A stretch of DNA of 40,296 nt, from NCBI GenBank assembly GCA_944363685.1, contig CALVUV010000001.1, forward strand, positions 1 through 40,296, read 5' to 3'. The notes beneath the pieces were generated by a model. The model saw only the letters and a list, made by a program, of their open reading frames with translations, did no database searches and had not been told where the DNA came from. The translations under genes were made by a program, and so were the position numbers. The DNA is from an uncultured Bacilli bacterium. Its GTDB lineage: Bacteria; Bacillota_I; Bacilli_A; RF39; UBA660. Shown in pieces: positions 1-40,296 of the stretch (position 1 is the stretch's first letter; every line of letters starts with the position of its first letter).

Positions 1-56
1 ATCGTGTAACATAATAACACTCTCCTTACAACAATATATTACCTTAAATTAGAAAA

Positions 57-482
57 TTAAACAAGAATTTTCTTACTTTCTAAAAAGAAATAATCTTGAT
101 TTTTAAAATCAACAGCAAAATAAGTATTATTAATACTATTCAAAACATCTAAAAAGAAACAGTCATAATAATTAGTTCTAACTAGCATATAAGCACGTTT
201 TACCACTAAAGTACTGATCTCATCATGAGCAGGATTATTATAGTAATGTGTCTCTTTTTTCTTACTATAAGGTATACTCTGATGATATTTAACAAATAAA
301 TATCTATCTGTCTTATCTTTATCTATTTTCTTAGTTAATTGTCTAAAAAGACTATATCCATAATTTAATTCTTCTTTTTTTAAAGTATAAATCTGTTCAA
401 AGATATTATATAGTATACTAGGTTTATCCATATATAGATTCTTAAATTCATCTTTAAGTTCAAAAATAAAAAACTCTCTCAT
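57..482 (-). CDS. SirA/YneE-like small protein (sporulation inhibitor of replication family), tentative
   Basis: ORF 57..494. The preferred ATG at 482 is preceded by GGTGA. The N-terminal REFFIFELKDEFKNLY and C-terminal YFAVDFKNQ segments resemble Bacillus SirA as I recall it. Its position just downstream of tkt matches the Bacillus tkt-yneE(sirA) synteny. Confidence 0.45.
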   Translation of the reverse strand: MREFFIFELKDEFKNLYMDKPSILYNIFEQIYTLKKEELNYGYSLFRQLTKKIDKDKTDRYLFVKYHQSIPYSKKKETHYYNNPAHDEISTLVVKRAYMLVRTNYYDCFFLDVLNSINNTYFAVDFKNQDYFFLESKKILV

Positions 483-532
483 TATAATCACCATCTTAAC
501 TATAACAAGAAAGTTTAGAAAAATTTGTCGAA

Positions 533-2515
533 TTATTTAATTATCTCTTCTATTTTTAAAGCAATTTCTTCACTAGTAAAATGATACTTAGCATTTATAT
601 CATCACAAGATCCACTAGCACCAAAATTATCTACTGTAAACAAATAATTATCATTATAAGCAAAGCGATACCATGAATAAGCAGATGATTTTTCTATTAT
701 AAATTTCTTTATACCAATAGGTAGTAATTCTTCTTTTTCTTCATCACTTAATAGGTTAAATCTCTCAATACTTGGCATTGATACTATTCTAAAGTCATAA
801 CCTTTTTCAAATAAAGCATTAACTACTAGAAAAGCAAGATCTACTTCTTCTCCTGTTGCAATAATAACACCATCTAGTTTTCTTTCTTCTTGTTTTATAA
901 CATAAGCTCCCTTAGCTACATTAGGAACAGAAGATGTTTCTCTTATTTTAGTCTGATTACGTCCTAAAATAATACAAGCAGGTTTATTATTCTCAAAAAT
1001 AGTTTTATAAGTACCAATAACTTCATTACTATCACTCGGTCTAAATACATCCAAATTAGGTGTTGCCCTAAGTCCTACTAATTGTTCAACCGCTTGATGA
1101 GTTGGTCCATCCTCTCCTACAGTAATTGAATCATGAGTAAAGATATAAGTAACTGGTAAATTCATAAGACAAGATAATCTTAAAGCAGGTTTTAAATAGT
1201 CACTAAAGGTTAAATAAGTAGATACAAAAGGACGATAACCTGATAATGCAAGACCATTAGCAATAGATGCCATAGCTGCTTCTCTTACGCCAAAGAAGAT
1301 ATTTCTACCGTTATAATCATCTGAAGAAAAGTCTCCTTTATCTGTTAGATATGTTAGAGTTGAACTAGATAGATCTGCTGCTCCTCCAAATATTAATTTA
1401 CTAGAGTTAGCAAGAGAATTTAACACTTTACTACTAGCTTTTCTCAACGATTCAACTCTTTCTTCTGGATAAGCATAATCTAGACTAGTTAATTCTATCT
1501 TTTTATCATTAGAAATTATTGAATCTAATAACTCTTTAGTCTTATCATCAAGATTATTATATTTTTCATTAAATTCATCTTCTAAATTACTACATCTATC
1601 ATCTATAAGCTTTTGAAAATCTTCTAAAGCTTCATTAGATATTGTAAATGGTATATCTCTTAATCCTAACTCATTCTTAATACTAGTAATATCTTCATCA
1701 TCTAGTGGTTTACCATGAACTATATTTTTACCAGCATTACGAGAATATTTTCCTATTGTTGTCTTTACTTGAATTAAACTAGGCAAATCACTATTCTTAG
1801 CATCTTTAATTGCTTTATCAATCTCTTTAATATCATCACTAACAGTACTAACATTAAATCCCATAGCCTTAAATCTAGATTCTATATCATCAGTAAATGT
1901 TTTCTTAGTATCACTATCAAGACATACATGATTAGAGTCATATAAAAGTATTAAGTTATTAAGTTTAAGATTACCTGCAAGTGATAAGGCTTCATAACTA
2001 ACCCCTTCCATTAAATCTCCATCGCCACATAAACAATATACTTTATAGTCAATAATATTATTTTTCTTATCATTAATTAAAGCTTCTGTATGTTTTTCAG
2101 CGATAGCCATACCAACAGCCATGGCAACTCCTTGACCTAAAGGACCAGTTGTCGCATCAACTCCAGGTGTAACACCATATTCAGGATGACCTGGGGTAAT
2201 AGAATCTATTTTTCTAAAGTTCTTTAAATCATCTAGTTCTATATTAAATCCAGCCATTGCAAGAGTTGCATAAAGTAAAGCAGACCCATGTCCTGCGCTC
2301 ATAACAAACCTATCCCTATTAAAAAAGTTAGAGTTATCTTTAGAAAATCTTAAATGATGAGCATAAATAGTATAAATAATGGAAGCAGCCCCTAGAACAA
2401 TACCAGGATGCCCACTATTCGCTTCATGAATCATATCAATACCTAATCCTCTTATCTGATTAACAATCCTTTCTTCATTAATATTATCTTCACTACTTTT
2501 TGTAAAAGCTAGCAT
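533..2515 (-). CDS. tkt: transketolase
   Basis: 660-aa ORF with AAGGAG upstream. It has the N-terminal GHPG thiamine-diphosphate motif (NSGHPGIVLGAA), GDGDLMEGVS, and the C-terminal EDGPTHQ motif typical of transketolase. Confidence 0.95.
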   Translation of the reverse strand: MLAFTKSSEDNINEERIVNQIRGLGIDMIHEANSGHPGIVLGAASIIYTIYAHHLRFSKDNSNFFNRDRFVMSAGHGSALLYATLAMAGFNIELDDLKNFRKIDSITPGHPEYGVTPGVDATTGPLGQGVAMAVGMAIAEKHTEALINDKKNNIIDYKVYCLCGDGDLMEGVSYEALSLAGNLKLNNLILLYDSNHVCLDSDTKKTFTDDIESRFKAMGFNVSTVSDDIKEIDKAIKDAKNSDLPSLIQVKTTIGKYSRNAGKNIVHGKPLDDEDITSIKNELGLRDIPFTISNEALEDFQKLIDDRCSNLEDEFNEKYNNLDDKTKELLDSIISNDKKIELTSLDYAYPEERVESLRKASSKVLNSLANSSKLIFGGAADLSSSTLTYLTDKGDFSSDDYNGRNIFFGVREAAMASIANGLALSGYRPFVSTYLTFSDYLKPALRLSCLMNLPVTYIFTHDSITVGEDGPTHQAVEQLVGLRATPNLDVFRPSDSNEVIGTYKTIFENNKPACIILGRNQTKIRETSSVPNVAKGAYVIKQEERKLDGVIIATGEEVDLAFLVVNALFEKGYDFRIVSMPSIERFNLLSDEEKEELLPIGIKKFIIEKSSAYSWYRFAYNDNYLFTVDNFGASGSCDDINAKYHFTSEEIALKIEEIIK

Positions 2516-2576
2516 ATTATCACTCCTTAATTAATACTATCATATCATATTTAAGAATTAAGTCAAAAAAAGTTTA

Positions 2577-2605
2577 TTGATTATGTAAGGGAACTATGCT
2601 AAAAT
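2577..2605 (+). promoter_or_regulatory. sigma-A type promoter for tRNA-Thr
   Basis: TTGATT (2577-2582), a 17-nt spacer ending in TGC, then TAAAAT (2600-2605), about 12 nt upstream of the tRNA 5' end. Confidence 0.5.
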
Positions 2606-2617
2606 CTAGTTGTAGAT

Positions 2618-2691
2618 GCCGGTATAGTTTAGTGGTAAAACAGATCCTTGGTAAGGATCAGAGGTAAGTTCAATTCTTACTTCCGGCACCA
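2618..2691 (+). tRNA. tRNA-Thr (anticodon GGU), CCA encoded
   Basis: Cloverleaf folded by hand: acceptor GCCGGTA/TTCCGGC, D arm TAGTTTAGTGGTAAAA, anticodon stem GATCC/GGATC with loop TTGGTAA, T arm GTAAG-TTCAATT-CTTAC, and terminal ACCA. Confidence 0.9.
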
Positions 2692-2736
2692 GTAAGCAAT
2701 CTGTCCGAACTTTTATAGTTAAGGGCTTAAATATAC

Positions 2737-2770
2737 AAGTATCAATTTCTAAGGAAGTTGGTACTTTTTT
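2737..2770 (+). terminator. rho-independent terminator after tRNA-Thr
   Basis: Stem AAGTATCAA / TTGGTACTT (one G-T pair) followed by TTTTT. Confidence 0.5.
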
Positions 2771-2799
2771 AGTGTTTAAGAAAGAAAGGACAGGTTTAA

Positions 2800-3075
2800 A
2801 TGGTAAATATTATAAAGGAAAAATTGGAAATTGATAACGAATTAAAGAAAAAAATTGAATTTATATGTAGTTTTTGTAATACTACTCCAATTATTATTAA
2901 TGGTAATATAAGAAAAATTAATAAAACAAATTTAAATTATATTGAACCTCATAGAATAATTATTAAAGGTATTACATTTCTAGCATTTAATTATTCTAAT
3001 GAAATATTTGTTGAAAATTTATCTAAAAACATTAAATTATCAGATTTAGAGACCTATATAAAACAAATAAACTAA
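2800..3075 (+). CDS. hypothetical protein (91 aa), island cargo
   Basis: ORF with AAAGGA upstream of the ATG. No recognizable motif. Confidence 0.5.
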   Translation: MVNIIKEKLEIDNELKKKIEFICSFCNTTPIIINGNIRKINKTNLNYIEPHRIIIKGITFLAFNYSNEIFVENLSKNIKLSDLETYIKQIN

Positions 3076-3162
3076 TTATATATAAATATACCAACTTCTT
3101 CTAAAATCACCTTTAAATAGGCAAAAAATGGGAATTATGTCTTGATTTTGCATCAGAAAAAA

Positions 3163-3191
3163 TTGACACCTATAGGTTTTTATGATATAGT
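3163..3191 (+). promoter_or_regulatory. sigma-A type promoter for the 192-aa cargo gene
   Basis: TTGACA (3163-3168), a 17-nt spacer ending in TGA, then TATAGT (3186-3191). Confidence 0.5.
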
Positions 3192-3215
3192 AATCCTCAA
3201 TTTAAGGGGGATATT

Positions 3216-3794
3216 ATGGAAAAGAAAGATTCTTTATTAATGTTAAAATATATGATATCAGAGGGATTTAATCCTAACAATTATGAAAGAATATTAGAAT
3301 TATTACAATCGGCACCACTATCATTATCAAAAAATTTAACAGAGTATAATCCATATTTATTATCTAATAAAGTAGTTTATTCAGAATTAGATGAGTATGG
3401 TATTGATGGAGCATATGGTTATTTGGAAGATAGTGAAATTTTGGTTCCTAAATCAATTTATAATGATAATCATTTTTTATATTCACCAGTAAAAAGATTG
3501 TATCCAAAACATAGTTATGGTGCACCAACTATTGATGAATTTGGAACTGTTATCTTTTTGGAGGATACATTAGAGGCAAAAACTAATGAAATCTATAATG
3601 CTATTAAGAATAGTTTAAATTTCAAAGATTTATATTTTGGATTTATCACAGAAATGTATCCACAAATAGATTATGGCGATCAAAGATTAGTATATGTGTT
3701 CCACCAATTAATGAATCAGTCAGATGGTTATAAATTATCATATGAAACAATTAGTGAAGAAAATAAAAAACTATATTTAATTAAGAAGAAATAG
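3216..3794 (+). CDS. hypothetical protein (192 aa), island cargo
   Basis: ORF with a strong AAGGGGG ribosome-binding site, its own consensus-like promoter and a terminator. No recognizable motif. Confidence 0.6.
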   Translation: MEKKDSLLMLKYMISEGFNPNNYERILELLQSAPLSLSKNLTEYNPYLLSNKVVYSELDEYGIDGAYGYLEDSEILVPKSIYNDNHFLYSPVKRLYPKHSYGAPTIDEFGTVIFLEDTLEAKTNEIYNAIKNSLNFKDLYFGFITEMYPQIDYGDQRLVYVFHQLMNQSDGYKLSYETISEENKKLYLIKKK

Positions 3795-3799
3795 AGGTG

Positions 3800-5721
<1,922 letters not shown>

Positions 5722-5861
5722 CTTTTTCTAAAAAAGTTATAACAATCGTGGTAAGTTTTGTTTGCAAAGCAAATGAAATTAGCGATAGATTGTTTAAAAG
5801 TCTTATGTAGTTTTATTCCATTACGAAGTTTTGGAATATTACGAAATAAGACAGGTGGATT

Positions 5862-5931
5862 CTAAGGTTGCCTAAACCTTAGCCCCCATATTTTGATATA
5901 AACAACGTGCAATGTCAAAATATATAGGGGG
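5862..5931 (+). promoter_or_regulatory. candidate oriT (nested inverted repeats upstream of the relaxase gene)
   Basis: IR-a is CTAAGGTT-GCCTA-AACCTTAG (5862-5882). IR-b is CCCCCATATTTTGA ... TCAAAATATATAGGGGG (5883-5931), with loop AAACAACGTGCAATG. Its placement directly 5' of mob is typical of MobV oriT sites. Confidence 0.4.
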
Positions 5932-5940
5932 TTAGAGATT

Positions 5941-7359
5941 TTGACAAACCAAAATTACCCTACTATAAATAGTAGGACTCTTGTTTATAAAGGCGGTTAT
6001 AAAAATATGGATGATAAGGAAGAATTATCTTATTCGTTACATTTAAGTAATGATAAAAATAAATCAAAGAAAGCAAGAAGAAGTGTAAAAAATACTGAAA
6101 CTGGAACTACTTCTCTATCTAATAATGCAATACAAAATCATCAGCAATTATCAAAAGTTGATAAACATAATTTACGAAAATATGATGATGATAAAGAATT
6201 AATCTACACGATTAGAGGTACTTCATCTATTGTAGAAGATACTAAAAATTTGTATCTAGAATTGTTTGAAAATGCAAGAATTAAATACAACGAAAAACAA
6301 ACTAGAAATGATAGAAAGATAGAAAACTATTTTAATCATATCTCAAATGATAATAAAAGAGATCTTGCTTGTGAGATTATCATTGAACTTGGCGACATGG
6401 ATTTTTGGGTTGATAAAGATGATAAATTTAAGCATAAAATGATAGAAGTTTTTAGAGAACAAATAGCAGATTTAGAAGAAGTTGTACCTAACTTTAAAAT
6501 AGCAAATGCCACCATTCATTTTGATGAATCTAGTCCACATTTACATATTGTTGGAGTGCCTTTTAAAGATAGAATGAAAAATGGTATGGAAAAACAAGTT
6601 GGTAAATCCGATGTCTTTAATAAAATAAGTTTAGTCAATATTCAAGATAAAATGAGAGAATATTGTATTAATTCGTTCAATAGAATTTATCATTTAAACT
6701 ATACTCTTAAAATAAAAGAAGAAGGTAGAAATGTTGATATTAATGTTGCAAATATGAATGAATATAAAAATTTCAAACAAGAACAAGAAAAATACAAAAA
6801 ACAACTAAAAGAATTAAATAGTAAAGCAGATGAATTACAAAATAAATCTAATGAGATTAATGGTATTATTGATAATTTAAAACCTACTATTATGAATAAA
6901 AGTAATTACACTATTTCAAATGAAGATGTAGATAAAATCAAAAAATATATAGAACAAACCAATGATACTACTTCTAATTTAAGAGATGCAAATGATATAA
7001 ATATAGTCTTACAAAAATATGAAGATGATTTAAGAGAACATTCTAATGAAGTTATAAATTTAAAAAAGAAAATTAAAACTCGTGATGATAGAATTGAAGA
7101 ATTAGAATATGATTTAAATGATGCTAACGAAACTATTGATGAGTTAGAAGACAAGGTATCAGAACTTCAAAATATAGTTGACTACTTTAAAAAGTTATGG
7201 AAAAAGTTTATAGAATTTTTACAAAACAAATTCTTTTCTAATGATAAATATGATGACTTTATAAACGATTTATATGATGAAGATATACTTGATGACAATG
7301 ACATTGAGATGATACAAAATAACAAAAATAATGATAAAAGTGATGATTTTGAAAGATAA
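5941..7359 (+). CDS. mob: MobV-family (Mob_Pre) relaxase / plasmid recombination enzyme with a long coiled-coil C-terminus
   Basis: HFDESSPHLHIVGVP matches the MobV HxDExxPHxH metal-binding motif, and KHNLRKY matches the HxxR motif. The TTG at 5941 is preceded by AGGGGG. An alternative ATG lies at 6007. Confidence 0.8.
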   Translation: MTNQNYPTINSRTLVYKGGYKNMDDKEELSYSLHLSNDKNKSKKARRSVKNTETGTTSLSNNAIQNHQQLSKVDKHNLRKYDDDKELIYTIRGTSSIVEDTKNLYLELFENARIKYNEKQTRNDRKIENYFNHISNDNKRDLACEIIIELGDMDFWVDKDDKFKHKMIEVFREQIADLEEVVPNFKIANATIHFDESSPHLHIVGVPFKDRMKNGMEKQVGKSDVFNKISLVNIQDKMREYCINSFNRIYHLNYTLKIKEEGRNVDINVANMNEYKNFKQEQEKYKKQLKELNSKADELQNKSNEINGIIDNLKPTIMNKSNYTISNEDVDKIKKYIEQTNDTTSNLRDANDINIVLQKYEDDLREHSNEVINLKKKIKTRDDRIEELEYDLNDANETIDELEDKVSELQNIVDYFKKLWKKFIEFLQNKFFSNDKYDDFINDLYDEDILDDNDIEMIQNNKNNDKSDDFER

Positions 7360-7432
7360 TTGATAAAAATATGGTAAAATATATGTTAGATGGTTTAATA
7401 AGTTTAGTAAATTGTAGAAGGGATGGATATAG

Positions 7433-8269
7433 ATGGAAGAAATTGCTATTATTTCAGACATACATGGTAACTTAGAAGCATTACAAAAAGTCTTAGAAGA
7501 TATAGATAAAAGAAATATTAACCAAATAATTTGTCTAGGCGATATAATTGCTAAAGGAACTAATATGCATGAATGCTTAGAATTAGTAAAAAAAAGATGT
7601 AGCGTTATTATAAAGGGAAATTGTGAAGATTATTATTCTAGAAATGACATAGATATTAGTGAATTACCACAATCTAGTCAAATAAGAAGGAATTGGATAA
7701 GAGAAAAATTTAGTAATGAAGAATTATCTTATTTACAATCATTACCATTTTGTTATGAAATGTATATTAGTGGACGATTAGTAAGAATGCTTCATGCCCA
7801 TCCAAATGGAATAGATATTCATGTAGGGAATATTGATAAAATTGAAAATTTATATAGTATTTTTTTACCAAGTGAAAATACAATAACACAAGAAAAAGCA
7901 GATATAGTTTTATATGGACATTCTCATATGCAATATATGCAAAAATTATATAATAGAGTCTTAATTAATGTTGGTTCTGTTGGAAATTCTATTGATGTAT
8001 TTAGAAATGAAGAAAAGGATGCAAATATTAAAAACACCGTTAATGCAAATTATTTTATAATAAAAGGTAAAATGAATTCTAGAGATTATGATGTTTTTTC
8101 CTATGAATTTGTTAATATTCCATATGATATTGAAAAAGAAATTTCTAAAAATAAAGATAATGTTGATTTTGAAGATTATGAGGAAGAAATTAAATATGGA
8201 AGATATAGAGATATGCAAAAAGTTAAAAAAACTTTTAGTAACCGTGGAATAGACATTGATAAAATATAA
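7433..8269 (+). CDS. calcineurin-like metallophosphoesterase (YfcE/MJ0936-type) with a roughly 90-aa C-terminal extension
   Basis: Ordered MPE motifs are present: SDIHGN, LGDIIAKG, GNCE, HAHP, GHSHMQ, and a trailing VGSVGN segment. GAAGGGA ribosome-binding site. Confidence 0.8.
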   Translation: MEEIAIISDIHGNLEALQKVLEDIDKRNINQIICLGDIIAKGTNMHECLELVKKRCSVIIKGNCEDYYSRNDIDISELPQSSQIRRNWIREKFSNEELSYLQSLPFCYEMYISGRLVRMLHAHPNGIDIHVGNIDKIENLYSIFLPSENTITQEKADIVLYGHSHMQYMQKLYNRVLINVGSVGNSIDVFRNEEKDANIKNTVNANYFIIKGKMNSRDYDVFSYEFVNIPYDIEKEISKNKDNVDFEDYEEEIKYGRYRDMQKVKKTFSNRGIDIDKI

Positions 8270-8351
8270 ATAAGTGTTATAATTATATTAAGAAATTGAT
8301 ACAAATTTTGTATTGATTACTTACTTTAGCGAAAAAAAGTTTGAAATAACT

Positions 8352-8380
8352 TTCTTACTCGCACCAGATTTTGATATCAA
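8352..8380. repeat. second copy of the tRNA-3'-end-like motif, followed by a perfect 10-bp palindrome
   Basis: TTCTTACTCGCACCAGATT (8352-8370) shares TTCTTAC and GCACCAG with tRNA-Thr 2674-2692, and GCACCAGATT with 10287-10296. The palindrome TTGATATCAA (8371-8380) follows. Confidence 0.4.
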
Positions 8381-8474
8381 ACTTATACTTTTCAATTTTT
8401 CATAATAGTTGATTAGTTTGAGTTTTATTATTTAAAATAATATAATTTTTAGACTTTTTAGGGGGGGAGTAAAA

Positions 8475-9029
8475 ATGTTTGTACCACATAGTCCAGATAT
8501 GGTTTATGATGTAGAAAGGCATTCTGATAGATGTGTTTGTGGATGTTCTGCACTTGCCACTTGTCATGATTATAATAGTGTTAATTGTGGCTACTGTGAG
8601 AGCTGTGCTAAAAAAAGAACAGATTTTGTTAATGATATTACAGGTATAATATCAGTTGGTGAAGAAAACAGTTTTGAATATGCAATATTAGCCACAATTG
8701 AAAATATAAGGCAAAATATATTTAAAGAGAGATTTTATTATATGGTTGATAACTATTTTGGGCAACATCAAAATAATAGTGAATTTACTGAACCATATGA
8801 TGATGCATCCTTTATAGCAAAAATATATAGAGAAAAATATTGTATGATGCAAACTTTTATATCTAGTATTGTACTACAAAATGAAAATAAATTTTCTAAA
8901 TCAAGCAGGATTAAAAGAGTATTTTCTTATTATAAATCAGAATTAGAAGCTACAATAAAAAAAGATGAAGATATTCTAGAAAAATGGACTGCTAAGGCTG
9001 GAGGTTATTCTTATAAAAAAGCAAAATAA
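8475..9029 (+). CDS. hypothetical protein with a Cys-rich N-terminus (184 aa)
   Basis: Strong GGGGGGAG ribosome-binding site. The N-terminal segment CVCGCSALATCHDYNSVNCGYCESC holds 8 Cys in about 25 residues. Confidence 0.6.
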   Translation: MFVPHSPDMVYDVERHSDRCVCGCSALATCHDYNSVNCGYCESCAKKRTDFVNDITGIISVGEENSFEYAILATIENIRQNIFKERFYYMVDNYFGQHQNNSEFTEPYDDASFIAKIYREKYCMMQTFISSIVLQNENKFSKSSRIKRVFSYYKSELEATIKKDEDILEKWTAKAGGYSYKKAK

Positions 9030-9075
9030 CATGTTATTATCCTTTTCTCAGTGAAGAATACAAAAATATTAGAAA

Positions 9076-9113
9076 AAGAATACGACTACTTTAATTATTC
9101 GTATTCTTTTTTT
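9076..9113. terminator. bidirectional rho-independent terminator between convergent genes
   Basis: Stem AAGAATACG / CGTATTCTT, flanked by an A-run upstream and a T-run downstream. Confidence 0.6.
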
Positions 9114-9185
9114 ATATTAAACTTTTGAAAATTTAGAAACATACTCGCACATTGGCAAAAAACAACAATCATGTGTATTAAAATA

Positions 9186-9644
9186 TTATCTTGTTTTACC
9201 CTTAGAATATGGTTCATAAGATAAGTATTCTTCATTTTCATCTTTAATCCAATAACCAAATCTTCCAACTAACTTAACAGGTTTCTCTAAAGGTTTAAAA
9301 TCAAGATTTTTTGTATTTGAGGCTTTCGCTCCTTCAGCAAGTGATGCAGTAATATGAGGTGTTTTTAAAACAGATGGATTTTGTTCATCATAATTTATAT
9401 AATAATCTTTCAATTCATCAGGAAATGTTATTTCAAATCCACTATTTTGTCCATCATTACCATAACCTATAAGATATACTTCAAATGTTTTTCCTACTAT
9501 ATCATTAAAAATCTCATCAGTTGTTGGGTGATATTTAAAAGTACAATGTATTTCATCATCAACTCTAGCTAATTTTTCTGTTTCTAACGAATGTATCAAA
9601 TCGACCATATCTGCTTCAAAAAATATTCCTTCATAACTTAACAT
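9186..9644 (-). CDS. 2H-superfamily phosphoesterase-like protein (LigT/cyclic phosphodiesterase fold), 152 aa
   Basis: Two H-x-T-x motifs in hydrophobic context, at the spacing expected for 2H enzymes: EIHCTFKY (His33) and TPHITASL (His97). AGGGAGA ribosome-binding site. It lies 14 nt downstream of the HAD gene. Confidence 0.5.
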   Translation of the reverse strand: MLSYEGIFFEADMVDLIHSLETEKLARVDDEIHCTFKYHPTTDEIFNDIVGKTFEVYLIGYGNDGQNSGFEITFPDELKDYYINYDEQNPSVLKTPHITASLAEGAKASNTKNLDFKPLEKPVKLVGRFGYWIKDENEEYLSYEPYSKGKTR

Positions 9645-9658
9645 ATATATTTCTCCCT

Positions 9659-10117
9659 TTAATCTATTAATTCAGAATCTTGACATAATATTATGTTTTT
9701 CAAACCATCATGAACAGTTCTCAATGTTTCATTGTCATCATCAATAAAAATAATTTGTTCATCATTTTTTAAAGATTTTAAATAATTCAATTTTAATTCT
9801 TTTGATGAATAATGTGGATAACTTTCTTTTGGAATAATAGTTCTTTTATCTTTTTCAAAGAAAGGTGCATATTTATTTAACCACTCATTTTTTTCGCTTA
9901 CTTCATTATTAAATCTACAAACCGATAATATATGTAGTTCAACATTTTTCAAATTGCATAATTGACTTAATGTTTCAATATTTGTAGTTAAAGGTCTTTT
10001 ATTTACAAAATCAAGTGGTTTTCCAAAATCATAAGAAGCAATTACACCATCCATATCAACATAGATAATAGTTTTTTTATCTTCAGTTAATCTCTTTATC
10101 AATTCATAAAAATGCAT
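9659..10117 (-). CDS. HAD-superfamily 5'(3')-deoxyribonucleotidase-like (NT5C type) hydrolase
   Basis: HAD motif I IYVDMDGVIA and motif IV IFIDDD. Size and layout fit the NT5C family. Confidence 0.6.
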   Translation of the reverse strand: MHFYELIKRLTEDKKTIIYVDMDGVIASYDFGKPLDFVNKRPLTTNIETLSQLCNLKNVELHILSVCRFNNEVSEKNEWLNKYAPFFEKDKRTIIPKESYPHYSSKELKLNYLKSLKNDEQIIFIDDDNETLRTVHDGLKNIILCQDSELID

Positions 10118-10261
10118 ATAGCATACCCATTTCTTTAAAAATAAAAACTATATTAATTATATTACATTATAATCAAAATTTAAATAGAAACATTGATTTT
10201 TGCTATATGTAACACTATACTTTTATTAGTTAATAGTTATTACTAACTTTTTTTGTCCAAG

Positions 10262-10296
10262 AAGTTCTTCTACTTCTTACCTAACGGCACCAGATT
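10262..10296. repeat. degenerate copy of the tRNA-Thr 3' half (candidate distal att / displaced tRNA end)
   Basis: AAGTTC..TTCTTAC..CGGCACCAG (10262-10293) parallels tRNA-Thr 2666-2692 (AAGTTCAATTCTTACTTCCGGCACCAG). The downstream CGAACTTT also recurs after the tRNA. Confidence 0.4.
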
Positions 10297-10346
10297 GATT
10301 GTTACTCGAACTTTCTTCGAACAGTAATAAATATTAATTAGAAATA

Positions 10347-11687
10347 CTATCTAGTTTTTTTTAATACATATGGTCTTTCTTCATTATTTGGTTTTATTAA
10401 ATTTATAGCAGAGTATTCTCCTGCAAAAATTCTAAACATTGCACTACTAATAGTATCATCAAAAACTGTTTTCAGGCTTCTAGCACCACTTTTTAACGCA
10501 ACTGCTTTTTCTGCGATGTAATCGATAAAATCTTCATCGTATGAAAAATCTATATTCATAGATTCAAATAATAATCTATAAGTATTTAAAGGACTAAAGT
10601 TAGATTCTATTAAGATTTTCTTGATATCTTCTTTTGATAAAGAGTTCATAGCAACCATTTTCGAAAATCTCCCCATTAACTCTCGCATTATTCCATAATT
10701 TACAAAATCTGTTGGTGATACATTTGAGTAATCATCATTGTCTACTATTCCTGTAAATGCCCCTAGGGCAACAACTGAAAGTCTTGATGTATCAAATTTT
10801 TTATCTTCAAAATAAAATGTTGAACCATCTAATAATTTCAATAATGATCTTTGAACGCCAATTCTTGATATATGATCACGAGAATTATTATCTTTTTCTG
10901 CTAATTTATCAAATTCATCAATAACTAAAATACCTTTTTCTGCTTTTTCCATATCTTTTCCAGCAGCTAAATATAAATTTTCTAACATATCTTTAATATC
11001 TCTTCCAACATAACCTGTTTCAGAAAGAGATGTTGCATCTTCAATAACTATAGGGATTTTATATATATTAGCAATTCTTTTTAAAATTTCAGTTTTACCT
11101 GTTCCTGTAGAACCATACACAATAATATTTTCTTTTAATTTTGCTATCATATCAAGTCCAAGAGATAAATTTATAACTTTTTGATTTTTAAAAAGTGATG
11201 TTAATATTTGCATAATTTGTTCATCTTGTGAAATAATTGTTTTTTTAATCGCAGAATACATTTGAGATATATCAGTATTGTTATTTAAAATTGTATCATC
11301 ATACTCTTTAGCATTACCGCGTATTTTTTCTAACAATTCTTGATTAGTTATTCTTGTGAAAGTATTATTAAAATCAAGAGCATAATAGTCACCAATGTAT
11401 TCTCGATATTCACTTACAAATTTATCATAATTATATACATGATTATTTTCAGCACAAAGAACATCAAAAGTTTTAAAACCAGCACATTCATAAATAGAAT
11501 TAGAATCTAGTGTTTCTCCAGCTAATTTTCCGTTTAAAACAATAAAATTTCTTCCAGAGTTACCAAAATCGTACCAAAAACCAACACAAGGTTCCAATTT
11601 TTCATAATATATTTGCTTTTTTCCATCAACAATGCATTCTTTTTTTTCTAATACATCGGCTAAACCAACATAATCCATACCATTCAT
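10347..11687 (-). CDS. ClpX-like AAA+ unfoldase lacking the zinc-binding domain and IGF loop, with a novel roughly 170-aa N-terminal domain
   Basis: Walker A GSTGTGKT, pore loop GYVG, Walker B LVIDEFDK, the ClpX-like GVQRSLLKLLDG segment, and sensor-2 GARSLK. The ATG at 11687 is preceded by GAGGTGG. The track ORF extends to 11744. Confidence 0.8.
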   Translation of the reverse strand: MNGMDYVGLADVLEKKECIVDGKKQIYYEKLEPCVGFWYDFGNSGRNFIVLNGKLAGETLDSNSIYECAGFKTFDVLCAENNHVYNYDKFVSEYREYIGDYYALDFNNTFTRITNQELLEKIRGNAKEYDDTILNNNTDISQMYSAIKKTIISQDEQIMQILTSLFKNQKVINLSLGLDMIAKLKENIIVYGSTGTGKTEILKRIANIYKIPIVIEDATSLSETGYVGRDIKDMLENLYLAAGKDMEKAEKGILVIDEFDKLAEKDNNSRDHISRIGVQRSLLKLLDGSTFYFEDKKFDTSRLSVVALGAFTGIVDNDDYSNVSPTDFVNYGIMRELMGRFSKMVAMNSLSKEDIKKILIESNFSPLNTYRLLFESMNIDFSYDEDFIDYIAEKAVALKSGARSLKTVFDDTISSAMFRIFAGEYSAINLIKPNNEERPYVLKKTR

Positions 11688-11746
11688 ATATATTACCACC
11701 TCTACAAGTGGCTTTATTATAGCATAAAATAGTAAAAAATTCAATT

Positions 11747-12754
11747 TTATTTATTAAGATGTTTTTTCTTTTTATGAGATAAACTAACTACTTCTAAACC
11801 TAGTAATTCTATTTTATTAGACAAAAGCTCTTTGTTATTATCTATATCTTTTGATAAATCGGTAGATAGATATTTCTTTAAATCATCTGGAAATACAGTT
11901 ACTACATTCTTTCCACCACTTAACACGCTTGCTAAAAAGTTTGCCCCGGAAGAAATACCTACTCCAAGCCCTAATTTACTTGCTAAAATTCTACTCATAT
12001 TAATAGCATCCAAATCATTAATACTAATAACTTTATCTATCAAATTAAAGTCAACAAGTTTAGGAATAAACTCATCCCCTATTCCTTCAATCTTATGCAC
12101 ACCTATAATTTTCCCACCACTTAAAAGAGGCATTTTATCAGGCTCTAAAACAATAATTTTAATATTTTTATTATACTCTTTTAATCTTTTAGCAACTCCC
12201 ATTAAAGTTCCACCTGTTCCTATACCACTAACAAAGGTATCTATTTCATTAACCTCATTTAATATTTCTTTAGCAGTAGTTAGATAATGAGTTTCTATAT
12301 TTAATGTATTTTCAAATTGTCTTGGCAAAAATCCATTTATTTTAGAAGCAAATTCTTCACTTCTTTTAATCGCTTCCTTAAATCCTCCTTCTTCCTTACT
12401 AACTAAATATACATTAGCACCATAAAGTCTCATTATCTTTATTCTCTCTTCACTCACCCAATCAGGCATAAATATATGAACTGGATGAGAAAAATAAGCT
12501 CCTAATGCTGCAAAAGAAATACCTGTATTACCACTTGTCGCTTCTACAATTGCTTGGTTTTCTTTCAATATTTTTTCTTCCTTTGACTTTTCTATTATAT
12601 GATAAGCGAGACGATCTTTAATACTACCTGTATAATTGTAATACTCTAATTTAGCATAAATATAACCTTCCCTATCCTGATAACGATATTTTATCTTAAC
12701 CATTGGTGTATTACCAATTAAGTTATCTAAGTCATCAATATTTTTTCTAGACAT
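11747..12754 (-). CDS. cysteine synthase family PLP-dependent enzyme (CysK/CysM-like)
   Basis: PLP-lysine motif GSIKDR, the SGNTGIS loop and GIGTGGT. AGGAGG ribosome-binding site. Confidence 0.85.
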   Translation of the reverse strand: MSRKNIDDLDNLIGNTPMVKIKYRYQDREGYIYAKLEYYNYTGSIKDRLAYHIIEKSKEEKILKENQAIVEATSGNTGISFAALGAYFSHPVHIFMPDWVSEERIKIMRLYGANVYLVSKEEGGFKEAIKRSEEFASKINGFLPRQFENTLNIETHYLTTAKEILNEVNEIDTFVSGIGTGGTLMGVAKRLKEYNKNIKIIVLEPDKMPLLSGGKIIGVHKIEGIGDEFIPKLVDFNLIDKVISINDLDAINMSRILASKLGLGVGISSGANFLASVLSGGKNVVTVFPDDLKKYLSTDLSKDIDNNKELLSNKIELLGLEVVSLSHKKKKHLNK

Positions 12755-12812
12755 AAAAAACTCCTCCTATAATTATTTTATACTATAATCATGGAAAGTG
12801 CTAAAGTATATT

Positions 12813-12841
12813 TTGTCTAATATTATAAATTTTGATATAAT
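12813..12841 (+). promoter_or_regulatory. sigma-A type promoter (extended -10)
   Basis: TTGTCT (12813-12818), a 17-nt spacer ending in TGA, then TATAAT (12836-12841). Confidence 0.5.
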
Positions 12842-12871
12842 GAGATTAATTAAAAAGGCAGTGATAACAAT

Positions 12872-13615
12872 ATGAAAATAATTGATATTTGTGAAGGTTT
12901 TGCAGCTTGTGGCTGTTTAAAACATTATTACAAAAGCACTAACATAAACGACTATATAATTTTTCCACTTGGAATGAGTCTATCAATAGGAGATATAAAA
13001 AATAATCGTATTTATTTTTTAAGAAGATTTTATCAAGATTACAATTATGATTATACTGAGTTGTTAAATAAAATATTAAATAATATTACAAATGACACTA
13101 TAATTAGAATCTGGTCTTCTAAGAAAAATGATGATGAATATATGCTTTTACTATTTCTATGTAACTTTTTAAAAGATAAAATAAATAAAATTAATGTTGT
13201 CTTTGCTAATGATTATAATAAATTTTTATGTAGTATTAATGCTTTAGATTATAGAAAAATTAATGATGTACTAAAATATGAAAAAACTTTGTCTAAAGAT
13301 GAAATTAAAGCTTATGCTAAAGAGTGGAACGACTTAGTTGAAATCAATAGTGAATTAAGAGTGTTAGAAAACGAGAAAGTCAAAAATAAAAAATATTCTG
13401 ATTACTATGATATCATTTTAAATATTTTAAAAGAAATAGCACCTTGTAAAATATCAATCTTAATTGCAGAATGTATGGGAAAAGAAGTCCTTAATGATGC
13501 AGGTGATTTAGTTTATTTAACTTTAATAGACCAATTAATTAATTTAAAGAAAATTAAAATAGTAAAAAAAGGAACAAGACATTTTGTAGATACGATTGAT
13601 TTAAGTAAAAACTAA
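12872..13615 (+). CDS. DUF1835/DUF3658-like protein
   Basis: The N-terminus IIDICEGFAACGCLK, the IRIWSSKKNDDEYMLLLFL segment and LRVLENEKVKNKKYSDYYD follow the pattern I associate with DUF1835+DUF3658 proteins. Confidence 0.5.
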   Translation: MKIIDICEGFAACGCLKHYYKSTNINDYIIFPLGMSLSIGDIKNNRIYFLRRFYQDYNYDYTELLNKILNNITNDTIIRIWSSKKNDDEYMLLLFLCNFLKDKINKINVVFANDYNKFLCSINALDYRKINDVLKYEKTLSKDEIKAYAKEWNDLVEINSELRVLENEKVKNKKYSDYYDIILNILKEIAPCKISILIAECMGKEVLNDAGDLVYLTLIDQLINLKKIKIVKKGTRHFVDTIDLSKN

Positions 13616-13695
13616 AGTAAAGTAGACAAAGTTATGAATACAGAATATATAAACTATTAAGTAAAACAAATGAAGAAAGAAATTTAAATGATTCA

Positions 13696-14061
13696 TTGTT
13701 AAAAAATCTATACCAATATTATGAAAAAAATATTAGTAAAGATGATTTTAATAAAATATTTAATACAGTATATGACGTCTTAAAACTAAAAATAAATGAT
13801 GATGAAATTCAAAAAGCAATGATTAATTATTTAAGTCTTTTAATAGCAGATGATAGGGATGGATTTAATGTAGATATTAATTGGTGCATTAAATTCATTT
13901 GGTATTTATGCGCTGGTATTCCATCAAAAGAGATGAGATCAAAATATAAAGACTGTATTTCTTTTATCCAACAAAAATTATTAAAAGAATTTAGTATTAA
14001 AGAAACTATTGATGAAAAAGTTAAAAGAAAAGTATTTACTAGTTATATGACTAATATCTAA
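13696..14061 (+). CDS. hypothetical protein (121 aa)
   Basis: ORF with a TTG start and no ATG upstream in frame, so the start is uncertain. A terminator follows. Confidence 0.4.
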   Translation: MLKNLYQYYEKNISKDDFNKIFNTVYDVLKLKINDDEIQKAMINYLSLLIADDRDGFNVDINWCIKFIWYLCAGIPSKEMRSKYKDCISFIQQKLLKEFSIKETIDEKVKRKVFTSYMTNI

Positions 14062-14071
14062 TAAATAGAAA

Positions 14072-14104
14072 AACTACTCTCCAAACTTGAAAGTAGTTCT
14101 TTTT
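14072..14104 (+). terminator. rho-independent terminator
   Basis: Stem AACTACT / AGTAGTT followed by CTTTTT. Confidence 0.55.
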
Positions 14105-14171
14105 AAAAGTATCTTTACATATATAAATAAAGTCAATGATTTGAGTAAATTTGCTCTTAATCAATAATAAC

Positions 14172-14200
14172 TTGATTTTTCTCTAAAAAAAGCGTAATAT
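14172..14200 (+). promoter_or_regulatory. sigma-A type promoter for the radical SAM operon
   Basis: TTGATT (14172-14177), a 17-nt spacer, then TAATAT (14195-14200). Confidence 0.45.
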
Positions 14201-14225
14201 AACAAACAAATTAAGGGGGATTTTA

Positions 14226-14981
14226 ATGAAATTATATTATTCTAGATTACAAATCGAATTAACAAGAAGATGCAATCAAAGTTGTGCTCACTGTTGTAGA
14301 GGAGAGGCACAAAATATAGATTTAACTAAAGCGATTGTAGACACATTTTTTGAGAAAAATGATATATATTGTATAAGTAATTTACTTTTTTCAGGTGGAG
14401 AACCTACCTTAAATGGTGAAATGCTTGAATATTTTATTGATAAAATTATAGAAAAAGATATCATAGTTTATAGTTTCATGCTTAGTATCAATGGTTTATC
14501 TTATAGTAAAGAATTAATAAATGGACTAAATAAATTACGAGATTATATTATATTAAAAAGCAATAGTGAAGGATATTATCCTGGTATTCTTATGATTTCT
14601 CAAGATCAATTTCATAAAGAAGCAAATCAAGAAGTAATAGAAAAGTTAAAAGACTTACCCTACTTTTCACCGATTGATAAACATATTATAAAAGAAAAAA
14701 ACATTTTACCATATGGTAGAGCATTAGAAAATGGTTTAAGTAAACAACAACCTGATTTAAGTAATTTAACAAACTATCAAAAAAGCTATAAAATAAAAGA
14801 ATATGAAGGTACTACTTATCTAGTAATAGACTATCAATATATATCTGCTAATGGCAATATTATAAATAATGGCTGTGAGTCTTATGATTTAATGGATGAA
14901 TATGCTTTAGGCAATGTACAAGATCAATCGATTGAAGAAATTCATCTTAAAAACCAAGTAAAAAAATTAACATTAAAATAA
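14226..14981 (+). CDS. radical SAM enzyme, minimal (251 aa), with no obvious SPASM or other auxiliary-cluster domain
   Basis: CNQSCAHC matches the CxxxCxxC motif near the N-terminus, and FSGGEPTL is the SAM-binding GGE motif. AAGGGGG ribosome-binding site. Confidence 0.8.
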   Translation: MKLYYSRLQIELTRRCNQSCAHCCRGEAQNIDLTKAIVDTFFEKNDIYCISNLLFSGGEPTLNGEMLEYFIDKIIEKDIIVYSFMLSINGLSYSKELINGLNKLRDYIILKSNSEGYYPGILMISQDQFHKEANQEVIEKLKDLPYFSPIDKHIIKEKNILPYGRALENGLSKQQPDLSNLTNYQKSYKIKEYEGTTYLVIDYQYISANGNIINNGCESYDLMDEYALGNVQDQSIEEIHLKNQVKKLTLK

Positions 14982-15010
14982 AAAACATATTCAATTAAGG
15001 AAGTGATTCA

Positions 15011-16294
15011 ATGTATAAATATTTTCATGAATTAGAAAACTTAAAATCTTTTAAAACTTATTTAATTAGAAAATCTTTTGACAAAGAACAAGACTTATCA
15101 ATGAAAAACATATTTTTTTCTGATAGTCTATTAAAAAAATTAAGTGAGTTATTTCCTAAAATAAACATAGTAGATAAATTGATAATCGCCCTTAATGAGG
15201 AATTAATAACAAATACACCAACATATAATTTATTACCATATGATACTTGGTTTAATATGGAATGTTTTTTTTATGATAAAGATGAATATTATTTAGAATC
15301 AAATCATTATTTGAGAGAAAAAATAGATTTAACATCTTGGAATTTACAATATACATTAGAAAAAATATCTAAAATGATTAGTTATTTAATTAACTTTTAT
15401 CCAAATTATAAAGAATTTCTATTGAATACACAAAAAGAAATAAAAATAATATTAAATGAATTTTCAATAAAAACAACAATAAAAATTTCTCCTAAAAGTG
15501 ATGGAGAAACAGTTAATTGGCCAAATGCATGGTATATAACTCCTAATGGATATTTATATAATACAGGCTTAGGACATCAAACAGGAAATCTAATTTATTC
15601 TTTTTATTATGTAATATGTGATTTTTTAAAGCATAATAAAAATATACTTAATATAAGCTATTATAGCAAGATTAATAATATATTAAAACGAGGATATATT
15701 ACTTATGGTGAATTTCAAAATTACTCACATTTAACATATAATCTACCAACTATTATTACTCCTGAAGTAGAACATGATATTGTACGTTATAAAAACATAT
15801 TAAAAATGAATGATAAAGAATATAATAAAGCAAAAAATGACCCAGAATTTAAATGGCCAGAACCTGAAAGAAGTTATCAAAAAAATCTTATTACATTAAT
15901 TATTGGCCATTTAGCTGCAGAAACATCATTATATTCTTCATTCATCAAATTGAATGAGTCCCTCTACAAAAACAAGTTAATTGCACAATTAAATACCCTA
16001 GCCATGAATGATTTAAAAGATATATTAATTAGATTTTCTGGATTTCACAAAATTGAATCTACAGTTAAAAATACTATTACTACTTGTTCTTTAAATGGAA
16101 TAACAGAATTTTCTGAATATTTAGAAAAAGGATGGAATTTGCATATAATTCCAGGAATTATATATGATAAAAATTTAGATAAATTAGTTGAAATTGATTT
16201 TAATGAATATTTCATTAGTAAACATTTAGATAATGAAATAGAAAACTATGAAGGAAAAGGTAAAATTTTAATTAAAGATAAATGGATAAATTAA
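15011..16294 (+). CDS. hypothetical protein (427 aa), co-operonic with the radical SAM gene
   Basis: AAGGAAGTG ribosome-binding site, 29 nt after the radical SAM stop codon. No recognizable motif. Confidence 0.6.
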   Translation: MYKYFHELENLKSFKTYLIRKSFDKEQDLSMKNIFFSDSLLKKLSELFPKINIVDKLIIALNEELITNTPTYNLLPYDTWFNMECFFYDKDEYYLESNHYLREKIDLTSWNLQYTLEKISKMISYLINFYPNYKEFLLNTQKEIKIILNEFSIKTTIKISPKSDGETVNWPNAWYITPNGYLYNTGLGHQTGNLIYSFYYVICDFLKHNKNILNISYYSKINNILKRGYITYGEFQNYSHLTYNLPTIITPEVEHDIVRYKNILKMNDKEYNKAKNDPEFKWPEPERSYQKNLITLIIGHLAAETSLYSSFIKLNESLYKNKLIAQLNTLAMNDLKDILIRFSGFHKIESTVKNTITTCSLNGITEFSEYLEKGWNLHIIPGIIYDKNLDKLVEIDFNEYFISKHLDNEIENYEGKGKILIKDKWIN

Positions 16295-17232
16295 ACTCTA
16301 TTCTTCCAATTACCATCTAAAAAGGAAAATAAATTATCAAAAACAATATCTGCTCTTTTCTCCATAGACTCTAAAGAAGAAAATCCCATATGAGGCGTTA
16401 AAATAACATTTTTTGCTTTTAAAAGAGGATAATCTTTATCAAGTGGTGGTTCTTTATCATAAACATCTATCGCAGCACCTCTAATAATATTATTATTTAA
16501 AGCTAAAACTAAATCATCAGTATTAACAATTGCACCTCTTGCAGTATTAATTAAAATAGCACTATTCTTCATAAGAGATAACTCATCTTTACCTATCATA
16601 CCTTTAGTATCATCTGTTAAAGGACAATGTAATGATACAATATCAGATTCTTTTAATAATTCATCTAATTCAACTTGTTCATCAATAAACTCTTCTTTTA
16701 CAATACTTCTATTATAAACAATTACTCTACATCCAAATACTTTACAAAGATAAGCAACACGTCTACCAATCTTCCCTGCTCCAATTATACCAACAGTTTT
16801 ACCACGTAATAAATTACCAACAAATCCTTCTTTAGTACCACCATTTCTAAGACTTTCTTCATTTTCTTTTATATTACGAAGTAACTCTATCATAAAACTT
16901 ATACACAATTCAGAAACAGCATCAGTCGCATAATCTGAAGCATTACTAATATCAATTCCTCTAGTTTTAGCATAACTAACAGGAATATGATCAACACCTG
17001 TAAAAGCAACATCAATATATTTTAATTTGTTAGCATTCTCTATTACTCTTCTATCAAGTGGCATATTAGCAAGCATCAAAACATCTGCATCCTTAACTCT
17101 TTCAATTTGTCTATTAATATCTGAATCTTTTTTATAAGCTATAAAAGTATGTCCCATATCTTCTAACTTATCAATATATTTTTTTATATAATCATCACTT
17201 ACATTTAATTCTTCTAATAACACTATTTTCAA
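16291..17232 (-). CDS. D-isomer-specific 2-hydroxyacid dehydrogenase (PGDH/GyaR-like)
   Basis: NAD-binding motif GIIGAGKIGRRVA and the C-terminal LTPHMGFSS motif. The preferred TTG start at 17232 (MKIVLLEE) lies 9 nt after GGAG. The track ORF extends to 17247. Confidence 0.85.
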   Translation of the reverse strand: MKIVLLEELNVSDDYIKKYIDKLEDMGHTFIAYKKDSDINRQIERVKDADVLMLANMPLDRRVIENANKLKYIDVAFTGVDHIPVSYAKTRGIDISNASDYATDAVSELCISFMIELLRNIKENEESLRNGGTKEGFVGNLLRGKTVGIIGAGKIGRRVAYLCKVFGCRVIVYNRSIVKEEFIDEQVELDELLKESDIVSLHCPLTDDTKGMIGKDELSLMKNSAILINTARGAIVNTDDLVLALNNNIIRGAAIDVYDKEPPLDKDYPLLKAKNVILTPHMGFSSLESMEKRADIVFDNLFSFLDGNWKNRV

Positions 17233-17300
17233 TCTTATCATCTCCAAACATCATACTAATTATAACATTTTTTTAAAATAAATGTATAAATTTTATTTTT

Positions 17301-17392
17301 TTGATTAGTATAATAATGTACATATAATAATTATGTACAACACCAGGAAGTCTTACTACTGGTCTAAAGAGCTTAAAGCTCTTTTCTTTTTT
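17301..17392 (+). promoter_or_regulatory. orphan promoter plus intrinsic terminator (short leader or small RNA) upstream of the surface-protein gene
   Basis: TTGATT (17301-17306), a 16-nt spacer, then TATAAT (17323-17328). A hairpin ACCAG..CTGGT follows, then terminator stem AAAGAGC / GCTCTTT (17366-17384) plus TCTTTTTT. No plus-strand ORF lies between them. Confidence 0.35.
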
Positions 17393-17473
17393 AAATTTCT
17401 CTCATAATTAGACAAATTTCATGCATATTTTAACTTAATATAACAGAAACTAATACTGGAAAGGAGGGAAATA

Positions 17474-18223
17474 ATGAAGAAAATCAGTAAATTTCTATTA
17501 CTATTCATTTTAACTATTACATTAAGTGCTACTTTAAATGTCAATGCTGCAACTAGTAAAACAGTAAATAACCAAGCTGAACTAAAAGAAGCTCTAAATG
17601 ATAGTAACATCTCAACTATTATTCTTGGAAGTAACATTGAAACAACAGAAAAGATTAATATAATGAGAGATGTTACTATTGATGGTAATAATAAAACAAT
17701 TAAGTACGTAGGAACATTTGGATCAAGTAGTAGTAATGATAATACTGTTTGGGGAGGAATTTATGTATTACAAGTTTATAAGAGTAATGTTACTTTAAAA
17801 AACATTAAACTAACTGGTGGTAATGCAGGACTTCTTATAAACGGTGGAAATGCTACTTTTGTAGGTAAAATTGATGTTTCTGGCAATGGATTTGGTGGTA
17901 TTGAATTAGGTAAAGGTAGCGGAGTTACAACTCCACCTAAACTAACAATAAGTGATAATGCAGAAATTATTAATACAACTGAAAAAGCTGATGCCCCTAC
18001 TTTATGGGTACCTGCAGATACAACTGATGCTGTTATAAAAATCGGTAATACTGAATTCGAATTAAATTCAGGAGAAGAACTAACTCTTGATGAAATAAAC
18101 AAACTTGAAGAATCTATTGAAAACCCAGAAACAAGTGATTCACTTATCTTAAACATATTATTCTTATCAATATTTGCTATTCTATCAAGTTATGCATTTA
18201 ATAAAATATTAAACAAAGAATAA
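17474..18223 (+). CDS. secreted cell-surface protein (beta-helix-like, G/N/T-rich) with an NPETS sortase-B-type sorting signal
   Basis: Signal peptide MKKISKFLLLFILTITLSATLNVNA. The C-terminus is NPETS (18122-18136), then a hydrophobic helix and the tail NKILNKE. GGAGGG ribosome-binding site. Confidence 0.7.
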   Translation: MKKISKFLLLFILTITLSATLNVNAATSKTVNNQAELKEALNDSNISTIILGSNIETTEKINIMRDVTIDGNNKTIKYVGTFGSSSSNDNTVWGGIYVLQVYKSNVTLKNIKLTGGNAGLLINGGNATFVGKIDVSGNGFGGIELGKGSGVTTPPKLTISDNAEIINTTEKADAPTLWVPADTTDAVIKIGNTEFELNSGEELTLDEINKLEESIENPETSDSLILNILFLSIFAILSSYAFNKILNKE

Positions 18224-18232
18224 AAGAGAAAC

Positions 18233-18928
18233 TTAGCTAGTTTCTTCTTTTTTTAACATCTTCGCATGTACTACTACTCTTTTACCAAAATTATTTTTAC
18301 AAGTAGAAAGAGTTAATATTTTATCACTTGTACTTACATTAGTACTAAAATTATAAATACTTCTTTTCATAACAGTCTCTAAAAACTCTTTAAAATACTT
18401 ATTATCACTAAAATATGTTTTAATATAATAACTTTCTTTATCAATAGTATAAACACTAAATATCTTAAATACCATTATCTTATCAGGAGTAGTAACTTCT
18501 ATATAATGATTATCTTCATTGCTTAACCAATCACTATCTAATAAATTATTTAAACTACCAAACATACTATTATCAAGTCTCCCGTGTCCATAAATAATAT
18601 TATTACGAGATAAATTCTCTAAATCATTACGATAATCTAAAAAAATAGAACCTATCTCATTTTCTTTTTTGTCATAGGAATGATTTAAATAAAAAGTATT
18701 ATCACTACCCTTTACAATTGGATAACTCACATTAGTATTATTTACCTTTATATAACCAACTATATCAGAATTTATTTTTAATAACTCATCAAAATTATAG
18801 TTTTCAATCCTTTCTTTAAATTCCAAATCTTTTTTATAACTATCTAAATAACTAGTAACATTATAACTAAGAATTAAAAGAATAATAGATGAGATTATTA
18901 AAACTAAATACCATTTTCTTTTTTTCAA
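18233..18928 (-). CDS. srtB: class B sortase
   Basis: N-terminal TM anchor, YGHG, and the catalytic TLSTC motif. The SrtB-like N-region reads IVGYIKVNNTNVSYPIVKGSDNTFYLNH. The preferred TTG start at 18928 lies after GAGGTGA. The track ORF extends to 18937. Confidence 0.8.
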   Translation of the reverse strand: MKKRKWYLVLIISSIILLILSYNVTSYLDSYKKDLEFKERIENYNFDELLKINSDIVGYIKVNNTNVSYPIVKGSDNTFYLNHSYDKKENEIGSIFLDYRNDLENLSRNNIIYGHGRLDNSMFGSLNNLLDSDWLSNEDNHYIEVTTPDKIMVFKIFSVYTIDKESYYIKTYFSDNKYFKEFLETVMKRSIYNFSTNVSTSDKILTLSTCKNNFGKRVVVHAKMLKKEETS

Positions 18929-19064
18929 AAAAATCACCTCAATAATATTATTTTCAAAAAAATGTCATATTATGTAAATGATTAAATATTTTTATTATTT
19001 GCTTTTATAAAATAATTTTTTAAGATATAATTTAATTATAATAATATTGGTGAGGAGTGAATTT

Positions 19065-20354
19065 ATGAATAAGAAAAAAGCAATCGCCACTATAACAATA
19101 ATTATAGCGGTAGGTTTATTAGTAGCAGGAGGTATATTAATTTATCAAAATTATTCTAACAAAAACAGGATAATAACTTCATTTAATGAATTAAAAACAG
19201 CTTTAGAAGAAACACTTAATCTTAATAAAGAAGATGAATCTACAAGTATAAAACAGACTGTAACTGGTTCTACTACCTTTAACATTAATACAATGCTTGG
19301 AAACAGTGAAGATGGAACTGATGTCATAATTAACAATTTGAATAGTAGTATTTTCAATTATGAATATCGTCTTGATACTGAATCAAAAAGAATGTATTTA
19401 GATGGTTCTCTACTATTAAATAATATAGAAATGTTAGGAATTAATTTCTATCAAGCAGAAGATATCAGTTATGTATTTTTAAGAAATATCTTTGATAAAT
19501 ATATTGTTATTGAAGATAGTGATATTTTTAGTTATTTAGAAGAGAATAAAACAACTAAAGAAGACATTAATTATATTTATGATAAAATAATAGAAAGCCT
19601 TGGTAATAACGTTACAACTGATGATATAAAAGTTACTAGTGTTGATGGTAAAAAGAAAATAAGTCTAGAATTAAATGAAAAAAGACTTAATGAAATTAGT
19701 AAGGTTATTATAGATGATTTAAAGAAAGATAATAAAGCAAAAGAAATACTTGGAGAAAACTTAGATAATCTTGATACTTCTACTGAAACAACTAAAAATA
19801 ACAACAACAACAATTATATAAGTTATAGTATTTATCTTGATAAAGGAAATATTACAACATATGAATTTGGTTTAAACAATGATGACACTAATTACAATAT
19901 AGAATTTAATAATGGTAATGAAAAAAGTATTATTATTAAAGAAAACGATGTAGAAGCTCTAAAGGGTATTATAAGAAAAAACAATGATAATACAACTATT
20001 GAATTAAGTAGTGATAACATTAATCTAGGTACCATCACAATTAATGATAACAATATTAATATAAATATTATTTTAGATGAAGAGACTAACACAATTATTA
20101 CTGCAGATATTACTAGTAGTACTACTGATAATAATATAATTACAAACTTTAATATGGCACTTTCTAGTAATGGAAGTAACATAGATATAATAAAAGTTAC
20201 TGATACTAAACAAATAATTGAAAATACAGCAGACTTTTCTAATATTAATCCTACTAATAACATTGATATTAATAGTTTAACAGAAGAAGATTTAACAACT
20301 ATAGAAAATAATTTAACAACTATTCTATATAACTTTATGGGATTTGCAATGTAA
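19065..20354 (+). CDS. membrane-anchored Asn/Thr/Ile-rich hypothetical protein
   Basis: The ATG at 19065 follows GAGGAGTG. There is a single N-terminal TM helix, a low-complexity N-rich body and no C-terminal sorting signal. Confidence 0.6.
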   Translation: MNKKKAIATITIIIAVGLLVAGGILIYQNYSNKNRIITSFNELKTALEETLNLNKEDESTSIKQTVTGSTTFNINTMLGNSEDGTDVIINNLNSSIFNYEYRLDTESKRMYLDGSLLLNNIEMLGINFYQAEDISYVFLRNIFDKYIVIEDSDIFSYLEENKTTKEDINYIYDKIIESLGNNVTTDDIKVTSVDGKKKISLELNEKRLNEISKVIIDDLKKDNKAKEILGENLDNLDTSTETTKNNNNNNYISYSIYLDKGNITTYEFGLNNDDTNYNIEFNNGNEKSIIIKENDVEALKGIIRKNNDNTTIELSSDNINLGTITINDNNININIILDEETNTIITADITSSTTDNNIITNFNMALSSNGSNIDIIKVTDTKQIIENTADFSNINPTNNIDINSLTEEDLTTIENNLTTILYNFMGFAM

Positions 20355-20378
20355 AAAGAAGCGAAATGCTTCTTTTTT
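20355..20378 (+). terminator. rho-independent terminator
   Basis: Stem AGAAGC / GCTTCT with loop GAAAT, followed by TTTTT. Confidence 0.65.
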
Positions 20379-20466
20379 ATCTATAAGGAATACTCTAGCC
20401 AATAACCCATTTCTTAACTTAATTAATACATCTTTAATATTCATACTAATTCTCCTAAATAATTAA

Positions 20467-20543
20467 TGGTGTCCACGACAGGAATCGAACCTGTGACCTC
20501 TTCCTTCGGAGGGAAACGCTCTATCCTACTGAGCTACGTGAAC
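20467..20543 (-). tRNA. tRNA-Arg (anticodon CCG), CCA encoded
   Basis: The reverse complement folds as a cloverleaf: acceptor GTTCACG/CGTGGAC, D arm TAGCTCAGTAGGATAGAGC, anticodon loop CTCCGAA, and T arm CAGGTTCGATTCCTG. Confidence 0.9.
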
Positions 20544-20651
20544 ATAACTAAATTATAACACATTTTACAATTATTAACACTTACAATTTGACAAAATAAT
20601 AAAAATGAACATAAACTAATATTAAGGATAAATTAAATGGAGGTAATAATT

Positions 20652-20785
20652 TATCTTAGCGCCAGAACCATTTTGGTTGACGAGGTTGATAGTTATCGAA
20701 TCTTCGGCGGATGCTATCACGGTTACTAGTCGTTAGATATATGTTAAAAAATAAAATCAATATTATAACAAAGCATATATCAAAG
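20652..20785 (+). promoter_or_regulatory. glmS ribozyme/riboswitch
   Basis: The conserved core AGCGCCAGAAC..GACGAGG..CGAA..TTCGGCGGATGC lies directly upstream of glmS. The predicted cleavage site is between A20658 and G20659. The P4-like stem is GATATATG / CATATATC. Confidence 0.85.
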
Positions 20786-20799
20786 TAGAAGGAGAAGTT

Positions 20800-22599
20800 A
20801 TGTGTGGAATCGTTGGGGCCATTTCTAAAGATAGAAATATATTGCCCATTTTAATAACCGGATTAAAAAATCTTGAATATAGAGGTTATGACTCAGCAGG
20901 AGTTGCCTATCTTAAAAATAATAAAATTAATATTATAAAAACTAGAGGTAAAGTTAATAAACTTGAAAATAAATTAAATAAAAATGAAATAAGTAATATA
21001 GGTATCGCTCATACTAGATGGGCCACTCATGGTAAAGCAACTAGCAATAATGCTCATCCTCATAGATATAAACATATCACTATTGTTCATAATGGAATAA
21101 TAGAAAACTATGAAGAAATGAAAAATACTCTCTTAAAAGAAAAATATAGTTTTAAAACAGATACTGATACAGAAATAGCCGCTGGATTATTAAATTACTA
21201 TTATGAAAAATTTAATGATATTAATAAAGTTATAAAAGAATTTATGAATAAAGTCATAGGTAGTTATGCAATTGTTATCATGATAGATAATGATGTAGAT
21301 AATCTCTATTGTTTAAAAAAAGAAAGTCCTATTGTTATAGGTATTAATGATAATATTAATATAATCGCTAGTGATATAAGAGCTATTACAAAATATACAG
21401 ATAAATATTATACATTAAATGATTATGAATATGCTAAAGTAAATATTAATGATATTATTATTTATGATAAAGATAACAATATTATAAAAAAAGATATAAA
21501 AGAATATAAAGAAGAGAATAACAATAACTCTAAAGGTCATTATAAACATTATATGTTAAAAGAAATAATGGAACAAAAAGAAACAATCTATAATACTGTT
21601 AAACCTTATATAAATAGTATAGGATCTTTATTAAAATTACCTGATTTAACTAAATATAAAGAAATATCTATTGTTGGTTGCGGTACTGCATATCACGCCG
21701 GTTTAGTTGCAAAATATCTTTTTGAAGAATTAACTAATACAAGATGTAATGTCTATTTAGCAAGTGAATATAGATATCAAAATAACTTTCTATCTAAAGA
21801 TACTTTAACCATCTTTATTTCTCAATCAGGAGAAACTGCAGATACTATATCAGCTTTAAAATTAGTTAAGAGTAAAAACTACCCTACTCTTGGAATAATA
21901 AACGTTAAAGAAACTACCATCTCTTCTTTAGTAGATACTTGTCTATATACAAAAGCAGGTAATGAAATAGCAGTTGCATCTACTAAAGCATATACCGCTC
22001 AAATTAGTATTCTATCATTACTTGTTTTAGTAACTGGATATAGAAATAAGACTATTAATGAAAATAAAGTTTTAGAAGTATTAAATGAATTTAAAGATAT
22101 AGATAATTTAGTAACTCCCCTATTAAATAAAAAGAATACATACTTATCAATCGCCAAAAAAATATATAAAGAAAAAGACATTTTCTATATAGGTAGAGGT
22201 TTAGACTATTATCTTAGTATGGAAGGAGCTTTAAAATTAAAAGAAATATCTTATATTCATAGTGAATCATATGCAGCAGGAGAATTAAAACACGGTACTA
22301 TTTCATTAATAGAAAAAAATACTAAAGTATTATCTAGCGCTACTAATACTAAGCTAAACTCTAAAACTATTAGTAATTTAAAAGAAGTATTAGCACGAGG
22401 AGCAGATATTTATTTAATAACTGATGAAAACTATAAAGATGATACTTTTACTATTATAAATATACCTAAAGCAAGTTATTTCATTAAACCTATATTAGTT
22501 ATTATTCCATATCAATTGATCGCTTATTATACTGCATTATTAAAAGGAACAAATATAGATAAACCAAAGAATTTAGCAAAATCTGTAACAGTAGAATAA
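20800..22599 (+). CDS. glmS: glutamine--fructose-6-phosphate aminotransferase (isomerizing)
   Basis: MCGIVG N-terminal nucleophile, two SIS domains, and the C-terminal KPKNLAKSVTVE. Confidence 0.95.
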   Translation: MCGIVGAISKDRNILPILITGLKNLEYRGYDSAGVAYLKNNKINIIKTRGKVNKLENKLNKNEISNIGIAHTRWATHGKATSNNAHPHRYKHITIVHNGIIENYEEMKNTLLKEKYSFKTDTDTEIAAGLLNYYYEKFNDINKVIKEFMNKVIGSYAIVIMIDNDVDNLYCLKKESPIVIGINDNINIIASDIRAITKYTDKYYTLNDYEYAKVNINDIIIYDKDNNIIKKDIKEYKEENNNNSKGHYKHYMLKEIMEQKETIYNTVKPYINSIGSLLKLPDLTKYKEISIVGCGTAYHAGLVAKYLFEELTNTRCNVYLASEYRYQNNFLSKDTLTIFISQSGETADTISALKLVKSKNYPTLGIINVKETTISSLVDTCLYTKAGNEIAVASTKAYTAQISILSLLVLVTGYRNKTINENKVLEVLNEFKDIDNLVTPLLNKKNTYLSIAKKIYKEKDIFYIGRGLDYYLSMEGALKLKEISYIHSESYAAGELKHGTISLIEKNTKVLSSATNTKLNSKTISNLKEVLARGADIYLITDENYKDDTFTIINIPKASYFIKPILVIIPYQLIAYYTALLKGTNIDKPKNLAKSVTVE

Positions 22600-22627
22600 A
22601 TATGTTATAATATCACTAGGTGGTAAT

Positions 22628-23329
22628 ATGGAGTATTTTACTATAGATAATAGAAAAATAATTATAGATGATAGCATTTTAAGTAATTATATAAATAGTG
22701 GTGAATATGGAGATATCTATAGATATAATGAAAATCAATGTATAAAAATATATAAAAACAAAGAGTTTAAAGTTAAATATTTTCTAACAACATACCTTTT
22801 TAACTATTTAAAAGAAATAGAAAGTGAAAACTTAGTAGCTATAGATGAATTATTATATGAAAATAATAAAAATAGATTTCAAGCAGACGCTTACATAATG
22901 GAATATTATAAAGCAATCTATCAAAATATATTATTAATACCAAGTGACTATTTAATAGAAAATATAGAAAATCTTTTAATATTAAGTAAAGAACTTAGTA
23001 AAAGATATATTATTCTTGATGATTTAAAAAAAGATAATACTATTTTTACCAAAGATAAAATAGTACTAATAGATAATGAACACTATATATTAAATAGAAA
23101 TATAAGTCAAAGAGAAATATTTCATACCAATAATTCAAATATTTCCTGTCTATTTAATCAGATGTTACTAAAAGAATTAAGAAAATACTACAATAGTCAA
23201 ACAAGTGCTATCTATACTGATAAATTATTTCCAGTAACAACAAGAAGTACTACAATAGTTAATACTCTAACTAAACGATTAAATAGATATAAAAGACCAA
23301 TGGATTACATAAATGATAATAGAATTTAA
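22628..23329 (+). CDS. hypothetical protein with protein-kinase-like motifs
   Basis: GEYGDIY is glycine-loop-like, CIKIYK is VAIK-like, ILDDLKKDNTIF resembles the catalytic loop D-x-K-x-x-N, and LIDNE is DFG-like. AGGTGG ribosome-binding site, 28 nt after glmS. Confidence 0.4.
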   Translation: MEYFTIDNRKIIIDDSILSNYINSGEYGDIYRYNENQCIKIYKNKEFKVKYFLTTYLFNYLKEIESENLVAIDELLYENNKNRFQADAYIMEYYKAIYQNILLIPSDYLIENIENLLILSKELSKRYIILDDLKKDNTIFTKDKIVLIDNEHYILNRNISQREIFHTNNSNISCLFNQMLLKELRKYYNSQTSAIYTDKLFPVTTRSTTIVNTLTKRLNRYKRPMDYINDNRI

Positions 23330-23382
23330 AAAAAGATATTGCCAAATATCTTTTTTCATGTTATTATTGATATGTCAGTTTT

Positions 23383-23459
23383 GGCGAGATAGCTCAGTTG
23401 GCTAGAGCGCTCGGTTCATACCCGAAAGGTCGAGGGTTCGAATCCCCCTCTCGCTACCA
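23383..23459 (+). tRNA. tRNA-Met (anticodon CAU, elongator type), CCA encoded
   Basis: GGCGAGATAGCTCAGTTGGCTAGAGCG..GGTTCATACCCG..GGTTCGAATCC..CGCTACCA. The anticodon arm closely resembles Bacillus elongator tRNA-Met. A lysidine-modified Ile-CAU identity cannot be excluded from sequence alone. Confidence 0.85.
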
Positions 23460-23470
23460 TTAAGATATTT

Positions 23471-23495
23471 AAAACAACCATTTAGGTTGTTTTTA
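23471..23495. terminator. bidirectional terminator
   Basis: Stem AAACAACC / GGTTGTTT with loop ATTTA, between tRNA-Met and the convergent GDPD gene. Confidence 0.6.
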
Positions 23496-24188
23496 TTATT
23501 TAATAATTCCTTTCTCTTCACATATCAAATTATTACTATATTTTTTATACTTAATAAATTCATCTTTAGTCTTTATAGTCCAAATAAATAACTCTTTATT
23601 TGTTTTCTCTTTTACTTTAAATACTAACTCCATTGGACTAGAAACAAAATCACAATACTTTCTTTTAATTAAATAATTATATATATAACAATTATAAAAA
23701 TATCTCTTTAACCCATTATAACTATTAGTAAGTAAAATACCTATATCATACCTAGAAAGACTACTTAAACTAATTCTTCTAATTACTAAAGGATTAAAAC
23801 TCTGTAATAACACCTTACCATTATAATCTAATAATAATTTATTTAATTCTTTTAAAGACATAATTGAAAACAACTCTTTAATCTCTATTAATAGAATACA
23901 TCTACCACTAACTAAATTTAATACATCTTCTAATAAAGGAATAGTATCATCAGTACCTAATAATTTAATACTCTTCAACTCTTCATAATTAGTATCTCTA
24001 ACTAACTTATTAACCCCTGTAAGACGCTTTAAATTATCATCATGAAAGACAATAATCTTTTTATCTTTAGTTAATCTAATATCAAATTCTATATTAAGAT
24101 TATCTTTTAAAGCTCTCTTAAAAGCTGGAATAGTATTTTCTACTATTTTTTTATTATCAAATAATCCTCTATGAGCATATATATTCAT
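23496..24188 (-). CDS. glycerophosphodiester phosphodiesterase
   Basis: GDPD motifs: HRG, ENTIPAF, IEFDIRLTKDKKIIVFHDDNL. Confidence 0.85.
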   Translation of the reverse strand: MNIYAHRGLFDNKKIVENTIPAFKRALKDNLNIEFDIRLTKDKKIIVFHDDNLKRLTGVNKLVRDTNYEELKSIKLLGTDDTIPLLEDVLNLVSGRCILLIEIKELFSIMSLKELNKLLLDYNGKVLLQSFNPLVIRRISLSSLSRYDIGILLTNSYNGLKRYFYNCYIYNYLIKRKYCDFVSSPMELVFKVKEKTNKELFIWTIKTKDEFIKYKKYSNNLICEEKGIIK

Positions 24189-24776
24189 CTAACCATCCTC
24201 TTCTATTTTAATCCCTAACAAAAGACTTAAATCTAAGGCCCCTCTAATATTAACAATAACTCCTCTTAAATCTTCTAAAGATACTTTAATATTATTAATA
24301 TTACATGTATTTAACTTTATTTTATCTAATGAAGTATGTAAAATTTCAACTTCTTCTAAATTACAATAATTAAATTCTATTTTCTTAAATTTAACTTCAT
24401 TAAAACTAGCATTCTTTAGTGAACAATTATTAAACTTAAAATTATTAAATTTAACTAAAGAAAAATTACTATAATCCAAATTAGAATCACTAATAATAGA
24501 CTCTATAAGTATACTACCACTAAAATCTATTCCTAATAAATTACAATTAATAAATGTCAATCCCCTTATTCCATTATTACTAAAATTAGCATTACGAAAA
24601 TCACAATTTTTAAACTTACAATCTTTAAAATCTATTTTCTCTAAATCACAATTACTAAAATCAATATTAGTAAAAGAACAATCTCTAAAAGTTAAATAAT
24701 AAGAAGTATTAGAAAACTTATCATCAAAATATTCTTTATTATAAAATGTCTCATCATCAACAAATTCATTAAACAT
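24189..24776 (-). CDS. pentapeptide repeat protein
   Basis: A continuous A(D/N)LXX-type five-residue periodicity, for example FSNCDLEKIDFKDCKFKNCDFRNANFSNN. Its stop codon abuts the GDPD start codon. Confidence 0.85.
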   Translation of the reverse strand: MFNEFVDDETFYNKEYFDDKFSNTSYYLTFRDCSFTNIDFSNCDLEKIDFKDCKFKNCDFRNANFSNNGIRGLTFINCNLLGIDFSGSILIESIISDSNLDYSNFSLVKFNNFKFNNCSLKNASFNEVKFKKIEFNYCNLEEVEILHTSLDKIKLNTCNINNIKVSLEDLRGVIVNIRGALDLSLLLGIKIEEDG

Positions 24777-24778
24777 AA

Positions 24779-25690
24779 TTACTCTTCCAATCTTTTAACT
24801 TTTACTTTAGAATCATCTATACTTCTATTAGCATTATCTAAAGATTTATCTACATCCTTTAAATTATTCTTAACATTATCTTTTATCTTATCAATAACAC
24901 TAAATAAATTTTTAAATTCTCTTTCTTCTAAATAAGCTTTATATTTATCTTTTAAATTCTTCTCTAAACTCTCTATATTATCTAAATTACCAACTAAATT
25001 TTTCTCTAAGTCTTCTAAATCATCTTTATATCCTTCTAAAGTAGTTATATACTCTTCACATAAATCTATATAATTATTTTTACTAGATGAAGTAAGTTCA
25101 CTAATAACTTTATAAGATAAATAACTAGCAAGAACTGTACCTAAGATATTTTTATTATTTTTAAAAGATAAAAAACTACCAATAGCAAGCAACGCCTTCA
25201 TACCAAAACCTAACTTCTTAGCTTCTTCTCTTTCTATTTTTAAAAACAAGTCATCTAAATTTATACTAACTGTCGAAGATAAGTTATCTAATATATTACC
25301 CATTGATTTTAATTCTTTAACTTCTTTTTCTATATCACTTACAGAATCACTATCTTTATTAAAACTTTTCTTAGTACTATCAAGTTCCATTTCTTTATTA
25401 TATATTTCCGTAGCAAGTAAATCTCTTATTAACTCCACATCATTATATTCTTTATATAAAAGATACAAACTATTTAAGTCAGTATTTTCATCTTTAATTA
25501 AATCTATAATATGATTATAAAACTCTAAGTTATCTTTATCTAACTCCTCTAATTTATTTTTAGCAATATCTAATTCTTTTTTATTAGTAATAAAAGGACA
25601 CTTAGCGATTAATTTATTATAATCTATAGATTTATCTTTATTTTTTTCTCTTACTTCTTCTATATAAAGATTTATTTTCTCTTCTAGCAT
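24779..25690 (-). CDS. hypothetical coiled-coil protein with central hydrophobic helices
   Basis: The ORF has an AAGGTGA ribosome-binding site. K/E/L/D-rich heptad-like regions flank GFGMKALLAIGSFLSF..LGTVLASYLSYKVI. Confidence 0.55.
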   Translation of the reverse strand: MLEEKINLYIEEVREKNKDKSIDYNKLIAKCPFITNKKELDIAKNKLEELDKDNLEFYNHIIDLIKDENTDLNSLYLLYKEYNDVELIRDLLATEIYNKEMELDSTKKSFNKDSDSVSDIEKEVKELKSMGNILDNLSSTVSINLDDLFLKIEREEAKKLGFGMKALLAIGSFLSFKNNKNILGTVLASYLSYKVISELTSSSKNNYIDLCEEYITTLEGYKDDLEDLEKNLVGNLDNIESLEKNLKDKYKAYLEEREFKNLFSVIDKIKDNVKNNLKDVDKSLDNANRSIDDSKVKVKRLEE

Positions 25691-25707
25691 AAAATCACCT
25701 TTTAATA

Positions 25708-26493
25708 TTATACTATAATACTTTTAATAATTACATATAATTTTGTAAATAATTTCTCTATTATTGGTCTACTAATAATAAAACTAGGTTTATCTTTCTC
25801 TATATTTTTAACAACATCTTTAACTAAATCACTATAATTATACTTTTCTATTAAACTAAAAAATATCTTCTGATATTTAGTCATATTTAAAGCTTTAGAT
25901 TTTATTATATAATTATCTAACTTTTTATTTTCTATCATCAAATCATTAAAGCCAGTGTAATAGGCTCCTGGTAATATTAAGGATATACTAACATCAAGTC
26001 CTTGATATAATAGTTCTAATCTAAGGGTATTAGCAAAACTAATTAAATAAAGCTTACTAGATGTATAAGTAGATAAATATGGTAATGGTAGAAAAGCTGC
26101 TAAAGAAGAAGTAAGAAAGATTTTACCTGACTTTTTATTATAATAACAATATCTTAAATAATCTTGTATCAATCTAAAATTACCCTTAATATTAACATCA
26201 ATAACTTCATTAAATCTATTATTAGATATTTCTAAAACACTACCACCATTACTAATAGAAGCTTGTAATACTAAACAATCTATATCAAGACTATCTATTA
26301 ATTTAGAATTATCTTTAATTAAATCTAATTCTATAGGAAACATAATAATCTTTTCTAAATTAATTTTCTCATATAAACTCTTAACCTCTTCTTTAGTTTT
26401 ACACCCTGCATAAACAATATGTCCCCTTCTAGCAAGTAATTTTGCAATACTATAACCAATATTACTTCTAGCACCTGTTATTAATATATTCAT
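25708..26493 (-). CDS. SDR-family oxidoreductase
   Basis: TGARSNIGYS cofactor-binding motif (TGxxxxIG) and catalytic YTSSK (YxxxK). Confidence 0.8.
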   Translation of the reverse strand: MNILITGARSNIGYSIAKLLARRGHIVYAGCKTKEEVKSLYEKINLEKIIMFPIELDLIKDNSKLIDSLDIDCLVLQASISNGGSVLEISNNRFNEVIDVNIKGNFRLIQDYLRYCYYNKKSGKIFLTSSLAAFLPLPYLSTYTSSKLYLISFANTLRLELLYQGLDVSISLILPGAYYTGFNDLMIENKKLDNYIIKSKALNMTKYQKIFFSLIEKYNYSDLVKDVVKNIEKDKPSFIISRPIIEKLFTKLYVIIKSIIV

Positions 26494-26518
26494 CTAATCA
26501 CCCATTATTAATATAACC

Positions 26519-26550
26519 AAAAAGACCTCTATTATTTAGAAGTCTTTTTA
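26519..26550. repeat. 32-bp perfect direct repeat, copy A (stop codon plus terminator hairpin)
   Basis: AAAAAGACCTCTATTATTTAGAAGTCTTTTTA is identical to 28492-28523. On the minus strand it encodes KKTSK-stop and forms an 11-bp hairpin followed by a T-run. Confidence 0.9.
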
Positions 26551-28418
26551 AATTCTCTTTTAAATACTAAAGATGGATATTTCTTTTCTAATATACTATT
26601 TTCACATGCTGTTCTATATGTCATACCTTCTTCAATAAGCTTATCAACAGTAGAAAAGGAAGCAACATTAACAAATTTATCAAATGTTTCTTTATCAGAA
26701 GAACTAACTTTTAAATCATATTTTTCATCATCATAAACAGCAGTATGTATCTCTATATTATCTTGATATAGTTTAATTAATTTATCTCCTACATAAGAAT
26801 AATATTCACCATTAATAATATATACTCTATCTATATCTGCTTTCTCAATGCTAATATCTAAAGGAAACACTCCCAATAAATCATCATAATAATCATAAAT
26901 AAACGTTTCTTTATCAGTTTTACAAATGATTAAATCATCTAAAAACTCAATCTTAACAAATTCTCCTAATTTATCTATACACTCACTTTTCTCATCTAAA
27001 TTATCTTTTCTTTTAGCAAGCAAATAACTTTTTTCTTTTTCTAAAGAAAAATGAATATATTTTGCCTCATCCAAGTCACAATATCTACTAGGATAAGAAA
27101 TCTTTATATTTTTATATTCTTTTGGAATAATTAATTTATCTAAATAATATAGCCCTTTCTTACTATTCTTTTCTACTTCAAAATAATCTCCACCCACATG
27201 TTTAATAGAATCATTATTAGCAGATATAATACTAGGTTCTAAATCTTTAATTGAATGCATTAAACCAAATTTTTCTTTCTGTAAAAATCTTTTCTTACCA
27301 TATATAACTATTTTACCAACTTTTTCAATACTAGAACAACCATGAATAATATTTTCTTCATTCTCTTTATTATAGAAACATCTAACAATATCAGAAACAC
27401 CTTTATAAGTTAAACAATAAAGATCATCAAATAAATATCTCGCTTCATCATATACAGGTTCAATTATTTTATTATGATATCTATTTCCAATAAAAAATCC
27501 TTCATGATTATTTTTACTTAAATGAAATATTCGTCTACGAAAATATTTATATTGTTCATAATCAAAAGTAATGTCATCACAATCATCTATTAAAACTTTC
27601 ACATTAATATCTTCAGAACCATCTTTAACTAAAGAACTAAGTATTTTTTTCTTATCTCCATCTTTAACAATAAACAAATACTCCTCATATTTATTACTAC
27701 TATAATAATAAGACACTGCTTTAGCTTTTTCTTTAGTTTTAAGTATTAAATTTTTATTAGTCAAATCAAATATATTAGTATAATTGCCATCATAGCAATA
27801 AATAATATCTTCATAATTTTCATCAACTTCTATATCTAAAAATTCTTCACTTCTAGATAATAAATTCTTATTATAAGAAAAACTTTTTTTATTATCATTA
27901 CTAAAAATTGTTATATCTCTTCTTTCTTCTAAATCATCAAAATCAAAATCAGTAAGTAATCCTCTTCCTTTTTCATATAAAGCTTTCTTTCCATTAAAAG
28001 TTAAAAGTATATAATCTTCAAAATGAATTTTGTATTTTAAAGCATCATCAACTTCTATATTAAGTTTATAACGTAATTCTTGATCAAACAAATATGTCTT
28101 ATTATCTTTTTTTGACTTAACAACGCATACAGAATAATTAGTATCAACTTCTTTAACTAATTCAAAATCATAAAGAATAAATCTTTTATGCCTTAAATCA
28201 TAATAATTAAACGTCCCATCATCTTTAAGCTGTATACATCTATGATGATAAGGATCAGTTTCTATGAAATAATAATCAATTTTACCAATAATTTCATTAG
28301 TAATAAGATTATACAAACCACTTCTTCCACTTTTTGACGACTCAATAACTGCTAAATCATCAACAATTTCCTTGATATAGAAAACATCTTCTTCTTTTTT
28401 AGTAAATACTTTTCCCAT
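26532..28418 (-). CDS. hypothetical protein (628 aa), possibly degenerate WG-type repeats
   Basis: GAGGTGAGG ribosome-binding site. There are recurring segments of the form G(L/F)(Y/F/M)..x..(I/L)(I/L)xPxY(D/K), for example GLYNLITNEIIG, GFFIGNRYHNKIIEPVYDEA and KKGLYYLDKLIIPKEYKNI. Confidence 0.55.
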   Translation of the reverse strand: MGKVFTKKEEDVFYIKEIVDDLAVIESSKSGRSGLYNLITNEIIGKIDYYFIETDPYHHRCIQLKDDGTFNYYDLRHKRFILYDFELVKEVDTNYSVCVVKSKKDNKTYLFDQELRYKLNIEVDDALKYKIHFEDYILLTFNGKKALYEKGRGLLTDFDFDDLEERRDITIFSNDNKKSFSYNKNLLSRSEEFLDIEVDENYEDIIYCYDGNYTNIFDLTNKNLILKTKEKAKAVSYYYSSNKYEEYLFIVKDGDKKKILSSLVKDGSEDINVKVLIDDCDDITFDYEQYKYFRRRIFHLSKNNHEGFFIGNRYHNKIIEPVYDEARYLFDDLYCLTYKGVSDIVRCFYNKENEENIIHGCSSIEKVGKIVIYGKKRFLQKEKFGLMHSIKDLEPSIISANNDSIKHVGGDYFEVEKNSKKGLYYLDKLIIPKEYKNIKISYPSRYCDLDEAKYIHFSLEKEKSYLLAKRKDNLDEKSECIDKLGEFVKIEFLDDLIICKTDKETFIYDYYDDLLGVFPLDISIEKADIDRVYIINGEYYSYVGDKLIKLYQDNIEIHTAVYDDEKYDLKVSSSDKETFDKFVNVASFSTVDKLIEEGMTYRTACENSILEKKYPSLVFKREFKKTSK

Positions 28419-28491
28419 ACAACCTCACCTCTAAAAATAAAATATCATAAAATCTCTTAAATGTATATATTTTAGGTATATATTTTTTTAA

Positions 28492-28523
28492 AAAAAGACC
28501 TCTATTATTTAGAAGTCTTTTTA
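28492..28523. repeat. 32-bp perfect direct repeat, copy B
   Basis: Identical to 26519-26550. It covers the last five codons (KKTSK), the stop codon and the terminator of the histidine kinase gene. Confidence 0.9.
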
Positions 28524-29779
28524 CTTATAACAAAGGATACACCTTTTTTCTCGTTTTTAACTTTAATATCATAGTTCATTAGTAATAAGGTTTTCTTGAC
28601 TATCGAAAGCCCTAATCCAAATTCACCCTTAATACCTTTTCGGAACGGAGTAAAGATTCCTTCAAGGAGAGTATCTTCTATATTAGGACCATCATTATAT
28701 AAGGTTAAACGGTTATTTTTAATAGTTATTTTAATTGTAGAGTCTGCATATCGCATAAAGTTAGTAAGAATATTATCTATAACAGTTTCGAAGTAATCAT
28801 AAGTACCATAAAATTTACTAAATTTATCATAACTTACAATAAATTTAACATCTTTTCTTCTAAACTTAAATTCTTTAATCGCAGTATCAATAATTTTCTT
28901 AACATCTACTAACTCATACACTACATTTTTATTTTCTTTTAAATAATCTAATTTATTCAAATAAAGAAGTGAATGAACTTTTAATTCTAATTTTTCAGTT
29001 TGATCACTAATAACATCTATTACAGTATTAGCATCTTCTATTTTATCATTATAAGCTTCTATATATGATTTTATTACGGTGAGAGGTGTTTTAAAATCAT
29101 GTGAAATATTTTGATACATTTGATTGCGATACTCTTCTTGGTTCTTTAAAGAGACTCGCATATCTTCAATAGCCAATTCTAATGAACGCATTTCATCGTC
29201 AATTTGAAATGATATACTATGATCATATTGATCATTATCAATGTTGTCTATTTTTTCTTTTAACTTTTCTATTTTTCTAACTATAAAGCTTCCCCAAAGT
29301 ATAAGGATGAAAGCTATTACTAGAAAAGCTACTATTACTACAGGGAAGACAGCGTCTAATATATCTTGTTTAGTCTTTTCAATATAAGTATCATTGGTAA
29401 GAGCTATTTTAGTAACATCATCATTATGGAGTGTATAATAATAATAAATTTGATTTTTATATATAAATTTTCCGTAATTATCGGTAAAAGCATTCATGAT
29501 TTCACTAACATCTTTAAAGTCAATAATATCATGAATATTATCTGAATAAGCGACTGTATTATCTATTTCATATAGGTAAGCAATTTCGGTAGTAATTAAA
29601 TCAGTATCAATATCTGATTGAACAAATTCAAGAGGTTCTCTTAAATAACTATATATATTACGTTCAGCAGATGGAATAATAACTTGTGGTAATATAATAG
29701 ATAAGGTTAAAAAGAAAGCTAGAAAAACTACTATTATTAATATTAATAATTGATGAGATAATTTATTAAATATTTTCAT
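28505..29779 (-). CDS. sensor histidine kinase (two TM helices, HAMP-like linker, HisKA, HATPase)
   Basis: H-box ISHDFKTPLT, N-box NILTNFMRYA, G-box GLGLSIVK. A 4-bp ATGA overlap with the response regulator gene. Confidence 0.9.
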   Translation of the reverse strand: MKIFNKLSHQLLILIIVVFLAFFLTLSIILPQVIIPSAERNIYSYLREPLEFVQSDIDTDLITTEIAYLYEIDNTVAYSDNIHDIIDFKDVSEIMNAFTDNYGKFIYKNQIYYYYTLHNDDVTKIALTNDTYIEKTKQDILDAVFPVVIVAFLVIAFILILWGSFIVRKIEKLKEKIDNIDNDQYDHSISFQIDDEMRSLELAIEDMRVSLKNQEEYRNQMYQNISHDFKTPLTVIKSYIEAYNDKIEDANTVIDVISDQTEKLELKVHSLLYLNKLDYLKENKNVVYELVDVKKIIDTAIKEFKFRRKDVKFIVSYDKFSKFYGTYDYFETVIDNILTNFMRYADSTIKITIKNNRLTLYNDGPNIEDTLLEGIFTPFRKGIKGEFGLGLSIVKKTLLLMNYDIKVKNEKKGVSFVISKKTSK

Positions 29780-30438
29780 GCACTCAATCTATATCCATAT
29801 CCATAAATAGTATTAACATTAAGTAAAGGCATTTTCTTTCTAAGTCTTCTAACTAAATCATCAACCGCTCTATCACTACCAAAGTAATCAGTTCCCCATA
29901 TAGCATTAAGAATATCATCTCTTGAAAAGCTTTTATTTATATTTTGAATTAATAACACAAGTAAATCAAATTCTAAAGTAGTAAGTTTAATATCTTTATT
30001 TTTTATATTCACAGTTCTTTTATCTAAGTCTATAGTATAGTCTAAGTATTGTAAGGTTTTAGTTTCATTACTTTGATATACTCGTTTTATAATATTATTA
30101 ACTCTTAGAACAAGTTCTTTACTAGAATAAGGTTTAGTAATGTAATCATCGCTACCTAACTCAAGGCCTAAAATTCGATCCAAATCCTGATCTCTTGCCG
30201 ATGTAAATATTACAGGCACAAGTGGATATTTTTCACGAATTGCTTTGATTACATCATAGCCATTAACATCATCTCCTAACATAATATCTAGAATCCAGAC
30301 ATCAACATTATTACCAATATAATTAATAGCATCAGCGCCTTTAGTAAAGGTAACAACATCATATCCAGCCTTTTCTAAATACATTTTAACTACAGCCAAC
30401 AAATCAGTTTCATCTTCAACTAAACAAATTTTATACAT
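29776..30438 (-). CDS. OmpR/PhoB-family response regulator
   Basis: The receiver domain has the DVWILDIML phospho-acceptor region and a conserved K in ITKPY. The winged-helix C-terminus ends in IYGYGYRL. Confidence 0.9.
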   Translation of the reverse strand: MYKICLVEDETDLLAVVKMYLEKAGYDVVTFTKGADAINYIGNNVDVWILDIMLGDDVNGYDVIKAIREKYPLVPVIFTSARDQDLDRILGLELGSDDYITKPYSSKELVLRVNNIIKRVYQSNETKTLQYLDYTIDLDKRTVNIKNKDIKLTTLEFDLLVLLIQNINKSFSRDDILNAIWGTDYFGSDRAVDDLVRRLRKKMPLLNVNTIYGYGYRLSA

Positions 30439-30633
30439 AATACCACCTACCCCTAGTATATCATTTTATAAAGGTTTTGCCTATATAATTCTCAGGCTAT
30501 CACTCTCCCTTCTTTTATTATTTATGTAAAAAAACTATAGTTGTAAACGTAATTTAAACATCTCTACTACATTTACCACTTCCTTTCTTTTACACATCCA
30601 TCATACCAATCAAAAGTGTATAAAATATAAAAG

Positions 30634-30656
30634 AATTATGGGAAATTATGGGAAAT
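30634..30656. repeat. tandem 10-bp repeat AATTATGGGA x2 plus a partial third copy
   Basis: 30634-30643 and 30644-30653 are identical, followed by AAT. The repeat lies about 200 bp upstream of the response regulator start codon. Confidence 0.7.
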
Positions 30657-31039
30657 GAAAAGAATATCTAATAATAGACATTCTTAAAGTTTAATATAGG
30701 GATAGTCCAAGAACTTTATTATAAGTCCTAAAACATATATATTATATATTTAGGATAATCCTAGGAATTAAACTTGTTTCCGTTCAAAACTTCCTCTATT
30801 TGTAAGCTTTACCAACAAAGTACGGTGACACTAGATTAATTTCTAGCCTTAGTAGGAATCTGGACAAAGACCGTTATTATCGTTATTCACATTGTTGTTG
30901 TTCAAATTCTCAAACTCATTCCATACATTTGCATTACCATTATTGAAAGTGGTCGGCAAAACAACTAATCAAAAAGAACAAGGCGTCACTTACAGTTTAA
31001 TCATCCAAGGCAAATGAAGAGTTATTTGCCTTATTCTTT

Positions 31040-32728
31040 CTAAGAAATTATATAGGGATTTGAGGCAGTTCCATCACCTGAGGTAAATCCGTTATCAGTA
31101 GTCACATTGATAACTGGACGCACGGCGTAGTTATTATCTACACGGCCGTTATTAATAGAACTATGCTCATACCAAACATAAGCAGAACCACCATCAAAGA
31201 AATTGGCCGGCGACATACTCCAATACCACATATTAGATGAACCTGGATTTAAATAACTATCTGTTTCGACTCCTGGATTTTCTCCTGCAAACACTAATTC
31301 ATCTGCTGTTATTAATCCTGCTTTTAGTCTATATGAACCTCCATAACTCTCTGTTGTACTTGGACATTTTAAACTTGGACTATTTTCTTTTTGATATCCT
31401 GTTGCTGATTGCCCTAATCTATCAAAACTTGCAAATACATTCATACCATCCATACCACTAAATCCATATTCACTTGCTGGCTTATATCCACTACTATCAC
31501 TACAAAATCTTCCTCCAACTACTTTACTATCATATACAGTATTTCCTAATGCATTCTTATACCACGTATCTACTTCTTTCTTTATAAAACTATTCACGCC
31601 ATTATCATAAGTATAACCTGCATATTTTGGATTATTTCTCTCTAAATTATAAGGTGTTCGTCCTATTACATAAGAATGTGCTAAATCACTATTATTTGGA
31701 GTTGCACTTGTTCCATTATAGATTAATCTTAATGAACCATCTCCATTTACTCGCACTATTCTCCAGTACATCTTATCTCCTGCTGATGCTAACTTTACTT
31801 GTGTACAATTACCTACATTCTCAGGATAAGCATTTTCACAACTTTCCAAACTTTGATAACCATTTCCATACACATAATAATCACTTTCATATTCCCCAAA
31901 CTGTACATAGTTATTATTTACATTTCCTCTAAAATAATAACTTGTTCCATCTTCATCTTCTGCACTGTATAAACCATTTGTTACATATTCTGGATTATTT
32001 TGTGGACCAGAACTCATATCAAGATATCCACCATTACTAGCATAATTAAACATTTCTTCTTTTTCTTCTTGTAACTCATTATCTGCTAGTACCTTCTCTG
32101 TTGTTTCAGGTACATACTTATCTCCTGCTTTTCCATAGACATTTATCTTTACTGTGAATGTTAATCCTCCTCCATCTCCTTGAGGATTATATGATTCATC
32201 TACATACATTCTAAGTCTATAATCATTATCTTCACTACTATTCATACTACTTGTATATAAACTCATCTCATTAGATGGTCTTCCTGTATAATTATTGGCA
32301 CTAGTCTCTTCACTATATGTCTCTGGTACCATTAAGGCTTCTTCACTACCATCTGAGTTTATCTTTGTTAAATATAACTTTATATAATCTCCACTTATAG
32401 TATTTCCATCTTCTTTTTTGGCACTTATCTCATAATTTATATTGGTACTACCTGTTATGGTACTACTTATATTAAAATCAAAATACTCTCCTGGAGTTAA
32501 TCTTACTGTTCCTGTCTTATCTGTTGTTGGTAATGCTCCTGTTAAAGAAATAGTATTATCAGTTTCTTCATAACTCATAGTAATTGCACCACTTGTTATA
32601 GAGTTTTCTACTTCTCCTATTCCACCATATCTAAAAGCTGCATAACTTGTTCCTACTATTATTACTATCATTAATAATATTAATACTCCTATTACTATTA
32701 TCTCTTTTCTTTTATTTTTCTCTTTCAT
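31040..32728 (-). CDS. secreted hypothetical protein with an N-terminal TM/signal ending in SYAAF
   Basis: The ATG at 32728 follows AGGGTGA (the track ORF starts at a GTG at 32737). The N-terminus is KRKEIIVIGVLILLMIVIIVGTSYAAF. The body is G/S/N/Y-rich and the C-terminus reads YAVRPVINV. Confidence 0.65.
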   Translation of the reverse strand: MKEKNKRKEIIVIGVLILLMIVIIVGTSYAAFRYGGIGEVENSITSGAITMSYEETDNTISLTGALPTTDKTGTVRLTPGEYFDFNISSTITGSTNINYEISAKKEDGNTISGDYIKLYLTKINSDGSEEALMVPETYSEETSANNYTGRPSNEMSLYTSSMNSSEDNDYRLRMYVDESYNPQGDGGGLTFTVKINVYGKAGDKYVPETTEKVLADNELQEEKEEMFNYASNGGYLDMSSGPQNNPEYVTNGLYSAEDEDGTSYYFRGNVNNNYVQFGEYESDYYVYGNGYQSLESCENAYPENVGNCTQVKLASAGDKMYWRIVRVNGDGSLRLIYNGTSATPNNSDLAHSYVIGRTPYNLERNNPKYAGYTYDNGVNSFIKKEVDTWYKNALGNTVYDSKVVGGRFCSDSSGYKPASEYGFSGMDGMNVFASFDRLGQSATGYQKENSPSLKCPSTTESYGGSYRLKAGLITADELVFAGENPGVETDSYLNPGSSNMWYWSMSPANFFDGGSAYVWYEHSSINNGRVDNNYAVRPVINVTTDNGFTSGDGTASNPYIIS

Positions 32729-32893
32729 ACTATTCACCCTTTACTACTTAATATATCCAAGATATTTATCTTAATACTATTCTTATCTATTAAAATTATA
32801 TATCAAATAATAAGGGTAATGCAAGTATCTTATTTGCATTTTGTTGTTCATATCTGTAAAATTAAGTTATAATAATTATGAAAGGAAAAGTTT

Positions 32894-33475
32894 ATGAAAA
32901 GTATTATATCTAAAGAAATATATGAAGTAACTATGAAAAATTCTAAATTTATAGGTGTTATTATTCCTATAGAATCTATTAATGATGTTAAAGATAATTT
33001 AAATATAATAAAAGATGAGTATAAAAATGCTACTCATTACTGTTATGCTTTTAAATTAATTAATGATAAAGGCTTTAGTGATGATAGAGAACCTAATAAA
33101 ACAGCAGGTATACCTATATTAAATGTAATAGAAGGTAATGATTTAGTTAATGTTTTAGTAGTAGTTATAAGATACTTTGGTGGTATTAAATTAGGCCCAG
33201 GAGGACTTATTAGAGCCTATTCTAATACTACTAAAGAAGTTATTAATAAAAGTACTTTAGTAGATTTAATCAATGGTTTCTATGTTTCTATTACTTTTCC
33301 TTATTCTTTAGAAAAAGAAATTAATTATATATTAAGAAATAGTATTATTAAAGATAAAATATATAAAGAAGAATGTACTTATATAATAGAAATAACTAAA
33401 GATATATTAGATAATCTTAAACCTTTAGTAACTATTAATAATATAGAAGAAAAAATAATTCCTAAACTTAACTAG
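32894..33475 (+). CDS. YigZ/IMPACT-family protein (UPF0029)
   Basis: ATHYCYAF..DDREPNKTAGIPIL..VVVIRYFGGIKLGPGGLIRAY matches the family signature. Confidence 0.8.
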   Translation: MKSIISKEIYEVTMKNSKFIGVIIPIESINDVKDNLNIIKDEYKNATHYCYAFKLINDKGFSDDREPNKTAGIPILNVIEGNDLVNVLVVVIRYFGGIKLGPGGLIRAYSNTTKEVINKSTLVDLINGFYVSITFPYSLEKEINYILRNSIIKDKIYKEECTYIIEITKDILDNLKPLVTINNIEEKIIPKLN

Positions 33476-34818
33476 GAATTATTTTTAATTATATTTATAT
33501 TATTACTACTACTCTTAATAGTAACTTTATAATTATTTAATTTATCATAATTATAGACTTTATTATCTTTAAAATCATCACTTATCCCATCTAATACTTT
33601 ATTAAAACTAATTTCTTTAGGACTATCCTCATATATAGCTAAATTATTATCATGAAGTTCTACTTCTATATTTCTATCTATTAAATAATCATAATAAGTA
33701 ACTGTTACTTCTATCTTTTCAGTTAAACTATCATCTATAACATATTCTATATCACTATAATAATTATCATATATAGTTAACTCACTATTCATATCAATAG
33801 TCTCTTTAATCTCTTTAGTTTTAGCATCATTAGGTAAACTATCTACATAGGTAATAGAAAAGAAATGATAAGCAAAGATAATAGATCCAACAATAATTAA
33901 AATAAGTGATATAAGTAAAGTAATCATAATCCTTTTATAATTATTCTTATGATTAATAACAAAGTTTAAAGGTACTTCAAAACATATTGCACTTATTATT
34001 AAGCATGCTACTACCCATAAAAGAACACCTAATAAAGGAAAACCTTTTATAACAAATAATACTAGAAAACCTATCATAACTGCAAATACTACAATACATA
34101 TTATTGGACATATTAAAAAACATACTACAAAGAATTTAATAATATAAATTATTATCTTAGCAAGCATCCTTGATAAAGAATTAGTATTATTATCTTTAAT
34201 AATTATCTTTTCTACTTCCTCTACTCTTTTCTCTTTTTCCTTAACAACAATCTCTTTATCTACATCTTCCTTTATCTTAATTCTATCTAAGTATTTAATT
34301 TTTAATACATAGATAAACATAACTATAGAAAATACACTATATAATATATCTACTATTAACCTAAAAATATTATTTAAAGTAGGTCCTACATAAGTAATAT
34401 CATATAAAAGTCCATTACCTATTAAACTTTCTATTAATTCTTTAGGAATAGTACCTATTAATATAATTAATATTAAAATAAATATTGTTACTAAAAACTC
34501 TATTATTTCTTTAAAACTCATACTTTCAAATAAACAAACTATTTTCTTCATTAAAGTATTAAACTTATCTAATAAATCTTTAGTATTAATAGAACTCTCT
34601 TTATCTACTTTTTCTATATCTACATCTCCATTTACTAAAGTATCCATATCTACATTAAAAATCTTACATATAGATATTAACTTATCCATCTCAGGATAAC
34701 TCGCTCCACTTTCCCATTTAGAAACAGATTGTCTAGTAACTTTTAACTTTTCAGCTAGAGCTTCCTGACTCATATTTTCTCTTTTTCTTAACTTTTGCAA
34801 ATTACTAGCAAAATTCAT
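33472..34818 (-). CDS. XRE-family HTH domain fused to a multi-pass membrane domain
   Basis: LRKRENMSQEALAEKLKVTRQSVSKWESG is an HTH_3 motif. It is followed by at least five hydrophobic helices and an extracytoplasmic C-domain. The ATG at 34818 follows GAGGTGA. Confidence 0.75.
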   Translation of the reverse strand: MNFASNLQKLRKRENMSQEALAEKLKVTRQSVSKWESGASYPEMDKLISICKIFNVDMDTLVNGDVDIEKVDKESSINTKDLLDKFNTLMKKIVCLFESMSFKEIIEFLVTIFILILIILIGTIPKELIESLIGNGLLYDITYVGPTLNNIFRLIVDILYSVFSIVMFIYVLKIKYLDRIKIKEDVDKEIVVKEKEKRVEEVEKIIIKDNNTNSLSRMLAKIIIYIIKFFVVCFLICPIICIVVFAVMIGFLVLFVIKGFPLLGVLLWVVACLIISAICFEVPLNFVINHKNNYKRIMITLLISLILIIVGSIIFAYHFFSITYVDSLPNDAKTKEIKETIDMNSELTIYDNYYSDIEYVIDDSLTEKIEVTVTYYDYLIDRNIEVELHDNNLAIYEDSPKEISFNKVLDGISDDFKDNKVYNYDKLNNYKVTIKSSSNNINIIKNNS

Positions 34819-34868
34819 ATTTCTCACCTCTGTTTAGAATTTATCAAAAAACTCGGTTGCGTCCCACC

Positions 34869-34900
34869 AATTTTTAGTTAATTTATGTAAATTTTTAGTT
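34869..34900. repeat. two 11-bp direct repeats AATTTTTAGTT, 21 bp apart centre to centre, upstream of the XRE gene
   Basis: 34869-34879 and 34890-34900 are identical, upstream of a TGATAAATT extended -10-like element on the minus strand. Confidence 0.6.
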
Positions 34901-34907
34901 GCTCCCA

Positions 34908-34932
34908 AGAAAAAAGACTAGTTTTCTAGTCT
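34908..34932 (-). terminator. rho-independent terminator of trxA (overlaps the stop codon)
   Basis: On the minus strand, AGACTAG-AAAA-CTAGTCT is followed by TTTTTT. Confidence 0.6.
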
Positions 34933-35231
34933 CTGGGTAACCAAGATACAATACTATCTAAATCATGATAACCAACTTCTTTTTTTACTAAAGTTCCATT
35001 TCTATATACTTCCATAGTAGGTACACTCATAATACCATGAGCTCTTGTTAAACTATCGAACTTGTCTATATCTACTTTAACTACTTTTATTCTAGGAAAT
35101 TTCTCAGCAACTTCATCAAGTACTGGACTTAACATTTTACAAGGTCCACACCAAGTAGCAAAGAAATCTACTATTACATCTCCTTCTTTAATTAAATTTT
35201 CAAAATCATCACTATTTTCTAAATAAATCAT
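34926..35231 (-). CDS. trxA: thioredoxin
   Basis: WCGPC active site within FFATWCGPCKMLSP. 101 aa. Confidence 0.95.
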   Translation of the reverse strand: MIYLENSDDFENLIKEGDVIVDFFATWCGPCKMLSPVLDEVAEKFPRIKVVKVDIDKFDSLTRAHGIMSVPTMEVYRNGTLVKKEVGYHDLDSIVSWLPRD

Positions 35232-35233
35232 AA

Positions 35234-35947
35234 CTATCCCTCCCTATATTGATTAATAACATTATCAAGACCACTAATACTATCTAACTTACCAGTCTCT
35301 TTAACATTATCCATAAACTCTGTACTTACAACATTATATTTTAACATAATATCTATTACCTTTAAATCATTAGTATTTCTATCATCATTACTAGATAAAC
35401 TAAGTACATCATCAATTGCATAATTCAATCCACCTAAACAATCTTTAAGTACTGGAGTATCATTAACAATAAACCTTCTAACTCCTGATGACATAAATAA
35501 CTCACTACCACTCATAGGTATTGCAATAACATTTAAAATAATAAACATTAAGATATAACCTTCCAAAATACCTACAGCAAATCCTAATAATTTATTAGGT
35601 AAAGCAAGAATAATTGTAGCATTAATAATTTTACTAAATATACCAGTAACATCTATTAATATTTGTAATACTAATCTAAGTACAATAACTATTAATAGAA
35701 ATGCTATTAATTGATAAAAAATAATATTTAAACTAACTAAATTACCTAAAGGTATTTTAAAATTAAAGAATGGTAAATAAGTACAAAAGAAACTTGCTAT
35801 TGGATCTTTTAAGAAGAAAGCAATTGCAAAGACAACAATAGTACCTACAATTACCACTAATTCTTTTAATATTCCCCTTCTACTTCCTAAAACTCCACAT
35901 AGTAGTATTAATAAAACAATAACTACACTAAATATATTAGGACTCAT
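35234..35947 (-). CDS. cvpA: CvpA-family membrane protein
   Basis: N-terminal multi-TM CvpA pattern (VVIVLLILLCGVLGSRRGILKE), located just upstream of trxA. Confidence 0.7.
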   Translation of the reverse strand: MSPNIFSVVIVLLILLCGVLGSRRGILKELVVIVGTIVVFAIAFFLKDPIASFFCTYLPFFNFKIPLGNLVSLNIIFYQLIAFLLIVIVLRLVLQILIDVTGIFSKIINATIILALPNKLLGFAVGILEGYILMFIILNVIAIPMSGSELFMSSGVRRFIVNDTPVLKDCLGGLNYAIDDVLSLSSNDDRNTNDLKVIDIMLKYNVVSTEFMDNVKETGKLDSISGLDNVINQYREG

Positions 35948-36022
35948 AATATCACACTCCTTATATTTATTATAACCTAAAAATATAAACTATGCTATAA
36001 TATTTTAAAAGAGGTGTAAAGT

Positions 36023-36934
36023 ATGAATGTTGTTATTAAAGTAAATAATGAAGTTAAAGAAAAAATGATTGAGTATTATAAGGATAAAAAACGTGATAAA
36101 GAGATTCCTTATACAGTATTTCAAGCGAAAGATGAAGATACTGTTATTACTATGTATGAATCTGGTAAAGTTATGTTCCAAGGCCCATCAGCAGATGTAG
36201 ATGCAGCGATGTGGGGAACTTTTCTATCAAACACTAAAGAAGAAAAAGAGAAAGAAAAAGAAAGAGATTTAAAATATCATAACGCATCATCTGTTGGTAG
36301 TGATGAAGTAGGAACAGGAGATTATTTTGGTCCTATAGTTGTAACTGCAACTTATGTAAGTAAAGATAATATAAAATATTTAGAAGATTTAGGAATAAGA
36401 GATTCTAAAAAACTAACAGATGACTTTATCTTAAAAGTAACGCCAGAACTTATTAAAAAAATTCCTTATAGATCTATTATCTTAACTAATAAAGAGTATA
36501 ATGAAAAGTATAGTAAAGATTTAAATATGAATAAAATAAAAGCTATTATGCATAACAAAGTACTATATCAAATAATGCAAGAATTAAAACCAGAAGTTGA
36601 TTATATTATTGTTGATGAATTTGCAAAAGAAACTAGATACTACGATTATATTAAAGATGTTCCTAATATTCAAAGAGGTATTACTTTCGTACAAAAAGCA
36701 GAAGATAAGAATCTAGCAGTAGGAGCAGCATCTATTATTAGTAGATATATATTCTTAAAAGAGTTTGATAAGTTATGTGATGAAGTAGGATTACCACTTC
36801 CAAAAGGAGCAGGAAGTGAAGTTGATAAAATTGGGGAAGAATTAGTTAATAAGTATGGCGAAGAAAAGTTAAAAGAGGTAGCAAAGTATAATTTTAGAAA
36901 TACGGGGAGAATATTAAAGACACTTATTTTTTAA
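36023..36934 (+). CDS. rnhC: ribonuclease HIII
   Basis: An N-terminal TBP-like domain followed by the RNase H2-fold motif GSDEVGTGDYFGP. Confidence 0.9.
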   Translation: MNVVIKVNNEVKEKMIEYYKDKKRDKEIPYTVFQAKDEDTVITMYESGKVMFQGPSADVDAAMWGTFLSNTKEEKEKEKERDLKYHNASSVGSDEVGTGDYFGPIVVTATYVSKDNIKYLEDLGIRDSKKLTDDFILKVTPELIKKIPYRSIILTNKEYNEKYSKDLNMNKIKAIMHNKVLYQIMQELKPEVDYIIVDEFAKETRYYDYIKDVPNIQRGITFVQKAEDKNLAVGAASIISRYIFLKEFDKLCDEVGLPLPKGAGSEVDKIGEELVNKYGEEKLKEVAKYNFRNTGRILKTLIF

Positions 36935-36939
36935 ATAAT

Positions 36940-36970
36940 AAAACACATAGATTGATTCTATGTGTTATTT
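36940..36970. terminator. bidirectional terminator between rnhC and the Fic-family gene
   Basis: Stem AACACATAG / CTATGTGTT, flanked by an A-run and a T-run. It overlaps the stop codon of the minus-strand gene. Confidence 0.6.
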
Positions 36971-37620
36971 AATTCTAAACCGAATATACACTTATCAAAT
37001 AGAAAAGAAATTATCTTATCTTTATTACCAGTATTATAATATTCTGTTAATAATTTATTAAATTCATTGATATCATCTTCTTTAATAGAAATAATACCAC
37101 AACCATTACTTATAAGAAGTTTGTTAGCAACTATCATAGCAGTTCTTTTATTACCATCCCAGAATAATTGACTTCTCATTAAATAGAGCATAAGATTTAA
37201 ACTTCTTTTAGTAATATTCTCTTCCTTTAAAATCTCATTTATATTTGTAATTACATCATCTTTCTCTGGAATATCAGGAATATAATCTACTCCATTTATA
37301 CCAACTTTACCTGTTCTTAAAACACCCCATTCTAAAGATTCATTTCTTGATACAAACGAATTAACTTTACATATAAAATCAAGAGTAATATCAGCATCTA
37401 TATTAGAAAGAGCGAAATTCCAAGCATCCCTCAAATTTAAAATACAATTTATTTCATCTAATCTTAAACTAGGTACATTTACTCCTTCTAAAATAGTTTT
37501 AGTATCAGGATAAGTGGTATTAATACCTTCAAGCCTTGCACTATTATAAATATTAGATACTAACACTTTTTTTGCTAAGAATAAATTCTGTTTTTTTGTC
37601 AAATGATATTTATCTTGCAT
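36958..37620 (-). CDS. Fic/Doc-family protein with a non-canonical active-site motif (QLFWDGNKRTA)
   Basis: FWDGNKRTA aligns with the Fic/Doc core HxFx(D/E)(G/A)N(G/K)R, but Gln replaces the His. The N-terminal SARLEG fits the (S/T)xxxE(G/N) inhibitory-helix motif. Confidence 0.65.
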   Translation of the reverse strand: MQDKYHLTKKQNLFLAKKVLVSNIYNSARLEGINTTYPDTKTILEGVNVPSLRLDEINCILNLRDAWNFALSNIDADITLDFICKVNSFVSRNESLEWGVLRTGKVGINGVDYIPDIPEKDDVITNINEILKEENITKRSLNLMLYLMRSQLFWDGNKRTAMIVANKLLISNGCGIISIKEDDINEFNKLLTEYYNTGNKDKIISFLFDKCIFGLELNNT

Positions 37621-37707
37621 AAGCTAGTCACCTCTCCTTTATTTAATTATACTATAAGTATCTTTAAATTAAAAGGCAAATAAAAACATCAAATGATATC
37701 TTTATCA

Positions 37708-39093
37708 TTAAAACTCACAATTGCCTGGTGTTCTAGGGAATGGTATAACATCTCTAATATTTTCAACTCCAGTTAAGTAAATTAATAAACGTTCAAATCC
37801 CATACCAAAACCAGAATGAACACAACCACCATATTTTCTTAAGTCTAAATACCATTCTAGTCCTTCTTCTTTCATGCCTAACTCATCCATACGTTGTTTT
37901 AACTTAGTATAACAAGCTTCTCTTTCAGATCCTCCCATTAACTCTCCTGCTCCTGGAACTTCAAGATCAACTCCTCTAACAGTTTTACCATCTTCATTTA
38001 ATTTCATATAGAAAGCTTTAATATCTTTAGGCCAATCTTTAATAAATACAGGACCATTAAAATATTCCGTAATATATTTTTCATGTTCTTTAGCAATATC
38101 TTCTCCATATTCTGGAGTAAATTCAAATTTAACTTTAGCATCTTTTAATATTTTAATTACTTCTTCATGAGTAACCCTTGTAAACTTACTATTAACTAAT
38201 TTTTCTAGTTTTTCTATTAGTCCTTTCTCAACAAATTTATCTAAGAATTCCATTTCATCCTTACAATTTTCTAATACATACTTAACTATATATTTAAGCA
38301 TATCTTCTTCAATATCCATAAGTTCATCTATATCACAAAAAGCAATTTCAGGTTCTATCATCCAAAACTCACTAGCATGAACTTTAGTATTAGAATCTTC
38401 TGCTCTAAAAGTTGGACCAAAAGTATATACTTTTTTATAAGCCATTGCAAAAGCTTCCGCTTCAAGTTGTCCTGTAACAGTAAGTCCCACTTTTTTACTG
38501 AAAAAATCATCATTAAAGTTAACATTTCCTTCTTTAGTTATAGGAATATTTTTAAGATCCATAGTTGTAACTTGAAACATTTCTCCAGCACCTTCACCAT
38601 CATTAGCAGTTAAAAGTGGAGTTTGAACATAAACATAACCTCTATCTTGGAAATATTTATGAATAGCATAACTAGCTACACTTCTAACACGAAATACTGC
38701 TTGAAACAAATTTGTTCTAACTCTTAAATGTGCAACTTCTCTTAAAAACTCACGAGAATGTTTTTTAGGTTGAATAGGATAATCTTCTGGACATTCTCCT
38801 AGTAATATAACACCACTAGCTTGTATTTCAAAAGGTTGTCCTTCTTTAGGTGATTTTACTACCTTACCAATTACCTTAATAGCACTACCTACATGATATT
38901 TTTGAATTGTTTCAAAATCACTTAACTTATCATCATAAACAACTTGAATATGTTTAAAACAAGTACCATCAGAAAAGTCTATAAAACCAAACTCTTTTTG
39001 TTTACGATGATTTCTAATCCATCCTTCCAAAGTTACTTCTTTATCCATAAATTCATCTATTTTTTCATATAATTTTTTCGCATCAATTACCAT
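37708..39093 (-). CDS. asnS: asparagine--tRNA ligase
   Basis: Class IIb motifs: FRAEDSNT, HASEFWMIEPE, GFGMGFERL. N-terminal OB fold. AAGGAGG ribosome-binding site. Confidence 0.95.
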   Translation of the reverse strand: MVIDAKKLYEKIDEFMDKEVTLEGWIRNHRKQKEFGFIDFSDGTCFKHIQVVYDDKLSDFETIQKYHVGSAIKVIGKVVKSPKEGQPFEIQASGVILLGECPEDYPIQPKKHSREFLREVAHLRVRTNLFQAVFRVRSVASYAIHKYFQDRGYVYVQTPLLTANDGEGAGEMFQVTTMDLKNIPITKEGNVNFNDDFFSKKVGLTVTGQLEAEAFAMAYKKVYTFGPTFRAEDSNTKVHASEFWMIEPEIAFCDIDELMDIEEDMLKYIVKYVLENCKDEMEFLDKFVEKGLIEKLEKLVNSKFTRVTHEEVIKILKDAKVKFEFTPEYGEDIAKEHEKYITEYFNGPVFIKDWPKDIKAFYMKLNEDGKTVRGVDLEVPGAGELMGGSEREACYTKLKQRMDELGMKEEGLEWYLDLRKYGGCVHSGFGMGFERLLIYLTGVENIRDVIPFPRTPGNCEF

Positions 39094-39123
39094 AATTATT
39101 CCTCCTTATTTATTAGTATAACA

Positions 39124-39666
39124 TCAATTATTTTTAATTAAAACTTTTTCTTGATCCATTGCTTTAATAGGCATAACTTTAGCATCTCTACCAATACTAT
39201 CTAAAAATTTAAAACACTCTTTCGGTGGTAAAAATATACTCATACCATTATACAAAGGATGAAAAGCAATATAATCTACTTCAAGCAATTCTTCATCTAT
39301 AATTAATTCAATTTCTTTATTATAATCATACATCATATTAAAAATAGATACATTACCTGGTGTAGCATTAATTAATTTTTCCATCACACTAGGACTAACA
39401 AATTCTAACTTGCGACAAGATAACTCATCCTTTAAAGTTTTCAAATCTACTCTTTTAGAACTATCTGTTATAATTAAATATTTCTTTTTCTCTCCCTTTT
39501 TCTCTTGAACAAATAAATGTTTACCTACTGCATAATCATTTTCTAAATAATCATTCCATCTACTATAATCAACACAACAAGTAGCTTCTTTATGTCTAAT
39601 ACAATAATCAAAATGTATATCTCTACTATCAAGAGAATTACAAAATAATAGCCCCTTCTTTGTCAT
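39124..39666 (-). CDS. YbaK/ProX-like aminoacyl-tRNA trans-editing domain protein
   Basis: KHLFVQEKKGEKKKYLIIT..KRVDLKTLKDEL..LEFVSP..TPGNVSIFNMM..IAFHPLYNG follows the YbaK/prolyl-tRNA-synthetase-associated domain pattern. There is no clear SD before the ATG at 39666. Confidence 0.55.
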   Translation of the reverse strand: MTKKGLLFCNSLDSRDIHFDYCIRHKEATCCVDYSRWNDYLENDYAVGKHLFVQEKKGEKKKYLIITDSSKRVDLKTLKDELSCRKLEFVSPSVMEKLINATPGNVSIFNMMYDYNKEIELIIDEELLEVDYIAFHPLYNGMSIFLPPKECFKFLDSIGRDAKVMPIKAMDQEKVLIKNN

Positions 39667-39765
39667 TTCAATACGATGGGATTCTTCTTTAGATAAAACA
39701 AAACTTTCATAAATTTTATCTAAAATTCCCTACTTCAAACATATAATCATCTCCTTTAATAAATA

Positions 39766-40045
39766 ATAAAAGACTAGTCCATACCATAATACTTATAGTA
39801 CTATGGGACGAAACTAGTCTTCCGCGGTGCCACCCAATTTATTATAAAGATTATTACTTTACAATCACTCTTTTCGATTCTATCAAATCTTAGCAAATAT
39901 AACGGTCTGCACCCGGCTTAGTCTACTTAATTTCTTTAAGCACTCCGAAATGTTATTCACTATTCACACTTTACTTGTTTACACCAACCACAAGCTCTCT
40001 ATAAAAGATTAGAAATAGTTACTTCTTTTCATCAATGTTTTGATG
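39766..40045 (-). promoter_or_regulatory. T-box riboswitch leader, probable Asn (AAC) specifier
   Basis: On the minus strand: a stem I GA/K-turn GATGAAAAGAAGTA, an AGAGAG bulge, a distal loop TGGTGTAAA, and a specifier loop AATAACA (AAC at 39952-39954). The T-box sequence AAATTGGGTGGCACCGCG lies at 39823-39840. The terminator is AAGACTAGT..ACTAGTCTT plus TTT (39766-39822). Confidence 0.8.
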
Positions 40046-40050
40046 TTATT

Positions 40051-40079
40051 AATATACTATTATTTTATTCACTTGTCAA
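40051..40079 (-). promoter_or_regulatory. sigma-A promoter of the T-box/ybaK-like/asnS operon
   Basis: On the minus strand: TTGACA (40074-40079), a 17-nt spacer, then TATATT (40051-40056). Confidence 0.6.
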
Positions 40080-40089
40080 ATATTTTATT

Positions 40090-40296
40090 CTATTTTTTTA
40101 CTCTAGATTTACCTAAAGGATATTCTCTAACTATCTCCATATCATTTATTTTATCTAATCCTAGACTTTCTATAAAGGTATTATAATCATCACTATCAAC
40201 TATATTAGAATCAGTAAAGACTTTACCATATTTATTATTAGCAAATAAAGATGCTGTTAAAGAGCAAATATCTTTCCTACCATACTTTATAGATAT
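40090..40296 (-). CDS. 3' end of an unidentified CDS, truncated by the window edge
   Basis: An open minus-strand frame runs from the window edge to a TAG at 40090-40092 (..EYPLGKSRVKK-stop). It is not in the supplied ORF track because it is partial. Confidence 0.5.
   Translation of the reverse strand: MSIKYGRKDICSLTASLFANNKYGKVFTDSNIVDSDDYNTFIESLGLDKINDMEIVREYPLGKSRVKK

Follow-up and report, generated by a model that had tools for sequence, protein, structure and literature searches.

A ClpX-related AAA+ ATPase of uncultured gut Bacilli, probably a stand-alone unfoldase, and its unrelated Fn1055-type neighbour

Introduction

The window analysed here is a stretch of 40,296 nucleotides from an uncultured Bacilli bacterium (contig CALVUV010000001.1). 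It carries side by side the genes of a ClpX-like AAA+ ATPase and of a CysK-family PLP enzyme. To our knowledge, described ClpX proteins carry an IGF loop and work with ClpP. A sequence-only reading of the window had proposed that this ATPase kept the ClpX motor, lost the elements that connect ClpX to its peptidase, and served as a dedicated remodeller of the adjacent enzyme. The locus thus raises two questions: what a ClpX-type motor shorn of these elements would do, and whether the enzyme beside it is its partner. A search of the literature on IGF-less or ClpP-independent bacterial ClpX paralogues returned no description of this ATPase family.

A ClpX-type motor with two reduced loops

The ATPase gene (10347..11687, minus strand; 446 amino acids plus the stop codon) starts with an ATG (MNGMDYVG) that follows the ribosome-binding site GAGGTGG, 8 nt upstream, and its product belongs to subfamily A of its family. 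ClpX is the best match of the 446-residue protein in NCBIfam (179 bits, followed by HslU at 126 bits), in the search of PDB sequences (E 5e-37) and in Foldseek run on the predicted structure (E 1e-21; target-normalised TM 0.75-0.83). Identity to ClpX is only ~26-33%, and the scores stay below the ClpX equivalog cutoffs (179 vs 359 bits for NF003745, 154 vs 371 bits for TIGR00382).

The large AAA+ subdomain (aa 137-349; 10641..11279, minus strand) holds Walker A (GSTGTGKT; 11091-11114), the pore-1 loop (GYVG; 11004-11015) and Walker B (ILVIDEFDK; 10905-10931), all on the minus strand, together with the Arg finger in the segment ELMGRFSK. The small subdomain (aa 350-446; 10350..10640, minus strand) contains sensor-2 (GARSLK) and a conserved C-terminal PYVLxKK strand. 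Walker A, Walker B, pore-1 as G[YF][VI]G, the Arg finger GRFS and sensor-2 GARSLK are invariant or nearly so in 76/76 aligned family members, and the pore-2 region (GVQxxLLK) is likewise conserved across the family. ClpX shares all these motifs, with sensor-2 in the form GARxL[KR], and the same layout of large and small subdomains. The proposal of a ClpX-like module with intact motor motifs is borne out by these comparisons.

Two loops that characterise ClpX are reduced to short turns. Relative to E. coli ClpX, the RKH-loop equivalent (aa 292-298, YFEDKKF; 10794..10814, minus strand) is shortened by 11 residues and lacks the RKH motif, while the IGF-loop equivalent (aa 312-320, TGIVDNDDY; 10728..10754, minus strand) is shortened by 27 residues and contains no IGF tripeptide. 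HMMER aligns residues 163-291 and 316/320-421 of the query to ClpX; between the two blocks lie 28 query residues (292-319) against 66 of E. coli ClpX (chain 160-225). The lengths of both regions are invariant across the 76/76 aligned members, among which an [ILMVF]GF tripeptide in the IGF region and an RKH motif in the RKH region each occur in 0/76. Both the absence of the IGF loop and the shortening of the RKH region, noticed by eye in the window, hold therefore in a proper alignment and throughout the aligned family.

The Cys4 zinc-binding N-domain of ClpX is missing too. Across the 76 members the N-domain shows no conserved Cys, with Cys counts between 0 and 7, and tblastn with a zinc-binding-domain query found no match in the window or in the loci of the family. 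A different N-domain of 125 amino acids occupies its place. Taken together, these comparisons support the assignment of the protein as a ClpX-derived AAA+ ATPase devoid of the zinc-binding, IGF and RKH elements.

Relation to HslU and to compartmental peptidases

Could the ATPase still feed a compartmental peptidase, be it ClpP, HslV or another, by docking elsewhere than at the IGF loop, for instance with the C-terminal PYVLxKK segment? HslU gives a precedent: lacking an IGF loop, it uses its C-terminus for docking. It is a close relative of the window protein, as its NCBIfam score indicates, both belong to the HCLR-clade AAA+ group, and the absence of the IGF loop is common to the two. The C-terminus of the window protein reads PYVLKKTR, in a conserved segment whose Y440 and L442 are invariant in the family.

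Several features speak against such docking. In the predicted structure the conserved C-terminal residues form a β-strand (440-444) that pairs with the strand 425-430 and is packed into the small subdomain. The end of the protein is rich in Lys/Arg and resembles neither the hydrophobic docking tail of HslU nor an HbYX motif. The I-domain that HslU inserts between Walker A and Walker B is absent: the HslU alignments from the PDB sequence search come in two stretches that skip it. The genes hslV and hslU are normally adjacent. Searches by tblastn with ClpP and HslV queries found no homologue in the window or in 95 loci of the family (~0.9 Mb), a search that covers 6-8 kb around each ATPase gene, or ~1% of each genome, and so speaks to adjacency. 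Neither hslV nor clpP thus accompanies these ATPase genes as a neighbour. We consider it improbable that the protein still delivers substrates to a peptidase.

A family-specific N-domain on a flexible linker

The N-domain (aa 1-125; 11313..11687, minus strand) is predicted to be β-rich with three helices, and its AF2 model is confident (pLDDT 90). It is followed by a flexible linker (aa 126-136, KEYDDTILNN...; 11280..11312, minus strand), with pLDDT <50 for residues 125-135, and the helix homologous to ClpX begins near residue 137. The sequence-only reading had postulated an unrelated domain of about 170 residues in place of the zinc-binding domain; the replacement and the lack of relatives stand, while the size has to be corrected to ~125 residues plus a linker of ~11.

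No fold match was found for this domain. In Foldseek the best E value is 0.23 against the PDB and 0.04 against BFVD, with TM <=0.37 among the 50 matches listed per library. Up to an E value of 10 the N-domain profile matches no PDB sequence, and searches of Pfam, NCBIfam and PHROGs gave nothing, with no consistent Pfam match. A phmmer search of 1.84 billion representative proteins found the N-domain only in the family of the ATPase itself.

The two parts of the protein evolve at different rates: mean pairwise identity among the 76 members is 39% in the N-domain vs 76% in the AAA+ module. The N-domains fall into two paralogous subfamilies that share ~25% identity in this domain and ~65% in the AAA+ module; the two co-occur in some metagenome-assembled genomes and lie in tandem in locus L057. 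This split, between co-occurring paralogues whose N-domains have diverged far more than their motors, fits a role of the N-domain in specificity.

The neighbouring enzyme is of the Fn1055 type

The CysK-like gene (11747..12754, minus strand; 335 amino acids) lies upstream of the ATPase gene. Its product scores below the NCBIfam cysK equivalog cutoffs (289 vs 351 bits for TIGR01139, 301 vs 344 bits for TIGR01136). The best solved relative is Fn1055 (PDB 5B53; 311 bits, 51% identity over 315 residues), ahead of the next-best solved cysteine synthase at 229 bits. Fn1055, or CysK2, is the cysteine (hydroxyl) lyase of Fusobacterium nucleatum, in which Asp232 is described as critical for specificity towards L-cysteine. 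This residue is conserved in the window enzyme (Asp227), as are the PLP lysine Lys46, Thr73, Ser74 and Gln146, the equivalent of Fn1055 Gln147. Unlike Fn1055, the window copy bears a C-terminal extension of 11 amino acids that arose by loss of the stop codon and is specific to this strain; the C-terminus is shorter in its same-species relatives. PADLOC gave no match for the protein, and no riboswitch or T-box was found upstream of its gene.

The earlier suspicion that this enzyme is not the housekeeping CysK, and that its gene has no sulfur-regulatory leader, agrees with these results. The neighbour is an enzyme of the Fn1055 type, with cysteine (hydroxyl) lyase as its predicted activity, and the gene next to the ATPase is hence reassigned to an H2S-producing type.

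Adjacency of the two genes is a strain-level coincidence

The arrangement in the window does invite a functional link. The two genes share a strand and are separated by 59 nt, a gap in which no terminator-like site was seen. The PLP enzyme differs from canonical housekeeping CysK, and a ClpX-type unfoldase is known to act on a PLP enzyme independently of ClpP: mitochondrial ClpX, which is a partner of ClpP as well as a ClpP-independent remodeller, activates ALAS by a partial unfolding that gates access of PLP (PMC12994072). The sequence-only reading saw in the ATPase a dedicated remodeller or activase of its neighbour, for which the opening of ALAS for PLP insertion, or the role of CysK as an obligate partner of other proteins, would provide analogues.

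Comparison between genomes contradicts this link, because co-conservation is absent. We surveyed 85 loci of the AAA+ family, of which 79 are distinct loci of species-representative genomes, by tblastn with the window CysK; a homologue within 6 kb of the ATPase gene was found in 0/85. The adjacency occurs only in contigs of the same species: an ATPase 83% identical to that of the window is already without a PALP neighbour, and the AAA+ gene is missing from the vicinity of a CysK at 78% identity. Within the species, strain L093 retains a CysK 95% identical to that of the window and an otherwise identical synteny, but an unrelated 309-aa ORF stands in place of the ATPase gene. The close spacing, correct for the window, is itself specific to this strain; it amounts to 154 nt in the same-species relatives.

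The ATPase gene has in addition a promoter-like site of its own inside the gap (11716..11744, minus strand; TTGAAT, 17 nt, TGcTATAAT), an extended -10 type rated strong. Same-species contigs keep it as TTGATT, 17 nt, TGTTATAAT.

The two genes are thus not co-conserved in other genomes, an outcome that the original proposal had itself named as speaking against it, and the dedicated pairing was rejected. A remodeller devoted to the PLP enzyme now appears most implausible. The adjacency is a strain-level coincidence, and the Fn1055-like enzyme is an unrelated neighbour rather than a conserved partner; a tempting but false functional link between the two is thereby removed.

A variable slot beside a tRNA gene

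In this species the slot of the ATPase gene is bounded by the 3' end of tRNA-Thr on one side and by cysK on the other. An integrative mobilizable element (2690..10354) occupies the window between the tRNA-Thr 3' end and the 3' end of the ATPase gene; it encodes a serine recombinase (3817-5721) and a Mob_Pre relaxase (5941-7359) and also bears cargo genes. The genes do abut a mobile region, as the first reading of the window had it. PADLOC returned nothing meaningful for the 309-aa ORF found at the position of the ATPase gene in L093. A slot beside a tRNA that varies between strains, with the gene replaced in one of them, would fit accessory or defence functions no less than proteostasis.

Among the 85 loci, clustering of all ORFs revealed no conserved neighbour of any kind, and the orientation of the neighbouring genes is near random. 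The commonest neighbour clusters, judged by eye from representative sequences with no family search, are ABC transporters, two-component systems and DNA polymerase III alpha, each limited to sub-clades.

These contexts bear on another reading, which we hold to be possible but rather unlikely: the gene may belong to a mobile or variable pool of accessory genes, for instance as a single-gene anti-phage or anti-mobile-element ATPase. Its variable N-domain would then sense a protein of the invader, and the motor would dismantle that protein or a host target. It would accord with this reading that the tRNA-Thr/cysK slot has received two different mobilizable elements, that of the window and that of L086, and that L093 carries another ORF there. 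The contexts also differ among species, some including transposases or Bro-N/RhuM genes, and the N-domain evolves fast in a family that has expanded by paralogy.

In 10 loci the 1 kb downstream of the ATPase gene holds a tRNA gene in convergent orientation, against 0 loci for the upstream side. This modest excess was nevertheless discarded as a sign of islands, being mostly shared synteny within one subfamily. The commonest neighbours look like ordinary chromosomal genes, and no nuclease, TIR or protease effector domain is fused or adjacent to the ATPase. PADLOC gave for the ATPase only weak matches of partial coverage to generic P-loop/AAA proteins (DolB 1.7e-8, IetA 5.5e-8), and membership of a known defence system was set aside. 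An origin from phages or plasmids was likewise dismissed: the closest proteins in the phage and plasmid collections are canonical ClpX or HslU, at ~30% identity.

A stand-alone unfoldase as the preferred function

Our preferred hypothesis, made probable by the motifs and their conservation, is that the gene product descends from ClpX and acts alone, independently of ClpP, as an AAA+ unfoldase or remodeller. The conserved Walker A/B, GYVG, pore-2, Arg finger and sensor-2 motifs show an intact ATPase and substrate-threading machinery, and homology to ClpX suggests that the protein assembles into a hexameric ring. ATPase activity and unfolding are both expected from this homology. The gene would be transcribed from its own promoter. 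The loops for tag recognition (RKH) and ClpP docking (IGF) have been reduced to short turns of fixed length. The fast-evolving 125-aa N-domain on its flexible linker would bind either an adaptor or a specific substrate, and the ring would then pull the substrate through its pore, unfolding or disassembling it without degradation.

ClpX-type motors are known to work in such a manner: ClpX disassembles MuA transpososomes. The mode of action proposed for the window protein is also that of mitochondrial ClpX acting as a remodeller. The window family differs in that it has lost the docking loops outright and has no conserved link to a PLP enzyme.

Members of the family occur only in uncultured, low-GC gut Bacilli. 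The family could conceivably represent an undescribed class of bacterial stand-alone unfoldase, a more speculative proposal to which we lend limited credence. In reduced-genome gut Bacilli, a ClpX lineage would have permanently shed its docking and tag-recognition loops, acquired an N-domain of new fold and given rise to two paralogues of different specificities. The paralogues may form hetero-hexamers, and the family may replace ClpXP where ClpP has been lost.

A ClpX derivative that is conserved, apparently active and devoid of both the RKH and the IGF loop would amount to a natural separation-of-function variant, and could show what the motor does purely as a remodeller. Its N-domain, an orphan with a confident predicted fold, is for this reason a target for structure determination and substrate discovery. 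Because its hosts are exclusively gut Bacilli that are abundant yet uncultured and have small genomes, the family may report on a rewired proteostasis in these organisms.

AAA+ motor

The ClpX-like ATPase is encoded on the minus strand at 11687..10347, with the ribosome-binding site GAGGTGG 8 nt 5' of its start ATG (446 aa counted from the ATG of MNGMDYVG). NCBIfam ranks ClpX first (179 bits) and HslU second (126 bits), both scores lying far under the equivalog cutoffs. Phmmer against PDB sequences matches ClpX (E 5e-37) in two blocks, query residues 163-291 and 316/320-421, whose intervening stretch has 28 residues (292-319) versus 66 in E. coli ClpX (chain 160-225). The conserved DTSxL...GAFxG core was positioned by the E. 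coli ClpX sequence, whose length equals the 66-residue gap exactly. Placed in this way, the RKH-loop segment (YFEDKKF) and the IGF-loop segment (VDNDD) are 11 and 27 residues shorter, respectively, than in E. coli ClpX. From a 76-sequence alignment AlphaFold2 gave a full-length model of mean pLDDT 80.7, whose top Foldseek matches are ClpX chains from ClpXP complexes (E ~1e-21, target-normalised TM 0.75-0.83).

All 76 aligned members conserve Walker A (G[SPA]TGTGK[TS]), Walker B (ILV[ILM]DEFDK), the pore-1 motif G[YF][VI]G, the pore-2 region GVQRSLLK, the Arg finger GRFS and sensor-2 (GAR[SG][LI]K). Both loop equivalents are invariant in length, and none of the 76 IGF-equivalent loops has an [ILMVF]GF tripeptide. 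The three observations of the sequence-only reading, namely an unrelated N-domain instead of the zinc-binding one, a short linker replacing the ClpP-docking IGF loop and a shortened RKH-loop region, are therefore correct and valid for the whole family, and its structural interpretation is supported. The protein keeps the ATPase and pore motifs of ClpX but lacks the zinc-binding domain and the IGF and RKH elements. It derives from ClpX, has none of the appendages specific to ClpX and looks like a working motor.

Tblastn with B. subtilis ClpP, HslV and zinc-binding domain queries found neither a peptidase gene (ClpP, HslV) nor a canonical ClpX zinc-binding domain beside the AAA+ gene in 95 loci (about 0.9 Mb) and the window. 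We consider it improbable that the ATPase docks onto a peptidase in a non-canonical manner.

N-domain

ClpX homology starts near residue 137, so that the extra domain has about 125 aa, followed by an 11-residue low-confidence linker, and not the 170 aa first estimated. No Cys is conserved in the family alignment, and the domain is therefore not a zinc-binding one. Modelled alone with 25 homologues, it adopts a confident fold (pLDDT 90.2, pTM 0.79), predicted to be a long β-meander with helices and a pair of short strands after it. The fold search that the earlier reading had suggested gave nothing significant in Foldseek (best E-values: PDB 0.23, BFVD 0.04), and TM stays at ≤0.37 among the 50 matches listed per library. 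A profile search of PDB sequences has no match at E up to 10, and Pfam scans of all 25 members give scattered single matches only. Phmmer against 1.84 billion representative proteins yields 54 matches, all fragments or full-length members (~440-480 aa) of the same family. Mean pairwise identity in the 76-member alignment is 39% for the N-domain versus 76% for the AAA+ module; the N-domain evolves much faster than the motor.

Family distribution

More than 100 full-length homologues (56-92% identity) are found, almost all from gut metagenomes, the only source-given name being "AAA family ATPase [Bacilli bacterium]". Scanning 185,579 species-representative genomes brought up 79 loci. Every one is from an uncultured MAG, the labels being mostly Bacilli and otherwise Tenericutes, Erysipelotrichaceae, Clostridia, Mycoplasmatota, Bacillota/Firmicutes, Oscillospiraceae or Muribaculaceae; three lie in single-contig or complete assemblies of 1.2-1.5 Mb. 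Sporulation genes are present in several family contexts. Phage and plasmid collections gave only canonical ClpX or HslU, at ~30% identity.

The N-domains form two distantly related subfamilies, A (29 loci, window included) and B (38 loci), with a best E-value of 2e-9 between them. Both occur together in some MAGs, in tandem in locus L057 (4444-7335) and, in two other cases (L026/L039 and L016/L080), on different contigs of one MAG. Identity between such paralogues is ~25% in the N-domains and ~65% in the AAA+ modules, a pairing that suggests two specificities or hetero-oligomers.

Several members seem split into two ORFs (L027 6001-7352, L040 5656-7005, L096 7789-9158), which may reflect frameshifts, pseudogenes or assembly errors. 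In 10 loci (L004, L036, L038, L040, L044, L046, L048, L054, L080, L083) the AAA+ gene is followed within 1 kb by a convergent tRNA gene, mostly tRNA-Leu but also Arg, Thr or Met, and no locus has one upstream; shared synteny inside subfamily B probably accounts for much of the association.

Adjacent CysK-like gene

The PALP-family ORF directly upstream (12754..11747, minus strand, 335 aa) scores under the NCBIfam cysK cutoff. Its closest solved relative is 5B53 (51% identity over 315 residues; 311 bits versus 229 for the next-best solved cysteine synthase). This is Fn1055, the Fusobacterium nucleatum cysteine (hydroxyl) lyase, which makes L-serine and H2S from L-cysteine and water (PMC9865163, PMC9600241). 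The residues named as its catalytic ones are Thr73, Ser74, Gln147 and Asp232, of which Asp232 is described as decisive for specificity towards L-cysteine (PMC12940168); they align with T73, S74, Q146 and D227, and K46 is the PLP lysine. By this likeness the enzyme is a putative member of an already-known subtype, the Fn1055-type cysteine (hydroxyl) lyase. The suspicion that it is not a housekeeping CysK was reasonable. No riboswitch or T-box was found upstream of its gene. The protein has an 11-aa C-terminal extension (LSHKKKKHLNK, 11747-11781), where relatives stop at ...VVN* or ...VVS*. A divergent DUF1835/DUF3658 gene (12872-13615, plus strand) keeps its place beside it in all same-species contigs (L086, L091, L093) and is not beside the 78%-identical CysK of L094.

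The sequence-only reading had proposed the ATPase as a dedicated remodeller of this enzyme and a survey of their co-occurrence. Tblastn with the window CysK gave no match in 85 loci (AAA+ gene ± 6-8 kb), and clustering all ORFs of these loci revealed no neighbour that is conserved; roughly one flanking gene in two has the opposite orientation. The order DUF1835, PALP, AAA+, transketolase is confined to same-species contigs (92% identity for both proteins) and is broken even there: in L093, with a 95%-identical CysK and syntenic flanks, an unrelated 309-aa ORF takes the place of the AAA+ segment. An 83%-identical AAA+ protein is flanked by an MMPL transporter and transposases, and the CysK of L094 has yunB on one side and a UvrD-like helicase gene on the other. 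The adjacency is recent common descent within one species. A remodeller acting on such an enzyme has a precedent in mitochondrial ClpX–ALAS (PMC12994072), but the lack of co-conservation refutes the functional pairing, to which we give hardly any credence.

The intergenic region (11688-11746) has 59 nt, versus 154 nt in L091 and L086, and contains a promoter-like site of the AAA+ gene's own, TTGAAT-17-TGcTATAAT. Relatives conserve it as TTGATT-17-TGTTATAAT in the 154-nt gap, where CysK ends 11 residues earlier. The two genes are probably transcribed independently.

Mobile element and variable segments

The window (~25% G+C) has ordinary chromosomal landmarks: transketolase, SirA, a glmS ribozyme (20647-20791) upstream of glmS (20800-22599), three tRNAs and, at the far end, a T-box leader (39801-40044) upstream of ORF 39124-39666, both RNAs above the Rfam gathering threshold. 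Relative to L091, where it is absent, a 7.7-kb insertion (2690-10354) runs from the exact 3' end of tRNA-Thr (2618-2691) to a few bases from the AAA+ stop codon, in agreement with the placement of the gene pair at a junction with a mobile region. The insertion is an integrative mobilizable element with genes for a large serine recombinase (3817-5721), a Mob_Pre relaxase (5941-7359), a metallophosphoesterase (7433-8269) and a HAD/NT5C-like protein (9659-10117), besides several further ORFs without any family. L086 has a related element at the same site with other cargo, including a radical-SAM gene. The genes that follow the AAA+ gene are thus element cargo and not operon partners.

The AAA+ gene of this species itself fills a tRNA-proximal variable slot. 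Such variation between strains, together with the fast evolution of the N-domain, would suit an accessory or defence-type ATPase, but the gene has neither an effector nor a match among defence models, and we find this reading unlikely, though less so than the other alternatives.

In L093, where the replaced segment is 7962-9428, the 309-aa ORF between tRNA-Thr and cysK matches nothing in Pfam or NCBIfam; its sole PADLOC match is marginal (Cas8b, E 0.0028). A second strain-variable segment (14122-17300) encodes a small radical-SAM protein (14226-14981), a 427-aa protein without family (15011-16294) and a D-2-hydroxyacid dehydrogenase (16291-17247). L091 has ~0.5 kb in its stead, with a homologue of window ORF 9186-9644, an ORF that lies within the mobile element here.

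Proposed role

The family is uncharacterised, lineage-restricted and ClpX-derived, with an orphan N-domain. We favour, with some reservation, the reading that its members are stand-alone, ClpP-independent unfoldases or remodellers. The AAA+ proteins would form a hexamer whose motor, uncoupled from any protease, would thread substrates, and the N-domain would select the substrate or adaptor.
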